DNA of 64,000 nucleotides from contig CAYLZE010000012.1 of assembly GCA_964388035.1 (NCBI GenBank), positions 13,567-77,566 of the forward strand. The letters are read 5' to 3'. The notes under the pieces were generated by a model, which saw only the letters and a list, made by a program, of their open reading frames with translations, did not search any database and was not told the origin of the DNA. The stretch's first letter is position 1; every line of letters begins with the position of its first letter. This document shows positions 1 through 64,000 of this stretch, one piece after another. The translations under genes and the position numbers were made by a program. The DNA is from an uncultured archaeon (GTDB lineage Archaea > Asgardarchaeota > Lokiarchaeia > Sigyniarchaeales > SOKP01).

Positions 1-2
1 AA

Positions 3-176
3 AAATCAAGGGCAGTATTAGTCGGAGATTCACAAGCAGATATAATTGCTGCCAAAAAAGCGAGAATTGAAGCTATCCTTATAAGAAGAAATCCCTCTAA
101 ATATCCCGAGGGATCTAAACAGTGGCAATATAAGCCAGATTTCGTTATTGATACCTTGATCGAAATTCTTCAATAA
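3..176 (+). CDS. HAD-superfamily hydrolase, C-terminal fragment (gene starts before the window)
   Basis: Manual translation of frame 3 gives KSRAVLVGDSQADIIAAKKARIEAILI...KPDFVIDTLIEILQ*. VGDS-x2-D is HAD motif IV and PDxVI is the typical tail. Not in the ORF track. Confidence 0.8.
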   Translation, partial: KSRAVLVGDSQADIIAAKKARIEAILIRRNPSKYPEGSKQWQYKPDFVIDTLIEILQ

Positions 177-296
177 AGTTAACAAAAATGTCGATTTCAT
201 ATATATTTTGACCAAACTCTCTTTAATAGGTGAATTAATCATTTTCTTATTTTTAGGGAAATAGATTTAAAATTCTTTTTGAATTAACAATAAACT

Positions 297-1133
297 ATGG
301 AATTTAAAAATTTAATATTTGAAGAGAGGGATAGGGCAACTGCTTACATGACCTTGAATCGACCTGAAAAACTTAATGCTTTAAGCATGGAACTCTCGGA
401 TGAGATTATTGATGCGGTGAAATACGTGCAAGAATCAAAAAGATTGAAATTTTTAGTTTTTAAAGGTTCGGGAGGTAATTTTTGTGTGGGGGATGATATC
501 TCTGAGATGCCAAAATGGGGGGACGCCAATGGAATCATGCGGCGGGCTAGATATTACCAAGCTATGGCAAATGCTATCGAAGAATTGGATAAAATTACTA
601 TCGCTGCCGTGGACGGTTACGCAGTTGGGGGGGGCTTAGAGATTACAATGGCCGTTGACTTCGTAATCGCCACAGAACGTTCAAGCTGGGGAATGCCTGA
701 AGTGGATGTGGGAATCACGCCGGGCTGGGGGGGTACTACAAGGCTGGCTCGGCTCATTGGAAGAAGAAGAGCAAAAGAGATAAATTTACTTGGTGCTTTA
801 CACTCCGCAAAAAAAGCAGTGGAATGGAATTTATGGAATCGAGTGGTACCGACGCATCAATTAGATAATGAAGTTGAAAAACTGTTAGAACTTCTCAAAC
901 TTAAGAACCAGCAAGCAATGCGCCAGTTAAAGTTTATAATAAATAAAGGAGTGGAATGCGATTTATATTCGGCTCAAGGTTTTGAGGCATTATCTGCGGG
1001 GTTAACAGGTGCGGTGAATGGCATGTGGAAAGTGAAGGATGCAGATAAAGGCAAGGGCGTTCTTGCATTCGGTAGAAAAGATCAATTGTGGCAAGATAGG
1101 AGATCAGCAGCTAAAGATTTTTGGGTAGATTAA
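297..1133 (+). CDS. Enoyl-CoA hydratase/isomerase (crotonase family)
   Basis: LNRPEKLNAL, FCVGDDI, AAVDGYAVGGGLE, GMPEVDVGITPGWGG motifs. Confidence 0.92.
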   Translation: MEFKNLIFEERDRATAYMTLNRPEKLNALSMELSDEIIDAVKYVQESKRLKFLVFKGSGGNFCVGDDISEMPKWGDANGIMRRARYYQAMANAIEELDKITIAAVDGYAVGGGLEITMAVDFVIATERSSWGMPEVDVGITPGWGGTTRLARLIGRRRAKEINLLGALHSAKKAVEWNLWNRVVPTHQLDNEVEKLLELLKLKNQQAMRQLKFIINKGVECDLYSAQGFEALSAGLTGAVNGMWKVKDADKGKGVLAFGRKDQLWQDRRSAAKDFWVD

Positions 1134-1259
1134 AAAAAAATATTAGAGTCTTATGATTTAAAAATTAACATGTTATAAATTTAATATTGCTTGGCAAAAA
1201 GAATTAAATAAAAACACTACTTTTAATTTTATATTAAAAGAAATCAATGGAATCTACAA

Positions 1260-2987
1260 ATGACGACAGAAATAGCAGAAGATAATAAATTGCGGAAAAA
1301 GGTTTGGAAAATTATTAATTTAGTTCAAGCAAATCAACTTTTTATTCATTCAAAAAATTTAGAAATAAAATATCTTGAGGAAGAAAATAAAAAAGTGGGT
1401 ACTAAAACTTTGCCAGAGATTGTGTCTCTATGCGTTTTAAATGCGTTAGTACCTAATTCTGCCATGCTATTAATAGGAGGACATGGCGGGGGGAAAACCA
1501 CTATTACTAAATATCTGGGCCGAATGTTTACTGCTAGTTCATTAAATGAAATTGAAAATTGCATAATTAGAGGACATCCTCAACTCACTGAAGAAAAATT
1601 GGTAGGCACGTTAAAATTAGGTAAATTAATGCACGAGGGCGTAGAAGAGGTAATTTGGCGGCAATTTGTCTTGAGTTTCTGGAAAATAATTGATGAAGTA
1701 AACCGCCTAACCCCTTACGCGCAAGATATCTTATTATCCTTATTAGCGGAAGGTACTGTCAAATTTTACGATTCCGTGATGAACATTACTAAATATTGTT
1801 TGTTTGCAACCATTAATCCTCAAGATGTGGGAACTTTTGAACTTTCGAAACCTTTTCTTGATAGATTTGGGATTTCTGTTCCGATATCAATGCCTGCCAG
1901 TCATGATTTGCAACAGATATTGACGGGTAAAGATGAAAAATATAGTGGCGTGGATGAGCTCATCCAAGTTCCCGAAGTATTGAATATTGATGAACTGATG
2001 GAAATTTGGTATGAAGTGAATAAAATTCCACATGACCAAGAAGTAAATAATTACATCCATGCCATAATAAGAGAATACAATTTATGTGCCAGAATTGATA
2101 AAGGTAATTCAGAAGAGCTAAAGCCCAGCACGGGATTATGTTCGGGCTGTCATTTTAATACCGATCAAAACATCTGTAATAAAATCGATTCTATTTTAAG
2201 CGTGAGAGTTGCCAAGGATATTTTGCGATACGCTAAAGCATTAGTATGGCTATTAGGACTAGAAAAAATAGATATAAACATAATTAACACGATAGCTCCT
2301 TATGTCGTCTCCCATAGAGTGGATTATTTGAGGAGAGATTTGGAAAAAGCTCCTTACTGGGGAAATAAATTTCAATTCTCCCAATACTTACTTACTTTAA
2401 TTCAAAAACGGTTCAAATACAGGGAAATCTGTTATGAAATAGCAGAAAAATACCGTGAAGGCAATGGGCAAGCAGAAGATCTCAAGGAATTGAAAAATTA
2501 TGCAAATAATGATTTAATTGTTAAGTTTGATTTAATCCCATTTGTCAATACTTTAAATAACAAGAACTATTCTAATCTCGCAAAAAAAATCAAGGATGCC
2601 GCCAAGATAGGTAATATAGAAGAGCTCGCAACCATGAGAAATGAATTGATAGAAAATCTAGATTTTCCCAATCGTGCAGATTTGATTAATTGGTGTAATC
2701 AAGAATTATATAAGCAAACTGTTACCGATTATATTTTTAATTATATCTATTGGAAAGAATTTTGGGCTGATGTTGCCTCAGAAATTCCCGAGTTAGATCA
2801 GCCACTAAAAAGTGCTTTTGATAAACGCCAGACCAAGCAGATTCGAACTGAAGATCTCCTTTTAGAAATCAATGTCACGGGCACCAATGAAGATTCGTTA
2901 GTGAATATTCAAGTGTCTGGTGGTTCTAAGGCATTAAAGTTAAAGGGTATTCTTAATCATGCGGAATATATTCAAAAGGAAAAATGA
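1260..2987 (+). CDS. MoxR-like AAA+ ATPase with Cys-rich insert and C-terminal extension
   Basis: Walker A GGHGGGKT, Walker B IIDEVNR, sensor ATINP, FLDRF; followed directly by a VWA gene. Confidence 0.85.
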   Translation: MTTEIAEDNKLRKKVWKIINLVQANQLFIHSKNLEIKYLEEENKKVGTKTLPEIVSLCVLNALVPNSAMLLIGGHGGGKTTITKYLGRMFTASSLNEIENCIIRGHPQLTEEKLVGTLKLGKLMHEGVEEVIWRQFVLSFWKIIDEVNRLTPYAQDILLSLLAEGTVKFYDSVMNITKYCLFATINPQDVGTFELSKPFLDRFGISVPISMPASHDLQQILTGKDEKYSGVDELIQVPEVLNIDELMEIWYEVNKIPHDQEVNNYIHAIIREYNLCARIDKGNSEELKPSTGLCSGCHFNTDQNICNKIDSILSVRVAKDILRYAKALVWLLGLEKIDINIINTIAPYVVSHRVDYLRRDLEKAPYWGNKFQFSQYLLTLIQKRFKYREICYEIAEKYREGNGQAEDLKELKNYANNDLIVKFDLIPFVNTLNNKNYSNLAKKIKDAAKIGNIEELATMRNELIENLDFPNRADLINWCNQELYKQTVTDYIFNYIYWKEFWADVASEIPELDQPLKSAFDKRQTKQIRTEDLLLEINVTGTNEDSLVNIQVSGGSKALKLKGILNHAEYIQKEK

Positions 2988-3028
2988 GTAGATAAAATTG
3001 GTGAACAATCACTATTAAAGTCGATGTA

Positions 3029-4711
3029 TTGAAAATTAAGGAAAAAAAGGTTCTAGAATTGGCGAAAACTGCCTGGGGCTTAGCATTAAAGGAGTTTTAT
3101 TATCCTCCCTTAAATGAACCGCGATATGTCTTTGATTACACCCGAAAAGAGGGATTTTTTATTGATCCCGATAATCAATGGCAAATTACCATGAATCTAG
3201 CAAACATCCCCCTTTTGAAAGATGATTCGGAACTGATACAATATTTTTATGCTATCCTCCTTCATGAAATTTCCCATTATCAAGTAATTCCCTATGATGG
3301 ATTAATTAATGCGAAATTATTACATGCTGCCATGAGCCATGCCAATTCAAATTTCGCTCCATTAATTGTCAATGTTTTCGCTGATTTAGTGATTGATACG
3401 ACGTTGTATAGGAATAATCCCGATCTAATGCTCTGGGAATTTAACAAGACTCGTGAAAATTTGATCCAACATTATGGAAATCGCTTGTGCAATTTCTCTA
3501 ATTTCTTATTTAGTACGTATGAAAAATTATGGAATGTCGAGCTTGACTCTACCCACTATGCTCCCGAAATAGAATCTTTAGCTGATAAAGTTAAAGATGT
3601 TGTCCTTGATAAATTTGAAGATGAAACTTTATGGGAAACAAAAGTATCCAAAATATCGTATTATCTATCCAAGTTTTTAAATACGGAATTTACTTTTACG
3701 ACGGGAGGATATCGTCCAGTTAAAGGAAAATCAAGGAGAAAAGTTCCTGGAAAAAATATTGAAATGGAAATCCCCGATGATGTGTTGGAATTGATGGATG
3801 ACCCCCTAGAAACTAAAAATTCAGATAGATTAAAGCAAGATAATGATGATGAATTGAGACAAAAAGCAGAAGATTTTGCTAAGGATGTCCCTTTCTCTGA
3901 ATTTGGAGCTCCCGCGGGACAAGCAGGAATTCTAATTGATGGTACTCCTTTAGCAACATGGTATCGCGGGAAGGCAAAAAATTTACTAGAAATTCGGATT
4001 TTTGAGAAAAAACCTTCAGGGGAGCTTCCCATCTTTCCAGAAAAATGGAGAATCGGCGATCCCTTGGAAGAACTAGATGTTGTCCTCACACTACTCAACT
4101 CACCGGTCATAATTCCCAATATTACTACTCGTAAATGGAATTGCGAGAAAGGGCCGGGCCATTTATGCGAACAAGAACTCCCAGACTTATTAATCGTATT
4201 AGATTCCTCGGGCTCCATGCAATGGAACTTCAAAACTAAAACTGAGAAGGAAGGTGGTCCTTATCATATTGCTCTTATGGCTTCATTTGCAATTTTACAT
4301 TATGTTGCAACAAAAGGAGTTAAATTCAGCGTAATAAATTTTTCAAATTTTGCAGATACTTGTGATTGGACTATGAATTTTCATGCCGCAGAAACAGTAT
4401 TACTAAGATATCAAGGTGGGGGAACCCAGATCCCAATTAAAGCCATTCAAAACCAAATAAGAAAAGCGGAAAGAGAAGTCCTTGTATTCATCATCACAGA
4501 TTTTGGTATCCATAATTGGGCAAATACAAAAAAATTAATGCTGCAAATGGTAAACCAAGGGCATAAAATAGTAGGATTTTTCATTGGATCTAAATCAATA
4601 CCAAAAAATAAGTTTAAGGACTTAATGAATAAGGTTACCTTTTATCCCATTGAGAATATTAAGGATTTGATACATCTTGTTATTCAAGAAATTAAATATC
4701 AATATTCTTGA
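3029..4711 (+). CDS. VWA-domain protein with N-terminal HExxH metallopeptidase-like domain
   Basis: LLHEISH near the N-terminus; MIDAS DSSGSM, GGGT and IITD near the C-terminus; TTG start. Confidence 0.85.
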   Translation: MKIKEKKVLELAKTAWGLALKEFYYPPLNEPRYVFDYTRKEGFFIDPDNQWQITMNLANIPLLKDDSELIQYFYAILLHEISHYQVIPYDGLINAKLLHAAMSHANSNFAPLIVNVFADLVIDTTLYRNNPDLMLWEFNKTRENLIQHYGNRLCNFSNFLFSTYEKLWNVELDSTHYAPEIESLADKVKDVVLDKFEDETLWETKVSKISYYLSKFLNTEFTFTTGGYRPVKGKSRRKVPGKNIEMEIPDDVLELMDDPLETKNSDRLKQDNDDELRQKAEDFAKDVPFSEFGAPAGQAGILIDGTPLATWYRGKAKNLLEIRIFEKKPSGELPIFPEKWRIGDPLEELDVVLTLLNSPVIIPNITTRKWNCEKGPGHLCEQELPDLLIVLDSSGSMQWNFKTKTEKEGGPYHIALMASFAILHYVATKGVKFSVINFSNFADTCDWTMNFHAAETVLLRYQGGGTQIPIKAIQNQIRKAEREVLVFIITDFGIHNWANTKKLMLQMVNQGHKIVGFFIGSKSIPKNKFKDLMNKVTFYPIENIKDLIHLVIQEIKYQYS

Positions 4712-4802
4712 TATGAACCAGTTTGATGATATTGTAAAAGATAAATAATTATATTTCCTTAATTATAGTTAAATAAATTCATAATTTAAATGAGGAAAGA
4801 AA

Positions 4803-5570
4803 ATGAGCAAATGGACGGAATTGGATACAAAACTTAATAGCTATTTAAGATTGGCAACCTTTCCCGTAGCAATTAAATTATTACAATCAAAAGAGGAGAT
4901 TTCTGAAATCGATCATTTGAAAACTCCTGATCGGCCTCTTGCTTTATGTCAAATATTTAGTTATTCAAGATATTATGGTTGGACCATGAGTTGCTCAAAA
5001 GAAGAAAATATTTGTCCCTTGGCGAGTATTACGCTTGGATTTGAAGAACCCTATGCGCTTTTCCAAGAAGGTGCTTTTTTCGTGGGAAGATATAATAGAA
5101 CGAAAGAGGCCGCAAAAAAGACTACGGCATCCATGCCTCTGCTTCCCATGAATGAGTTTAAAGCTGTTGTATCTGGTGCTCTTTATCGCGTGAACTTTAT
5201 TCCCGATTTGATAATGCTGTGGGGAAACTCTGCTCAAATAATGCGTATCATCCAGGCCGACTTATGGGAACGAGGGGGAAGGTTTAAATTGAGTACTTTT
5301 TGCGATGGTGTATGTGCGGACACGATATCTCAAGCAATCTTAAAAAAAGAACTTCAAGTTGCATTCCCATGTCTTGGCGATCGTCGATTCGGTTTAGCAA
5401 AAGATAGTGATCTTATTGCTTCAATTCCTTTCGAGAAATTAGATTCCATTCTCGAGGGTTTAGAAAAAACGCATGCCGCAGGTACTAGATATCCCATTCC
5501 TTATCAATTATGTACCCCAGAATACTTTTTAACGTTAGAAAAACAATTAAAAAAAGTTCGAAAATCATAA
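4803..5570 (+). CDS. DUF169-family protein
   Basis: PVAIK, ALCQ, CPLA, CADT, PCLGDR conserved Cys pattern. Confidence 0.8.
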   Translation: MSKWTELDTKLNSYLRLATFPVAIKLLQSKEEISEIDHLKTPDRPLALCQIFSYSRYYGWTMSCSKEENICPLASITLGFEEPYALFQEGAFFVGRYNRTKEAAKKTTASMPLLPMNEFKAVVSGALYRVNFIPDLIMLWGNSAQIMRIIQADLWERGGRFKLSTFCDGVCADTISQAILKKELQVAFPCLGDRRFGLAKDSDLIASIPFEKLDSILEGLEKTHAAGTRYPIPYQLCTPEYFLTLEKQLKKVRKS

Positions 5571-5626
5571 TAATAAAAAAGCAAAAAAAAACTTACAAAA
5601 TACTTACTTAAAATTGGTTATTAAAT

Positions 5627-6352
5627 TTAAAGCATTTTTACTGTACCGCTCCCCTCATCAATTTGGACGATTCCCTTCACGCCTAACTGCTTAATTGTAC
5701 GTGTTGCAAGGATGGGGGGAATATCCAACAGCTTTTTCAGATCATCGAGTTTTGCCGTCTTTTTATCCATTATAGTGGCTAAGATATCAACTTCATGAAT
5801 TTCTTCATCGCTATGATCGATTAAAAAGGAACTAAAAAAATTCGCTCCTTTTAGTTTTGTCAATTGGGTATTTAATTCTTCCATTTTTTTAGCATAAGAT
5901 GAATTTATAGTCTGTTCCTTGTTTTCATTTTCAATCTTCTTTTGATCCAAGGTAGTTTTCTCACTTTCTTTGGTTGTAATGCTTTCATTGATCGCACTTA
6001 ATTTTGAAATCAGATTTTCTAGTTCTAATTGAGGATTTTTTAAATCATTATTCGCTGTTTCTAAATTCGTGTTTAACTCATTTATTTTCGAATTGAGTGT
6101 ATTTTGCTTTTCATTTAAACCTTCGATTGTTTTATCAAGCTCTTCACTTTTTGTTCTTAACTCAGTTAACTCAGATGCCTGTTCCGACAAATTCTTTTGC
6201 AGATCATCGTCTTCTTTGGTAGCTTCTTGCATTTTTTTCCAAGTTAGACTAATGTTTTGGTAGATATCATCATTGTTTTTCTGCAATTTTTGAAGGTACG
6301 TATCAAATGCTGTTTCAAATTGCTCGATGTGATTTAATATTTCCTTTACCAT
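5627..6352 (-). CDS. Long coiled-coil protein with C-terminal winged-helix domain
   Basis: About 165 aa heptad-rich region, then DILATIMDKKTAKLDDLKKLLDIPPILATRTIKQLGVKGIVQID-GTV (wHTH pattern). Confidence 0.7.
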   Translation of the reverse strand: MVKEILNHIEQFETAFDTYLQKLQKNNDDIYQNISLTWKKMQEATKEDDDLQKNLSEQASELTELRTKSEELDKTIEGLNEKQNTLNSKINELNTNLETANNDLKNPQLELENLISKLSAINESITTKESEKTTLDQKKIENENKEQTINSSYAKKMEELNTQLTKLKGANFFSSFLIDHSDEEIHEVDILATIMDKKTAKLDDLKKLLDIPPILATRTIKQLGVKGIVQIDEGSGTVKML

Positions 6353-7101
6353 TAGAAATCCACCTCCTCTTTTAATGTAACCGTTCCTGCTTTTTGATCA
6401 TATTCAATCGGACCATTTGCTTTAACCATTTGATTAAGAATATCCTTAATCCGGTCTTCCCGAATACCCGCCCCCTGAGAGATATTTTTTATTTCTAAAG
6501 CGGTATTTAATTGTAATGCTTCAATTAAATTTAATTGGTCCGAACGAATATAGTCCTTTTTAATGAGAGATTTCATGGCTTCAACCCTATTTTTAAAGGA
6601 ATTTAAATATGCTTGCTTTTTATCATATTCCTCTTTTAATCCCTCTTCAATGGTATTAAGTTTTTCTTCAATTTCCGTTTGAAGTTGCTTCAACTCCGTT
6701 ACTCTTGATTCTAATTCTTCTAATCTCTGGGTTCGTGCTTTCAATTCTTCTTTTTTTTGATTGACTTGAGCTTGAGTATCCGTAATTTCTTTTTGTTTTT
6801 CTTGTATTCTCTCCAATAAATTATCCCTATTTTTAGTTAATTCTTTATTTTTCTCCTCAAGTTTAGTAATGTCCCGATTGTTTTGGGAAATTTTAGTTTT
6901 TAATTGGTTAATTTCTTCGGTATTCGATTCTATTTTTTTTAAGTTTTCTAATCGAGTATTTTCTAACTCTCCCACCATTTCAAGCAAATTTTGGGAATAT
7001 TCCTTTACCTTAGGCATCGAATCCGTGTTTAAATTATCAATTTCTTCAATCACGGATGCAATTTTTTTTAATGCGGTCTTTGCATCGGTAATAAATGACA
7101 T
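6352..7101 (-). CDS. Long coiled-coil protein with C-terminal winged-helix domain (paralogue-like)
   Basis: About 180 aa coiled coil, then LIEALQ...IKNISQGAGIREDRIKDILNQMVKANGPIEYD-GTV; the stop overlaps the start of 5627..6352 (TAATG). Confidence 0.7.
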   Translation of the reverse strand: MSFITDAKTALKKIASVIEEIDNLNTDSMPKVKEYSQNLLEMVGELENTRLENLKKIESNTEEINQLKTKISQNNRDITKLEEKNKELTKNRDNLLERIQEKQKEITDTQAQVNQKKEELKARTQRLEELESRVTELKQLQTEIEEKLNTIEEGLKEEYDKKQAYLNSFKNRVEAMKSLIKKDYIRSDQLNLIEALQLNTALEIKNISQGAGIREDRIKDILNQMVKANGPIEYDQKAGTVTLKEEVDF

Positions 7102-7362
7102 TAATTTCAGCCTCTTTAATAGTTATAAATTGGTTTTAATTTGGTTATATTATATTATACCAACATTGATTTTTAAATTTAATTGACATTTCATTGGATT
7201 TAATAGAAAATAATACCGTCAATTAATTTAAGTTTATTTTTTTAAACCTCTTCAAATTTCACTACAATAACCATCAATTAATTTTAATAAAGAATATAGA
7301 ACAAATATTAAAAGTTAGCAGATATTTTATAAAATGGCAACTTTATAAAAAGGGAGAAAAGT

Positions 7363-8241
7363 ATGTTATTAGAGAATAAAAATATCGTGATAACGGGTGC
7401 GGGAAGAGGAATTGGAAAAGCAATTGCCATGGCATGCGCAAAAGAAGGAGCAAATATTGGGATAACGTCGAGAAGCATGGATGAATTGAATGCTGTTAAG
7501 GAAGAAATAGAAGCCATGGGAGCAAAGGGGAAAGTGGTTATAAAAACTGCAGATATCACGGTTTATGAAGAAGTAGAAGCAATGCTTAAATATTTTCATG
7601 GGGAATTGGGGTCTTTAAACGGAATAATTGCTAACGCTGGTGCTTCAGGACGGTGGGATACCCATGAATTTTCCCCGGAAAAATTTGCTACTATAATTAA
7701 CGTGAATATTACCGGAGTTTTTCATGCCTTTAAAGCATCTTATCCTTATTTGAAGAAAGATGATAAAAAAGATAAGGCAAGGTTTATCATAACGGGTAGT
7801 GCCGCTTATCCAGCTGCAATGCCGAAATTTGCTGCATATACCGCTTCCAAGTATGGGGTGGTGGGATTTCAAAATGCTCTTGCTTTAGAATATAAAAAGG
7901 AAAATATCACAATTAACACCATTCTACCCACCATGGTAGATACCAAATTATTACGAGGAGATAAAGCAGGTGATGGAAACAAGCCGGATAATGTCATGAA
8001 CCCAGAAGATTTAATTGATTATTATGTATTTCTTTTATCAGAAGATGGTAATCGAGTGAGTGGTGAATTAATCTATACCAATGAATTCGAGCAATTAAAA
8101 GGGATCTTAGGAGAAATTCCGGAAGATAAAAAGACTAATTGGGATGCCTTAAAAGAATATCTGGAAACCAACCAACCTGCCATCTATGAAAATGTAAGAA
8201 AAAATCGACGCTTGGTTGAATACCTTCTAAAAAAAGCTTAG
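7363..8241 (+). CDS. Short-chain dehydrogenase/reductase
   Basis: TGAGRGIG, ANAG, YTASK catalytic motif. Confidence 0.92.
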   Translation: MLLENKNIVITGAGRGIGKAIAMACAKEGANIGITSRSMDELNAVKEEIEAMGAKGKVVIKTADITVYEEVEAMLKYFHGELGSLNGIIANAGASGRWDTHEFSPEKFATIINVNITGVFHAFKASYPYLKKDDKKDKARFIITGSAAYPAAMPKFAAYTASKYGVVGFQNALALEYKKENITINTILPTMVDTKLLRGDKAGDGNKPDNVMNPEDLIDYYVFLLSEDGNRVSGELIYTNEFEQLKGILGEIPEDKKTNWDALKEYLETNQPAIYENVRKNRRLVEYLLKKA

Positions 8242-8375
8242 TTTTTTGCTATCTATTTTTTATTATTTTAAATCTTAGATCCAAATATGAGAAAAAATTT
8301 TAATTTTTTTAGATTTTAACCCAATAATAATTTGACTATTATACTTATAAATATTTTAGGAGTTATTATAAAAGA

Positions 8376-8948
8376 ATGAGCCAGAATCTATTCAATATTA
8401 AAAATGTTTTCACTATTGACGATATTTATAGGAATAAAGAAGATCTCCATCATCTATTTGAAGTCCAATTACCCCCAAAAGAAATTAAATTATTTAAGGA
8501 AAGATTTCATTTTGAATTGGGAACCCTCTTGATTGGGGATTTAGTTTTAGATTTAGAAAAAGAAAGAATGCTGGAAATACATCCTTTTCCAGAATGGGTG
8601 GTAGAATTAAAAACCGAAACAAAATGTAAGCCATATCTTGTAGTTCCAAATTTTTCTCAATCATTTATTAACAAGTTACTAAGAAAGCCTCTTGAGAAGA
8701 AGATTGATTTACTTGAAAATGAAATTTCCAGATTGGAAATTGAAAAATTAATTGCGTTCGAATACGAAATCGGGATAAATGTCTTAGTGCCCGCTTATAT
8801 TCCACATTTCTTTATTAGTTCAAAGAACGAAAAATTAAGCGAATACCCTTATCTCCAAGTATTTGAACCCGATTTTACTAATATAGTGAATGTCCTAAAA
8901 ATAAAGCCCTCCTATTATTTTAAATTACCCTTTTTTGTCCAAATTTAG
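8376..8948 (+). CDS. Hypothetical protein, possibly cupin fold
   Basis: Long ORF; MLEIHPFPE and GINVLVPAYIPHF loosely resemble cupin motifs 1 and 2. Confidence 0.45.
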   Translation: MSQNLFNIKNVFTIDDIYRNKEDLHHLFEVQLPPKEIKLFKERFHFELGTLLIGDLVLDLEKERMLEIHPFPEWVVELKTETKCKPYLVVPNFSQSFINKLLRKPLEKKIDLLENEISRLEIEKLIAFEYEIGINVLVPAYIPHFFISSKNEKLSEYPYLQVFEPDFTNIVNVLKIKPSYYFKLPFFVQI

Positions 8949-8954
8949 GAATTT

Positions 8955-10022
8955 TCAAATAATTTCGTAATATTCTTCATTATCTGCTAGTAAATTTAAA
9001 TGAAGAAAAAACTCATCTGTTGATATTTCATTTTCTTTATATCGTATTAGTAATTTCTTGATTATGAAATAGGGTGTAAACTTAACGAACCGCAAGTCTG
9101 AAAAAAGATAGACTTTTCCTTTGTGTTCAAAAATAATTTTTTTTTCAATTAATTCATTAAAAAGATCTTCATTATTATTCAAAACATTTAAACATTCTAT
9201 GACCAATAAGGTTTTTTCTCTTAATATTTTCAATAAAGAGATAACGTCTTTATCGATAAGAAGATTAATCAATTCCTTATTATCCAAATCAGATAAATAG
9301 TCAATATCAGAATATATACTCATTAAGTTGGTTCGAACTTTTTGTAATTCTTCCCTCTCTAACTTTTTTAAAAAATCTGGTAACTTAATAGGTGGAATTC
9401 GCATCAAGAACAAATCTTTTATTAAAAAATAATCTTCCATTCCCCCCGGAACTTCCTTTTTAAGAATTAAATTCTCCCGTAAAAAAGAAATGATCAAAAG
9501 ATCTATATTTATGGTTGAAAATCCATGTTCAACTTTTAGGATATCAATCAATTTCGCCTTAGAAATTACACCATTTCTTAAAATTTGTAAAATCGTGAAT
9601 TTAATTTTATCCGTGAAAAAACTGAGAAGGTTTTCCTCTTTTTCTAATTTAGTGTAATTCTTAATCGTATTAAAAGCTTCAAAAAGTGCCCTGGCAATCC
9701 GATTCGTGTTTAAAAGTTCGATTAAATTTTTACTAATTATTGCTAGAATGTCACTATAATCCGTATGATCTTTTATGATCTCACTTTTTTTTCTGATCAA
9801 GATCAGGAAATAGATTTCTCCACCGTGTTCTTGCATGATGGAAATATAACCATTAGGATTATCATCCGAAGAAAATTCAATAATAGAATCTTGATTCAAT
9901 TCATGCATGCTCCAAATTTTAAGAAGAATATTTTTAGGTGGAAAGGACTTCTCGGGTGGGTATTGTATTACTGGTTCAGGACCAACTTGGCGATTCCAGT
10001 GCACGATAATGATTCTTTTCAT
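8955..10022 (-). CDS. Longin/uDENN-like (NPRL2-like) domain protein with C-terminal winged-helix-like repeats
   Basis: N-terminus IIIVHWNRQVGPEPVIQYP matches the beta1-GP-beta2-P signature of NPRL2/DENN longins; wH-like segment ILQILRNGVISKAKLIDIL...LRENLI. Confidence 0.6.
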   Translation of the reverse strand: MKRIIIVHWNRQVGPEPVIQYPPEKSFPPKNILLKIWSMHELNQDSIIEFSSDDNPNGYISIMQEHGGEIYFLILIRKKSEIIKDHTDYSDILAIISKNLIELLNTNRIARALFEAFNTIKNYTKLEKEENLLSFFTDKIKFTILQILRNGVISKAKLIDILKVEHGFSTINIDLLIISFLRENLILKKEVPGGMEDYFLIKDLFLMRIPPIKLPDFLKKLEREELQKVRTNLMSIYSDIDYLSDLDNKELINLLIDKDVISLLKILREKTLLVIECLNVLNNNEDLFNELIEKKIIFEHKGKVYLFSDLRFVKFTPYFIIKKLLIRYKENEISTDEFFLHLNLLADNEEYYEII

Positions 10023-10197
10023 TACATAAAAACAATTTTTGGCAATTTATTCCATATATTATTTAAATAAAGGCGGATATTTATTATATCGTTTTTAATA
10101 AATTCTGATTATAAATTTATTACTAGTTAAATAATCTTCCATCATAGCATTAAATAGTATAAAAGAAGTGCAGGAATTAGTGAAAAGGATAGCTTTC

Positions 10198-10452
10198 TTA
10201 CTTAAATAGATGGGGATATTTCTTTTTTATATTTTCACAAGTTCCCATGAACCTTTCCATTAATTCATTATTATCCCATTCCAAGAAATGATTCATGACA
10301 ATATCAAGGATCAGATTAGCTGATATTCTGTCTTGATCGCTATTTTTCTGAGTATTGCTGCTATAAAGAATATCAATTTCCTCTTCCAGCCACCTTAATT
10401 CATCCTGTAAAAAATTTCTAATAATCTCTTCAAAATTTTCACTAATATTCAT
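10198..10452 (-). CDS. Small helical hypothetical protein
   Basis: 84-aa ORF with protein-like composition in an otherwise intergenic gap. Confidence 0.6.
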   Translation of the reverse strand: MNISENFEEIIRNFLQDELRWLEEEIDILYSSNTQKNSDQDRISANLILDIVMNHFLEWDNNELMERFMGTCENIKKKYPHLFK

Positions 10453-10667
10453 GAATATTCGGAATCCTCTTCAAGTTATATCTAAACTAGCAATGAATCA
10501 TTTATCAAGTTATGATATAATATCACTTCTATAAAAAGGTTGTTTCTCTGGGAATTTTTTGTGATATAAATACGGACAAGAAATACAAATATTTTTCTAA
10601 TTTTAATTTCTTGACTTATTTAATACATGTTTTGAGTAATAAATAACATGTGGGGGACTGATAAATA

Positions 10668-11687
10668 TTGAGTGATAGAGCTCTTTTATTAGGACTATTT
10701 TTCTCCAATGAAGATAATTTAGTATACGAGAATATCAAATACTCTCATGAAATTTCAAAGGAAAATGTGGATCAATTAAAAATATTAAGTTTTAAATTTC
10801 TGGGTCCCGTCTTCTTGGCAGCTGCAGATTTAGAAAAGGAGCAATGGAAGATTGAAGCAATAGAATCCTCATTATCTTTACAAAAAAATACTCAATATGA
10901 CGTTATCCAATCTTTCTTTGGATTAAATTCTGTCATTCAAACAGAAAAAGGAGTCACAAATCTTTTTACATTTATAGGTTCTTCCTATACTGAAGATATA
11001 AAAATGATTCAGGCTGAACTGGAACAGTATATCCATCCAAGTATAATCGAAGATCGCTACATCAATAAAGCTTCTACGAAACAAGTGAAAGATGATTTAA
11101 TAATAAAAAGTGAATTGAATAGAGGAATAAATTTAATTGAATATTCCTTAGGGGCTGCCAGAAAGATGTATTGGGAAGAACAGACAAAATATTCATGTAT
11201 CGGTGTAATTGAAAGATTTTTTACCACCGAAGTTACAAATTCATATCTTTATACGTATGGAAAATCAACTATTGAACCATATTTAGATTCTATCCCTTCT
11301 TTTTATATCATGTCTATTTTGCCCAATTATTACGAGAATTTAATTAATGAAACTCTTAAAGTTTTCGAAAAAAAAGGTATATATTCTAATATTCGGCAAA
11401 TTCGCTTGAGCTCAGGACAGAAAAAAGTGCTTTATTTGGAAGAATATCTCATAATTAATAATCAAAAAAGAAGTTATGGTGCAATTCTAATACCCACAGA
11501 TAGCAAGGAGAAAAATTGTGAAAGTAGCGCCTACTTCAAGAAGAAGTTGAGGGAAGTATTAGATTCTAATAAAGTCTTAGAAGATGTGCTAGCAAGTATA
11601 GATCCCAGATTTGACTTAAAGAAATGGGGTGCAAATTCTGAACAAGAATTGAATGAGATAAAATTTATTTTAGATAAAAAGCAATAA
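10668..11687 (+). CDS. Hypothetical protein (possible tandem longin-like alpha/beta domains)
   Basis: 339-aa ORF, TTG start; fold guess from the alternating beta/alpha pattern only. Confidence 0.6.
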   Translation: MSDRALLLGLFFSNEDNLVYENIKYSHEISKENVDQLKILSFKFLGPVFLAAADLEKEQWKIEAIESSLSLQKNTQYDVIQSFFGLNSVIQTEKGVTNLFTFIGSSYTEDIKMIQAELEQYIHPSIIEDRYINKASTKQVKDDLIIKSELNRGINLIEYSLGAARKMYWEEQTKYSCIGVIERFFTTEVTNSYLYTYGKSTIEPYLDSIPSFYIMSILPNYYENLINETLKVFEKKGIYSNIRQIRLSSGQKKVLYLEEYLIINNQKRSYGAILIPTDSKEKNCESSAYFKKKLREVLDSNKVLEDVLASIDPRFDLKKWGANSEQELNEIKFILDKKQ

Positions 11688-11689
11688 TA

Positions 11690-12745
11690 TTGAAAGTGGA
11701 TTTAATGGAAGGAATAGAAATTGAACAGCAATATAAGATTGATAAGCAAAAATTAAAAGATTATTATGAAAGAGTTAAAAATCAATATTCAAATTTAGAA
11801 AATATAGAGATAATCGCTCGGTTCGTTAATATTCACTCCATCGGTGCCTCTATAAGTCAAATAGTCACTATTCTCCTTTATTACAAAAATAAGTTAAAGG
11901 AAGATAAAGGATTATTAGAACTTTCTTTCGAGTGGATTAGAGCTCAAGAAATTCGCCTTTCATATAAGAAATATCTTGTTAGAGCTGATTATCCTGATAA
12001 TGATTTGCATTTGGCTGTGGATGATTGCATTTTTAGATTCTTTTTAGATTATGATATCTATTTGAGAAATTATTTATTTAATTGTACCTTGAAGGAACAT
12101 GAAATTAGCGCCCTCTATTATTTCTTTTTTAGTTCCTATGAAATCAAACCAGAAGAATTTAGTATTATTTTAGAAAAATACGTTGATTATTCTCCAACGA
12201 TATTTTTGGATGAAAAGCAAATTTCCACCAGAGTCACCACGTTAAGATCAGGCTTATCAAGTATCATTGAAGAAGATTACAAAGCCGTTTTAAGTTCTCG
12301 AAATGAAGCTAGCAGAGCAAAAAAAGAGAAGGAAATCCAAAAATTTGAAGTAACGCCTATTGCTTGTGAATTTAGTGGGTCATTGTTAGAAAGAATTATT
12401 AAATCTTTATGCATTACGAAGCGAAAAATTTCTGAAAATGAAATCGAAAAAGCCGTATCTCAATTTTTAACGGGATATTTCAAGTTTGGCAAATTCTATG
12501 AATTTGAGGAATTTAGAGATTTAATGAAAAATTGTTTTTCAATAACAATCTATGAAGGATTAACGGATAAATATAAAGATAAATTTTCTGATATGGCTTT
12601 GATGGGAGAGATTGACAATCAGTTAATTAAGTTCGGGGAAACCAATACTTCTGATAAATTAGATGGTATTGCGTGGAAAAATGATTTACAACCTTTTTTA
12701 ACCGCTTGGTTAGTCAAGTTTTTAGATAATTTAATAATGGAATAA
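11690..12745 (+). CDS. Hypothetical helical protein
   Basis: 351-aa ORF 2 nt downstream of the previous gene. Confidence 0.65.
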   Translation: MKVDLMEGIEIEQQYKIDKQKLKDYYERVKNQYSNLENIEIIARFVNIHSIGASISQIVTILLYYKNKLKEDKGLLELSFEWIRAQEIRLSYKKYLVRADYPDNDLHLAVDDCIFRFFLDYDIYLRNYLFNCTLKEHEISALYYFFFSSYEIKPEEFSIILEKYVDYSPTIFLDEKQISTRVTTLRSGLSSIIEEDYKAVLSSRNEASRAKKEKEIQKFEVTPIACEFSGSLLERIIKSLCITKRKISENEIEKAVSQFLTGYFKFGKFYEFEEFRDLMKNCFSITIYEGLTDKYKDKFSDMALMGEIDNQLIKFGETNTSDKLDGIAWKNDLQPFLTAWLVKFLDNLIME

Positions 12746-12772
12746 AAGGTTAAAATTATTCTAAAAAGGAAT

Positions 12773-13612
12773 TTATTTTAACCCTTTCTTCTTTTGCCAA
12801 TACAAGCTATAAATATAATATAAACCGAATCCTGCTATTAAAACGATACCTATCACGAGTAAAATGGTATTAAAGAGCGCAGCTTGATTTGCGAACTGTA
12901 CAGGATCTAAATCGCTAATGTTGACGGGTGGTTGGATTCCCAATGAGGCTCCAAGATATGCATAGAAAAAAGCTCGAGGGATCGATCCCAAAAAAGTAGC
13001 AATAGTGTACTTTTTCGGATTCATATCAACTAATCCAGAAGCATAGCTAACGGGATCGAAAGGGATGAAAGGCAAAAAGCGTGCCACTACAATAATTCCG
13101 GAACCATACTTATGGATGAGCTCATCTATCAATAAAAGCGCATTTTGCCCTACAAATTTTTCCGCTATGGGTCTTCCTCCTTTTCTACTAAGAAAAAAAC
13201 AAAATACTCCTGCGGTAACTGAACCAATGATACCCATGATTCCCCCAATAAAAATGCCATATATCATTCCCGTAGCAATCAAGACGACCTCCGAGGGAAT
13301 GGGGGCAATGATTCCCTGCAATGTCATGATTAATAAAAACAAGAAAATGCCAAAAAAACCCAATATATAGATAGGATTTACAATCCATTCCACTACAATC
13401 CTATAAAGAAAAGTCTGGTCAACAAAGAAAATGTAATAGGCAGTGTATACTGATACAACCATTATTGCTACAAAAATGATGATGTAAGCAATTGTTTTTT
13501 TATCATATTGAGAAAAATCAAGGAGATTTCTGAAATAATTTTTAAGTTTATCGGAAAAGCTTTTTCTTTCAAATACCTCATTTTCCTTGTTTTCTTTTGC
13601 TCCATTTTCCAA
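12773..13612 (-). CDS. DedA/TVP38/TMEM64 (VTT domain) membrane protein
   Basis: APIPSE, SRKGGR, ARFLPFIPFDPVSYASG, FLGSIPR motifs; multiple TM segments. Confidence 0.9.
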   Translation of the reverse strand: MENGAKENKENEVFERKSFSDKLKNYFRNLLDFSQYDKKTIAYIIIFVAIMVVSVYTAYYIFFVDQTFLYRIVVEWIVNPIYILGFFGIFLFLLIMTLQGIIAPIPSEVVLIATGMIYGIFIGGIMGIIGSVTAGVFCFFLSRKGGRPIAEKFVGQNALLLIDELIHKYGSGIIVVARFLPFIPFDPVSYASGLVDMNPKKYTIATFLGSIPRAFFYAYLGASLGIQPPVNISDLDPVQFANQAALFNTILLVIGIVLIAGFGLYYIYSLYWQKKKGLK

Positions 13613-13716
13613 AATTTTCTTCCCTTTTCGCAGATTCTTTTAAGTAATATTAGTAATTCAAAATTGTTTAAAAAGTATTTTCTTTAAATATTCTTTTATT
13701 ATAGGTAGATGCTATT

Positions 13717-14457
13717 ATGAAAAAGGATTCTTATGTCTTTGGTCATAGAGGCGCGATGGGGTACATCATTGAAAATACGCTCCCAAGCTTTAAAAAAGCA
13801 GTTGAAATGGGAGCGGATATAGAAACAGATTTGAAGCTATCTAAAGATGGAATTATTTTTTGTTTTCATGATCCTGTTATCAAAATTGGAGCTAAAACAA
13901 TAGGTATAGAAAATTTGACGTTAAAACAAATAACAAAGATTCATTTCAAAGATAATCGGAAAATTCCCACATTAAAAGAAGTTTTTGAAGAATTTCAGAA
14001 TATACCGAAAGAAATTTCCTATAGTTTCGATATCTCAAGCAAAAAAGTGGGAAAGAAAGCGATAGATTTAGCCAAAAAATATTCTGTCGAAAAGAATATC
14101 TTTATTACAGATCAGCGATTAATTGTTCTTTCATTTCTGAGAAAATATGACTCTGAAGTACACCTCGTTCATACGTTATTTCCAACTATAAAAAAACTTG
14201 ATGAAAAACAAGTAAATTTCGAAAAACTTTCAAGACTTATGATTTCGGCAATAAATATTAGAAATAATGAATTTACAAAGCACAATTTTGAATTTATTAT
14301 CAAAAAGGGCTTTAACGTCTTCATATGGGATATTAATTCCCGTTCAAAAATGAAGGAATTTCTTCAATTAGATCATGAGGGTAAGAAAGCAAAGGGATTT
14401 TATACAAATTTTCCCGATATTTTTTTCGAGATCAGGGATGAGGTTTATGGTCAATAA
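13717..14457 (+). CDS. Glycerophosphodiester phosphodiesterase
   Basis: GHRG, ENT, ETD-x-x-LSKDG, HD, IPTLxE, TNFP. Confidence 0.9.
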   Translation: MKKDSYVFGHRGAMGYIIENTLPSFKKAVEMGADIETDLKLSKDGIIFCFHDPVIKIGAKTIGIENLTLKQITKIHFKDNRKIPTLKEVFEEFQNIPKEISYSFDISSKKVGKKAIDLAKKYSVEKNIFITDQRLIVLSFLRKYDSEVHLVHTLFPTIKKLDEKQVNFEKLSRLMISAINIRNNEFTKHNFEFIIKKGFNVFIWDINSRSKMKEFLQLDHEGKKAKGFYTNFPDIFFEIRDEVYGQ

Positions 14458-14542
14458 AGAGACAATACTTTAATTATGAATGAAGTATATATTTTTTAAC
14501 AGAATTTAAAGAAAATTCTAAAGAATTAGTCGTCGTGATATA

Positions 14543-15343
14543 ATGAACCGAAATTTAAAGATCATATTATGGTTTATCTTAATAAGTTGGGTTATATTGG
14601 CTATTCTTTTTGGAATCTTTGACTTGCAAATCTCCATAGCAGTAGTAAATGAATCGTCCGCTTGGGGGATATTTGGGAGGAATTATGGCGAAGCTCCTGG
14701 ATGGGGGTTAATTTTCATCTGTCTTGCAATTCTCATTGGTAATATTAGTCAGAATATAGCAAAACAAAAAATTGGAGGAGGAATCATGCTAATAATCGCA
14801 ATTATCGTACTTATTGTTAGAATAATTGATTATGATTTCAAGAGTGTCATTGATGCTATCGTAATGGTTGCCTCTGTCGCTATATTTACACTCATTACTT
14901 TAAAAAAGGATTGGAGACAATATAGAAAATTTGCAGCAGTAGTAGTGTTATTAGCAATAATAAACGTGTTATTGTTTGTCCAGATAATTAAACTTTTGGT
15001 GGGAAGAGTTCGATTTTATGATTTACTCCCTGATTATTCCAATTACACGCCATGGTATGTGCCTGTTGGCATTACAGGAAATCAATCATTTCCCTCTGGT
15101 CATGCAAGCATGGCTGCAATGATTTTACCCTGTTTAATCTTATTAAGAAAAAGAGAATGGAAGGATCCTTGGAGGATTATTGGAACGATAGTAATTATAG
15201 GGTGGGTTTTTTTTGTGGCGGCTTCAAGAGTTGTCATTGGAGCGCATTACGCTTCTGATGTACTCTTTTCAAGTGAATTCGGTGCCTTAATTACCTTGCT
15301 ACTCTATAATCATTTCTATCTAAAAAAATCCGATACTAGTTAG
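14543..15343 (+). CDS. PAP2-family membrane phosphatase
   Basis: K-x4-R-x-R, SFPSGH, SRVVIGAHYASD. Confidence 0.9.
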   Translation: MNRNLKIILWFILISWVILAILFGIFDLQISIAVVNESSAWGIFGRNYGEAPGWGLIFICLAILIGNISQNIAKQKIGGGIMLIIAIIVLIVRIIDYDFKSVIDAIVMVASVAIFTLITLKKDWRQYRKFAAVVVLLAIINVLLFVQIIKLLVGRVRFYDLLPDYSNYTPWYVPVGITGNQSFPSGHASMAAMILPCLILLRKREWKDPWRIIGTIVIIGWVFFVAASRVVIGAHYASDVLFSSEFGALITLLLYNHFYLKKSDTS

Positions 15344-15593
15344 TTCTTATAAGAGGTTCTTGAAGGTTAAAGAAAAAACTATTTTACCCTATTTTTTTAT
15401 ATTTTAAATATTCGATGTCCCGAAATGAGTATATATAAAATATATTATTGCATCATTTTTCTTCCTAACGGATGGTATTATTTCCTTTAAAGTGAAAACA
15501 AGTCCCTTTTATTTAAAATCATAATAATTAAATGTGGGTCTCGATTATTAAAGAAAGTGAAATATTATATTATTCTTATAAGGTGAATCGTTC

Positions 15594-16256
15594 TTGAAAG
15601 AAATTGTTAAAAACGTGTATTATTTGGGCAATGCAGGGTGTGAAGTGTACCTAATTAACTCCAATAGCTCGGATGGGTTAATTTTAATCGATTGCGGGAT
15701 GGATTTAAATTTAATAACAAAGATTGAAAAATCAGGATTGGACCCCCAAGAAATAAAACACTGTATAATAACTCATTTTCATATTGATCATATAGGAGCT
15801 TGCCATGATTTGGAAGAATTCAATGAAAAGGTTAAGTTTTATGCTCACGAGTTAGACTCCAAGCCTATTGAGGAGGAGGGGCATGATAGGCAAACCGCAG
15901 CGAGTTGGTATGGAGTTTCGTACAAGCCTATTAAATTGTTTAGAAAATTTAAAAAAGATATAGAAATTCTATCTTTTGGAAATTATAATTTACAATGTAT
16001 TCATACTCCCGGACATACTCCCGGATCAATTTCCATTTTGCTAGATGCTGAAGGAAAAAAGATTCTCTTCGGTCAAGATATTCACGGGCCTTTCATGCGA
16101 GAATTTGGCTCAGATCTAAAACAATATCAAAAATCCATGCAAAAACTATTGGATTTAGAGCCAGACATCCTTTGTGAGGGTCATTTTGGAATTATTCAAC
16201 CAGCAGATCACGTTAAAAATTATATCTTGGACTACATGCGCGAGAATAAACCTTGA
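15594..16256 (+). CDS. Metallo-beta-lactamase-fold hydrolase
   Basis: THFHIDH, TPGHTPGS, GQD, EGH. Confidence 0.9.
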   Translation: MKEIVKNVYYLGNAGCEVYLINSNSSDGLILIDCGMDLNLITKIEKSGLDPQEIKHCIITHFHIDHIGACHDLEEFNEKVKFYAHELDSKPIEEEGHDRQTAASWYGVSYKPIKLFRKFKKDIEILSFGNYNLQCIHTPGHTPGSISILLDAEGKKILFGQDIHGPFMREFGSDLKQYQKSMQKLLDLEPDILCEGHFGIIQPADHVKNYILDYMRENKP

Positions 16257-16530
16257 AAATATAAAATCACGCGTTTAATCCTCTATTCTTTTTAATTTTT
16301 AAAATAAATCTAGTTTATTTAAAGCGGCTCATTCTATAACGAAAATTGAAAAGTATAAGACGAATTTTTTCCCATTTTTGGGTTCACTTCCTTATTGAGG
16401 TTCCTTATTTCACTAAATTATTCTGTATTGTTTTCATATCTTTTGATCTTTTGATATCTCAAAAACAAAGGTTTTTTCTTATTAATTTCAAATACTCTAA
16501 TTAATATAAATGAACTAAACATGACTAAGA

Positions 16531-18024
16531 ATGAGTCTGATAGAAAATTCAAATGTTCGCGATTTTTGGCGTTACTTTGATAAAATTTGTGCAATTCCAA
16601 GATGTTCCCAACATGAAGAAAAAATAAGAGAATTTGTAGAAGACGAAGCTAATCGACTCGGGTACAAGTCTTTTTCCGATGATGCGGGTAATTTAGTTGT
16701 TATTATTGAACAAGATGCGGATTCCGATAATAAAGACATTGTCTTACAATGTCATCTCGATATGGTCTGCCAAAAAAACGAGGGAACCGAGCATGATTTT
16801 TCAAAAGACCCAATAAAAACCAAAATTGTTGAAAGAGATGGAATTACATGGTTAATGGCCGAGGACACCACACTTGGAGCAGATAATGGGGTGGGAATTG
16901 CATACTTATTAACTATAATGAAACGATTTCAATTGGGGCAAGTACCTTTTAATGGCAAAAAATTATTCTTGTTATTTACCGTACAAGAAGAATTGGGACT
17001 TATTGGTGCGGTTAATTTAGATAAATCGTTAATAAAAGGAAATTATTTGATTAATTTAGATGGAGAATCTGATACACTCATAAATGGATGTGCTGGAGGA
17101 ATTACTACGGAAGGAAGAATTCCTTTTACCTTTGAAAAAGTACAAGATCAACTTAAGGAACCATGGGCAATAAAATTCTCTATTTCTGGGTTAAGGGGAG
17201 GACATTCGGGTGTAGATATAAATAAAGATAGGGTTAATTCCATCAAATTAATGAGTAAATTTCTATGGAAAATTAACGATCGTTTTTCAATGAGCTTAAC
17301 AGTTATAAAAGGAGGAACCGCCAAAAATGCAATTCCAAGGGAGTCCTATGCAATTTTCTGGGTTGAAAGTAAAGATTTTAAAGATTCTATTGATTTTATT
17401 AAAGAAATCATATCTGAAACAAAATTGGGAATTGGAAAACTTGAACCAGAATTGCATTTTAACATTGAAGAGTTAGAAAAGAGTAATAATCACAACGTAT
17501 TGCCACTCAAGATTAAGGATAAGTTAATTCACATGTTATATGTTTTTCCTCACGGTCCAATTTCCATGCATCCAACAATAAAGAATCTGGTCTATACTTC
17601 CACTAATTTGGCCTCAATCGACTTTCATGAAAACGAGATCATCATCGCAACGTCTCAACGGAGTTTTCATGAAATTTCCAAGAAAATGATATATCAACAA
17701 GTTGAGGCTCTATTTAAATTAGCAGACCTTAATGTTAAAATCACTCATATGGGTGATTATCCTGGATGGGAACCTGATTTCGATGCAGAATTGCTAAAGA
17801 TCAGCAAAAGGACTTATAAGTCTCTGTTTAAGAAAATTTCCATCGTTCAAGCCATTCACGCGGGCTTAGAGTGCGGAATTTTAAAAAAACATTTCCCAGA
17901 AATGGATATGATTTCATTTGGAGCAGAAACTAAGGATAATCATTCTCCTGATGAGAGATTGAACATTCTTAGTGTGGAAAAAACCTATGATTTTTTAATT
18001 CAATTATTAAAGAATATTAAGTGA
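16531..18024 (+). CDS. pepD: Aminoacyl-histidine dipeptidase (M20C), copy 1
   Basis: IPRCS, QCHLDMV, LGADNG, EE, GGHSG, NAIPRE, IHAGLECG, HSPDE. Confidence 0.92.
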   Translation: MSLIENSNVRDFWRYFDKICAIPRCSQHEEKIREFVEDEANRLGYKSFSDDAGNLVVIIEQDADSDNKDIVLQCHLDMVCQKNEGTEHDFSKDPIKTKIVERDGITWLMAEDTTLGADNGVGIAYLLTIMKRFQLGQVPFNGKKLFLLFTVQEELGLIGAVNLDKSLIKGNYLINLDGESDTLINGCAGGITTEGRIPFTFEKVQDQLKEPWAIKFSISGLRGGHSGVDINKDRVNSIKLMSKFLWKINDRFSMSLTVIKGGTAKNAIPRESYAIFWVESKDFKDSIDFIKEIISETKLGIGKLEPELHFNIEELEKSNNHNVLPLKIKDKLIHMLYVFPHGPISMHPTIKNLVYTSTNLASIDFHENEIIIATSQRSFHEISKKMIYQQVEALFKLADLNVKITHMGDYPGWEPDFDAELLKISKRTYKSLFKKISIVQAIHAGLECGILKKHFPEMDMISFGAETKDNHSPDERLNILSVEKTYDFLIQLLKNIK

Positions 18025-18028
18025 AAAG

Positions 18029-19525
18029 ATGTTTGAAATAGAGAAAGTTGGGAAACCTAAGGAATTTTGGTTTTATTTTGGAGAAATATCCAAAATTCCC
18101 AGGTGTTCGGGTAATGAAGAACGAGTTAGGACTTATGTTAAGAATGAAGCGCAATCCATGGGATATAAAACGAAAATTGATAAGGTTGGCAATTTATTGG
18201 TTAGTATCAACCCAAATTCCAGTAAAAGACCAATAATTTTACAGTCACACTTGGATATGGTTTGTACCAAAAATGATGGTGTGATCCATGATTTTACGAA
18301 AGATCCTATTAAATTGAAATTGATTAAGATAGATGGGAAAGAATATCTTACCGCTGAAGGAACTACAATGGGAGCCGATAATGGCGTAGGCATAGCTTTC
18401 CAACTATTCTTAATGAAATTGATTTCAGAAGGGAGAGAATATTTTAATGATACTCCTATAGATTTGCTTTTTACGGTAGACGAGGAAGGTTCAATGTTTG
18501 GAGCATTTCAAATTGATAAAACAATGGTAAATGGCGATTATTTAATCAATTTAGATGGATTCAACGAATCCTCCGTAATAATTGGTAATGTAGGAGGTTC
18601 CCCAATCAACATATCAATGAAAATTAAGCCTTTCGAGATGGGAGAACAAAAGGTCAATTTTAAATCAATAAAGATCAGCATTACCGGGTTGGTAGGAGGC
18701 CATTCCGCCTTGGATATTGATAAGGGTAGATATAATGCGATTAAATTAATGGGTAAGCTCCTTAGAACTTTACAAGAAAAAAAAGCGATTTATTTGATTT
18801 CCATTGATGGAGGGGATAAGATGAATGCTATCCCTCGTGAATCCATTTCACGACTTTTTGTTGAGGAAGAAGATTATTTAGAAATAAAGCAAATAATGCA
18901 GGAGCAATTGGAATTATATAAAAGAGAATCCAAAGGAATTGAAAGTAATCTCTGTATTGATATAGAAGATATCGCTGAAGATAATTTGAAGCCAATATCT
19001 AAAGTGGATCAACAAAAATTAATTTCATTCCTCTGTGAAGTGGTCAATGGGCCGATAAGTTTACATCCTGATTTTGAAAATCTGGTTTATTCATCTTCCA
19101 ATTTCTCTTCAATTAATACAAAATCTAACACGATAAAGATGCTCTTCATGCCAAGAAGTTTTGAAATCGGGGAAAATGAAAAGGTTTCAATGAAAATGAA
19201 ACAATTATTGGATACTTTAAAAGTTAAATGCTCCCTAAATTTTTATGCGGGATATGGTGCTTGGATTCCCGACATGGATTCTGAATTATTGAAAATAACT
19301 AAGGAAACATATAAGAAATTATATAATGAGGAGATTAAAGTTAATGCTATTCATGCAACCTTAGAAACCGGAATATTCCGAAAGATTTTTCCCGAACTCC
19401 AAATGATTTCATACGGCCCAAATGGTTATGACGCACATTCACCAGATGAGCGTTTAGAAATTCAAAGTATTGAGAAAGCCTGCGAATTTCTCATTCAATT
19501 AATCAAGAATTTAAGTATTTTATAA
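18029..19525 (+). CDS. pepD: Aminoacyl-histidine dipeptidase (M20C), copy 2
   Basis: IPRCS, QSHLDMV, GADNG, DEE, GGHSA, NAIPRE, IHATLETG, HSPDE. Confidence 0.9.
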   Translation: MFEIEKVGKPKEFWFYFGEISKIPRCSGNEERVRTYVKNEAQSMGYKTKIDKVGNLLVSINPNSSKRPIILQSHLDMVCTKNDGVIHDFTKDPIKLKLIKIDGKEYLTAEGTTMGADNGVGIAFQLFLMKLISEGREYFNDTPIDLLFTVDEEGSMFGAFQIDKTMVNGDYLINLDGFNESSVIIGNVGGSPINISMKIKPFEMGEQKVNFKSIKISITGLVGGHSALDIDKGRYNAIKLMGKLLRTLQEKKAIYLISIDGGDKMNAIPRESISRLFVEEEDYLEIKQIMQEQLELYKRESKGIESNLCIDIEDIAEDNLKPISKVDQQKLISFLCEVVNGPISLHPDFENLVYSSSNFSSINTKSNTIKMLFMPRSFEIGENEKVSMKMKQLLDTLKVKCSLNFYAGYGAWIPDMDSELLKITKETYKKLYNEEIKVNAIHATLETGIFRKIFPELQMISYGPNGYDAHSPDERLEIQSIEKACEFLIQLIKNLSIL

Positions 19526-19586
19526 AAAATAGAGTATTTATCATTACTTGATTCAAAAAGTAAGTTAACTTCTTTTTTCTATCTAA

Positions 19587-20141
19587 TTATTTAAATGGCT
19601 CGGGATGTTCTTTTAGATAATCTTCCAAGAGAGGAGCATTTTTATCCCTATTAGATATTATCGGTTCATTTATCTTCCAATCAATTCCTAAGGAAGGGTC
19701 ATTCCAGAATACTTCTTTTTCGCGTTTCGGATTGTAATAGTCGGATACTTTGTATTGAACTTCTGCCATTTCTGAAAGCACGGAATAGCCATGCGCGTAT
19801 CCCACCGGGATAAGAACTTGCAAGAAATTAGAATCCGATAATAAAATCCCATGCCACTTTTTAAAATGAGGAGAATTGGGTCGAATGTCCACCATTACAT
19901 CCCAAATACTTCCTTGAGTACAACGTACGAGCTTAACTTGCCCGGGATTGAGAGCAAAATGCAGCCCTCTTACGGTATTAATTTTTGATTTTGCGTGATT
20001 ATCTTGGAGGAAAGTATGATCTATACCAAAACTTTTATATTTTTGATAAGAATAAGATTCGAGAAAAAAGCCTCGGCCATCTTTATATACATCTGGTTCA
20101 ATAACAAAGACATCGGGGAAAATCGTAGGTATTTTTTTCAT
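19587..20141 (-). CDS. rmlC: dTDP-4-dehydrorhamnose 3,5-epimerase
   Basis: DGRGFFLE, QDNH, VRGLH, DIRPNSP, GYAHG, WNDP, SNRD. Confidence 0.95.
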   Translation of the reverse strand: MKKIPTIFPDVFVIEPDVYKDGRGFFLESYSYQKYKSFGIDHTFLQDNHAKSKINTVRGLHFALNPGQVKLVRCTQGSIWDVMVDIRPNSPHFKKWHGILLSDSNFLQVLIPVGYAHGYSVLSEMAEVQYKVSDYYNPKREKEVFWNDPSLGIDWKINEPIISNRDKNAPLLEDYLKEHPEPFK

Positions 20142-20184
20142 GATAATTTGTTAATTTAAAATTTGATATTGTTTAAAATTAAAA

Positions 20185-21900
20185 TTATAATTTAAGAATT
20201 TTTTCTCTTAGATCTTTTGCAGGGATATGATTAAATTCAGCATCCATTGCTAAGTTAAACATTTCTAATTCCTTCTCGTGGTCTCCCATTTCATTAAATA
20301 ATTGCTCGAGAACTCTAATTATAGATGTGTTCGAAGGATTTAAAAGAAATGATTTCTTGTACGCGCTTAAAGCTTCAGACCACTTTCTAAATTTTTTATA
20401 TAAATACCCAAGGTTACTCCAATAGAGCGCATTATTTGGAACATATTTTAAAGCATTTATTAAAGCATTGATGGAATTCTGAAATTCACCCAAATCCTTA
20501 TAGATATCCGCGATATAGCTCCATGCTAGATCTTCTTTAGGGGATAATTCGGTCACCTTTTTTAAAATGGATAACGCTTTTTTCCAATTGCCTAAATATT
20601 TATATGCAATACCTAAATGGAGCTGAGCTTTAACATGATTGGGAAATTTTTTTAAGGTTTCTTGGCATTCTTTTATGGCTAACTCAAATTGCTTCTGGTC
20701 TAAATGAGAAGCTCCATCTCTATACCAATCAAACTCTTGTACGGCACGTTCAGGTATATTATTATCCTCCAAGTTAAGATATTTTAAATTTTTAAACTTG
20801 TTTATATTGATGGGGAATTCAGAAAGAAGATTTCCCTGCAAATTTAATATTTCTAAGGATTGGATGTTAAAAAGACAATTTGGGAGGTGCTTAATACGCG
20901 AATGAGGCAACTGAAGTTCCTTAAGACTGGAGAGCAAGCAAACTTCTTTTGGAATGATGCTAATTTCCGAAAATTCATTATCAATGTTAATTCCAATAAT
21001 ATTTCCCTCCCGATTGATCTGGTAGTTAGTATTTTCATCCCAATCAATTATCTTATCTTCATTTTCTCCCTTCAGAAGTATTTTACCACTCAAGATCTCC
21101 AATAAAGCTAAGACAATGCTTTGAGATATGACTACACCCATTTTTTCATATTTGTCCGCAAAATTCGCTTTCACAAAGCTTGGCAATCCTCTTGGCATTT
21201 GTTTGAAGCCAATACTTCTCAAATCCAATTCATTTAACATTCGCAATCGAAAAAAACTTTCTGGTAAATCCTCAATGCTTAAACCTCTTAAACTTAAATA
21301 TCTTAAATGATCAAGGTTACCAATAGTTGAGGGGATTATTGAAATCATGTCCCATCTGCTCAAATCCATGCCAATGACGTGATGGTTTTTAAAGGCAAAA
21401 TTATACTCCCGTTGAGATTTTAAATCTTCAATTGAAGAGCAAATGAATTTTTTAAAATAATCAACCTTAAAATCAAGGGAACTTATTAGGGAAAGAGTCA
21501 AATCTAAAAAAAATCCTAATTCCTCGGGAACTAAATCATAAATAGAAGCTAATTTTTCTATCAAGCAATTTCTCAAAAAGTCGAGATCTTTCGATGACGA
21601 CTCTTTTAATTGGAAGTAAATGGAGGTTAATACCAGTGCGGAATCTGTTTGTGCAATTGTTTGTTCTAAAAAAAGTTTAGAATCACTCAAAAAATATTTC
21701 ATTAGAAGTTCTAACACGCTTATCACCAGCATTTTGTCTCGATTTTCTCTTGCAACTTGAAATAATTTTTTAGAACATTTTTTCATGATTAAGGGATTAT
21801 TACATTGGCTAAAAAAGCAGTGGAGATTAACTAAATTAATCTTCCTCTTTATATTTTGAGTCCCAATTATGTTAAAAATGCTATTATTGTTTTGATTCAT
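20185..21900 (-). CDS. Leucine-rich-repeat + TPR protein
   Basis: LxxLxLxxN repeats in the middle; about 4 TPRs at the C-terminus (AQLHLGIAY, AWSYIADIY, YWSNLGYLY). Confidence 0.85.
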   Translation of the reverse strand: MNQNNNSIFNIIGTQNIKRKINLVNLHCFFSQCNNPLIMKKCSKKLFQVARENRDKMLVISVLELLMKYFLSDSKLFLEQTIAQTDSALVLTSIYFQLKESSSKDLDFLRNCLIEKLASIYDLVPEELGFFLDLTLSLISSLDFKVDYFKKFICSSIEDLKSQREYNFAFKNHHVIGMDLSRWDMISIIPSTIGNLDHLRYLSLRGLSIEDLPESFFRLRMLNELDLRSIGFKQMPRGLPSFVKANFADKYEKMGVVISQSIVLALLEILSGKILLKGENEDKIIDWDENTNYQINREGNIIGINIDNEFSEISIIPKEVCLLSSLKELQLPHSRIKHLPNCLFNIQSLEILNLQGNLLSEFPININKFKNLKYLNLEDNNIPERAVQEFDWYRDGASHLDQKQFELAIKECQETLKKFPNHVKAQLHLGIAYKYLGNWKKALSILKKVTELSPKEDLAWSYIADIYKDLGEFQNSINALINALKYVPNNALYWSNLGYLYKKFRKWSEALSAYKKSFLLNPSNTSIIRVLEQLFNEMGDHEKELEMFNLAMDAEFNHIPAKDLREKILKL

Positions 21901-21917
21901 TTTACAATAAAAATATA

Positions 21918-23096
21918 TTAAATAATAACCCTAAGCGACGTTGATTGATTTGAGTGAATCTCATTTTTTTGAATATCATTATTTCTAAGGTTTAATATCT
22001 TTAAATTTTTAAGATTATAAAGGAATTCTGGTGAGGATTTAATCTTATTATCGCTTAAATTTAATCGTTCAAGTGAGTGAAGTTGAGAGAAATTTTCAGG
22101 CACCTTTCTAATGGAGTTATTATTCAATCTCAGATCCTTTAATTCTTTTAAATATCCTATAGATTTGATACCTTCCGAAATATTATTGCAGCTTAAATCT
22201 AAATACTGTAATTTCTTTAATCTTGAGCATGAATAAGGAACACGAAAAATATCATTATTATTCATTGAGAGCATGCTCATGTTTTGAAGGTTTTCTATCC
22301 AATTGGGGATATTTGTTATCTTATTGTGATTTATCAACAGTTCTAAATCTTCATTTAATCTTAAATCCCTAAGAGAAATCGGAAACTCCTTGAAATTATT
22401 CCAACACAAGTTGAGATGACATAACTTAATTAATTTATTGATGCCAAGGGGAAGTTCCTTAAAATAATTATAACTTAAGTCCAAGTATTCCACGTACTTT
22501 AAATTTTTAATAGATTCTGGTAATGATGGAGCGAAAGACAAATTTAATGCCCTGATATGGTTGTTTTTCACCTCATATGAAATATTATTTAACGTGTTAA
22601 TCTCAATGTATGAATTGGGATACTTTTTCTTGTAGAATTCAATATTAATTCCCAAATCCAACAAAAACCTCATTTCTTTTGGAACAATTCGGAAATTGGA
22701 AGCAATAGAAGCAAATCTTTGGTTCAAAGTTTTCTTTAATCTTTTGAGTAAGAAAGTGGAGGCGCCATGAGTAAAATCTTCATGAATGGATAATATATAC
22801 GAAGAATTATCGTTTTTAATGGACCATTTAAGAGGATCTAAATGAGAAATCAAATATTTTTGATAAAAGAAAGCAATGGCTTTAGCCCGAACTTGTTCAC
22901 TTTCATCAGAGATTATGAGATCTTCTACAATTTTCAATAATTTTTCGTTATTAGAATTGATATTGCTTAAATATTCAATACATTTTATGCGCTCTTGTAT
23001 ATTATTGCTTTCTTCTAAAAGTGTACAAAACATGCTAACTGCTTCTTCGATTTTGATAGTTTTATTAACGAAATTATTGTATATATTTTCAGCCAT
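21918..23096 (-). CDS. Leucine-rich-repeat protein with N-terminal HEAT-like repeats
   Basis: About 8 LRRs (LDLSYN, LNLCWN, LDLSCN, LRLNNN, LNLSDN, LNLRNN); N-terminal DESEQVRAKA. Confidence 0.88.
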   Translation of the reverse strand: MAENIYNNFVNKTIKIEEAVSMFCTLLEESNNIQERIKCIEYLSNINSNNEKLLKIVEDLIISDESEQVRAKAIAFFYQKYLISHLDPLKWSIKNDNSSYILSIHEDFTHGASTFLLKRLKKTLNQRFASIASNFRIVPKEMRFLLDLGINIEFYKKKYPNSYIEINTLNNISYEVKNNHIRALNLSFAPSLPESIKNLKYVEYLDLSYNYFKELPLGINKLIKLCHLNLCWNNFKEFPISLRDLRLNEDLELLINHNKITNIPNWIENLQNMSMLSMNNNDIFRVPYSCSRLKKLQYLDLSCNNISEGIKSIGYLKELKDLRLNNNSIRKVPENFSQLHSLERLNLSDNKIKSSPEFLYNLKNLKILNLRNNDIQKNEIHSNQSTSLRVII

Positions 23097-23118
23097 TCAA
23101 GTTTCCTATATCTTTAAT

Positions 23119-23931
23119 TTAATTTTCGAAGAATCGAACGATTTCTTCTCTTTTCTTTTCTAACTCTTCATCATTGAGGCATTGATGGTCCATATCATTA
23201 ATCGTTTTTATTTGTAAGTAATCTTTTAGAGGACTTAATATTTCAATCACTTCACTCATGGGAGTGAGTTTATCACTCTCTCCTATTATTACTTCCATTA
23301 AATTTATATTTACTTCTTCTATAAAGTTGCGAATTTTAAAGTTCTTTTCAGATAACTCTTCTTTCGTCAGGGATATGAATGCATTGATATTTTCAATTCC
23401 CCTAACATGCCCTGGTAGGAAGTGTGATACATAATTCACTGACGTGAAAAATTCCTTGTTATATACATGTTTCTCCAAATCTAAGATTGGGCTCAATAAT
23501 AATAATCGGTTAACCTTTTTATATTGGGAACAAGCACATAAAGCGATAAATCCTCCTAAATCATGAGCTAAGATGTTAATGTTATTTGGATGGAAAATAG
23601 ATTTTTCTGATAATTTCTCCGCTAAGGTTAAAATATTAATTGCGTCCTCCACTTGTGAGTGAAGTGAAACACATCCATCACTTAATTCATAGCCCCTGAA
23701 ATTAAAAATCATGAATGCATATCCCATTTCTAATAAAAATGAGTTTTCTTTTACAATCTCTTGTAAAGGAAATAACTGAGGAAATCCGTGAAAATAAATG
23801 ATCAGGGGATAGGGCTTACTATAATTTTTTGGAGGATAGTATAAAAGCCCTCTGAGCATCTCCTGATTTATATTGATATCAAGAGCAATTACTTCATACG
23901 GACCGTCAAATTGATGTTCTCTGAACTCCAT
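23119..23931 (-). CDS. Alpha/beta hydrolase with Asp at the nucleophile elbow
   Basis: FHGFP, NFRG, AHDLGG, GESD, MDH. Confidence 0.8.
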   Translation of the reverse strand: MEFREHQFDGPYEVIALDININQEMLRGLLYYPPKNYSKPYPLIIYFHGFPQLFPLQEIVKENSFLLEMGYAFMIFNFRGYELSDGCVSLHSQVEDAINILTLAEKLSEKSIFHPNNINILAHDLGGFIALCACSQYKKVNRLLLLSPILDLEKHVYNKEFFTSVNYVSHFLPGHVRGIENINAFISLTKEELSEKNFKIRNFIEEVNINLMEVIIGESDKLTPMSEVIEILSPLKDYLQIKTINDMDHQCLNDEELEKKREEIVRFFEN

Positions 23932-24067
23932 TTATTCCTAATCTTTTATTATTAATTCTTAATCAAAAAGTTTTTTGCTTTATTTTAATGGTATAGCATT
24001 GATTTAATGTATTAAAAATAGATTTACTTCTAATATCTTATCAAAATAACACTATTTTTTAAAAACC

Positions 24068-24916
24068 TTGAAAGAAAATCTGGCTGATTGGCACACACAT
24101 AACTCTTTATGTAGGCATGCTTCGGGGAATCTTGAAGATTATGTTCAAGCTGCCATTAAAAAAGGATTGAAAACTATAGGTTTTAGCGATCACTTTCCGT
24201 ATGAATTTTACGATTTGGGAGATATTCCTCATGAAGAATACGGAATGAAACTATCAGAACTTGATAATTACATTTCTACAGCAAAGAAATTACTAAAGCA
24301 ATATTACCATGAAATTAACATCAAAATCGGGTTTGAACTTGATTACATGGAAGCGAATGAATCTCTTTTGAATAAATATATCCTTCCTTATAAAAAAGAG
24401 GTTGATTACTTGCTAGGGTCTATCCATATATTGGAACCCCCCCAAGGAAAATGGTGTTTAGACGATACACGATATTTAAAACAGTATGAGATCATTGGAG
24501 TAGACGAGGTATATATTCAATATTTTAACAAAATGAAAAATATGCTTAATTCCAAGGGGTTTGATTTTGACATCATATCTCATTTCGATCTTCCCAAAAA
24601 ATTTAATAAACGTCCCGTTAATAAAGAAAAAATCAAAGAAAAAGCAACAGAGCTCTTAGAGTTAATTAAAGAAAAAGATAAAGTCGTTGAAATCAATTCG
24701 GGTGGAATGCGAAAAGATGTGAAGGAGCAGTATCCTTCTCAAGAAATTATAAAAATCATGCATGAATTAGATATTCCCATCTTATTTGGTTCAGATTCGC
24801 ATGATCCAAACGAGTTAGGTTACAAGTTTGATGAATTATCTAATTTGGTGAAGAAAATAGGATATAATCATTTGACATATTTTGATAAAAGGAAAAGAAG
24901 TTTCAAGGAAATATGA
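24068..24916 (+). CDS. PHP-family histidinol-phosphatase (HisJ/HisK-like)
   Basis: DWHTH, CRHA, FSDH, GFE, GSIH, SHFDLPK, EINS, GSDSH. Confidence 0.88.
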   Translation: MKENLADWHTHNSLCRHASGNLEDYVQAAIKKGLKTIGFSDHFPYEFYDLGDIPHEEYGMKLSELDNYISTAKKLLKQYYHEINIKIGFELDYMEANESLLNKYILPYKKEVDYLLGSIHILEPPQGKWCLDDTRYLKQYEIIGVDEVYIQYFNKMKNMLNSKGFDFDIISHFDLPKKFNKRPVNKEKIKEKATELLELIKEKDKVVEINSGGMRKDVKEQYPSQEIIKIMHELDIPILFGSDSHDPNELGYKFDELSNLVKKIGYNHLTYFDKRKRSFKEI

Positions 24917-24937
24917 TTTTAAAGGAAGCGGACCCAG

Positions 24938-25651
24938 TTGGAAAAGAAATTTGATAAATGTGAAATTTGCGGTTCACCTTTAATTTATTCAACTTCCGAA
25001 GAGGGATATAAAAGCTTACCGTGCGAATTTTGTGGTAATATATTTAATACCAATATCTATTGTGATAAAGGGCATTATATTTGTAATGAATGTCACATGA
25101 AGGGACCCCTGGAAATTATTGAAAAGACCTGTGAGCAAACTGATTTAAAAGATCCTTTTATCTTAGCAGATAAAATAATGAAACATCCTAAATTCAAGGT
25201 ATACGGTCCCGAACATCATGCTCTTGTGCCTGCCGTTATTTTAACTGCCTTAAAAAATAATAATATAAAAAAGCCGAACAGCGATAATATTACTATCAAA
25301 GATATTAAAGAAGGGATTAAGCGAGGCTCAAAGATTCCTGGTGGATATTGCGGCTTTTACGGCGCCTGTGGCGCAGGTATAGGTGCGGGAATTGCGACTA
25401 GTATCTTCACGGGGGGTACTCCCAGTGAAAATATACCCCGTTCTTTAGCGAATGAAGCAACATCCAGAACTTTAGAAAAGATTGCAGATAATTTGGAGCA
25501 TTGTTGCAAGAGATCCGTGAGATTATCTATTTGTGAGACTCTAAAATTTTTCAAGGAAAAATTCAATATAAATTTAGATTATAGTCCTTTTCGATGCCCA
25601 TTTTCGGAAATAAACCCAAAATGTGAAGGAGAAAATTGCCCAATTTATTGA
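24938..25651 (+). CDS. Cys-rich protein, DUF5714-like
   Basis: N-terminal CxxC pairs, GHYICNECH, GPEHH, GGYCGFYGACGAG, CCKR. Confidence 0.7.
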   Translation: MEKKFDKCEICGSPLIYSTSEEGYKSLPCEFCGNIFNTNIYCDKGHYICNECHMKGPLEIIEKTCEQTDLKDPFILADKIMKHPKFKVYGPEHHALVPAVILTALKNNNIKKPNSDNITIKDIKEGIKRGSKIPGGYCGFYGACGAGIGAGIATSIFTGGTPSENIPRSLANEATSRTLEKIADNLEHCCKRSVRLSICETLKFFKEKFNINLDYSPFRCPFSEINPKCEGENCPIY

Positions 25652-25725
25652 AAAGTAGAAATACATAGCTCTCCCTGTTTTATAAATAGGTTTGATTATG
25701 GATAATAGGATAAAATTACTAATCT

Positions 25726-26550
25726 TTAATAAATAATTTTTTTGCTTCTTAACCAGGCGTCGATTCCAATAGAATTAAGGATCTTCACGTGTTTTGCATC
25801 TTGGGTGTGAAATATAAGTACATTCGTATCCTTTTCTCCAATAATTCCAAACAGTAATTCTTCACTGTCCCTCAATACAACATAACGATCTTTATCCTCA
25901 AAATGTCTTATGGTGATATTATCTAAACTTTCAAATTCCTCTAACAATTCCATGTCTTCTGGGTCATTTTGATTAATATAGCAGGAAATGTTCATGCTCA
26001 CGGAAGATTTGATTTCATATAGAAAAAGTTCCTGCAGATCTTGAATGCTGGGGGTTGCAATAATAACTTTATGAACAGATTCATCTATGATTTTTTTCAT
26101 ATCAAACAGTATTTCGGATTGGGCGATGCTATATTGTGTGAAATCCATGATTTTTGAATCCATGGGTTTGGTTTCTTGCGCCTTGAGGGATTGGTTTTCT
26201 AATTCCAATTTCTCGATTTCTTCATCAGATTTAAGTAGTTCGTCATTCAGTATGTCAATTTTAGCATTTAATTCTTCAATAGTTTTCTGTTTTTGTATGA
26301 GCACGCTCTCATCAATCAAGGAAGAAGTACATTCTTCCATTTCCTTGGTCTTTGTTTCCAGAGATTTTTCTAAGGTCTCTACTTTCTCATCTTTCGTGAT
26401 TAAGGAAAGTTGTAAAGTTCCAATTTGTTCATCTTTTAAGGCTAGAGACTCCATCAAGGTCTTAATTTGATCCTCCTTTAACTTTATGGACTCTTGCAGA
26501 GCCTTTATAAGATTTTCTTTAGTTTCAATCTGATTCTTTAAATCTTCCAT
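25726..26550 (-). CDS. Coiled-coil protein with C-terminal TrmB-effector/PLD-like alpha/beta domain
   Basis: Heptad repeats (LKEDQIKTL/LKDEQIGTL/TKDEKVETL), then VIIATP...RYVVLRDSEELLFG. Confidence 0.55.
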   Translation of the reverse strand: MEDLKNQIETKENLIKALQESIKLKEDQIKTLMESLALKDEQIGTLQLSLITKDEKVETLEKSLETKTKEMEECTSSLIDESVLIQKQKTIEELNAKIDILNDELLKSDEEIEKLELENQSLKAQETKPMDSKIMDFTQYSIAQSEILFDMKKIIDESVHKVIIATPSIQDLQELFLYEIKSSVSMNISCYINQNDPEDMELLEEFESLDNITIRHFEDKDRYVVLRDSEELLFGIIGEKDTNVLIFHTQDAKHVKILNSIGIDAWLRSKKIIY

Positions 26551-26688
26551 GTTTTTTAATTCAAGAGTATCTTCTTAATGTTTCTTTTTTAAAGTTTCTA
26601 TCAATGTTAGAGATCTTATAGTGATTATAGTGCTCATGCTTAAAAAGTTTAAACTTTCTTTCATCTCTTTTATTCTTCCTTTAACAAG

Positions 26689-27792
26689 TCATAAATCAAT
26701 ACTGAGCAAATTGTTACTTTCATTCATGAATATATACTTATTTATAAATTGAGAATGAGGCGGTATATTTGTGTCCTCATCTACTATGCATCCTGTTAAC
26801 TTGCTGGATGAACCTAAAAAACATTTTTCATATAAAATCGATTCTATTATCTTACATTCACCTTTTACATGAGCTCCTTTCTTGATTATGACATTTGGCC
26901 CTAAAACCACGCCATCATCAATTTTCACATCATTTTCTATAAAAATTGGCTCAAAAATCCTGGGAAATCCTTTCAAGTTAGTATTGATAAATATTCCTGA
27001 GAGAAATCGGAAATTCATTTTTTTAATATCGTTCAAATAAGTCAGGTGATATTTTCCAATATTCTCTCTTGTTATGAGCTCGTCTATAATATTTACGCCT
27101 AAGATCGTAGCTTGTTCTTTAATAATCATTTTTATTGCATCTTGAAGTTCTTTTTCTCCCCGAATTGAGGGCTTAATCTTTTGTAAAAAATCATAAATCT
27201 TCGGTTTAAAAATATAAAGCGGTAAAGAATAAAAATTGCTTAATATCTGACTCGGTTGGGGTTTCTCAATTACATCTGAAATGGAGAAGAGTTTCGCTTT
27301 AAAATTGGGATAAATATTATTTTCTGTTTTAACGATATTAACATTGCCATGACCCCTAGCGATTTCTTCATCCTCAGATTCCATTAAGCTTAATATTGCC
27401 ATGGAATCCACATTTTTGAAACAATCTAACATCAATTTTAATTTATCGGGAGAAAATAAGATATCAGCTGCCGAGAGAAAAAAATCGGGGATGTTTCCCT
27501 CTTTTTTAAGCAAAAAATCAAGACTTAAGAATAAAGCATCTGCCATTCCCTCTTGATCCATTTGTTGAACAAAATCAATATTAACTCCTTTTACTTTGCT
27601 CAGGTTCTCTTTAACGAATTCAGATTTATAACCCGTTACCACTACAAAATCTTTTAAACCCGCATCTTTAAAGGATTCAATTATTCTCGAAATGATCGAT
27701 TTTCCATTGATATCAATCAAGGGTTTGGGTATTCTTTTAGAAAGTGGATTCAGTCGTGTTGCCAACCCTGCGGCTAAAATAATAACATGCAT
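26689..27792 (-). CDS. Sugar-phosphate nucleotidyltransferase with C-terminal left-handed beta-helix
   Basis: ILAAGLATRLNPLS-x2-PKPL, IEKP, SIRGEKELQDA, hexapeptide repeats. Confidence 0.9.
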   Translation of the reverse strand: MHVIILAAGLATRLNPLSKRIPKPLIDINGKSIISRIIESFKDAGLKDFVVVTGYKSEFVKENLSKVKGVNIDFVQQMDQEGMADALFLSLDFLLKKEGNIPDFFLSAADILFSPDKLKLMLDCFKNVDSMAILSLMESEDEEIARGHGNVNIVKTENNIYPNFKAKLFSISDVIEKPQPSQILSNFYSLPLYIFKPKIYDFLQKIKPSIRGEKELQDAIKMIIKEQATILGVNIIDELITRENIGKYHLTYLNDIKKMNFRFLSGIFINTNLKGFPRIFEPIFIENDVKIDDGVVLGPNVIIKKGAHVKGECKIIESILYEKCFLGSSSKLTGCIVDEDTNIPPHSQFINKYIFMNESNNLLSIDL

Positions 27793-27896
27793 GGCTATAT
27801 ATAGTTTTTAATAGTTATATTATTTTGGTACCTATTTAGCATGGAACCTTTAGATTTAAATATATATAAATATTCAGATTTGTATTAATTTTTTAT

Positions 27897-28646
27897 ATGG
27901 TGGAAATAAATAAAGAAAATTTCGATAGAATAAGTGCGGAAATTGATGAACTCATTAATAAGGAGTTATCCGAAAATCCCGCTCTTCTGGCTGTCAACAT
28001 AGGAACACCGGGGGGAACACCAATTATTTCCGAGTTTAGAAAACAAGCAGATAAATCAACAAAATTAAATGAAAATGAAATTTCTGCTGCCACAAGTAGT
28101 CTCCTTTTCTTATCGTCTAAGCTCTTAAAAGATTCAATAGAACAAGAAATCTCATATAATGTAATAACTGGAAAAGAGAAAATTATCCTTAGCTTTTTAA
28201 CAGAAAATATCACCATGGTGGCGTATCTAAAAAGGGAATTAGTAGATTTAGAGGGTTTAGATACTTATATTAAGAGATTAGGAAAATTCTCTCTGCAAAT
28301 TTCTGCAATAGTCGAAACCAGTGAAGTTATCAAGGAGGAAATATTTAAAGCCCTGAAGAGAGCAATTCCGGATGTCATCTTAATCGCGATCATTACAAAA
28401 GAAGGTCTTCCCATTAAAATCCAAAGCTTAATGCCAGAGCCCATGATTTCCGCAATGGTGTCTGCGTTATATAATTTATCGACAATCTTATTAGAGACCA
28501 AAAATCTCGAGTATTCAATCATCTCGGGAGAAAAAGGATCAATTATTGTTCATAGCATCGATGATAGAAGAATACTCTGTATTGCCGTACCAGAAAAAGA
28601 AAAATTGGGAAGCTATATTGCTAAAATAAAAAATATCATTAAATAA
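27897..28646 (+). CDS. Tandem roadblock/LC7 (MglB/LAMTOR-like) domain protein
   Basis: Two repeats: AVNIGTPGGTPI...EISAATSSLL and IAIITKEGLPI...MISAMVSALY...IISGEKGSIIV. Confidence 0.8.
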   Translation: MVEINKENFDRISAEIDELINKELSENPALLAVNIGTPGGTPIISEFRKQADKSTKLNENEISAATSSLLFLSSKLLKDSIEQEISYNVITGKEKIILSFLTENITMVAYLKRELVDLEGLDTYIKRLGKFSLQISAIVETSEVIKEEIFKALKRAIPDVILIAIITKEGLPIKIQSLMPEPMISAMVSALYNLSTILLETKNLEYSIISGEKGSIIVHSIDDRRILCIAVPEKEKLGSYIAKIKNIIK

Positions 28647-28651
28647 ATGAT

Positions 28652-30121
28652 TTACTTTTCTAATACCATCTGAATTATCGATTTTGCAGGAATAATATAT
28701 TCCCCCTTCTGATATAATTTCTCATTAAACGATGATAACATTACTTCAAAAGGTTTTTGAAAGGTATTATAAGTTCTTAAATCTCCTGCGCTAATAATTG
28801 AACTCGTTATTTTTTTTGGATCAAAACCTTCCATGATAATTTTACATGGAATTTCATTATCTGGGTCTCTATTAATAATATTAAGGATAAGATTATTTTC
28901 CTCAGTTTCAATGCAGGTTGCATCAATACATTTCGCATTAGAATCCATTAAATTAGGTGATTCTATTACGGTATCATGAGCAATGCCACCTCCGCATTTT
29001 CTAAGCATTTTAAAAACATAATAACTAGTCCTTAATAGGATTCCATCATCATTTGCATGAATTAATCCACGTGTATTAACGCTGGGTGAATAATTTGCCA
29101 TGATGATAAAATTAGAATGCCTCATCAAGATATTCAAGAAACCTGCAGTATAAAGTGCGTGGGCAAGATCATATTGTTCTGGATCATCATTTTCATCGAT
29201 TTTCTCCTCTTCCCATGCAAACTCATTCCATTCATCAACTGATATTTTAATGAATTCCTTTCGCCCCACGCGACTACACGCTTCTTTTATGGAAGTAATA
29301 GTTTGTACTATTTGCTTTTCTACTTTACGAAGGTCCAATGTGGATTTTAGATGTGAATTTCGAGTAGTGGCTCTAATTTGGCAATAATGATGATAGGACA
29401 ATATATTAATTTCCTTAACTATCTCATCTATTGAAAATAATTGTTCATTCCATTTTCTAGCTAAGATCGGATCAGATCCCACTACAACAAAATTCAAGTC
29501 GGGATCTTCTTTCAACATGGCCCGCTTATATTCAAGCATGTCCTTTCCGTAATCTAACCCATTCTTATAATACCCAATTTGCCACGGACCCCAGCATTCA
29601 TTTCCTAAACCCCACCATTTAACTTTAAAGGGCTTTTCATAACCTGCTTCTGCTCTCAAGTTTGCCTCATCTCCTTCAATTGCATTGCAATAACGCACCC
29701 AACTTGCTGCTTCTTGAGGAGTGGGGTTTCTTTCATCTTTACCAACACCCACGCATATTAATGGTTCTGCTCCTATTCGCTTGCAATGTTCTATAAATTC
29801 ACCAGTACCAAACTTGTGAGATTCAACTTCCTTCCAATGTGGATTTTGGCGTTGCTTTCTCTCCTTTTTAGGTCCTACCCCCCACAACCAATGATATCCG
29901 CTCGTATAATTTCCCCCTGGCCAGCGAAGGAGGGGAGGTGCCAGCTCTTTTAATGCTGCTTGAACGTCTAATCTAAATCCTTCTTTATCAGAAAATTTAG
30001 ATTTTTCCTGATATATTCCACCATAAATTTGCTTGGGGAAATGTTCAATAAATAATCCGAAAATTCTTGGATCTACTGTAGCAATTGGTTTCTTTAAATT
30101 AACACTAATCAAAGCTGTCAA
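28652..30121 (-). CDS. Alpha-L-arabinofuranosidase, GH51
   Basis: FGLFIEH, LRWPGGN, FGTGEF, LGNE (acid/base), VDEWN (nucleophile), IMANY. Confidence 0.92.
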   Translation of the reverse strand: MTALISVNLKKPIATVDPRIFGLFIEHFPKQIYGGIYQEKSKFSDKEGFRLDVQAALKELAPPLLRWPGGNYTSGYHWLWGVGPKKERKQRQNPHWKEVESHKFGTGEFIEHCKRIGAEPLICVGVGKDERNPTPQEAASWVRYCNAIEGDEANLRAEAGYEKPFKVKWWGLGNECWGPWQIGYYKNGLDYGKDMLEYKRAMLKEDPDLNFVVVGSDPILARKWNEQLFSIDEIVKEINILSYHHYCQIRATTRNSHLKSTLDLRKVEKQIVQTITSIKEACSRVGRKEFIKISVDEWNEFAWEEEKIDENDDPEQYDLAHALYTAGFLNILMRHSNFIIMANYSPSVNTRGLIHANDDGILLRTSYYVFKMLRKCGGGIAHDTVIESPNLMDSNAKCIDATCIETEENNLILNIINRDPDNEIPCKIIMEGFDPKKITSSIISAGDLRTYNTFQKPFEVMLSSFNEKLYQKGEYIIPAKSIIQMVLEK

Positions 30122-30323
30122 TGTGCATTTTCCTTGATAATGTATTTTTTCTTGGATGACTTAATTAATGATACCAATAATTAAATATTATGCAAAAGTA
30201 CACGTTTGGGGAGAACAAGTCAATGCGTGATGATCCTATTTAAACTTGGATTAACATGTTTTTTAATTTAATCCCTTAAAGAAGTATTTTTATAAATCGT
30301 AATAGCTGTATAATTCTTCATCA

Positions 30324-31574
30324 TTACCCATCAATTATTCTATATATCTCATCCACGATTTTTAATGCCCCGAAAAACGAAGAGTTGAAAGATACGGCAA
30401 CATTTAAAATCGTACATAATGGTTCTCCCTTAAAAGCTTTCTTTTTTGGAATCGTTTTATCGTGAATGTTCGGTAAATTATTAATTCGTTCTATTGATTC
30501 TTCTGATATCGTTTTAGGAGCAAAAAATATGAACTTGGTGGCAAATTGTGCAGGTACATAGGTGTTTAGCATATTGACGATTCCATCCCATTGATTCAAG
30601 TCAAATGATTTAACATGCAAATCCATGAGATTCAAGCTCATTGCACTTTCTGAAACATTTATGGAACCGGGGATTCTAGGATTTATTTCCATGAAATAAG
30701 GAACATGATTTCTTAATACAAAATCAAAACCGTTAATCCCCTTCAGTCCTAGATGCTTGGATAAATATAATGAAATTTCAGCAATTTGTCGTTCATCGCT
30801 TTTTAAGAGATTGCTTGGAACGATATTTCCACTGTACATGAATTCTTTTGGTGAATTCAAGCAACTTAATCCAATTACTTGGCGATTAACGGTAATTACA
30901 TTACTTTGTGCTCCATTCGAGATAGTAGTACAGCTCACAGGTATACCTTCTATATACTCTTGAACTAACCATTCGTTAGCATTAAACTTATTTACCTTCA
31001 GGCTTTCCACTATAAAATCCAAAGATTGCTTATTATCCACTCTATATACATTCACTCCGCCCGCACCTGTCCTTTTTTTTAGAACTAGCGGAAAATTAAA
31101 AATATTCTCCTTTTCTAAAAAAAGATCAAAGGGAATAGTTTTGGGAGCGTGATATCCTTCTTTTTTAAGTATTACATGAAGAAACTCCAAATTCCTTGCT
31201 TTTTTAATAATATCGGTCGCATTATTGACAAATTTTGCTTTTAAATGTTGAGTTATTATTGATTTTTGTATCATTTCTCTTTCTTCTGAAGCATCATCTA
31301 ACCCACTTCCGATAATCAAAAAATCAATATTTGAATTTTCCTTCATCATATCAATAGCATACAAGGCTAAGAATTTACCATACTCTTGCTTGAGAAGGTT
31401 ATAGTTCTTACCTACTTCTTCCGTGAGAATTTTATAATCTTTAACCAGCGGAAAAAGATCTAAATCTCCGAAAAAATCCACTACATATACTTCATAACCT
31501 GCTTTATGAAGAGATTCAACCAGGGGACGAGAGTTAAATCCAACGACTAAAACAGACGATTTCTCTTTATTCAT
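30324..31574 (-). CDS. ATP-grasp ligase (archaeal COG2232-like, possibly C1-cofactor biosynthesis)
   Basis: DFFGDLD, GAGG, QEYIEG, NGFDF, EINPR. Confidence 0.8.
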   Translation of the reverse strand: MNKEKSSVLVVGFNSRPLVESLHKAGYEVYVVDFFGDLDLFPLVKDYKILTEEVGKNYNLLKQEYGKFLALYAIDMMKENSNIDFLIIGSGLDDASEEREMIQKSIITQHLKAKFVNNATDIIKKARNLEFLHVILKKEGYHAPKTIPFDLFLEKENIFNFPLVLKKRTGAGGVNVYRVDNKQSLDFIVESLKVNKFNANEWLVQEYIEGIPVSCTTISNGAQSNVITVNRQVIGLSCLNSPKEFMYSGNIVPSNLLKSDERQIAEISLYLSKHLGLKGINGFDFVLRNHVPYFMEINPRIPGSINVSESAMSLNLMDLHVKSFDLNQWDGIVNMLNTYVPAQFATKFIFFAPKTISEESIERINNLPNIHDKTIPKKKAFKGEPLCTILNVAVSFNSSFFGALKIVDEIYRIIDG

Positions 31575-31636
31575 GGATCAAGTTACTTTATTTACCATAA
31601 AAGGATAAGAACAATTTAAAAAGTACCTAATAATTT

Positions 31637-33841
31637 TTATAATATTTTCTTCAGCTCTAAAATAAGAGAGCTGGGATTGTATCTATCAAATTGATAAATA
31701 TCTGCATTATATTTTTTGAAATTCTTTTTAATTTGTTCGGCAGAATATGGATGAACTCCTAAGGCGCGGGTGGCTTGAGACTTCTTAGGTTCAAGTACCA
31801 CCGTATAAATCTTTTGCTGCGCTATTTTTTTGGCAAGATCTTTTAATTCTTCAATAATTAGAATGTAATCGGATTCTACTTGTGCCACGAGGTCTGGATA
31901 TTTTACAGAAATATTTGCTCCCATATCACTACAAATGAAAATTACGGGAATGATATTTCTATTCTTAAGCTTCTCAATTTTAATAAGTCTTAAACATTCA
32001 TTTAACCCTGCCGCCATGGGAGTATAGGACCTTCCTTCAATATTCTTCAACTTTCTTAAAGCATTCTTGAAAGAAACTGTGGGTTTCTGTAAAACGATGG
32101 AGTCTTTCCCCCGAAATACAATTAATGAAATTTTATCCCGCTTTCTGTATCCTTCTTTCTGAAGAGAAAGAATTACATCCGTCATTTGTTTTATAACGTA
32201 ATACATCGAAGCGGAACTATCGAGTACAAAAAAGAGTGCTAAAGGGGCTCGATATTCAAAGATCTTATCCATGAGATCTTTTTCATCAAATCTCAGTGGA
32301 AATTGGATTTCCGATTGATTATAAATCTTATTCTTTAAATGACTACGTATGGTGGCGTCCAATGCCAACCTTTTGGGCTGATGATTTAATGGTCTTCTAT
32401 AGGTCACGTACCTTCCTTTTTGAGATGATACCATTTTTATGCGTCGTCCTATTCCCCGTCCTCCATAGTTGGAAATTTTACGATCTTTTCGAATATTATC
32501 TAAAATGGAGGTCATCTTTTTTTCCATGCTATATATTAAGGGCATGGCATCCATTTTGTTCTCATAAAATTTAAAGGTCTCCTTTTCGGTTGGGACCTTC
32601 TTTACTTTCCATCCTCCAGCAGGAGTCGCATTCCTTTTCTTCTCATCAGGATATTTGGGAGAAGGTAATTTTTGTTCTTTCGTCTCAGGAATATCTACTT
32701 TCTCAGGATCAACGGGTTGTCGTTGAAATTCCTTTTGAGGCTCATCAGTATGCTTTAATGGTCCTTCTGTCTCTCTATTTGGCTGATAAACTTTCAAATC
32801 TTCTATTGCTTCTTGAATTTTCCCATAAACTTCCGCTATTTTAGCTTCAATCTCTTCGGGGGTCATCTCATAATGCAAGGACTTTATTCTATGTTCAAAA
32901 ACTAAATCCATTGCGATGTTCATGTCCTCTTGATTAATAATCCTTCTTCCGTTAAAGGCAGCATGAGCACGAGCACAGCGCACATAGGTAATGTCAGCCC
33001 TTTGAGAAAAGATATCCAATTCATTAACTATCTTTGAAATCAGTTCATAAACAGCATTCGGAATTTCTACATCTTTTATGATTTCTCGTGCTTTACTAAT
33101 TTTATTTCGCAATTCTTCTTGATCTTTTTCGTACTTCTTTATAAATTCCCTGGGATTATCATGAAACTCGATTACTCTACGTGTTATTTCTGCTCTTAGT
33201 TTGGGGTCTCGCGGAGACACAATCTTGACTTCCAGTCCCAATCTATCTGCTATTTGGGGCCTTAATTCTCCTTCTTCAGGATTCATGCTTCCCACCAATA
33301 CGAATCGAGAGGGATGCATGACAGAAATCCCCTCTCTTTCTATGATATTAACTCCAGAAGCTGCTGAGTCTAAGAGCGTATCCACGATATGATCTTGGAG
33401 CAAGTTAATTTCATCTATATAGAGTATTCCACGATTTGCTTTAGCCAATAATCCTGGATGCAATTCCGATACTCCTTTTGAAAGAACTTTTTCAATAGAA
33501 AGAGAACCACAAACCATATCTTCCGTTACTCCAAGAGGTAGATTGATAAGTTCCATCTCCCTTGACTCTAATGCTAATTGTCCGTTTTCCTCCTTTTTCT
33601 TACACTCATCGCATAATTCCTCTAAATTCGAATTAGGATCGCATGAAAAAGGACAATCTTGAACAACTTCAATTTGAGGCATAATATCCACCAAGGATCT
33701 CACTGCTGTAGATTTACCCGTGCCTTGATGCCCACTTAGAAGTACCCCCCCGATCTGAGGATCAAGCACATTCAAAATTAAGGCCATTTTTAACCTATCT
33801 TGTCCCAATATCGCAGAAAAGGGGAAATTTATTTTTTTCAT
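31637..33841 (-). CDS. Chelatase ChlI/ChlD-like AAA+ ATPase fused to VWA domain
   Basis: FPFSAILGQ, GHQGTGKS, PGLLAKANRGILYIDEINLL, MNPEEGELRPQ; MIDAS DSSASM. Confidence 0.9.
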   Translation of the reverse strand: MKKINFPFSAILGQDRLKMALILNVLDPQIGGVLLSGHQGTGKSTAVRSLVDIMPQIEVVQDCPFSCDPNSNLEELCDECKKKEENGQLALESREMELINLPLGVTEDMVCGSLSIEKVLSKGVSELHPGLLAKANRGILYIDEINLLQDHIVDTLLDSAASGVNIIEREGISVMHPSRFVLVGSMNPEEGELRPQIADRLGLEVKIVSPRDPKLRAEITRRVIEFHDNPREFIKKYEKDQEELRNKISKAREIIKDVEIPNAVYELISKIVNELDIFSQRADITYVRCARAHAAFNGRRIINQEDMNIAMDLVFEHRIKSLHYEMTPEEIEAKIAEVYGKIQEAIEDLKVYQPNRETEGPLKHTDEPQKEFQRQPVDPEKVDIPETKEQKLPSPKYPDEKKRNATPAGGWKVKKVPTEKETFKFYENKMDAMPLIYSMEKKMTSILDNIRKDRKISNYGGRGIGRRIKMVSSQKGRYVTYRRPLNHQPKRLALDATIRSHLKNKIYNQSEIQFPLRFDEKDLMDKIFEYRAPLALFFVLDSSASMYYVIKQMTDVILSLQKEGYRKRDKISLIVFRGKDSIVLQKPTVSFKNALRKLKNIEGRSYTPMAAGLNECLRLIKIEKLKNRNIIPVIFICSDMGANISVKYPDLVAQVESDYILIIEELKDLAKKIAQQKIYTVVLEPKKSQATRALGVHPYSAEQIKKNFKKYNADIYQFDRYNPSSLILELKKIL

Positions 33842-34092
33842 TTTTCAAATCAATTAATAATTAATTTATCTCCTTTAAAGCTTCTGAAAAGAAAACCCAA
33901 TGCAATTCAAGAAGACCTTTCCAATAAAAATTAGGAGAACAAAAAACATTTTGCTTAATGAAAAAAATTAAAATTAGGTTAACAATTTTATGGATACGTG
34001 ATTCAAATTTTAGCCAATTCAATATAAGATATTTGAAAATATAAAGATTTTAATTGAAGGTGTTTTGGTAGTTCCTATTTTAAATCACGTGA

Positions 34093-35055
34093 TTAAAATA
34101 ATTTTGAAATTTCAGTAATTTTTAGTTCTAATCCTGAAACGGTCTCATCCCATTGGTGCAAGACTTCCTCGAGTTGAGGAATTACGCTCTCTCTTTCTTT
34201 ATACTCCAAATAACTCATGAAAGATTTTATATGATCAATTTGAATAAAAGTCTCCGCTACATATTTGTTGATATCTTTTTTTTGGTTTTCTAAAACCTCT
34301 GTTACTCTGGTGGATTCACCTTTTCTCACGAGAGTTTTCAAGTACTCTTCTGTCCCAAGGAGCATCGAATCCAACTTATTTATCCTCTCATTCACATAAT
34401 TTCGATAAAAATCAATGATGTTATCGCGAGGGAAAAAATTTGTCACGTCGATGATTAACCGCTGTGCTTCAAGGATCATTTTTTCTGGACTTTCAAAACC
34501 TTCAATTTTATATTCGATTTCGTGAAAATTACTTTTTTCATTATTTGCATCTTCTAAACGAAAGATTTTAAATCCCGGATCCTTCTCCAATTTTTTAACA
34601 GGATCTCCCTTTCTGTTTGGTAATTCTTCTTGTTTTAATAAGCGCTCATGATTAAATACCAATGAAATTGCTAAAGGATTTATGCTCTGATAAGATAATG
34701 TAGTTTTTCTATCTCCAAATCCTGAGAGCATGACCTTGAATCCGGGATGGCTATGCCACCAACCTATCACAAATTCATCCCTGGAATAGGCTTCATCTTC
34801 AATCATTGTCGTAGAAATATAATCCTCGTCCGACCACACGTATCTATCAACAACCGCATTTGGATCATATGTTTCATGCATGATAGGATATGCTTCACTA
34901 ACGATTACATCTTCCTTTTTTTTCTTTCCCACATTCTTACCAATAAAGATACCGTTTGCCTCTAACCATTGCTCCTTGGGAATCTTCTTATTTGCAAAGC
35001 GAACACATGCTGCAACAATTGTAAAATATACCGATTTAGGAATAATAACTGTCAT
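34093..35055 (-). CDS. MPN/JAB domain + helical/coiled-coil tail protein (variant JAMM motif)
   Basis: EANG, GWWHSHPGFKVMLSGFGD. Start moved to the ATG at 35055 (MTVIIP) because it aligns with the paralogue N-termini. Confidence 0.85.
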   Translation of the reverse strand: MTVIIPKSVYFTIVAACVRFANKKIPKEQWLEANGIFIGKNVGKKKKEDVIVSEAYPIMHETYDPNAVVDRYVWSDEDYISTTMIEDEAYSRDEFVIGWWHSHPGFKVMLSGFGDRKTTLSYQSINPLAISLVFNHERLLKQEELPNRKGDPVKKLEKDPGFKIFRLEDANNEKSNFHEIEYKIEGFESPEKMILEAQRLIIDVTNFFPRDNIIDFYRNYVNERINKLDSMLLGTEEYLKTLVRKGESTRVTEVLENQKKDINKYVAETFIQIDHIKSFMSYLEYKERESVIPQLEEVLHQWDETVSGLELKITEISKLF

Positions 35056-35238
35056 GATTTTTTTATAAAAATATTCATTTTCTCTAAACTTAATATAATT
35101 GATTGTCTTTTTATTTTTTTTCAAATGAATAAGAGAAAAGCCAAAAATTATTTATAGATTAATTTCTATCTAATTAGTAATATTTAGTTCATATTTGTTC
35201 TATCATCGATTAAGAAAAGAGTGAATAAATTGGTTGAG

Positions 35239-35919
35239 ATGGGATTTGCACCGCTGAGTACAGCTTTAGGTATAGCGGGAACATCATATTTAGTACAATT
35301 AGGATTAATTAATGAGAAATGGGCAGCACGGGTTTTAAAAGGTCGAGATGTTATCGATTCATATGTATTTAAAGATGAAGACATTGATGCTGACCGACCA
35401 AACTCAAACATTATTGTTGGTTGGATATTGCGTACCATAACACTTCCAAATATCAATCCTTACGGTGTAATGAAAACGGTTCAAGCTTTATTAAAACAAG
35501 CAGTCGATAAAAAAGATAAGCATCGCATGTCCGCTCCAATATCTGAAACCCAACATGTTAAGTTAGAGCAAGTTCCACAAAATGAGTTAAAGAGACCTGC
35601 AGTTCAAGGGACGGTGGTAGATGATTCTAAAAGCGAGCAGGATAAACGTGACGCTTTTAAGCAGAAAGTTTTATTTTCTCGAGAACAGGAACCACCATTT
35701 GCCTCGACTACCACGTCAACCACGACTACCTCCCGCAAGCTCCCTTCTATACCGTCGGCTTCTTCCTCAGATAACGAATCTATCCCTTTCGCTACCCAAA
35801 CTGGTGCCGCAGAATCATCTAAACAAGGTGAAAAAGGATCAAAATTCTGTCCTTACTGTGGGGGTAATCTAAATTGGCACTATTGTCCTTATTGCGGCAA
35901 GAAATTGCCACACGAGTAA
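35239..35919 (+). CDS. Hypothetical protein: globular N-domain, S/T-rich linker, C-terminal double CxxC zinc ribbon
   Basis: FCPYCG...YCPYCG at the C-terminus; ATG at 35239 preferred over GTG at 35221. Confidence 0.8.
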   Translation: MGFAPLSTALGIAGTSYLVQLGLINEKWAARVLKGRDVIDSYVFKDEDIDADRPNSNIIVGWILRTITLPNINPYGVMKTVQALLKQAVDKKDKHRMSAPISETQHVKLEQVPQNELKRPAVQGTVVDDSKSEQDKRDAFKQKVLFSREQEPPFASTTTSTTTTSRKLPSIPSASSSDNESIPFATQTGAAESSKQGEKGSKFCPYCGGNLNWHYCPYCGKKLPHE

Positions 35920-36054
35920 TTTTAAGTTAACTTTTCCTTCTCTCTTTTTTGGATTTTTAAATAAAAATTTTATAAATTAAAGATTTATATCGAATTCTTT
36001 ATATATATGATAGATACTGATCTGGATAAATTAGAATTAAGATAATGAAGCGGG

Positions 36055-37593
36055 TTGGATTTGCGAGATAAATCGTTAGTGATTATAAAACCGAAAGCAT
36101 TTTATAAAATGCTAGTTCACGTGCTTAGATTTGGTAATAAAGTGAGGGATAAAAACCAATATGAAGAGGGCTCCGTTGAGGTGATGGGCATGTTAATCGG
36201 GAGGTTGGAAGGTGATGAGGAGCCAAAAAACGTGATCGTGGATGATGCTATCCCCATATCACACGGAGGTTCAATTGAGGTCTCCTTTACAATTGAAGAT
36301 TATGCCACTTTTACAGATATTGAATATAAAATAACCCAAAAATATCCTGATTTATTTAATGTGGGATGGTATCATAGTCATCCTAATCTTGGTCTCTTCT
36401 TCTCGGGAACAGATATTAAAAATCAAATGGGATTTCGTTTTCCAAGTTCAATTGGAATTGTTTTTGACCATAGCTTGTTCATGACAAGTGAAGAAGAGTT
36501 AGGATTCAAAACTTTTAGGCTGAATGATTTTTCAAAAGTGACACCATCCAATTATCATGAAGTGAAAACAATAATTGAACCGCCCGATTCTCTTGATTTT
36601 TATGTCAACTTGATTAATCTCTTTAATGCTATTCATTTAAAACAGCTTCCTATTTTAGAAGCAAGCGAAACACCTGATTTAATTGGAGAAATTAGTATTC
36701 CTAATCAAGACCAATTGAAATCGAAAAAACCCATAATCCATTCAGAAGAGCTTCTTGAGCAAGTGAAAAAGGGAATAAACGGATTCATGGAGACTTCCTT
36801 GAAACCTATTTTTGAATTTTTAAATGAGTGGAGTCAAAAGATCCTGGTAGAAATTATCAAGAATAATATCGTCATGAGAGAGAATTTAGGCGAAATCATC
36901 GAGATAATAAAAATGGGATTTTCTAATTTATATAAATCAATAAAAACTATAACTTCAGATCATCTGAGTCAGCTATTCACGATATTTGATTATCAAAGTG
37001 ATTTAATTCAAGAACATCAAGTTGATTCGCAGAAAGAAATGGAAGAATTAAGAACTGAAATAATGGAGACAGTTAATTCCTTCGTACAAAATAACCTCAT
37101 GAATCCCTTTAATGAGAAGTTAGAAAATATTGGAGTCAATTTAGAACAAATGGGAAAAATGAATACAAATTTGAGAGATATGGATAAAAATATTGAATCT
37201 TTCCAAAATGAATTAAAGGGCTTAAGTGGGAAATTCTCTTTATTTAATTCTACATTCAATAAATCTATTGATGATAATAAAACCTCATATCAAGAAATAA
37301 GAGAGAATAATTTAAAAATATTAGAAGAAAAATTTGATAAAGTTGATGAACACATTGATATCCTTGAAGATTATTTGGTAAATATATCTAAAGAGATAAA
37401 AAATGCTATTCAAAAGATAAAAACTAAAATTCACGATTATAAACAAGAAAAATCTTCTTTGGAAGAAAAAATGAAAGCTTTAACAGGGGAAAGGAATGCA
37501 CTTGATAAGGATCTCAAAAAAACAAAAGAGATGATAAATGAATTAAATTCACGATTAGAAAGGGCTGATATTAAAGGAGGTAGTAAAGACTAA
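36055..37593 (+). CDS. MPN+ (JAMM) metalloprotease domain + long coiled coil
   Basis: EVMG; GWYHSHPNLGLFFSGTD is the canonical H-x-H-x7-S-x2-D; about 280-aa helical tail. Confidence 0.9.
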   Translation: MDLRDKSLVIIKPKAFYKMLVHVLRFGNKVRDKNQYEEGSVEVMGMLIGRLEGDEEPKNVIVDDAIPISHGGSIEVSFTIEDYATFTDIEYKITQKYPDLFNVGWYHSHPNLGLFFSGTDIKNQMGFRFPSSIGIVFDHSLFMTSEEELGFKTFRLNDFSKVTPSNYHEVKTIIEPPDSLDFYVNLINLFNAIHLKQLPILEASETPDLIGEISIPNQDQLKSKKPIIHSEELLEQVKKGINGFMETSLKPIFEFLNEWSQKILVEIIKNNIVMRENLGEIIEIIKMGFSNLYKSIKTITSDHLSQLFTIFDYQSDLIQEHQVDSQKEMEELRTEIMETVNSFVQNNLMNPFNEKLENIGVNLEQMGKMNTNLRDMDKNIESFQNELKGLSGKFSLFNSTFNKSIDDNKTSYQEIRENNLKILEEKFDKVDEHIDILEDYLVNISKEIKNAIQKIKTKIHDYKQEKSSLEEKMKALTGERNALDKDLKKTKEMINELNSRLERADIKGGSKD

Positions 37594-38933
37594 TGCAAGA
37601 AGCCAAAATCTTAATTTCTAAAAATGCATTCCATAAAATGTTATCTCACGCATCAAGACATGGAAGTCCTGCCTTAAAAGAGAGATTTAATGTAGTGGGG
37701 GCATGCATTGGAAAAAAAGACCCTAAAACTAAAGATCTAATTGTATCAGAGATCGTACCATTGATTCATGGAGAGCTCATTAATAAATCCCGTCCTAATA
37801 TAAACACCAATCAGCTAGAAAATGTAAAAGCCCAATATATTAAAGAAAATCTTTCTATTATTGGTTGGTATCATTCGATCCTAGAAGGAGAATTGAAATT
37901 TCAAGGAATAAATAAAGATATTCATGTATTATTTCAAAATGAAGAAAAGCCTTCGGGATTCTGCGTGCTCTTTAACCCTTTTCAATCAGAAAGCTCAGTT
38001 CCATTTAGAATTAAGGCATTTCGATTAAATGACATAAAAGACCCCGATATGAACCAATTCCTGGAAATAGAAGTAAAGATAGAACCTCCTAATAGTTTAG
38101 AATATTTTAAATGGATAAAAGATATAATGGAACTTAGAGAAAGTAAAAGTCTAACCTTTATTGAAGAATTTTCTGGGGTTGAATCAATTTCTAAAAGTGA
38201 GTTACAACAAATACCTCAATCTTCTCTCCAAGAAACTCAAGAGAAATGGGAACAAACTGGTCCCATTTTTTCTAAGATTGAAGACGGATTTTCAATTTTT
38301 TTAACTTCTCTAAAACAATCTTTTGAAAAAGAATTTGACGACTGGTTGTCAAATTTAAATGAGGGGGCAACCAAAGGGGGTCGTTCTTTAATGGAAGCAA
38401 CCAATCAAATGAAAGAACAGATTTCTTCAGGAATAGAAAGAATTGAAAAATGGGGCTCTTCTCAAATTAAGGAAAATTTCAAGGAATATGAAGAGGAATT
38501 TGAAGTGATAAGGGAAAAAGAAAATAATTCAATTGAACAAGCAAAAATGCATTTATCAACTTGGAAAAAATCATCTGTAAATGATGTAGAAAAAATTATC
38601 ACTTCGAACTCTTCCCCTCTATTAGAACGTCTTACCAACATGGAAATAAAAAGTCAAGGTACCCAACAAGAACTCTCTTCAACATCTGAGGAATTATTTA
38701 ATAAATTAAATCAGATAAAAGAGAAAATAATGTCGACGAAAAATGAAATAGAAGCAACTCTCCCAAAAATGATAAAGAATGTTGAGGGAGATCTAGAAAG
38801 AGGGCGCCAAGAAATTAATGCTGTTTATGATAAAATAACAAATAAGTATGGGGATCTTGAAAAAAAACTTTCCATTATTGAATCATCCCTTAAATCTCTA
38901 CAAGAATTGATTTCCGAAATCGGAAAATTATAG
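37593..38933 (+). CDS. MPN- (catalytically degenerate) domain + long coiled coil
   Basis: NVVG in place of EVMG; GWYHSILEGELKFQGIN lacks the second His, Ser and Asp; IEPPNSLEY matches paralogue IEPPDSLDF; TAATG overlap. Confidence 0.85.
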   Translation: MQEAKILISKNAFHKMLSHASRHGSPALKERFNVVGACIGKKDPKTKDLIVSEIVPLIHGELINKSRPNINTNQLENVKAQYIKENLSIIGWYHSILEGELKFQGINKDIHVLFQNEEKPSGFCVLFNPFQSESSVPFRIKAFRLNDIKDPDMNQFLEIEVKIEPPNSLEYFKWIKDIMELRESKSLTFIEEFSGVESISKSELQQIPQSSLQETQEKWEQTGPIFSKIEDGFSIFLTSLKQSFEKEFDDWLSNLNEGATKGGRSLMEATNQMKEQISSGIERIEKWGSSQIKENFKEYEEEFEVIREKENNSIEQAKMHLSTWKKSSVNDVEKIITSNSSPLLERLTNMEIKSQGTQQELSSTSEELFNKLNQIKEKIMSTKNEIEATLPKMIKNVEGDLERGRQEINAVYDKITNKYGDLEKKLSIIESSLKSLQELISEIGKL

Positions 38934-38968
38934 ACCAAATTTTTTAAAAGGTTCTAATTATTATCTTG

Positions 38969-39235
38969 CTAAAAGAAGCGGAGCGAGTGGATTTTACTTT
39001 TATATAAAGCATATTTCGGTATATTGGTGGAAAGTCTTTTTAATTGATTATTCTTTGCTACTTTACTCAAAATTCTTCCAATTCTGTCGATTTTAATGTC
39101 CACACCGTAATTTTCCTTTAAAACTGAAGCAATTTTATAGGAAGATAAAATTACAACATCAGATACATTATTTGCAACCAATATTTCAATGGCTTTTTTT
39201 ATTAATGCAAGAAGCTTTTCTTTTTCTTTATCCAT
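38969..39235 (-). CDS. Small basic protein, likely winged-helix DNA-binding
   Basis: LSSYKIASVLKENYGVDIKIDRIGRILSK; probable start MDKEKEK at 39235. Confidence 0.55.
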   Translation of the reverse strand: MDKEKEKLLALIKKAIEILVANNVSDVVILSSYKIASVLKENYGVDIKIDRIGRILSKVAKNNQLKRLSTNIPKYALYKSKIHSLRFF

Positions 39236-39612
39236 AGTATACTTAGAATAAATGTTAGGATTATAATTAAATATATACACTAAACTTTTTAAAACTTATT
39301 ATCAAATTGAATGATTAGGGATTTTTTCTTGATGAGTTTATATGATACCTCGCTAGTGAGGATCGGTATTGTATAAAAATTTAAAAGGAATTTTTTTTTT
39401 AAACCATCGTTTCTTGATAAATCATACCCATGATCAATTTTCAATTTATTTGAAAAAGTTATTTATTCTCACAACCATATTATAATAAGATACATTATAA
39501 ATACTACATGAGAGTATTATTGGTAATGAATCATATTTCAAGGTAATAAATATATCAGATATAATCTTTATACAAAGTAGAATATATTTTAATTAGGAGA
39601 GTAAAGCACAAC

Positions 39613-41934
39613 ATGTCTCAATCAAAATCTAAGTCAGAAAGTTTGAAAGCTAAACTAAAAAAACTCTTAAATCCCGATACTTTAATGATTAAGAAAGAAG
39701 AACAAAAGTTTTATTCCTTTAATAAAAAATTTTTCGGACTCTATATCATATTCTTATTATATTCTTTCGTGCTCTTGTTTACTATCAATGCACCAAATAA
39801 TATTATTACAAGTTTGTTCACGTTCGGTAACCCTTTTGCACTTTCGGTCACTCTCATTGTATTTTTCATAATTCTCTCTTTTCTCTATAGCAATGACACG
39901 GTTAGAATATTTATCTTTGAAAAAAATACCGTAATCAAACAATTAGCACTCTACGTCGGAATTATTGTACCTTTATTCTTATTATTTTCCCTTGTCATAG
40001 GAACCACATTCAATCTTACATCCTTTTTACTTGTCTTGTCTATGATCTGGTTAATTATCTATAGTAGCAGGTATTATATTTATTCTAGAAAATTCTCCAC
40101 CAAAATTGAATCGCGGATTATAAAAAAATATTCGATCATGAGAAATTTCATTGTCACAATCTCGCCCATCATCATTTTAGCAGTTTTAGTGTTTATATCT
40201 TGGTTATATAGAGCATTATTGGTATATTTCTCCTTAGATTTTCTCGCCCCTTCCGATCCATCGGGTGCTGTTTCAGTCTATTATGTAGAGATGAGAATAA
40301 TCATGCCTTTAATCTATTCAAGTTTAATTATTACCATGGTATTTATTTCGATTGAATACATATTTACCAGAAGAAGAGGAGAAACAAAAAGAGCAGGTAT
40401 TTTTGATAATTTTACCTTTGCCTTCATCGTATTTTTCATTTTTTTCTTCCAACTCATGCAAATGACTATTTACCTGCTCTTGAGAACCGAAACAGTATCT
40501 GCTTTAAAAAAAGTGCTCGGAACTACAAGCTCAACGGCAAGTTTTATTTTCTTTCTGGAATTCGGAGTATCCATGATCTTTTTATATAGGGTGCTTACCA
40601 AGACCGGGAGATCTCTAGGATGGAACATTTTATTCTTTAAACAAGACGGGTTGATTTTATTCATGCTAGCATCTATATTTTCACAAACCACCACGCGTTT
40701 TTCTCTTTCCACAAATGTTCCTAATCAAGAAATAACGGGACTGGGAATCATTTTTTTGTCAGATAAATACGTTATCTCTATTATCATGATCCTTTTCTTA
40801 GGAATCACGCTCCTGATTTATTATTTAAAACCCCATGAAACCTCAATGTTCATGAGAATGGAAAAAGAAATAATTGATGAAGAAGAACGGGAAATGGATA
40901 TCGTGTATAAATTAATTCGAAATGAATACATAAGACGGGGAGAACCGTTTCCCGTGGAAATTCTGGAACGTCAATTAATTAAAAATACCCAAATGTCAAA
41001 AGCTGCTGTATACTCATTACTCCGGAGATTAGCGGAAAAAGAAGTAGATATCGAATTAAAACGAATGCCTGATGGACAAGGGAGATTGGTCTTAATGATA
41101 GATTTTATTTCAGTGACAGAACAATTCGAAAAAAAGGGTGCTGCACATAAAAAAGCTCAAAGATTTATTTCGAATAAATTAATTCAAACAATGTCTGGAC
41201 CACGACGTAAAGAATTGAAATTACAGGAGAATTTAAAATCTGATAAAGCAACCGATCAATTTATCGCTTCTTTATCTCACGATTATACTAAGAAACAATT
41301 GGAGGAAGAGAAATTTGAACAAAAAAGAGAAAAAGAGCTAAGGAAAGTAAAGTTTAAAGAAGGAAAAGTTCCCGAGTTTCTGAAGGATGAAATTATAGAC
41401 CTAATTAAAGAAGAATATATCTTCAGAATAGAAAATCCTGAAAAATATTCAAGCTATTTGATTCCAATTTCAGATATTTCACTAAAAATCCAAATGCAAA
41501 CTAAGATTACTCCAGGAGATTTATACCCCTTATTGAAAAAAATAGGGAGAAGTGATTTAGAAATGAAATTACTCCGAAATCCAGAGAATAAGGAAGATCA
41601 ATTAATATCTTTTTTTCCGATAGCTAGCGATTCGATAAATTTTTCCCTCGAAAGCTTTAGACCAGAAGAATATTCAGCAATTAAAGTAAAAGTTATTGAA
41701 AATTTCATTGAATGTTTTAAAAGGGTAAGAACTAAAGATGTCATTTTGAATTTAAGCAAAGGTATTAAAAAAGAGACGGAAGATCAAAAAGAATGGAATG
41801 ATATTCTATTTTACTTATCAGAGGAATTCCCCAAATTAGATATGGATTTAAAGCGCGTTCCTAACTATAATGTATTCATGAAACATTTTAATGAATACTT
41901 GAAAAAAGCAGATCAAATGAATACAAAACAATGA
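39613..41934 (+). CDS. Polytopic membrane protein (about 10 TM) with soluble C-terminal winged-helix-like domains
   Basis: Hydrophobic segments in aa 40-405; two related wH-like segments (LIRNEY...VYSLLRRL; LIKEEY...LYPLLKKI). Confidence 0.75.
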   Translation: MSQSKSKSESLKAKLKKLLNPDTLMIKKEEQKFYSFNKKFFGLYIIFLLYSFVLLFTINAPNNIITSLFTFGNPFALSVTLIVFFIILSFLYSNDTVRIFIFEKNTVIKQLALYVGIIVPLFLLFSLVIGTTFNLTSFLLVLSMIWLIIYSSRYYIYSRKFSTKIESRIIKKYSIMRNFIVTISPIIILAVLVFISWLYRALLVYFSLDFLAPSDPSGAVSVYYVEMRIIMPLIYSSLIITMVFISIEYIFTRRRGETKRAGIFDNFTFAFIVFFIFFFQLMQMTIYLLLRTETVSALKKVLGTTSSTASFIFFLEFGVSMIFLYRVLTKTGRSLGWNILFFKQDGLILFMLASIFSQTTTRFSLSTNVPNQEITGLGIIFLSDKYVISIIMILFLGITLLIYYLKPHETSMFMRMEKEIIDEEEREMDIVYKLIRNEYIRRGEPFPVEILERQLIKNTQMSKAAVYSLLRRLAEKEVDIELKRMPDGQGRLVLMIDFISVTEQFEKKGAAHKKAQRFISNKLIQTMSGPRRKELKLQENLKSDKATDQFIASLSHDYTKKQLEEEKFEQKREKELRKVKFKEGKVPEFLKDEIIDLIKEEYIFRIENPEKYSSYLIPISDISLKIQMQTKITPGDLYPLLKKIGRSDLEMKLLRNPENKEDQLISFFPIASDSINFSLESFRPEEYSAIKVKVIENFIECFKRVRTKDVILNLSKGIKKETEDQKEWNDILFYLSEEFPKLDMDLKRVPNYNVFMKHFNEYLKKADQMNTKQ

Positions 41935-42059
41935 TTTAACATTCTTTTCTATTTTTTCTCTTTTTTTTATTTAAAAAATTCTTGATGTTTTTAATCAATT
42001 GGCTTAGTATTGCACCTTTCATTTAAAATTTATGATTTCATATCTTCTAAGCTTAAAGA

Positions 42060-42416
42060 TCACGAGCTTGATTTTTCTTGAAAGTTAATTATTGCTTTTT
42101 TTAAGCTTTTTATTGCTAAAGTCACGCATTTTTCTTTATTAGGGGGAATATAACCCATCTTTTTTTTTATGTCTTTCTCCGTGAGGCTTAGTGCTTGATG
42201 TATCGTTTTTTTTTTAACCATTTCAGTCAATTTACTAGAGGAGGCCATTGCTACTCGACAACCAAGGCTCTCAAATTTGATTTCATCGATAATATCCTCC
42301 TTAATAATGAGATACATATAGATTATATCTCCGAAGGAATTATCTTTTGCTTCTCCAAAACCGTCTGGACTTTTAATTTCCCCCACGTTTTTAGGATTTA
42401 GGAAAAGATCTTTCAT
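42060..42416 (-). CDS. IscU/NifU-N-like scaffold, degenerate
   Basis: NPKNVG, GD-x-I, F-x3-GC-x-VAMASSS, PPNK-x2-C; first ligand Cys replaced by Phe. Confidence 0.8.
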   Translation of the reverse strand: MKDLFLNPKNVGEIKSPDGFGEAKDNSFGDIIYMYLIIKEDIIDEIKFESLGCRVAMASSSKLTEMVKKKTIHQALSLTEKDIKKKMGYIPPNKEKCVTLAIKSLKKAIINFQEKSSS

Positions 42417-42420
42417 CTTG

Positions 42421-44940
42421 TTAGTTTAAATCAAGCGAGGAATTTTTATAATTAAGTATCATTAATTTTCTTCGTCGAGGAATGGATACCCTTTGAACAC
42501 CCATCTCTTTTACTTTCTCGGCTGCATCTTCTAACTTATACGGATTTTGATGAAAAAAGCATACTTCTTTGGGTTCTAAAACCTTGATCATTTCAATTAA
42601 CTGCTCTTGATCTCCGTGTAATTTTATTCTTAATTGTGGCGCAAAAGTATTTAATAATAATGCCCTGATGGGCACTTTCCATGTATCTGAAAACGATATT
42701 TCTTTTGCTCCCTCAATTAATGAAGCACCGGGGTCTTCTTGTATGGAGCCTGCTAAGAAAATTAGGTTATGAGGATTTCTCCCTATGACGTTAATGATAT
42801 TTCTAATTATTCCATAACTAAGATCAGGTGGATGGGAAATGATAATATTGTTTTTTTTCCTCAAAAAGTCTAAATCATCAAGGTCAAACCATCTAAATTT
42901 GATACTATTGAAAGGATTCGCTTTATCTTTAATTAATCGGGAAATGGGACCATAAATATATTCATATCGGTGATTAATCACTTGAATGTTCTTCCTTACC
43001 ATTAAATCGACATAAATGTTAGGTCTCTTTTTGAACCCTTCCCTTAATTGTAATTTCCTAAAGTATCTCCAAAAAACTAGCATGAAGGAAATAGCCAAGG
43101 AAGAAGGATCCGCCCCAATTAATGTACAATCCCCATATTCTGCTTTTTGCTCCAGAAATAGAATGAGACTATTAAAATGACTATAAGGGTCACCAAATTT
43201 CTCGTGTGCACTAGTCGCATCTATCAACAAGAAATCGATGGGTCTTGAGATTTGTTCTAAGAATCTTCTGGTTCCTGCAAAGGGCGTGATGTCCCAATAA
43301 GTATAATCCCCTGTATATAGAAACCGAAAATCCTTTATTTTTACTAAAAGCATTAATGCTCCTGGCATGTGTCCCGCATGGAAAAACGCAAGATAACAAT
43401 CGGGCTCTTTAAAATCTATTCTTGTACCATTTTCAACGTATATGACGTTCTGGATCACCTTGATATAATCTTCTTCTTGAATATAACTAGGGTCTTCTTG
43501 TTTTAAAAAACCGGAATCCCTTAACAGGTACAAATCTAATGTAATTCGTGAAGAAAGAATGGGAATGTTGGGATGCGCCTTTATTAAATCTTTTAATCCC
43601 GATATATGATCAAAATGAGAATGTGAAATAAAAATTGCATCTAGTTCTTGCATGGGCATGTTTTCTAACTCATCTTCAGCTTTGACGCCCTCTTCATGCT
43701 TATCTTCTAAATTATCCTCCAACATGAGTCCCTCATTTATTGATTGTCCTTCATTTAATTGGACATCATTCAATTGCTCTTCATTCGGTGGTTCTTCATT
43801 CAATTCTTCATGTATTGCTTGCCCTTCTATTTCACTTTCTTGAGTGGTTTTTAAAGGTCTCATTTGTTCGGGAATTCTATAAACTAAATCTCTGCTATTC
43901 TTACCATTTTTAAGATCTATTTCTCTTTCAGATAAAATTTTCGGATAATTTTCCAAATAATATTTGATATATTCAAAATGCTCTTCTGAAATTCCACAAT
44001 CTAACATTAATTTGAAATCTCCAATTCCTAGAATCATGCAATTGTGATTGGGTTCGTGAGATATGGGATATAACGTGAGAGTAATATCTTCCAGACTTGT
44101 ATCGCTATTTATAAGGGAATAATGTTGTAGATGCACTTCACTAAATCTTTTTTCGATTTTATCGATTGCCAATGAAATTTGGCTATCACCCACTGAAACG
44201 CCTGTTATGTACCAATACCAACCGAATTTTTCCACCAAGACATCTAAATTTTCATACATTTTATCACCTGTAAAAGATTTGATTACAATTACTCTTTCTT
44301 TTTCATAATAGATGATTTTAGCTATTGATTTCTTCTCTTTTAACGGGATCCCATCAAAGTGAAAGAAAAATTCATGTAATACTTCCATGATTTCCATTTG
44401 AGCAATCTTTCTTGTCTTGATTATATTCATGTACTTATTATATTCTTTTGTCCTGTAGAGCGGACGCATGTTCTTTTTCTGCTTTATCGATATCAATTTT
44501 TCCTCAAATTCAAATTCCCCTACTTTAACGATAATTTCCTTGCGACTCCTTTTCCCTTTTTTTTCTTTCTTCCCCTTAGGACCGCTTTCTTTTACTTCTT
44601 TGTTGGAAACAAAAAAAAACCATCCATATTTCTTAATTAGATCATTCCTGTGCCAGATGATTTCCTTTCCCATGTTCGTCAATAAAATAATAATGCGATC
44701 CTCCAGACAGTAGAAAATTTTTGAAATGGATTTTTTGACCGCTTTCTTAATCGTACTCTCTTTATTAAAAAAGTCATCTAACACCTTTTCGATCGGAGCT
44801 AAATCTATCCCTTCTTTCTCCATTTTCTTTCTTTGAAGCGTGTATGAATGAATCTTGTAAGAAGAATCAACCTGCTTGACTTCTTCAATTGGAATTTTTT
44901 CACTTTCAAAGATAAATTCAGAATGGCTTGTAACATCCAT
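42421..44940 (-). CDS. Beta-CASP metallo-beta-lactamase nuclease, divergent aCPSF1/FttA-like, with two degenerate KH-like domains
   Basis: LDCG, HSHFDH, AGHMPGA, YTGD, IDAT, LHGD, FFH; duplicated N-terminal ...GW-containing repeats. Confidence 0.8.
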   Translation of the reverse strand: MDVTSHSEFIFESEKIPIEEVKQVDSSYKIHSYTLQRKKMEKEGIDLAPIEKVLDDFFNKESTIKKAVKKSISKIFYCLEDRIIILLTNMGKEIIWHRNDLIKKYGWFFFVSNKEVKESGPKGKKEKKGKRSRKEIIVKVGEFEFEEKLISIKQKKNMRPLYRTKEYNKYMNIIKTRKIAQMEIMEVLHEFFFHFDGIPLKEKKSIAKIIYYEKERVIVIKSFTGDKMYENLDVLVEKFGWYWYITGVSVGDSQISLAIDKIEKRFSEVHLQHYSLINSDTSLEDITLTLYPISHEPNHNCMILGIGDFKLMLDCGISEEHFEYIKYYLENYPKILSEREIDLKNGKNSRDLVYRIPEQMRPLKTTQESEIEGQAIHEELNEEPPNEEQLNDVQLNEGQSINEGLMLEDNLEDKHEEGVKAEDELENMPMQELDAIFISHSHFDHISGLKDLIKAHPNIPILSSRITLDLYLLRDSGFLKQEDPSYIQEEDYIKVIQNVIYVENGTRIDFKEPDCYLAFFHAGHMPGALMLLVKIKDFRFLYTGDYTYWDITPFAGTRRFLEQISRPIDFLLIDATSAHEKFGDPYSHFNSLILFLEQKAEYGDCTLIGADPSSLAISFMLVFWRYFRKLQLREGFKKRPNIYVDLMVRKNIQVINHRYEYIYGPISRLIKDKANPFNSIKFRWFDLDDLDFLRKKNNIIISHPPDLSYGIIRNIINVIGRNPHNLIFLAGSIQEDPGASLIEGAKEISFSDTWKVPIRALLLNTFAPQLRIKLHGDQEQLIEMIKVLEPKEVCFFHQNPYKLEDAAEKVKEMGVQRVSIPRRRKLMILNYKNSSLDLN

Positions 44941-45150
44941 GATTCTAATAAGTAGGCATTACTTTATTGATTTGAAATATATAATCATGATACGAATGAA
45001 CCGTATTTTTATGCATAAAAAAGGTGGACTATATACAAAATTTCTCATATTTTAATTTAGAAAAAATTATATTTGATACCAATATTTATGAATTTTAAAT
45101 CGTAAAAATGTAAACATATAAAAAAACAGAAATGAAATTGAATAGTCACC

Positions 45151-45738
45151 TTGAGGGTCATGACAGATAAAAAAAAATCCTTTAAAATAATGTGGGGAAT
45201 CACGGGAACGGGATACATGATTGAAGAATCCATTCAACTCATGAAAAAACTCCAAGAACTTTACCAAGAAAAAATAAATTTTACCGTAATGCTATCGAAA
45301 GAAGGCGAAGTCGTGGTAAAATGGTATAAACAATGGGATTTTCTCAATGAAGTGATTTCTAAAGTGCGAGTTGAAAAAACGGCAAATAATCCCTTTTTTG
45401 CTGGCCCCTTACAGGTAGGACAATTCGATCTTTTTATTGTCTGCCCTGTTTCCGCGAATTCCGTGGCTAAGGTTGTATATGGCATTGCAGATACGTTAAT
45501 TACAAATTGCGTGGCTCAAACCATCAAAGGAGGCATACCAGTTTATCTCTTTCCTTCTGATCAATATTTAGAACCTATAACTACTACTCGCCCCGATGGC
45601 TCAGCTCTCACTCTTAAAATACGCGATATTGAATTAGAGAATATAAATAAGTTGCGGAACCTGGAGGGAGTAATAGTTCTCTCCAACTTTTCTGATATTG
45701 AACCGCTTATCGTCAAATCCATCGCTAACAATAAATGA
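45151..45738 (+). CDS. Archaeal flavoprotein (AfpA-like, HFCD family)
   Basis: WGITGTG, LSKEG, PVSANSVAKVVYGIADTLITN, PSD. Confidence 0.85.
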   Translation: MRVMTDKKKSFKIMWGITGTGYMIEESIQLMKKLQELYQEKINFTVMLSKEGEVVVKWYKQWDFLNEVISKVRVEKTANNPFFAGPLQVGQFDLFIVCPVSANSVAKVVYGIADTLITNCVAQTIKGGIPVYLFPSDQYLEPITTTRPDGSALTLKIRDIELENINKLRNLEGVIVLSNFSDIEPLIVKSIANNK

Positions 45739-45796
45739 ATTAAAACAATTACAAGAAAATTTTATTTAAAAATAGTAAAATGTATTTCCCTTAAAT

Positions 45797-46243
45797 TTAT
45801 GCTTTTAAGATTATGGGAATAATAGCTTTTTCAGGACATGAAGCTTCACATTTTAAACAATGCTGACATTTATTAACCTCCTTGAACTTGAATCGGATGC
45901 CCTCTTCTTTTTTTTCCCCTTTACTTACTATATCCTTATAGAAAAGGTTGTTGGGACAGAATTTTTTTTCCTCATTCACGCAGTCTCCGCATAGTGTACA
46001 TTTCTCATGATCGATTTTGATCCCAATCACTTGATTAGGATAAGCAGAAGTCACTTGAATTGCGTTACGAGGACAGACTTGCACGCAGTTCAAACAAGCT
46101 TTACATTTATCATAATCAACCATGCGGATACTATTCTTAAAGTAAATGGCGTGCTGTCTGCAAGCTCTCACACAGCGTTCACAATGCATGCAGAGTTCTT
46201 GATCGATTTGAATCGGAATAAATTTTTCTTTAGTAGTCATCAT
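45797..46243 (-). CDS. Polyferredoxin (four [4Fe-4S]-type motifs)
   Basis: CMHCERCVRAC, CKACLNCVQVCP, CTLCGDC...CP, CQHCLKCEASCP. Confidence 0.9.
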   Translation of the reverse strand: MMTTKEKFIPIQIDQELCMHCERCVRACRQHAIYFKNSIRMVDYDKCKACLNCVQVCPRNAIQVTSAYPNQVIGIKIDHEKCTLCGDCVNEEKKFCPNNLFYKDIVSKGEKKEEGIRFKFKEVNKCQHCLKCEASCPEKAIIPIILKA

Positions 46244-46466
46244 ATTTTTTTAAAACTTTTCAATTCCACAATTTAACCCAAGATTATGATAATGAACGAT
46301 TTAAATAATAAAAAATTCATTTTTATAGATTATTAATCAAGATATATAATCGGTTTCACAACTACTTATAAAATCCAAATTATTAATATTACATGGGTAT
46401 CTTAAATAAGTACATTTTATGCGAAAATTAGAATGCATGAAAATTTAGAAAAAAAGATAGTTTTCT

Positions 46467-47264
46467 TTATTGATAATACTGCGTGTAAGCTCCTCCCTCT
46501 CCCGGTTGCCCTAATTGCTGGGTTTGATACTGCTTGGCTTTTTCTGCAAGTTCTAACATTTTGGCTTTAATCTCCTTGCCCTCCTCAATTAACTTGGAGG
46601 TATCGATCTTTAAATGATAAATGGTATTCAATACTTCTATTATTGCTGCAGCAGCTTCAGGGGTTGGAATTTCCAATACTGGCGTAAATAAGGCATATGC
46701 CTTGAGTCGATTCGTTAAAGCTTCGTTTAAAAGCGTTGCTTCAGGGCCTACGATGACGCCTTTCTCGACTTTTTCAATTCCAAATCCCTCAAGAAATCCA
46801 ATCATCTCGGCTTCCGCAGCATAATATACTGGAAAATCATCAATTATTCCCATTTTTTGGGGAATCCCTTGAATAACTATTATTTCTTTCGCTCTCACAT
46901 CCCTAGAAAGAGCCCAATTGCAAATCGTACGAGAAAGATCATTATATGCTGAAGAAATCTGAAAAGGAACTTCGCAAATTCCTAAAATCAAATTATATTG
47001 CAGAGAATAATAAAGTCTGAAAGGATGTTTTAAAATTCCTTCATAGAACACGGCGATCGGGGGCAAATGCTCGCTAGTAATGAATCCAATTTCTTTAAAA
47101 TCACTTATTTGGTCAATTAATGAATTACATACAATTGGACCGATAAGACCAATTCCGGCAAAACCTAATAAAAAAGTAGCTCCTTCCTTTATTTGAACCG
47201 AGAAATCATCAATCACAACGGAGCTTTTATCCCCTTTTGAACATATATATTCCTTTCTAACCAT
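46467..47264 (-). CDS. PAC2-family proteasome assembly chaperone, copy 1
   Basis: GFAGIGLIGPI, HLPP, PFRLY, GPEATLL, PTPEAAA; C-terminal YYQ (HbYX). Confidence 0.9.
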   Translation of the reverse strand: MVRKEYICSKGDKSSVVIDDFSVQIKEGATFLLGFAGIGLIGPIVCNSLIDQISDFKEIGFITSEHLPPIAVFYEGILKHPFRLYYSLQYNLILGICEVPFQISSAYNDLSRTICNWALSRDVRAKEIIVIQGIPQKMGIIDDFPVYYAAEAEMIGFLEGFGIEKVEKGVIVGPEATLLNEALTNRLKAYALFTPVLEIPTPEAAAAIIEVLNTIYHLKIDTSKLIEEGKEIKAKMLELAEKAKQYQTQQLGQPGEGGAYTQYYQ

Positions 47265-47629
47265 TTAACTTCACTTCGTTTTTAAAATAAATACATACTA
47301 ATTTTTTCTTTAACCAATATATCTTTTTTTTTCTATTTAATTTACTTCATTTTACTTTATATAGTAAAATCTTATGAATCAAATAAATCATTTTAAAAAA
47401 AAAAAATATTGCACGTCTCAGAATAAAAAAATCGAAGTGCTGATAATTATTAATATATAAGTAAAGTTCATGAATTAGGTTATTTTAAAATCATTCAGAA
47501 ACTTAATCATTTATAGATTATCACAAGAGATCTTAAACGTATACTTTTACATATATATTAATAAGTAATAATTAGAAAAAAATTGCTATTTTCGAATGAT
47601 GCACATTAAAATCAAACTAAGGAATAAAG

Positions 47630-50600
47630 ATGGAGACTGAAAATAAAGAAAAGGTAAAGATCAAATTGGGAGGCATGACTTGCGCGTCATGTGCACTCAA
47701 AATAGAAACCAAGTTAGCAGGCTTGGAGGGAGTCGATAGTTCCGTTGTAAATTTCGCAAATGAAGAGGCTACCGTAGAATATAATCCCACAGTTACTAAT
47801 TATAGAAGTTTCGATAAAGCAATAAAAGATTTGGGGTATAAAGCATCTTTAGCAAAAATTGATTTAAAAGTGGAGGATACTATAACGGAAGAACAGTTTA
47901 ACAAATTAGTGGAAGAAGCTAAGAAAATCAAAGGTATCTATAGCATACGCAGTAATTTCGGTGCATTAAAACTTTTCATAGAGTTTAATGAATTAGAAAT
48001 CGGGGAAGGTCAAGTATATTCAAGCTTAAAGAAATTTGGCTATAATATTGAAAAATCCGCAGGTACTTTGGATAAAGAAATAGAAGCTCATAAGAAGGAA
48101 ATGAAATATCGGTTAAGAATTTTGATTATATCATTAATCTTTACCGCATTTATCGTGCCTATAAATTGGTTTGTTCCAGCAACCTTTTTACGCAATGTCA
48201 TTTTAGCGATTATATCCACTGCGAATTATGGCGTGGCAGGTTCTTTCTTCTGGGGGGGAGCGTATAAATCGCTCAAAAATAGATCCGCCAACATGGACGT
48301 GCTAATCATATTAGGAACCACCACGGCATATGCGTATTCCCTATTAACGACTTTTTTCATTTCGGGTGATGTATTTTATGAAGCCATGAGCATGATATTC
48401 TCTTTCATTCTAATCGGGAAATATCTTGAACATAAAACAAAAGGTCAAGCATCCGAAGCAATTAAAAAATTAATCGGACTGCAACCAAAGACAGCTACGT
48501 TATTAAAAGATGCAAAAGAAATTGAAATTCCTATCGAAGAAATAGAAAAAGGAGATATCTTGGTCGTGCGACCAGGTGAGAAAATTCCAGTCGATGGTGT
48601 TGTAATTAAAGGAAAGTCAAAAGTTGATGAATCCATGATAACGGGCGAAAGTAAATATATTACAAAAGAAAGTAATAGTAAGGTTATTGGAGCAACCGTG
48701 AATCAGACAGGATTACTTCAAATCCAAACCGAAAAGATAGGAAAGGAGACCATGCTATATCAAATAATTGAATTTGTCAAAGAAGCCCAATCACGAAAAG
48801 GTGAAAAACAACGATTAGCAGATAGGGTAAGCAATTATTTTGTTCCCATCGTCGTGCTTGTTGCTTCCATTGCTTTTATATATTGGTATTTCATTGCCCA
48901 AATGGGTTTAGAAACAGCATTACTTGTTTTCACCTCTGTCGTTGTCATATCCTGTCCTTGTGCATTGGGATTAGCTATACCTACTGCTATCATGGTAGGA
49001 ACAGGAAAAGGCGCGGAGAACGGTTTGTTAATTAAAGGAGGAGACTCCTTAGAAGCAATAAATGGGATTAATACCATTGTATTTGATAAAACGGGAACAT
49101 TAACCGTGGGCAAACCTAAAGTCGTTGAAATTTTCACGGAACAAGATTTGAAAGGCACGGGAATTTCAGAACGAGACTTGTTATTTTTTGCGGGAAGTGC
49201 AGAAATGGGTTCGGAACATCCGTTAGGATTAGCAATAATCGAAGGAGCCAATCAAAAAGGGTTGTCGCTCAAAGAACCGGCAGATTTTGATGCTATTCCA
49301 GGAAAAGGACTCGTCGCTACGATTGATAATCGAGAAGTCCTTTTAGGAAGTCCAAAATTACTTGAAGAAAATCATGTTGATGCCGATAAGTACAAGGATA
49401 AGTTTGAAGAATACCAACTTCAAGGAAGAACTGTCATATATGTGAGTATAGATAAACAAGTGAAAGGAATAATTGGTATTTCTGATAAAATAAAAGATCA
49501 AGCTCCTTATGCTCTTAAACTTTTAGGAGAAATGGGAATAGAAATTTACATGCTCACGGGCGATAATAAACAAACGGCCTTGATTATCGGGAAAGAGTTA
49601 AAGATCGATGAGAACCACATATTTGCTGAAGTATTGCCTAATCAAAAAGCTTTGACCATAAAAAACCTGCAAGAATCATCGGAAGGTAGAGTGGTCGCAA
49701 TGGTTGGAGATGGAATTAATGATGCTCCTGCTTTGGCACAAGCAGACACGGGAATTGCCGTTGGTTCGGGCACGGATGTTGCTATTGAAACGGCAGATAT
49801 CGTGTTAATGCGCGGAGATCTCAGAAATGTTGTTTCTGCAATCAAATTATCGAAGAAAACTTATAAGAAAATGATTACCAACCTTTTCTGGGCTTTAATA
49901 TATAACATGATTGGTATCCCCCTTGCGGCCGGCGTGTTATTCATCGCTACGGGATATTTCTTGCCTCCATATTTAGCTGCAGTTTTCATGGCTTCGAGCT
50001 CGGTCTCAGTAGTCACTAATGCATTATTCTTGAAGAGATATGAACCCAAAACAGAACAACAACTTGAAGAAGAAAAGCTATTAATCGAAGAAAAGAAAGC
50101 TGTTGATCCCGTCTGTGGAATGGAAGTTGTCCCAAGTAGGGCTATTGAATATAAATACAAGGGGGAAAGCTTTTATTTCTGCAGTTCAAATTGTGAAGCA
50201 CAATTCAAGCAAGATCCGGAAAAATTTAAAAATTATGATAACATGAATCCTAAATTGATGCACCAAGGTCTGACCGAGCAAAATATTGTTACAGACCCCG
50301 TGTGCGGAATGAAAGGGAAACCAGAAGATTGGATTGAATACAAATACGAAAATAAAAAATACTACTTTTGTAGCGAAAATTGTCTCAAAGAATTCAATTT
50401 AAATCCTTCAAAATATATAAAATCTGATGAAAAAACAAAAAAATTTGAACAGATTGAACCTAAACAAGCACGAGAAGATGAATCTCTTGTTAACGTGCTA
50501 AAGTGCTCAGAATGCGGAACTATTCAAGAATTACCTCAACATTGTGGAAAACCAATGCATAAAGAAGGAGATCAATTAGTCTGCTGGATGGGGGCGAGCT

Positions 50601-50680
50601 GCGGATGTGAACCGATTCCAGAGCATCATGGAAAGCAAATGGAACTTGTTCAAATTTCTAAAAAAGAATTAAAACAATAA
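47630..50680 (+). CDS. copA: Cu+-exporting P1B ATPase with two C-terminal YHS/TRASH domains and an extra Cys/His domain
   Basis: GMTCASC, TGES, CPC, DKTGT, SEHP, GDGIND, YN, MASSS; two DPVCGM...YFCSxxC repeats. Confidence 0.95.
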
Positions 50681-50704
50681 ATTATAAAATGAGGGTTAAA
50701 AAAA

Positions 50705-50872
50705 ATGGCTAAATTAGTATGTTCTAAATGTGGGGCAACACAAGACCTTCCCATGCACTGTGGAAAACCAATGCATAAAGAAGGAGACCAATTAGTCTGC
50801 TGGATGGGTGCAAGCTGCGGATCTCAACCGATTCCAGAGCACCATGGAAGGCAAATGCAAATTGTGGAATAA
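50705..50872 (+). CDS. 55-aa Cys/His metal-binding protein, standalone copy of the CopA C-terminal domain
   Basis: Manual translation [55 protein letters not shown]; GAGGG upstream; below the ORF-track cutoff. Confidence 0.88.
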   Translation: MAKLVCSKCGATQDLPMHCGKPMHKEGDQLVCWMGASCGSQPIPEHHGRQMQIVE

Positions 50873-50995
50873 TTTAAATCTTTTTTTTAATTTCTATAAA
50901 ATATTTTATCAAATTTAACTAGAAAATTATTCATTTCATTTCTTTTAAAATTATTAAGACGATATTTAAATTTATAGAGGAAAAAAATAATATAT

Positions 50996-51787
50996 TTATT
51001 GAAAATATTGCGTGTAATCTTGCTTATCTGTGGGTGGCAATTGTTGTCTCTGATATTCTTGCGCCTTTTCAGCTAATTCGAGCATTTTAGACTTGATTTC
51101 TTTACCTTCTTCTATGAGTTTTGAAGTATTAATGTTAAGATGGTACAATTTATTCAATGCATCCAATATTGCTGCGGCAGCTTCGGGTGTAGGTATCTGA
51201 TAAACGTAAGTAAATAACGCAAGAGCGTTTAATCGATTTGCTAACGCTTCGTTGATGACGGTAGCTTCAGGGCCGGCAATGATCCCTTGAGAGATTTTTT
51301 TAATTTCAATGTCCTTAAATCGCTCCTCTGAATTTTCCTCTGCAGCATAATAGACGGGAAAATCATCAATAATTCCCCTCGAAGGAATGCCTTGAAAAAC
51401 TAAAAGTTCTCTGGCTCTTACATCTTCAGAAAGAGCCCAATTACATATTGTTTTTGCCAGATCATTATATGCCGAAGGAATTTGAAAAGGGACCTCACAA
51501 ATAGCGACGATAAGATTATACATCGGTGAGTAATATAATCTAAATGGGTTTTTGAGTACTCCATCATAAAATACGGATATTGGCGGTAAATATTCACTTG
51601 TGATAAATCCAATCTCCTTTATATCTTCGAGTTGATCGATCAACGCATTCGCAATGATGGGACCAATGAGACCAATTCCAGCGAATCCTAAGACGATAGT
51701 TGCACCTTCTTTTATTTCAAAAGTGATATCTTCGATAATTATGGCAGATTTATCTCCCTTTGAGCAAATATACTCCTTAGTAACCAT
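50996..51787 (-). CDS. PAC2-family proteasome assembly chaperone, copy 2
   Basis: Highly similar to 46467..47264 along its full length; C-terminal YFQ. Confidence 0.9.
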   Translation of the reverse strand: MVTKEYICSKGDKSAIIIEDITFEIKEGATIVLGFAGIGLIGPIIANALIDQLEDIKEIGFITSEYLPPISVFYDGVLKNPFRLYYSPMYNLIVAICEVPFQIPSAYNDLAKTICNWALSEDVRARELLVFQGIPSRGIIDDFPVYYAAEENSEERFKDIEIKKISQGIIAGPEATVINEALANRLNALALFTYVYQIPTPEAAAAILDALNKLYHLNINTSKLIEEGKEIKSKMLELAEKAQEYQRQQLPPTDKQDYTQYFQ

Positions 51788-51932
51788 CTTTCTTAAACCT
51801 TTATCATTTTTTTTAATTCTAATTTGAACTTCTTATTTAATATAATATAGGTATTCCCTAATTTAAAGATTTGAATTATATAATTTAAATTCACATCAAA
51901 ATCACTTTTTAAATAGCATTGGATATTGCTCT

Positions 51933-52119
51933 CTAGAGAATTAGATCTCGCCCATTATTAATGTTTGCACGGGAGAAAAGAATCATGCCAAGAAATGATG
52001 AAAATAAAAATTGGGATGAAACCCGTGATTACCAATGCATGACCTTGAAAGAAATAGTAGAATCCTAAGATAGCTAAGTACCAATCCTTCCATTTTGCAT
52101 TTTTTTGGTTTTTTGACAT
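51933..52119 (-). pseudogene. Possible remnant of a membrane transporter (MFS-like) gene
   Basis: ATG at 52119 gives MSKNQKNAKWKDWYLAILGFYYFFQG...; an overlapping frame gives a hydrophobic C-terminus-like FLGMILFSRANINNGRDLIL*. Confidence 0.35.
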
Positions 52120-52383
52120 TTTGATCTTTATGTTTAATATTTAAATTATTAATTTTATAAAGGTTTATTATCCCAATTTTTAGTAAAATAATTTTATAAT
52201 GTGATCAAAAAGGATTTCTAATCATTATTATTAATAAGCAGTAGAGAGAGGTGATAATTTATCATACATAATTTATCTTGATTAATTCTAAGATAACGAG
52301 ATCTTATCATTATAAACGTGTGTATTAATTTTGATAACACCACAAATTTAAATAAAACATTATTCCATAATTATGGGAAAATG

Positions 52384-52425
52384 AATCTTATGGGAACCTT
52401 CCATGTTTCACTTAAGATTAAAAAA
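52384..52425 (+). repeat. Degenerate direct repeat of the smsC start region (55535-55576)
   Basis: 34/42 ungapped identity by manual alignment, including exact ggaaccttccatgt. Confidence 0.7.
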
Positions 52426-52514
52426 GGAATCATAAACCATCCTTGGTACAATGTGGTTCATGCAATTAAATACCTAATTTCAAGAAATATATAAGGAAAA
52501 AATTAAAAAGAACA

Positions 52515-55332
52515 ATGGAACTTAAAAATAATCACGAAGAACAAGCTGCAAAGCTAAAAAAGTTAGCCGAGTCAAACTTATTAGATATTTATCGTAGATT
52601 TAAAGTTCAAGGAAGAGGTTTACAAACTGCAGAAGCAAAAAGAAGGTTATTTCGTTTCGGTTATAATATTTTACCATCCTTTAAAACAACATCTCCCTTG
52701 AAAAAGCTTTTAGAGCAATTTAAAAATTTATTTAATATTCTTTTGGTTATCGCAGCGATCTTATCAATTATCTCGGGACTCATCTATTCTGATCAGAATT
52801 CATTGAACATGGGATACGTGATTTTCGGTTGCGTTTTTTTTAGTATCTTTTTAGGGTTATTTCAAGAATATAGAGCAGAAAAAGCAGTAAGGGAATTAAG
52901 AATTTTAATCCCATCTAATGTTAAGGTGATAAGAAATAGTACCTTATTAAGAGTCAAATCTATTGACTTGGTCCCTGGTGACATACTCATAATAGAAGCA
53001 GGTGATAAAGTACCGGCAGATATTAGATTGATCGACAGTCATATCCTTAGTATAGACAGTTCCATTCTTACGGGTGAATCCGAACCCCAAATTAAAGATG
53101 CGCTTAACGTAATTAATCAAATGGAAAAAGATGTAATCAATTTCGACAATCTTGTATTAGCCGGAACCTCCGTGATCTCTGGAAAGGGAAAGGGTATCGT
53201 ATTAGCTACGGGAAAATACACCCAAATCGCAAGGGTAGTAGAAATTATTGATGAGACAGAAATTTGAATTAAGTCCCATTCAAAAAGAAGTAAATAGAAC
53301 AGCTAAGATCAATGTTATCCTCGCCATTTTAATGGGATTTTCTTTTTTATTTATAACTTTATTAGTCTTAGGCTTAAGTCTATTAACTAGCTTATTATTC
53401 ATGATCGGGGTTATCCTATCGTTAGTACCCGAGGGTTTACAAGTTACTATTACGCTTTCCCTTTCATTAAGTGCAATAACTTTAGCAAAAAAAAACGTGT
53501 TGGTTAAACAATTACCTTCTGTACATACTCTTGGTTCTATCAGTGTGATTTGTACTGATAAAACGGGAACTCTAACACAAAATGAAATGATGGTGGAAAA
53601 ACTATGGAGTTCCGGTAAAAATTATAATATTTCGGGTGAAGGGTATAATCCCAACGGTCAAATTTTTAACCATGGGGGATTAATTACCAATTATTTAGAG
53701 GTTCCGGAATTAAAAAAAATAGCTGAATGTTGTATCGCAACGGCACACTCTAGCATTGAACCACCCGAAAAAAATCCTTATTCAAAATGGCGTGCAATAG
53801 GTGATACTACTGACGCTGCTTCTCTTGTATTGGGATTGAAAATTGGACTAACCGCCGAAGATTTTTCTCTCAAATATAAGCAATTAGATATTATCCCTTT
53901 TGATTATCAAAGAAAATTGACAACTACTATTCATCAATATTCCCCAAATCAATGTATAATTTATACCAAAGGAGCTGTAGAATCCATATTATTTAGAACC
54001 ACCTCCATCTTATGGAATAATGAAGTTATTCCTTTAACTCAAGAGTTATACCAGGAAGTTTTACAGCAATTGGAACACATGGCAAGTAATGGATATCGGA
54101 TTCTTGCCTTAGGTGAAAAAATCATGGACATTTCGCAATTATCTTTAAATAAAGAATTAATAGAAACAGACTTCACATTTATTGGATTATTAGGTATTTT
54201 AGATCCCCCACGTATAGGGGTTCCAGAAGCTGTTGCCTCGGCACGCAAGGCAGGAATAAAAGTTATAATGATAACGGGAGATCATAAATTAACCGCTGAA
54301 AATATAGCAAGAAAATGCGGAATAATAACCTCATCAAATCCCCTTATTCTTAAAGGATATACCCTTGCGCAATTAAAGGATGAAAAAGTAATGGAATTAT
54401 TAGATTCTCCCGAGATCCTGTTTGCCAGAATGAATCCGGAACAAAAATTAAAAATTGTTACCTTATTTAAAAAAAAAGGAGAAATTGTAGCAGTCACGGG
54501 AGATGGTGTGAATGATGTACCTGCTCTCTATGCAGCAGATATTGGAATATCAATGGGAATCACTGGAACGCAAGTCGCCATGGAAGCCTCTCAAATGGTT
54601 CTCTTGGATGACAATTTTGCCTCAATCGTGAAAGGAGTTGAAGGGGGACGAGCAATATTAGACAATCTTAAGAGATACATGAAATACGTATTTACCCATA
54701 ATTGGGCTCAACTAGTTGGATTTTTAGTTTTGATCTTATGGGATATTCCCATTCTCATTTCAGTAGTTATTATTCTTTCGATTGATTTGATAATGGAGAT
54801 CCCACCATCTTTTGCCATCATATTAGAACCCCCCGAAAAAGATACCTTAAACCACCCCCCTTCCAAAGATACGCATCTTTTTACTTTTACAACTTTAATT
54901 CAATCTGTTTATATCGGATTAATCATTGGTGCATATTCTCTATTTAACACTCTTCAAGCTTATCATGCGGGAGGCTGGGTTTTAGGCATGGGTACAGTTC
55001 CAGATCCGATTGCATATTCCCGTGGCATTACGTTGTATTTAGTGGGCATAATGGCAGGACAGATAGGAAATTTACTTGCCAGTAGAACTAACGTGGAAAG
55101 TGCCTTTCATCGCAGTTTTTTTCATAATAAATCGATCTTTATTGCAATAGGAATTGAATTATTTATTTTATGTTCTATCGTTTATATTCCATTATTACAG
55201 AATTTATTCAATACCACTGCCCTCACATTGATTGAATTCCTAACCATGTTTATCCTCACATTAATTATTTTTCTTATCGAAGAATTGCGCAAGTTCGTTC
55301 TACGGAACTATTATTCTGAAAAAAAAGTTTGA
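52515..55332 (+). pseudogene. Type II (P2C/Na,K-like) cation-transporting P-type ATPase split by a +1 frameshift near 53263
   Basis: ORF1 has the N-domain and TGES. ORF2 has PEGL, DKTGT, KGA, MITGD, GDGVND and ILSIDL. Removing one T of GAAATTTGAA fuses them. May be a sequencing error. Confidence 0.85.
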
Positions 55333-55379
55333 ATATATTTTACTAATTTCAATTCCCAATCATTAGTGTTATGAAGAAA

Positions 55380-55445
55380 ATTTTTCTCATGTTCAAGTCA
55401 ACATGCGTCTGCAAGAACAAGCATTAAGGACATCATGAGAAAAAT
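55380..55445. repeat. 12-bp perfect inverted repeat with 42-nt spacer
   Basis: atttttctcatg (55380-55391) and catgagaaaaat (55434-55445). Confidence 0.75.
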
Positions 55446-55553
55446 CTCCATTAATAAATATGATACGTTAAATTTACATTAAAATAAAAATTAAATATTT
55501 TATATATCATAATTTCATGATTAATCTGAATTTAAATCAAATAGGAACCTTCC

Positions 55554-56348
55554 ATGTATCTTTTAGAATTAAAAAATGTGACCATTCCAACATTTGATGG
55601 AAAATGTGTTATTGTAAATAATGTATCCTTTGGGGTCAAAGAAGGGACGATTCATGCGATTATTGGCCCGAATGGTTCGGGAAAATCAACCTTGGCATAT
55701 ACCCTCATGGGGATTGAATCCTATAATTTATTATCAGGACAGATTCTTTTTGAAGGAAAAGATATAACAACCTTAAATGTAACTGAACGGGCACAATTAG
55801 GAATAACCTTAGCTTGGCAAGAACCGGCAAGAATTGATGGGTTATCCGTTCAAAAATATATTTCTTTAGGCGTTAAAGACAAAGCTAATTCGAAAGAATT
55901 AGTGAAAGAAGCCTTAGAAATTGTCTCGTTAGACCCTGAAAAATATTTAAATAGAAAAATCGACGAGACATTAAGCGGGGGAGAGAGAAAGCGGATCGAA
56001 TTAGCTGCCACTATTGCCATGAGACCGCGGCTCGTGATATTAGATGAACCTGATTCTGGACTAGATGTCATTATCGTGGAAGATTTTCTCAGAATTTTCC
56101 ATAAAATTAAAAACCTTAACATGACCATCTTATTAATAACTCATAGGGAAGATATAGGCATGGTTGCAGATTATGGCACCTTGCTATGGATGGGAGATGC
56201 ACTGATTACGGATGTATTTCCCGAGGTCATGCTGCGCTATTGTAAGAAGGCGGGATTGAAAGATTTTTGTAAGAGAACCCTATTCAAGGAAGGAGAGAGG
56301 TGCTTTTCATTGGATTATATTGATAAAATATTTGAGGAGGATAATTAA
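55554..56348 (+). CDS. sufC: SufC-like ABC ATPase (SmsC of the minimal Fe-S assembly system)
   Basis: GPNGSGKST, AWQEP, LSGGERKR, ILDEPDSG, ITH; Cys-containing C-terminal tail. Confidence 0.9.
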   Translation: MYLLELKNVTIPTFDGKCVIVNNVSFGVKEGTIHAIIGPNGSGKSTLAYTLMGIESYNLLSGQILFEGKDITTLNVTERAQLGITLAWQEPARIDGLSVQKYISLGVKDKANSKELVKEALEIVSLDPEKYLNRKIDETLSGGERKRIELAATIAMRPRLVILDEPDSGLDVIIVEDFLRIFHKIKNLNMTILLITHREDIGMVADYGTLLWMGDALITDVFPEVMLRYCKKAGLKDFCKRTLFKEGERCFSLDYIDKIFEEDN

Positions 56349-57311
56349 GTGCCCGATTCAGAATATCCACAAGAAATTTTGCAGAGTCTTGAAGATTATA
56401 ACATCGATATTCGGGATTTTTTACCGGGACATGGAAAAGGAGCCAAATTATTGCTGGATTTCAATCGAATTCAAGGAATGGAGCAGAGGGAGGGAATTCT
56501 TTTAAAAGGAAGAGAAATTGAAAATGGCATCGTTGCCGACGTGATCATAAAAGAAGGTACCAAAATCGATGACCCCGTTCACTTATGTTTTGGAGTTCAA
56601 AAAGAAAAAGGTATTCAGGAGATTTTTCCTAGAATTATCGCTGAAGATAATACTAAAGTAACTGTTCAAGCCCATTGCAGTTTTCCTAATGCAGATGGAC
56701 TGATTCATAAAATGTTTGGTCACTTTTACATCGGAAATAATTGTGATTTCACGTATAGTGAGACTCATTATCATGGGGAAAAAAGCGGAGCCTTGGTGGC
56801 TCCCGTGGCTTACATGTATATTGGAGAAAATAGTGTATTTGAAAATAATTTCAGCTTGACTCGGGGCACCCCCGGTAAAGTAAAGATCATGATAGATATC
56901 TATGCGATGAAAAATTCGGTAATTCGCTCCAATATTAAAGCATTTGGTAAAAATATCAATGATTCAATAAGGATAAGAGATGCGATCTATCTTGAAGGAG
57001 AAAGTGCAAGAAGCGTGATTAAAATGAAAGCTGCGGCCAAGGATGGAGGAGAAGTCATGATGTATGGAATAACCGAAGCAAATTCCCCTCGCTGCAATGG
57101 ACACGTGGAATGCAGTGAAATTGTACTGGGAAAAGGGTCGATATGCAGAGCCCGTCCTTTCATTCGAGCTATTGATCCCACCTCCAGTGTCTCTCACGAG
57201 GCTTCACTGGGAAGATTTCCCGAAAAATGGATTAATGAACTCTGTGCTAAAGGTCTGACCGAGAGTGAGGCAACAGATGTTTTGATAGAAGCCATGCTCC
57301 AAGAAGAATGA
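56349..57311 (+). CDS. sufB: SufB/SufD-like scaffold (SmsB)
   Basis: PVHLCFG, AHCSFP, ETHYHG, GHVECSEI, VSHEASLG, KGLTESEA; GTG start directly after smsC. Confidence 0.88.
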   Translation: MPDSEYPQEILQSLEDYNIDIRDFLPGHGKGAKLLLDFNRIQGMEQREGILLKGREIENGIVADVIIKEGTKIDDPVHLCFGVQKEKGIQEIFPRIIAEDNTKVTVQAHCSFPNADGLIHKMFGHFYIGNNCDFTYSETHYHGEKSGALVAPVAYMYIGENSVFENNFSLTRGTPGKVKIMIDIYAMKNSVIRSNIKAFGKNINDSIRIRDAIYLEGESARSVIKMKAAAKDGGEVMMYGITEANSPRCNGHVECSEIVLGKGSICRARPFIRAIDPTSSVSHEASLGRFPEKWINELCAKGLTESEATDVLIEAMLQEE

Positions 57312-57394
57312 TTTCAATTCTATTCATTTTCAATTTATTAATTTCAAAAATAATAATTAATTTATTAACCTACAATAAAAAGATGATTTAAAAA

Positions 57395-57907
57395 ATGGGA
57401 AAAATAAAAGAAGGTCAAGACGCCCCGAGTTTCAAATTAAATTCATACAATAAGGGGTTGATTGACTTAGACCAGCTAATTGGGAAGCAAAAAATTGTAC
57501 TAATCTTCTCGAGGTATTTTGGATGCCCTCTCTGTCAATTAGATTGGAAAAATTTTTTAGGAAGAATAAATGAAATAACCGCCAAGGGAGCGATCGTATT
57601 ATATATCACCCAATCCCGCGAAGATATTGCGAAAAAATTCATCGATGAGGGACACGTGGATTTTCCCGTAATTCATTCTACAAAGGATGAACTTTATAAC
57701 GATTATGGCTTGGGAATGATGTCTACTGGAACAATAGCAAAAGTGCCTAAAATGCTAAAAGAAGCTAAAAAAGAGGGCATTGAGCACGGTGAATATGAAG
57801 GCTATGAAAAGCAAAACCCTGGACAATTTGTCATCGATGAGCAGGGAAAAATTATCCATGCGCAGAAGGGATGGCTGGATGTAGATGCAATCCTCGCAGT
57901 ATTATAA
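57395..57907 (+). CDS. AhpC/TSA peroxiredoxin-like redoxin (PRXL2-like, CxxC)
   Basis: GQDAPSF, RYFGCPLC, FPV, PGQFVID. Confidence 0.85.
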   Translation: MGKIKEGQDAPSFKLNSYNKGLIDLDQLIGKQKIVLIFSRYFGCPLCQLDWKNFLGRINEITAKGAIVLYITQSREDIAKKFIDEGHVDFPVIHSTKDELYNDYGLGMMSTGTIAKVPKMLKEAKKEGIEHGEYEGYEKQNPGQFVIDEQGKIIHAQKGWLDVDAILAVL

Positions 57908-57966
57908 TATTTTTATTAAATTTTTTATTTTTTTAACAAGTAAGTTAAATATTATGCGTGAATTAA

Positions 57967-58617
57967 ATGAAAGAAAACACTAAATATAATGAATTTCGTT
58001 TTGTTGGAAACATTAGAGTGGATGAAATCCAACCGTGGTTTGATTTTGATAAAGGGAAACCTTGGGACGAGGAAGAAGTCCCCTGGGTATTAGAAAATAA
58101 AGTAAGAAGACAAATATTGATTTTTTTGGCCGAAAATGGACCCCAGAATTTCCAAAAAATATATAATTCTCTCAATTTTTCGCCAAAACCATTATTAATC
58201 ACTCCTGACGAATATGTTCCAAGGATAAAATATCAATGGACTAAAGAAACGCTTGAGAACCATTTACTCAATTTAGAATGGTATAAATTAATAAGAAAAA
58301 GGGATGATAATTATGAGATAACTTTTCCTATTTATACCATGACAACGATTGAAAAATTGGAGCGCCAAGCAACTATTTTTGCAGAAAATTGGGCTCAAAT
58401 CATAAAATCAGCAAAATCGGAAGTAACCAAGGAATTGGGCGATGTGGTCGTTAAGGAGGATGCACTCTACGAAATTTTAATTGAAAAGACCGTGGATAGA
58501 CTATATGATCTCTTAAAAAGAGAAAACTTGCTTCCCAATATTCCTAATGTTAGAAGTTTATGGGCAGAGCAGTTGAGGGCCATCAAATTTGAAGAATGGG
58601 TAGCTAAGAATTTCTAG
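57967..58617 (+). CDS. Winged-helix (ArsR-like) putative transcription regulator
   Basis: RRQILIFLAENGP...TLENHLLNLEWYKLI. Confidence 0.6.
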   Translation: MKENTKYNEFRFVGNIRVDEIQPWFDFDKGKPWDEEEVPWVLENKVRRQILIFLAENGPQNFQKIYNSLNFSPKPLLITPDEYVPRIKYQWTKETLENHLLNLEWYKLIRKRDDNYEITFPIYTMTTIEKLERQATIFAENWAQIIKSAKSEVTKELGDVVVKEDALYEILIEKTVDRLYDLLKRENLLPNIPNVRSLWAEQLRAIKFEEWVAKNF

Positions 58618-58914
58618 AAAACTCCTCCTTCTCCTTATCTTGTTTTAACTTATTAATTCTTTAAAATTGCTTAATTCAAGGAATGCTTGGTCATAAAGTA
58701 AAGACGTGCTGATCTACGGATAACTGATTAATTGGATAAAGATAATATTCCTTATCATTTTGCAGCTGTGGGTAGGAGTGAAAATGATACCACGTCATAC
58801 GCCCGAGAACGAGTGCAACTGCACCAGAAATCCGCATGGAGTCAAACGTACACTCTTTTAGCAAAAAAATTAAAATAGTATATTTATTAATGTAAAATAT
58901 TTTTAAAAAAAAAA

Positions 58915-59862
58915 TTAAGATTTAATAATTGTACCACTTTTTCCATCTAAAGCATACATGGAATGCTCCAGTGAAGTTATAATCGCTTTCTCTCCTCCAG
59001 ACTCTACAAATCTTATGCAAGCTTCTATTTTAGGTCCCATATTCCCTGGAGGGAAGTAACCTTCAGCAAGATATTTTTTTGCTTCATCTATAGTAATAAT
59101 ATCAAGCTCTTTTTGATTCGGTTTTCCATAATTCAATGCAACTTTATCAACATCGGTAAGGATTAAGAGAATATTTGTTTCCAACATTTTTGCTAATAAA
59201 GCAGCAGTATGATCTTTATCTATAACTGCTTCAATACCAATAATGTTTCCTTCTTGGTCTTCATAAACAGGTATCCCACCCCCTCCACATGCGATAATAA
59301 TAAATCCTTTATCGTATAGATATTTTAGAACTTTTTCTTCAACAATCCCAATGGGCTCTGGGGAAGGAACCACTCTTCGATAACCTCTTCCCGCATCATT
59401 AATCATTACCCAGTTTTTTTCATTTTTAAGATTAGAGGATTGCATGGCTGTATAAAAGGGTCCTATGGGTTTGTTAGGATTTTTAAAAGCCATGTCATTC
59501 TTGTCTACGATAGTCTGAGTCAGAATTGTAACAGTATTAAGTTTGAAATTATGACTTTTTATAGCATTATTTAAGGATACTTGTAGCAAATAACCAATCA
59601 TCCCTTGACTTTCAGCTCCACATACATCTAAAGGCATCGGTGGTAGAGAATCTTTTGCTATTTCATTTTTAAGTAAAATGTCTCCTACTTGAGGTCCATT
59701 TCCATGAGTAATCCCTAATTTATACCCTTTCTTAATTATTTCAATCAAATGAGAATTCGTTTTATTAATATGAGTGAGCTGATCTTCAACAGTCCCCTTT
59801 TCACCATGTTGTAATATGGCATTTCCACCCAATGCTACTAAAATTTTTTTAGTCATTATCAT
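58915..59862 (-). CDS. arcC: Carbamate kinase
   Basis: ALGGNA, THGNGPQVG, KPIGPFY, RRVVPSP, GGGGIPV, AVIDKD, GNMGPK. Confidence 0.95.
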   Translation of the reverse strand: MIMTKKILVALGGNAILQHGEKGTVEDQLTHINKTNSHLIEIIKKGYKLGITHGNGPQVGDILLKNEIAKDSLPPMPLDVCGAESQGMIGYLLQVSLNNAIKSHNFKLNTVTILTQTIVDKNDMAFKNPNKPIGPFYTAMQSSNLKNEKNWVMINDAGRGYRRVVPSPEPIGIVEEKVLKYLYDKGFIIIACGGGGIPVYEDQEGNIIGIEAVIDKDHTAALLAKMLETNILLILTDVDKVALNYGKPNQKELDIITIDEAKKYLAEGYFPPGNMGPKIEACIRFVESGGEKAIITSLEHSMYALDGKSGTIIKS

Positions 59863-59881
59863 TCACTTTTCCTAACATTAA

Positions 59882-61183
59882 TCAACCTCGATTTAAAGCA
59901 CAAGTCATGCAATGTGGGCCACCATATCCTCCAGTAAGATTTGTTACATCTATCGGATATACCTCTATTCCGTATTGATAAATTTCTCTTTTATGAGGAA
60001 AAAATTCGCCCTCATTCTTTAGATGTTGATAGTCTTTCATTGCTTGATCCAATAAGCGCCCATATCTTTTCGGTTCGTCATTTGCTTTCAATTTCAAACT
60101 TTCCAGAGTGTTTTTTATCACTCGACTGCCATCTACCGCTATAATGGTACCATCTCTAACACATAAAAAATTAGATGCATATGAAAGTTGTTCTAAGGTA
60201 GTTAACCCGATGATGTTAAATCCTTTTGATTTCATATATGCATGTAAATTGGTTTCAGATTTATCCTTTTTATAAACACCAGCACTTTCTCTATAGTATA
60301 TTTCAACAATTGCTCTTTTCAAGAGAAGTTCTAATCCAATGGCAACACTGCTTGAAGCAACATCAAAATAAGTATCTATATGCATATCAATCATGGGATC
60401 AGGATTTTCATCAGGAATTAATGGATGATTCGGTTGATGAACAACTGCTACTTCATCAAAATCAACACCAAATTTAAGTAATTGGTCAACACCTGATTGA
60501 TTGGTCCTATCACCTAAACCTACTAATGCGAAATCTTTCATTGGAATGAAATCACCTCCTTCAAATGTTCCAGGTTCTTCTACTCGATGAGCAATAGGAA
60601 CATCTAATATTTCCCATAAAAATTGTGTTATGTTAGGCTCACCCCGGCGTTGTGGTTTTGCCATGCGAGAAATAAACATCCCTTTATCAGTAGTAGCTTG
60701 CTGATCCCTCATGAAGTATAAATTAACAGTCGGTTCTCTCTCTGTCACATTTAAATTGATATACCTTGTTCCTTTCCCCTTTTCAACGTCAATAAGTGGA
60801 TTAAGCATTAGAATATTGAAATAAAACTCAGCATCTAATACATCTTCATTTTTTTCAAATTCCTTTTTTGCTAATTCTACTTCTTGAGGATCACCAGAAT
60901 ATTTTATTAATTCCTTGGTTCTATCAATTATCTTTTTTCTAATTTCAGGATCGTCATCCACTTTTTTTAATATTAAATCTTCTAGATGTAGGACCTCAAC
61001 TTTATAATCATATTTCAATACATGCTCTAATCTATCATGTTCTATTCTTGCTTCAGTTGCATTGAAAGCTCTTTCATATAATGATGCATAGGGTTCAAGT
61101 AATCCAATAAACATTTCTATACCGGGTCTATGTGTAATAACCTTACGCAGTTTATCCCATTCTGCTTTTATTTTTCCGTCCAT
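59882..61183 (-). CDS. arcA: Arginine deiminase
   Basis: Own ATG (MDGKIKAEWD) preceded by GGAGAT; FMRD, FEGGD, MHIDT, GGPHCMT catalytic motifs; fused to arcB in the ORF track. Confidence 0.92.
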   Translation of the reverse strand: MDGKIKAEWDKLRKVITHRPGIEMFIGLLEPYASLYERAFNATEARIEHDRLEHVLKYDYKVEVLHLEDLILKKVDDDPEIRKKIIDRTKELIKYSGDPQEVELAKKEFEKNEDVLDAEFYFNILMLNPLIDVEKGKGTRYINLNVTEREPTVNLYFMRDQQATTDKGMFISRMAKPQRRGEPNITQFLWEILDVPIAHRVEEPGTFEGGDFIPMKDFALVGLGDRTNQSGVDQLLKFGVDFDEVAVVHQPNHPLIPDENPDPMIDMHIDTYFDVASSSVAIGLELLLKRAIVEIYYRESAGVYKKDKSETNLHAYMKSKGFNIIGLTTLEQLSYASNFLCVRDGTIIAVDGSRVIKNTLESLKLKANDEPKRYGRLLDQAMKDYQHLKNEGEFFPHKREIYQYGIEVYPIDVTNLTGGYGGPHCMTCALNRG

Positions 61184-61245
61184 AATTTTATCTCCCATAA
61201 AAAAATTTAATTTCAATAAAAAAAAAAAAATAAAAAATAAAATTA

Positions 61246-62161
61246 TTAAAAAATAATTTAAAATACCTATGGCTCCGTAAAGTTTGTTTTCCCCTTGTTG
61301 CCATACTATTGATTGTGTTCCTTCAATAACATCATCAGTGATTTCCAATCCACGATGGGCTGGTAGGCAATGCATGACGACAGCATCACTTTTTGCAAGT
61401 TTCAATAAATTCGAGTTAATTTGATAACCTTTGAAATCTTGCATTCGTTTTTGTTGCTCCTCTTCCATCCCCATGCTGACCCATACATCAGTATAGAGAA
61501 TGTCTGCGCCTTTTGCAGCATCTTCAGGCTTGTCTACAATATTTATACTTGTTCCATTACTCATGGCAATTTTTCGAGCTTGTTCTAATATTTCTGTTTG
61601 TGGTTTATAACCCTGAGGAACTGCTGCATTCATGTTCATTCCCATTATCGCGCAACCCAACATTAATGAATTACACATGTTATTACCATCTCCGATAAAA
61701 GCTAAAGTTGAACCTTCTAATTTACCTTTAACTTCTAAAATGGTAAAAAAATCACAGATAATTTGGGTTGGATGGCTTACATCACTTAGCCCATTAATTA
61801 TGGGCACTTTTGAATATTTACTCAGTTCGACCAATGTTTGGTGAGAATAAACGCGCCCAACAATTAAATCTAAATAACCGCTTAAAATTCTCGCAGTATC
61901 TTTGATAGGTTCTCCTCTCTTCAATTGTAACTCACTTGAGGCTAAATAGATTGCTTGTCCCCCCAATCTTAAGGTTGCAGCTTCAAAACTTGTACGAGTT
62001 CGAGTGGAAGGCTTTTCGAATAATAACCCAACGATTTTATCGTCTAAATTTGTTAATTTTTTCCCACTTTTAATTTGAGCTTTAAATTTCTTAATATGTT
62101 TGAAAATATCGATCCATTCCTCTTTGGTTAAGTCAGTCTCCGACAAAAATGACTTTTGCAT
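61246..62161 (-). CDS. arcB: Ornithine carbamoyltransferase (3' end inferred; stop appears shifted out of frame)
   Basis: FEKPSTRT, HPTQ, GDGNN, TDVWVSMG, HCLP. Confidence 0.92.
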
Positions 62162-63763
62162 TTAATCTTCTGCCTCCTTTTCGATTTGCTCAATATCGCT
62201 TGGCCGAAATTTTGGATCTGCATTTGTCTTATATGCCCAATAATAAATCAACAATGAAAATATTGTTAGCACAATAATATCATATGGCATTATCAAGAAT
62301 CCTATTGGTCCAAAGGGTAGAAAATTCTCGTAGATATAATTTGTATCACCAAGATAAGAAATAAGAACAAGTCCAATTAGATACACTATTATCCACGCAG
62401 ACCTTTTAAGTTCCGTTATATGATTTTTCGTTAAATAGTATAATGGAAATCCAATAAGCATCAATATACCTCCAATAAATGTCCAAGGCCAGGATGCCCA
62501 ATATACTAAAAATGTCCCTAAAACAAATCCTATTCCCGCCACAACTTTATTTGCAGGAAGTCTAAAAGGTCTTTTTGTATTTGGATCAGTTTTTCTCATT
62601 ATAGGAACTGAAATTGCTGCTGCCGTATAGGGTACTAAAGCAGTAATGGATGCCAATAATGCAATCGGAGGAAATGCAGGAATGGTAATAAGAAGTATAT
62701 TCGTCAAAATTGATGACAATATAAGAGATTTCACAGGTGTTCTATACTTTTTATTAATATTTCCCATAGGACTCCAGAATAAACCATCTAATGCCATTTC
62801 ATAAGGAATTCGAGATTGCAAGAGCACCCAATCACCACTAGCACCTGCTGTACTTATAATTGCTCCGATAGTAATTAAGATTGCTAACCAAAATAATCCC
62901 GGTATTGCATTAGCTACATCCGAAAATGGAGATGCTAAATTTCCAATACTCCCCCAATCATTAGTTTGTAAACCCAATGCATTCCAATTAATCATCCCTC
63001 CAAAAGCAAATGAAATAAAAAGATAAACAATAACTACTATAACTATTGTTAAAATCATTGCTAAAGGAATATTCTTATGTGGTTTTTTGACCTCTTCTAT
63101 CGGAACAACGATTGCTTCAAATCCAGTAAAAGCCCAAAATTCAAATGCAATTGCTAATGTAACTCCTGCAATACCAAATGGTAAATAGGGTGTAAAGTTA
63201 GATGAGGTAAAAAAAAGTAAACCCACTACGCCGAAAATGATAAGAGGAACAATTTTTCCTATAGTAGTGATAATTGCATAGAGACCCCCCCATTTAACTC
63301 CTAATACATTAATTATAGTTAAAAGCCACAATGAAATAGATGCAATAATTGTTCCTAAAACTGTCATTGTTAATCCATTTGATAATCCCGGAATAAAGTA
63401 ACTTAAGTAAATCATAAAAGCTTCAAGAATCGCCGCAGTTCCGATAAAGGCATAAAGATAATAACCCCATCCCATAACAAAACCTCCTTGATTTCCTAGT
63501 GCTAATCTAGGTAATGAATAGGGACCACCTGTCTTAGGATAAGTTGAACCTAATTCTGCATATGCAATGGCTAGAAAACTAACTACAATACCACATAAAA
63601 TGATTGCAAGGGTAAATCCAGGGCCTGCTACAGATCCCATTACTGCAGGCATGACAAAAACACCTGAGCCTATAATGCTTCCAACGCCCAAACTAATAAG
63701 AGAAAATAGTCCAAGATCACGTTTAAGTTTTCCTTTTGTTTCTTCTTTATTAGATTCATTCAT
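62162..63763 (-). CDS. APC-family amino acid permease, probable arginine/ornithine antiporter
   Basis: GSIIGSG, YAELG, GGPY, AFTGFE; first gene of the arc cluster, stop directly abuts the arcB ATG. Confidence 0.88.
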   Translation of the reverse strand: MNESNKEETKGKLKRDLGLFSLISLGVGSIIGSGVFVMPAVMGSVAGPGFTLAIILCGIVVSFLAIAYAELGSTYPKTGGPYSLPRLALGNQGGFVMGWGYYLYAFIGTAAILEAFMIYLSYFIPGLSNGLTMTVLGTIIASISLWLLTIINVLGVKWGGLYAIITTIGKIVPLIIFGVVGLLFFTSSNFTPYLPFGIAGVTLAIAFEFWAFTGFEAIVVPIEEVKKPHKNIPLAMILTIVIVVIVYLFISFAFGGMINWNALGLQTNDWGSIGNLASPFSDVANAIPGLFWLAILITIGAIISTAGASGDWVLLQSRIPYEMALDGLFWSPMGNINKKYRTPVKSLILSSILTNILLITIPAFPPIALLASITALVPYTAAAISVPIMRKTDPNTKRPFRLPANKVVAGIGFVLGTFLVYWASWPWTFIGGILMLIGFPLYYLTKNHITELKRSAWIIVYLIGLVLISYLGDTNYIYENFLPFGPIGFLIMPYDIIVLTIFSLLIYYWAYKTNADPKFRPSDIEQIEKEAED

Positions 63764-63940
63764 TTAAATATACCTTTTCTTTCAATTTTGGAATACTTAA
63801 ATACTCCACAATAGTGAGAAGATATTTTTATTTATTGATAATGTCTAGAAATTCTAGAAATTATTATCCCCTCAAATCAATCAAGATACGATTTTAAATT
63901 AAACAATTCTGAATTAAACAATTAATCATTAAATAAGTGC

Positions 63941-64000
63941 CTTCCAATTCAATATTAGCAATTCTAATTCAATATTAGCAATTCTAATTCAATATTAGCA
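63941..64000. repeat. 20-bp tandem repeat, at least 3 units, running off the window end
   Basis: cttccaattcaatattagca / attctaattcaatattagca / attctaattcaatattagca. Confidence 0.9.

Follow-up and report, generated by a model that had tools for sequence, protein, structure and literature searches.

The locus analyzed here lies within a 64,000-nucleotide stretch of Asgard archaeal DNA (hereinafter, the window) and contains three genes for MPN-domain proteins (A, C and D) and one gene for a zinc-ribbon protein (B), which raises the question whether the four gene products form a single complex or whether a smaller unit is embedded in this neighborhood. The original prediction favored a four-gene module with three MPN subunits in graded catalytic states (intact, variant and dead) and a zinc-finger adaptor that might bind ubiquitin. 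Asgard archaea are the closest known relatives of eukaryotes, and the organization of their ubiquitin-type machinery bears on the origin of eukaryotic deubiquitinase complexes. The features relevant to this question, with the source of each assignment in parentheses, are:

34093–35055, minus strand: gene A, a JAMM/MPN+ protein of 320 amino acids (aa) from ATG (ORF, Pfam JAB, AlphaFold model).
34096–34488, minus strand: C-terminal helical domain of A, residues 190–319 (model and alignments).
34711–34755, minus strand: JAMM motif of A, H101-S-H103-PGFKVML-S111-GFG-D115, i.e., HxH-x7-S-x3-D (sequence).
34960–34962, minus strand: predicted catalytic glutamate of A, E32 (invariant in alignments A3 and A5).
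35056–35220, no strand assigned: divergent A–B intergenic region, AT-rich and with TATA-like blocks close to both genes, a putative promoter region (sequence).
35221–35919, plus strand: gene B, consisting of an N-domain, a linker and a zinc ribbon, 226–232 aa depending on the start codon (ORF, alignment A2).
35221–35529, plus strand: N-domain of B, residues 1–103, a beta-meander followed by two helices (model).
35560–35619, plus strand: linker motif of B, KxExVPxxELKRPxxxG(W/T)V, with L115, P119, R125 and G130 invariant (alignment A2).
35635–35688, plus strand: linker helix of B, residues 139–156, with R143, A145 and F146 (model and invariant columns).
35731–35754, plus strand: linker motif of B, (S/T)RxLPSIP, with R172, L174, P175, I177 and P178 invariant.
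35845–35913, plus strand: C4 zinc ribbon of B, FCPYCG-x6-YCPYCGKKLPH (CxxC-x8-CxxC), with C210, C213, C222 and C225 invariant.
35920–36054, no strand assigned: B–C spacer, in which T-runs precede TATA-like boxes, compatible with separate transcription of C–D (sequence).
36055–38933, plus strand: genes C (MPN+, 512 aa) and D (MPN-, 446 aa) (ORFs, Pfam).

The start of gene A is backed by orthologues that begin at the same MTVIIPK, and its product matches the Pfam JAB family with 28.3 bits (cut-off 22.5). The AlphaFold model (pLDDT 91.4, pTM 0.88) consists of an MPN domain, residues 1–187, and a compact tail, residues 190–319, with helices at 190–207, 213–244, 248–282, 285–307 and 309–319 (pLDDT >90), in which the alignments reveal the conserved motifs GTEEYL..TL.RKGE and YLEYKE..W with invariant or near-invariant columns. 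In a structural comparison with VIA, the Rpn11 homologue from Caldiarchaeum (6fnn_A) aligns with A over 142 residues at Z 18.2 and an rmsd of 1.9 A, and the matches to Rpn11 and CSN5 have Z of 17–18. Protein A is 29% identical to C and 24% to D, and all three MPN proteins have in common features beyond the JAMM core, e.g., GFKxFRL. Thus, the predicted architecture of A, an MPN domain with a helical tail and an N-terminus that aligns with that of C, is confirmed by both the alignment and the model.

The JAMM motif of A indeed contains one extra residue, as originally noticed: the spacing between the serine and the aspartate is x3 (S111-GFG-D115) rather than the canonical S-x2-D. Among the 120 nearest clusters of the A family, 76 have S-x2-D and 44 have S/T-G[FL]G-D; all but one of the latter (43 of 44) group in a single clade with an SH-like support of 95. 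The A orthologues in more distant families carry SQDD or a similar sequence, and all full-length orthologues fetched from families f2–f5, the four others in the class, show the canonical spacing. Given that the majority of the A family and all distant orthologues have x2, A can be described as an MPN+ family member with a variant motif and, judging from this distribution, the extra residue is a derived, clade-specific insertion whereas the canonical spacing is ancestral. The remaining catalytic positions are strongly conserved. The upstream glutamate was recovered by a pattern search in 116 of the 120 clusters; the glutamate, HxH and aspartate are invariant in 26 sequences from five families, with serine or threonine in the serine position; and H101 and H103, like E32, are invariant in alignment A5. 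By sequence and model, then, A is a predicted MPN+ enzyme with an intact set of catalytic residues, and this is at odds with the idea of graded catalytic states, in which A would be the variant subunit. The S-GFG-D insertion appears to be tolerated rather than to reflect decay, so that A is predicted to be competent; nevertheless, with the aspartate shifted by one residue relative to the serine, catalysis could be impaired. The confidence of the model is lower at the motif (pLDDT 82 for residues 111–120). With its S-x2-D and S-x3-D clades, the family offers a natural experiment in JAMM motif spacing. In genus g11, the A gene contains an insert of 30–32 nt that might be removed by splicing. The A family is old and widespread in this Asgard class; it differs from the Rpn11-like enzyme of the ubiquitin operon of the same genome, which is located elsewhere (JAB-E2-Ub on contig C42). 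The ubiquitin-like proteins of the organism are encoded on contigs C42 and C33.

Gene B has three candidate starts, 35221 (GTG), 35230 (TTG) and 35239 (ATG), of which the orthologues favor TTG at 35230. A total of 397 relatives of B were detected at E <= 0.001, and those among the matches listed that have a named source come from Asgard MAGs or marine sediment metagenomes. The N-domain, modeled with a pLDDT of about 97 for residues 11–100, is represented by 114 clusters at E <= 0.001 in a search of 1.84 billion proteins. No match to this domain was found in Pfam, in NCBIfam or among PDB sequences; a PDB sequence search with the B family profile yielded chance-level zinc-ribbon matches alone. 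Structure searches were similarly unproductive: the best Foldseek hit in the PDB had an E-value of 0.086, the best match in a wide VIA search was a de novo design (Z 6.9), and the ESM Atlas gave no usable match. As to a PH-like fold, a seven-stranded sandwich capped by a C-terminal helix, the EVH1, FERM-F3, PHear and RanBD chains aligned by VIA with Z of 3.8–4.8, inside the chance range. A UBA-like reading of the sequence VEMGF in B was dropped because the methionine is not conserved (the consensus is EKGF) and the model is rich in beta-strands. Proteins with this N-domain that come from outside the class have no A-like neighbor. The domain is also found as tandem copies, and four independent proteins contain it in fusion with Ras-family GTPases. 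A word-indexed search, which is weak evidence, did not reveal any longer, fused forms of B. For the cysteine-containing C-terminal domain that accompanies the N-domain in proteins of other Asgard classes, a V4R/TRAPPC3-like reading was considered, but Pfam gave no match in its favor up to E 10. In sum, the N-domain of B is an uncharacterized domain with recurrent links to Ras-like GTPases.

The region that follows the N-domain contains a run STTTSTTTTS, a short helix (pLDDT 90 for residues 141–150) and two conserved motifs. The first motif, KxExVPxxELKRPxxxG(W/T)V, recurs in B orthologues of the second family, e.g., KVPDNVQIKRPQASGWVKED, and LPxIP-like motifs are present in orthologues from the second and fourth families as well. 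At the C-terminus, the two CPYCG sequences noticed originally are present but represent two knuckles of one four-cysteine ribbon, not two fingers. The ribbon of the window protein scores 21.6 bits with PF13240 and 20.2 bits with PF13248, below the cut-offs of 25 and 27, respectively; many orthologues carry precomputed matches. NZF (RanBP2-type) fingers have the pattern W-x-C-x2-C-x3-N-x6-C-x2-C, with x10 between the knuckles and a ubiquitin-binding T-F...hydrophobic motif, and UBZ fingers employ a C2H2 or C2HC ligand set. The B ribbon is unlike the former, with its CxxC-x8-CxxC spacing and G-G/K-N/D-L after the first knuckle, and unlike the latter, with four invariant cysteines and no conserved internal histidine; no zf-RanBP match was obtained in B at E <= 0.1. 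In genera g14, g20, g21, g23 and g19, a coiled coil is found in place of the ribbon. Hence the proposal of a ubiquitin-binding finger of the NZF/UBZ type is not supported by spacing, ligands, Pfam matches or the dispensability of the ribbon, whereas the layout of B (N-domain, linker, C-terminal module) does fit the role of an adaptor. The conserved core of B is the N-domain together with the linker motifs, and the C-terminal module is exchangeable across families.

Genes A and B are arranged head-to-head, with 165–183 bp between the start codons depending on the start of B (about 180 bp in the original prediction), and an alignment of nine same-family relatives shows conservation of the blocks in the intergenic region. 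The two genes are adjacent and divergent in 111 of the 121 own-family genomes that hold both and in 72 of the 80 species-level loci (median gap 246 bp), although these within-family counts are inflated by the common inheritance of gene order among related genomes. The adjacency could be devoid of functional meaning, with A being a stand-alone housekeeping isopeptidase next to an unrelated Asgard protein in an inherited gene order. This possibility is in line with the origin of most counts from one family, where the wider synteny (chelatase ... A, B, C, D, a wH gene and a membrane protein) is inherited as well, and with the separation of the pair by 38–44 kb in genus g14 and by 10–19 kb, or onto another contig, in genus g9, which indicates that the linkage is not obligatory. 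It is rendered improbable by the second family, where A and B lie side by side in 8 of the 10 genomes that could be resolved, single-contig ones included: the adjacent loci fetched, with about 40% protein identity, come from four genera, and the head-to-head orientation is kept in three of the four. Three of these loci share nothing but A and B with the window, and the fourth also contains two genes whose counterparts in the window lie at a distance of about 30 kb. Alternatively, B could be a regulator of gene A, e.g., a small transcription or translation factor with a zinc ribbon or a coiled coil, and not a physical partner. Divergent regulator-target pairs are common in prokaryotes, some archaeal transcription factors contain zinc ribbons, and the conservation of the intergenic blocks is compatible with such a function. 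However, B matches no DNA-binding family in Pfam or NCBIfam, its N-domain is about neutral by our own count of charges in the sequence, the ribbon is swapped for a coiled coil in some genera, A and B are unlinked in g14, and the tandem copies and GTPase fusions of the N-domain better suit a protein-interaction module, all of which makes a regulatory role very unlikely.

The hypothesis of one four-subunit complex, with intact, variant and dead MPN subunits and B as a zinc-finger ubiquitin receptor, draws on the position of B, which adjoins both A and the C–D pair. As predicted, B lies directly upstream of C (36055–37593), its stop codon being 135 bp away, and C is followed by D (37593–38933); the A<>B>C>D order holds in most own-family genera, the next gene after B encodes an MPN protein in 62 of 72 loci, and the GFKxFRL-type features are common to the three MPN proteins. 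Linkage was found in relatives, so that the original prediction is not refuted on this point, but only the linkage of A and B is durable. The C–D pair is located downstream of B in the own family only, and in the second family it is encoded elsewhere or was not found. Genera g14, g20 and g21 possess A–B without C–D, and a JAB family scan of the closed genomes among them detected no tandem pair of 450–520 aa proteins; conversely, C–D occurs without a B-type gene alongside in the second and third families; in g17 and g23, as well as in the third family, C–D is not linked to A; and in g9 B, C and D stay together while A has moved away. This failure of the partner genes to co-occur also argues against A as an obligate third subunit of C–D of the Rpn11-Rpn8 type. 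Furthermore, the T-runs and TATA-like boxes of the B–C spacer, the status of A, which is not an intermediate in decay, and the misfit and dispensability of the B ribbon all speak against the single complex, which we consider unlikely. The durable unit is the divergent A–B pair rather than the four-gene block. With regard to other associations, a small gene with a PCI match adjoins an A-like gene in one distant locus; the PCI matches in the genome analyzed here sit elsewhere, and the PCI model also matches control genomes. A role of the locus in defense was discarded given that PADLOC returned weak, generic JAB and coiled-coil matches alone.

What we infer from the fold, motifs, conservation, linkage, domain swaps and fusions described above, and consider probable although far from assured, is that A is an active isopeptidase with B as its dedicated adaptor; enzymatic activity, substrate, A–B contact and co-regulation are all predicted. 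A would be a catalytically competent JAMM/MPN+ zinc isopeptidase, and B its partner, in which the N-domain is joined by a disordered linker with short motifs to an exchangeable zinc ribbon or coiled coil. The two genes would be expressed from a shared divergent promoter region, and B would probably direct or regulate the action of A on substrates that most plausibly are conjugates of ubiquitin or ubiquitin-like proteins, given that the genome encodes ubiquitin and E2. Complex prediction for A with B gave a score of 0.00 in both runs, which speaks neither for nor against binding. In the own family, where the C–D MPN pair is placed downstream of B, the latter may serve the C–D enzymes too. A more far-reaching, distinctly doubtful version is that B is the founder of an Asgard-specific adaptor family, with the N-domain as a small-GTPase-linked interaction module, and recruits A, and in one family also C–D, to sites marked by Ras-like GTPases; if true, this would couple GTPase signaling to the removal of ubiquitin-type tags in archaea, as an independent counterpart of STAM-AMSH or RAP80-BRCC36. 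A search of the accessible literature found no description of the A–B pair or of the B domain. The locus appears to combine an MPN+ family with a dedicated modular partner, in a pairing conserved across two families of the class, and the present analysis sets this pair apart from the neighboring active/inactive MPN pair C–D.

Comparison with known systems helps to place both proteins. Similarly to B, the generic short zinc ribbons (PF13240, PF13248, PF12773) have two CxxC knuckles at the extreme C-terminus, but the B copy in the window falls under the curated cut-offs, and these families are uninformative on function. Rpn11, its Caldiarchaeum subterraneum homologue CsRpn11, and CSN5 are JAMM/MPN+ isopeptidases (PDB 6fnn, 5w83, 9efq; PMC6043591) that share with A the MPN fold (Z 17.5–18.2, 22–24% identity) and the catalytic glutamate, HxH, serine and aspartate; the HSHPGF sequence of Rpn11 is identical in A in the HMMER alignment. 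Unlike these enzymes, A is encoded outside the ubiquitin operon, the operon-linked JAB protein of the genome being on another contig, and has its own conserved 130-aa helical domain, a strongly conserved insert LPxKKGDPxKQLKNDPGF and, in its clade, the S-x3-D spacing. The top Foldseek match of A is BRCC36 (E 3e-10), but the E-values of BRCC36, Rpn11 and CSN5 lie within about one order of magnitude, so that the ranking does not show a specific kinship. In the BRCC36-Abraxas/KIAA0157 assemblies with RAP80 (BRCA1-A, BRISC; PDB 6gvw, 5cw3, 6h3c), the MPN+ enzyme has C-terminal helices, as A does, and the separately encoded, non-catalytic adaptor combines a disordered region with a zinc finger, as proposed for A–B; RAP80 and B have no detectable sequence or fold in common, and the resemblance may indicate a possible mode of working, not family membership. 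AMSH, which is a weaker match to the A profile (E ~3e-6), is an endosomal JAMM deubiquitinase that is recruited and activated by the adaptor STAM (PMC2172215). The VHS, UIM and SH3 domains of STAM are missing from B, and the MIT domain of AMSH is missing from A; the likeness, which would be functional only, lies in the proposed combination of one active MPN+ enzyme with a modular adaptor that brings the enzyme to its site of action.

The four adjacent genes, here denoted A to D, are arranged in the window as follows:

34093-35055, minus strand, gene A, 320 aa
35221-35919, plus strand, gene B, 226-232 aa, by choice among three start codons
36055-37593, plus strand, gene C, 512 aa
37593-38933, plus strand, gene D, 446 aa

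The Pfam JAB family matches A, C and D, with scores over its cut-off in each case; the sole Pfam matches of B are short zinc-ribbon families, with scores under their cut-offs, and NCBIfam has no name for any of the four. The open reading frames and motifs confirm the sequence details of the original prediction (the coordinates of A, its MPN architecture and extra JAMM residue, the head-to-head layout, and the position of B before the MPN pair C-D), but the two CPYCG units described for B are really parts of a single C4 ribbon rather than a pair of fingers. The JAMM residues of A are E32, H101-S-H103 and S111-GFG-D115. The motif of C, HSH-x7-S-GT-D, is intact, and D is a predicted dead MPN given its motif HSI...Q..N, with Asn in place of Glu. 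The dead domain of D matches Pfam UPF0172 (EMC8/EMC9 family; 32.8 bits, cut-off 24.4), and C matches the same family more weakly.

A class-wide comparison of where A and B lie in 161 genomes (A counted at E <= 1e-30) identifies the B domain in 149 and A in 141. Within the family of the window organism, tabulated coordinates place the two genes adjacent and divergent in 111 of the 121 genomes that hold both; the exceptions are genomes of genus g9 (three with 10.6-19 kb between A and B, two with separate contigs), one other genome that splits A and B between contigs, and four cases that are ambiguous or at a contig edge. Among species-level loci fetched independently with the A profile, B is located divergently upstream of A in 72 of 80 (median gap, 246 bp), and the next gene after B encodes an MPN protein in 62 of these 72. 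In a second family of the class, whose A shares about 40% identity with that of the window, the genes are adjacent in 8 of 10 resolvable genomes, head-to-head in genera g17, g20 and g21 and on the same strand in g23; in genus g14 of this family, they lie 38-44 kb apart. Three of the four adjacent second-family loci fetched have only A and B in common with the 64-kb window, and the fourth also shares two genes sited about 30 kb off in the window. These loci are the strongest argument that A-B is kept by selection, not inherited gene order.

Downstream of A, the window encodes an AAA+-VWA "putative cobaltochelatase" (ChlI/ChlD-type; 31637-33841, minus strand), which stays beside A in relatives (L018:16765-18003, L137:332-2536), g9 included. 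In g14, 44 kb lies between A and B, and A is divergent from a gene (L014:7356-7976, plus strand) encoding a 206-aa protein that, by eye, we take to be TATA-binding protein-like, with two repeats. A fifth family has a gene for a small protein matching Pfam PCI (24.3 bits, cut-off 22) and, downstream of it, an A-like gene that has a canonical JAMM motif. Another A-like gene, 3 kb from the first, yielded no JAMM motif:

L020, 502-1398 (plus), 4184-5113 (minus) and 5468-5992 (minus), A-like genes and PCI-match gene

The proposal of a single four-gene module fares less well: A and B are linked in relatives of two families, but the four-gene block is limited to the window organism's own. A search with C yields no match at E <= 1e-20 in g14, g20 and g21 (nine genomes, three single-contig), and a JAB family scan of closed g14 and g21 genomes finds no two 450-520 aa frames in tandem. 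Where the second and third families have C-D, it is sited elsewhere with no B-type gene adjoining, and in g9 a 10-19 kb insertion parts A from B-C-D, A remaining by the chelatase gene that is also its neighbor in the window. B is thus the common neighbor, adjoining A in two families and C-D in one, a distribution that does not suggest a single obligate four-subunit complex. The A-B spacer contains conserved TATA-like blocks near each gene; in the window, the B-C spacer contains T-runs followed by TATA-like boxes.

The AlphaFold model of A (pLDDT 91.4, pTM 0.88) consists of an MPN domain (residues 1-187) and a compact helix bundle (190-319). The MPN domain superposes on the Caldiarchaeum Rpn11 homolog (Z 18.2, 1.9 A over 142 residues), yeast Rpn11 (Z 18.0), CSN5 (Z 17.5), and EMC8/9 and BRCC36 (Z 15-16.5). 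These matches make the MPN fold certain, but with BRCC36, Rpn11 and CSN5 differing by no more than about one order of magnitude in a Foldseek search, they show no kinship to any one eukaryotic MPN in particular. The highly conserved A family comprises 433 clusters at E <= 1e-10, with 56-83% identity to the window's A among the 120 clusters listed. Orthologue alignments reveal invariant residues in the tail (GTEEYL, YLEYKE, W302) and in an insert ahead of the last strands (LPxKKGDPxKQLKNDPGF); this tail is unlike those of C and D, which are long, poorly conserved coiled coils.

The extra JAMM residue had been taken to place A in a series of graded catalytic states, as the variant form. Canonical S-HI-D, with two residues between Ser and Asp (x2), is the reading in 76 of the 120 nearest clusters, and the other 44 have S/T-G[FL]G-D (x3); HxH and Asp are kept in all 120, and a pattern search sees the Glu in 116. 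Fetched full-length orthologues from four further families of the class are all S-x2-D (e.g., SQDD). In a FastTree phylogeny rooted with these orthologues, 43 of the 44 x3 sequences fall in one clade (SH-like support 95), and the x2/x3 label requires two changes at most, compatible with one origin. Given the x2 form in other families and the near-confinement of x3 to one clade, the extra residue, flanked by two glycines, is a derived, stably inherited insertion. Hence decay of the motif is not borne out, and a predicted active site that tolerates the insertion is the simplest reading.

Of the 52 genus g11 genomes having an A match, 12 show an interruption of the gene. The five loci read contain a 30-32-nt insert exactly between the F106 and K107 codons, within HSHPGF|KVMMS, that the window's A lacks:

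L028, 2389-2419, minus strand, insert
L027, 2398-2427, minus strand, insert
L034, 2398-2428, minus strand, insert
L031, within 877-940, minus strand, insert
L036, within 889-953, minus strand, insert

RNAalifold applied to the five sequences yields a helix, a 3-nt bulge, a 4-bp helix, a 3-nt bulge and a helix; the protein alignment places both inferred splice sites after the second bulge nucleotide, and compensatory changes occur in the intron hairpin. On these grounds, the insert is a predicted bulge-helix-bulge intron in a protein-coding gene, the canonical substrate of the archaeal splicing endonuclease.

At E <= 0.001, 397 relatives of B are found; the listed ones with a named source are all labeled as Asgard MAGs or come from marine sediment metagenomes. 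Conservation in the alignment falls into five segments: a strongly conserved N-domain (residues 1-100), the motif KVPxxELKRPxxxGWV, a short helix bearing RxAF, the motif (S/T)RxLPSIP, and the ribbon FCPxCG-x6-xCPYCGKxLPH. In the model, the N-domain (pLDDT about 97) is a beta-meander with two helices, and the linker is mostly disordered, with a single helix at 139-156. The Foldseek search advised for the N-domain, like structure-alignment searches, retrieves no solved structure above the chance range, and Pfam, NCBIfam, a PDB profile search and the ESM Atlas offer no sequence family match.

With just the N-domain as query, HMMER run over all 1.84 billion representatives detects no more than 114 clusters, some with tandem copies. 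The domain is C-terminal to Ras-family GTPases in three proteins (P0252, P0260, P0325), and a fourth independent fusion, in genome G152 of the window organism's family, joins N-domain, winged helix and Ras GTPase in that order. This fourth fusion, the one with the N-domain at the N-terminus, is

L136, 4787-7324, plus strand, N-domain-GTPase fusion, at least 846 aa

The gene divergent from it (L136:3417-4484, minus strand) encodes a 356-aa protein with CDC48_N and CDC48_2 domains and no ATPase match; its tail bears a weak resemblance to the end of B (BLASTP E 7e-5). In a phylum-wide sample, the N-domain recurs across many further Asgard families, carried by proteins of either about 100 or 290-390 aa, and it was not found in several families (with counts of, e.g., 0 in 26 and 0 in 16 searched genomes). 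In other Asgard classes it heads 290-390 aa proteins (L038:6803-7804, L045:6267-7415, L044:6433-7305, L040:7297-8172, L043:7033-8064) whose C-terminal part is a conserved, roughly 140-aa domain containing Cys residues (PCxxC ... GC), which Pfam fails to match up to E 10; these loci have no A-like gene within 6 kb.

The ribbon has C4 ligands and x8 spacing, which neither NZF nor UBZ fits, and does not match the RanBP2-type finger family zf-RanBP (PF00641). In four genera of the second family (g14, g20, g21 and g23) and one of a fourth (g19), B retains the N-domain and both linker motifs but ends in a heptad-like coiled coil without cysteines. The misfit, the missing PF00641 match and the absence of the ribbon from five genera leave the suggested ubiquitin-binding finger without support; the exchangeable C-terminal module looks more like an oligomerization or docking element.

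The nearest relatives of A and B are labeled Promethearchaeota or Lokiarchaeota MAGs in source records. The genome containing the window (5.47 Mb, 211 contigs) has six JAB matches in total, including one in a ubiquitin operon (JAB, E2, ubiquitin; G000:C42:13154-15861) and one beside an E2-like gene (G000:C13:882-2959). A, C and D thus come on top of the operon-linked Rpn11-like enzyme. Also among the six is a fourth long MPN+ protein, encoded on contig C124 (L003:1384-2964; 526 aa), with the intact motif HSHPGLNLFFSYVD; its 36% identity to A over residues 3-188 is at the level of C-type proteins, and its C-terminal region is by eye repeat-rich and helical in appearance. Another ubiquitin-fold match is on contig C33.

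Beyond sequence, fold and linkage, we infer that A would be an active isopeptidase and B its adaptor or regulator, with the conserved linker motifs as candidate docking sites and the N-domain as a putative protein-interaction module that elsewhere travels with Ras-like GTPases. The substrate of A would most plausibly be a ubiquitin-type conjugate, given the ubiquitin and E2 genes in the same genome. The literature that was searched contains no description of the A-B pair or of the domain of B. By its enzyme type, A belongs alongside Rpn11, CsRpn11 and CSN5; at the level of the system, A-B would find its nearest analogies in AMSH-STAM and BRCC36-RAP80, although B is related to neither the STAM nor the RAP80 adaptors.

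Follow-up and report, generated by a model that had tools for sequence, protein, structure and literature searches.

Two overlapping genes encode sister MPN/JAMM proteins with helical tails

We analyzed a 64,000-nucleotide stretch of DNA (the window) from one contig (C12) of the genome of an Asgard archaeon (SOKP01). Two overlapping genes in the window, A and B, encode sister MPN/JAMM proteins with helical tails, and their features are listed below.

36055..37593, + strand: gene A, MPN+ (JAMM) protein with a long helical tail, 512 aa, TTG start
36055..36639, + strand: gene A MPN domain, residues 1-195 (Pfam JAB 2.2e-13; Foldseek)
36787..37572, + strand: gene A tail helix, residues 245-506 (hendecad periodicity; heptad stretches 358-413 and 414-497)
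37576..37595, + strand: coupling junction (GGAGGT 37576-37581; stop TAA 37591-37593; ATG 37593-37595)
37593..38933, + strand: gene B, MPN- paralogue with a helical tail, 446 aa
37593..38141, + strand: gene B degenerate MPN domain, residues 1-183 (Foldseek)
38265..38927, + strand: gene B tail helix, residues 225-445 (predicted)

The start of gene A is uncertain by two codons, and a database copy (P0006) begins two codons later. The JAMM site of A is intact (E42 and H107-S-H109-x7-S117-x2-D120), with the E42 codon at 36178-36180 and the H-S-H...S..D motif at 36373-36414. In gene B, N33 (codon 37689-37691) replaces the catalytic Glu and only a remnant of the motif, H-S-I...Q..N, is found at 37872-37913 (H94, I96, Q104 and N107). 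One of five catalytic residues is left and four are lost; thus, B is MPN- in this genome. Both proteins pass the Pfam JAB (PF01398) cut-off of 22.5 bits (A, 50.5; B, 34.0), and BLASTP aligns them as paralogues with 25% identity over 306 columns (E 2e-16).

In the AlphaFold2 models, A consists of the MPN domain (1-195) and a single helix (245-506) and B of the MPN domain (1-183) and helices 225-355 and 361-445, the common layout being an MPN domain, a linker and then a helix of 220-260 residues. Foldseek matched both models to Rpn11 (4o8x_B) with a TM of 0.73 (A, E 4e-12; B, E 7e-10). A preliminary description of this DNA had claimed a paralogous MPN+/MPN- pair with a TAATG overlap, in which long helical tails (~250-300 aa) follow both MPN domains. 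The pair is borne out by the ORFs, the motif residues, Pfam and BLASTP, and the tails by the AlphaFold2 helices. The same description had called the tails coiled coils; long helices are indeed predicted, but the period in A and B is mostly hendecad (~3.67) and not heptad.

A and B are tightly coupled within one family and a few related lineages

The A/B overlap is a single base (37593). Among 37 related loci, 36 have the two genes spaced by -19 to +17 nt, and a GGAGG-like site is present at 25 of these 36 tightly coupled loci; in one genome (G017), 6 kb separate A and B. By this computation, the translational coupling proposed earlier is a conserved property of the pair. A full-length A match was found in every one of 40 sampled genomes of the window organism's family. 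Full-length A/B was found only in this family and a few related lineages and not in the other 25 families of the phylum that were sampled. Apparent in-frame stops in the A genes of some relatives were discarded: the alignments had overrun the stop codon, and all ORFs are intact. There were no A-B fusions or longer forms among proteins of 897-2560 residues, which is weak evidence. The sequencing runs containing the locus are DNA only, mostly salt marsh metagenomes, with no RNA run listed, and a full-text literature search found no description of the A/B family.

The catalytic site is invariant in A and decays repeatedly in B

Residues E42, H107, H109, S117 and D120 of A are invariant across 98 homologues, and the segment SHGGSIEV ahead of helix 2 is invariant or nearly so in these 98 sequences. 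The complete JAMM site and the conservation of SHGGSIEV argue for catalysis, and from its sequence we infer zinc isopeptidase (deubiquitinase) activity for A.

The B site is intact in 9 of 38 genomes and has Thr for Ser in 3 more (9-12/38); that B is catalytically intact in some relatives had gone unmentioned in the preliminary description. Elsewhere, the site is degraded in at least 10 different ways (SSH, HSR, ISH, VSH, LSR, CSN, LSH, SSR, RTS, HSI, or the Glu alone). On a tree based on A, these states amount to at least five changes, four of them forced by well-supported branches. Since B is still MPN+ in several relatives, its inactivation appears to be recent, repeated and internal to the lineage. 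Eukaryotic Rpn8, CSN6 and Abraxas are subunits that once lost the catalytic site.

The copies of B with a dead site are conserved. At unsaturated dS, they give dN/dS values of 0.12-0.41 over the whole gene and 0.13-0.24 in the MPN domain, and the concern voiced at the outset that the MPN- gene might be unconserved or neutral did not materialize. Judged by these substitution ratios, purifying selection still acts on the dead copies of B, and they are not pseudogenes.

The B tail is constant in length, and both tails have long indel-free stretches

The B tail is constant in length, 277-290 residues past the MPN domain in 36 of 37 relatives. The A tail is at least as long as the B tail in 36 of 37 loci, the exception (L035) having 281 against 285 residues. 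Across 37 orthologues, indel-free stretches of 175-220 residues span A 246-421 and B 226-446, and a heptad island has an identical offset from the tail start in A and B. Because the length of the B tail is nearly constant, it does not track the length of the A tail (r 0.20). The duplication, rather than pairing, could explain the common periodicity. In the profile searches, apolipoprotein A-IV was also matched (E 3e-8 and 1.5e-8), perhaps through composition only.

The MPN heads of A and B are predicted to pair

Complex prediction was run on A 1-330 and B 1-310 together with three controls. The A/B complex reached an ipSAE of 0.74 (runs 0.76, 0.74 and 0.74), and the best control reached 0.00. 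Of 80 solved complexes, 58 reach that ipSAE mark, as do 2 of 110 mismatched pairs; these counts are rough because our own alignments were used. The A/B runs agreed in at least 76% of contacts with a partner pLDDT of at least 70. In the predicted head dimer, A 13-28 and 174-199 pack in parallel against B 13-28 and 163-189 as an H1/H4 four-helix bundle. Resemblance to solved MPN dimers may explain the score. The predictor is also known to accept a close paralogue instead of the true partner, so A-A or B-B dimers may form instead.

The heterodimer postulated before this analysis thus receives partial support from modeling: the MPN heads are placed together with the controls at zero, but the confident contacts lie in the heads and none in the tails (none past A residue 199 or B residue 189). 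The predicted interface is slightly more conserved than the rest of the B MPN domain, a weak difference (p 0.09 for all B, 0.04 for dead B), and conservation at the A interface positions is indistinguishable from the rest of A.

A conserved gene set surrounds A/B, and the ubiquitin genes lie elsewhere

Four further genes in the window belong to the A/B neighborhood.

34093..35124, - strand: gene C, third MPN+ paralogue with a shorter helical tail (likely start Met at 35055)
35221..35919, + strand: Zn-ribbon protein, next gene upstream of A and a conserved member of the cluster
38969..39280, - strand: orf103, small conserved protein of ~100 aa, convergent on B
39613..41934, + strand: polytopic membrane protein of 773 aa whose C-terminal half is soluble; linked to A/B

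Gene C, which lies 1 kb upstream on the opposite strand and was not part of the preliminary description, has S-x3-D instead of S-x2-D in the window organism's genus only. The orf103 protein is 49-84% identical in relatives and is encoded inside the A/B operon in a distant lineage. A/B stays linked to other MPN paralogues, the Zn-ribbon protein, the small protein and the large membrane protein; in other lineages a TPR protein is linked to A/B, and a distant lineage also has short MPN-like proteins, D and E. The TPR protein of the distant loci has no PCI match. NCBIfam returned coiled-coil noise only for A and B and no match for C, the Zn-ribbon protein, orf103 or the membrane protein, and the PADLOC defence-system models likewise returned coiled-coil noise only (JetC, ZorA, LmuB). 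In the Protein Atlas, the membrane protein and the Zn-ribbon protein matched only uninformative archaeal (Promethearchaeota) clusters, maybe their own.

Contig C12 has no ubiquitin, E1, E2 or PCI family match. A Ub/E1/E2/Rpn11-like operon with its own 267-aa MPN protein lies on contig C42, which upholds the earlier statement that A/B is not the known Asgard ubiquitin operon. With further E1/E2 sets on contigs C38 and C13, the genome holds two Ub-like proteins (encoded on C42 and C33) and three E1/E2 sets in total, all away from A/B. For PCI, there were weak matches only, on other contigs of the genome.

A and B resemble active MPN+ enzymes

The closest sequence and fold matches of A and B are Rpn11, CSN5, BRCC36 and CsRpn11, with AMSH also matched; CsRpn11 (6fjv) is the top profile match for both families (A, 1.4e-14; B, 5.3e-17). 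Among the 60 PDB matches listed for the B-family profile there are MPN+ chains only, with no Rpn8, CSN6, eIF3f or Abraxas among them. Since the profiles match only active MPN+ enzymes, B does not appear to be an orthologue of Rpn8, CSN6 or Abraxas. Of the two origins first suggested, a precursor of the eukaryotic complexes or a convergent analogue, the former is disfavored, since profiles and folds match MPN+ only and the loss in B is internal to the lineage, and the latter fits.

Rpn11-Rpn8 and CSN5-CSN6 are, like A/B, active and inactive MPN paralogues in contact via helices 1 and 4 (predicted for A/B). They are accompanied by PCI subunits, whereas no PCI subunits or helical-bundle partners were found for A/B, and B, unlike Rpn8 and CSN6, arose within its archaeal lineage. 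Rpn8-Rpn11 packing is described as antiparallel, and crystals of CsRpn11 contain a parallel H1/H4 homodimer (PMC6043591). A/B is predicted to pack in parallel, as in the CsRpn11 crystal dimer and unlike Rpn8-Rpn11. CsRpn11 and the Rpn11-like DUB of the Asgard ubiquitin operon share with A/B that they are archaeal, eukaryote-like JAMM proteins. Proteins of the CsRpn11 type are single proteins of ~200-270 residues beside Ub, E1, E2 and RING genes; A and B, in contrast, are long-tailed and come with a paralogous partner, and no Ub genes are linked to them.

In BRCC36-Abraxas/ABRO1, the cores of BRCA1-A and BRISC, both subunits have an N-terminal MPN domain and then a helical tail or coiled coil, as in A/B. 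Binding of the Abraxas-type MPN- scaffold activates the MPN+ enzyme, and a helical bundle is built from the coiled coils (PMC7692841). The coiled coil is short there, whereas the A/B tails are 220-260 residues long and mostly hendecad; BRCC36 matches to A/B are weaker than those of Rpn11 and CSN5, and B is unrelated to Abraxas. Pairs of the BRCC36/Abraxas type have UEV (BRE) and VWA (MERIT40) partners and cleave K63 linkages specifically. No UEV (BRE) or MERIT40-type partner was seen in the A/B cluster, and a VWA neighbor is probably unrelated.

EMC8/EMC9 (UPF0172), cytosolic MPN- subunits of the ER membrane complex, offer a lead only: B and two of the four short MPN-like D/E proteins tested match Pfam UPF0172 above its cut-off, and the gene set includes a TPR and a membrane protein. 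The UPF0172 and JAB matches overlap on one stretch, and thus the UPF0172 match is not discriminating; we regard these families as related. The membrane protein showed no similarity to any EMC subunit.

Discussion

The reading that we consider probable is that A and B are made together from a single transcript and form a two-headed rod in which A is a zinc isopeptidase and B a structural or activating partner and no enzyme. The MPN domains would pair through the predicted parallel four-helix bundle, to which each subunit contributes helix 1 and helix 4. The tails would leave the head on one side and run in register for ~220 residues (~30 nm), with a heptad extension of A reaching beyond this rod. 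If B is needed as a partner and not as an enzyme, its own site could decay while B stays constrained. The substrate would likely be a ubiquitin-like C-terminus, which is a guess, since no ubiquitin-system gene is linked to A/B. Docking is the weakest step of the model: the conserved distal tail ends would probably contact products of the linked set, possibly the membrane protein.

There are three other explanations. A and B might form separate homodimeric rods, with B a non-catalytic binder (e.g., a receptor for a Ub-like tag or a competitor of A) that is co-expressed for dosage. The parallel H1/H4 homodimer of crystalline CsRpn11 (PMC6043591), a predictor that passes close cousins of the true partner, the lack of covariation in tail length and a B that is fully intact MPN+ in several lineages, and so could once have worked alone, all agree with this. 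We nevertheless regard it as unlikely, given that coupling is tight in 36 of 37 loci, that A and B have the same indel-free tail stretch (175 residues) and the same heptad-island offset, and that an invariant A site stands beside a B site that decays repeatedly, which fits one active site shared per complex. Alternatively, A/B would be mainly a structural rod or tether and not a deubiquitinase, with heads that bind proteins (as in Prp8, eIF3f/h and EMC8/9) or cleave a substrate that is not Ub-like, and with hendecad-rich tails that might rest on a membrane or assemble into a filament together with the membrane protein. The distance from any Ub, E1 or E2 gene, the linkage to the 773-aa membrane protein, the small protein and, in other lineages, the TPR protein, the ~3.67 tail period with its apolipoprotein A-IV matches, and the UPF0172 (EMC8/9) matches would suit such a tether. 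However, the apolipoprotein matches may be compositional, and UPF0172 overlaps JAB and does not discriminate; the JAMM site and SHGGSIEV are invariant or nearly so in A, and the closest sequences and folds are active DUBs. We judge this alternative quite improbable.

Finally, A/B could be the direct ancestor (orthologue) of Rpn11/Rpn8, CSN5/CSN6 or BRCC36/Abraxas. An Asgard host, the same subunit logic and a domain order as in BRCC36/Abraxas (PMC7692841) speak for this. We consider this very improbable: the 60 PDB matches listed for the B profile are MPN+ only, some relatives still have an MPN+ B, which lost its site independently in others, full-length A/B was not found in the other 25 sampled families of the phylum, and there is no linked PCI partner.

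The proteasome lid, the COP9 signalosome and BRISC each have an active/inactive MPN pair as their catalytic core. According to a 2018 study of the archaeal Rpn11 homologue, this organization was not known in archaea (PMC6043591), and Asgard archaea are currently considered the archaeal group closest to eukaryotes (PMC10936438). If the two-headed rod is correct, A/B would be the first prokaryotic active/inactive MPN pair, arisen separately in Asgard archaea. Among close relatives, B ranges from fully intact to fully dead with A unchanged, and this comparative series makes testable how a duplicated enzyme turns into an obligatory pseudo-enzyme partner. From the ~30-nm tails and the linked membrane protein, A/B would seem to have a cellular role without a described counterpart.

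A broader proposal, which we put forward tentatively and hold to be doubtful, is that A/B is the core of an Asgard-specific multi-subunit, membrane-associated MPN isopeptidase machine (with C, a small adaptor, the Zn-ribbon protein, the membrane protein and, in some lineages, D/E and a TPR protein) that would have evolved the active/pseudo-enzyme design independently of eukaryotes and been caught at several stages of the transition. The AAA-VWA and ATP-grasp neighbors were set aside as parts of the system because a TIGR02442 match (590 bits) marks the VWA protein as a putative cobaltochelatase of the ChlI/ChlD kind.

Coupled MPN paralogues, one with an intact and one with a degenerate site

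Genes A and B form a coupled pair encoding paralogous MPN-domain proteins with long helical tails:

36055-37593, + strand: ORF A, 512 aa
37593-38933, + strand: ORF B, 446 aa

The preliminary description of an MPN+/MPN− pair was borne out. The two genes overlap by one base (TAA/ATG within TAATG), and GGAGGT lies 12-17 nt upstream of the ATG of B. The JAMM signature is complete in A (E42, H107-S-H109, S117, D120), and the same positions in B hold N33, H94-S-I96, Q104 and N107, leaving one of the five catalytic residues. Both proteins pass Pfam JAB and, judged by an alignment at 25% identity (E 2e-16) that spans ~300 residues and extends far past the MPN core, are paralogues. AlphaFold2 models built with family alignments gave a common domain plan: in A, an MPN domain to residue 195, then a linker of poor order that contains a conserved ILE-x-NETPD-like motif, then a single unbroken helix (245-506); in B, an MPN domain to residue 183, followed by helices 225-355 and 361-445.

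A search with B gave matches for 27 of the 31 related genomes; within the window's family, the top match directly followed an A homologue. When synteny was followed across Asgard genomes, A and B were adjacent in 36 of 37 fetched loci, at spacings of −19 to +17 nt, and 25 of the loci had a GGAGG-like site within the 3′ end of A. The sole locus with A and B apart (genome G017, L021:8820-14865) has ~6 kb inserted between them; this insert contains a hexapeptide-repeat transferase, a match to an Arf-like GTPase fragment and unknown ORFs. A 200-genome sample of the phylum gave full-length A matches for all 40 of its window-family members and for a single member of a sister family; among the matches listed for other families there were only short Rpn11-like ORFs (~208-311 aa). 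Searched exhaustively with a profile, 1.84 billion representatives yielded 148 clusters with an E of 1e-30 or lower. All named members looked up from these clusters were Asgard, and named homologues came only from Asgard MAGs (labelled Promethearchaeota, Loki-, Hod-, Hel- and similar). Metagenomes containing DNA of the locus were mostly from salt marsh.

The site of A is invariant and that of B decays repeatedly

The asymmetric evolution of A and B is the main new result. The five catalytic residues of A were invariant in 98 homologues and in every orthologue inspected. Scored across 38 genomes, the site of B was complete in 9, had Thr for Ser in 3 more and had lost only the Glu in 5; the remaining copies had lost one or both His, in ten patterns (SSH, HSR, ISH, VSH, LSR, CSN, LSH, SSR, RTS, HSI). 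Single genera contained both intact and dead B. State changes were placed on a tree built from A, which is therefore independent of the trait: intact versus degenerate B required at least five changes (well-supported branches force four of these), and 16 were needed for the motif classes. The site of B has decayed repeatedly, with perhaps ~13 separate losses if a lost site is never regained.

Dead B is not drifting, and both genes are under selection. Close-pair dN/dS (Nei-Gojobori) was 0.08-0.28 for A and 0.12-0.41 for B, and at unsaturated dS the MPN domain of dead B gave 0.13-0.24 versus 0.05-0.13 for that of A. The MPN− gene is thus neither neutral nor unconserved, either of which would have counted against the heterodimeric isopeptidase first proposed.

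Both family profiles matched CsRpn11, Rpn11, CSN5, BRCC36 and AMSH in the PDB; Rpn8, CSN6, eIF3f and Abraxas were absent from the 60 PDB matches listed for the B profile, and the structures closest to the B model were Rpn11 chains. On these matches, B is not an orthologue of any eukaryotic MPN− subunit. In the MPN-domain tree, the clades of A and of C (a third MPN+ paralogue) were well supported (98 and 99), that of D (a short MPN-like protein of distant loci) moderately so (94), and B was unresolved as a clade; intact B copies had short branches close to the middle of the tree, and dead ones had long branches. This branch pattern fits a duplication within the lineage, after which B decayed repeatedly. 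The sister of C in the tree (support 97) was a 526-aa MPN protein on contig C124 of the window's genome, with a candidate TPR-like helical tail.

Active/inactive MPN pairs are already known in eukaryotes (Rpn11/Rpn8, CSN5/CSN6, BRCC36/Abraxas). In BRCC36/Abraxas, the MPN− subunit activates the enzyme and a coiled coil follows the MPN domain (PMC7692841), an order common to A/B. This organisation was stated in 2018 not to be known in archaea (PMC6043591), and we found no later description of such an archaeal pair in the accessible full-text literature. Of the two origins first offered, prokaryotic precursor or convergent analogue, the second fits and the first is not supported: the 60 PDB matches listed for B were MPN+ only, and B still has an intact site in some relatives. 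We read A/B as a convergent version of the known MPN+/MPN− design, with unusually long tails and a natural intact-to-dead partner series.

A predicted head dimer and long helical tails

The complex of A 1-330 and B 1-310, predicted with alignments, reached an ipSAE of 0.74 (runs 0.76, 0.74, 0.74; best control 0.00), passing a mark that 58 of 80 solved complexes attain, as do 2 of 110 mismatched pairs. Contact agreement among runs was at least 76% and partner pLDDT at least 70. Confident contacts were predicted for A 13-28 and 174-199 with B 13-28 and 163-189, and residue numbers in the contacting pairs rise together along the two chains. Each subunit is therefore predicted to contribute helix 1 and helix 4 to a parallel four-helix bundle. 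The tails, as far as included in this model, made no confident contacts. The same parallel H1/H4 interface is described for the crystal homodimer of CsRpn11, likened by its authors to Rpn8-Rpn11 as grossly reminiscent (PMC6043591); the A/B score may therefore reflect likeness to solved structures. In such predictions a paralogue can also stand in for the true partner, and A and B may form homodimers instead. We lean modestly towards an A/B heterodimer with one working site, and hold ubiquitin as its substrate with less assurance. In such a heterodimer, the MPN heads would dimerise via H1/H4 as predicted, the tails would form a parallel rod whose distal ends dock the complex to linked proteins, and B would be a structural or activating partner of A, which would act on a Ub-like substrate.

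The tails occupy the following positions:

36787-37572, + strand: A tail
38265-38927, + strand: B tail

Over most of both, the alignment-averaged hydrophobicity period was 3.60-3.68, a hendecad rather than a heptad (near 11/3 versus 7/2), which may stem from composition, from a coiled coil that is straight or right-handed, or from a helix that faces lipid. A heptad island (A 358-413, B 338-393) lies at equal offset from the start of each tail, and an extra heptad stretch (414-497) occurs only in A. Among 37 orthologues, length changes are very rare within A 246-421 and B 226-446 despite ~35% column conservation, and all length variation in A falls beyond residue 421; the post-MPN part of B measures 277-290 residues in 36 of 37, and that of A is at least as long in 36 of 37. 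The distal ends are more conserved than the middle. These features are consistent with a parallel rod of fixed length whose helices are in register, but the pattern common to both tails could also come from shared ancestry. Weak tail matches to SMC, ZorA, apolipoprotein and syntaxin were read as compositional; apolipoprotein A-IV was matched by both family profiles at E about 1e-8.

Linked genes

The genes around the pair are:

30324-33841, − strand: AAA-VWA and ATP-grasp ligase genes (72-84% and 49-63% identical in relatives)
34093-35124, − strand: C, third MPN+ paralogue, helical tail ~170 aa (53-78% identical in relatives)
38969-39280, − strand: orf103, small protein
39613-41934, + strand: 773-aa membrane protein

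In the window's family, ATP-grasp, AAA-VWA and C share one strand and the opposite strand carries Zn-ribbon, A and B; after B come orf103, which runs towards it, and the membrane protein. Neither of these last two matched a known family. The site of C is intact in all orthologues, with S-G-F-G-D (S-x3-D, a one-residue insertion) in the window's genus only and S-x2-D elsewhere. Loci from two distant Asgard MAGs (L057:6209-11338, L060:5522-10765) carry a six-gene operon of D, E, a small protein 49-53% identical to orf103, a TPR protein (258-261 aa), A and B. The short proteins D and E, about 205-215 aa long, are MPN-like and give matches to JAB and UPF0172. Next to the operon, and convergent with it, is a gene for a membrane-protein homologue (32-33% identity over ~700 residues). 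A homologue of the Zn-ribbon gene lies beside the operon at both loci, and one of C was seen there in L057. Linkage that survives this rearrangement argues for a functional connection between A/B and the linked genes. The connection is not strict: one sister-family genome has the small-protein/TPR/membrane-protein module but no A/B, in another the module and A/B lie at separate places, and no membrane-protein match was found in three window-family genomes carrying A/B. G017, where the pair is split, gave no membrane-protein match.

The module away from A/B was seen at L062:7023-11465 and L063:4514-10722. A short MPN− protein lies just upstream of A in L056 and L026, preceded in L056 by a further short MPN-like protein. 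The AAA-VWA product is a 734-aa fused ChlI/ChlD-like protein (TIGR02442, putative cobaltochelatase; 590 bits, under the cut-off of 779) and on that account was set aside as part of the A/B system. Wherever the two were seen, its gene lay next to C or no more than a few kb away, including in distant L057.

Ubiquitin-system genes

The window's genome (5.47 Mb, 211 contigs) has the known archaeal ubiquitin operon on contig C42, with a partial E1, an E2, a 267-aa Rpn11-like MPN protein and a membrane protein whose Cys-rich motifs resemble zinc fingers; a Ub-like gene is close by. No Ub, E1, E2 or PCI match was found on the window's contig, and A/B is thus distinct from the known Asgard ubiquitin operon, as first described. 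Two further E1/E2 sets lie at C13:882-2959 and C38:34206-36982. The former adjoins a 167-aa short JAMM protein with an intact site, and the E2 match of the latter contains one in-frame TAG.
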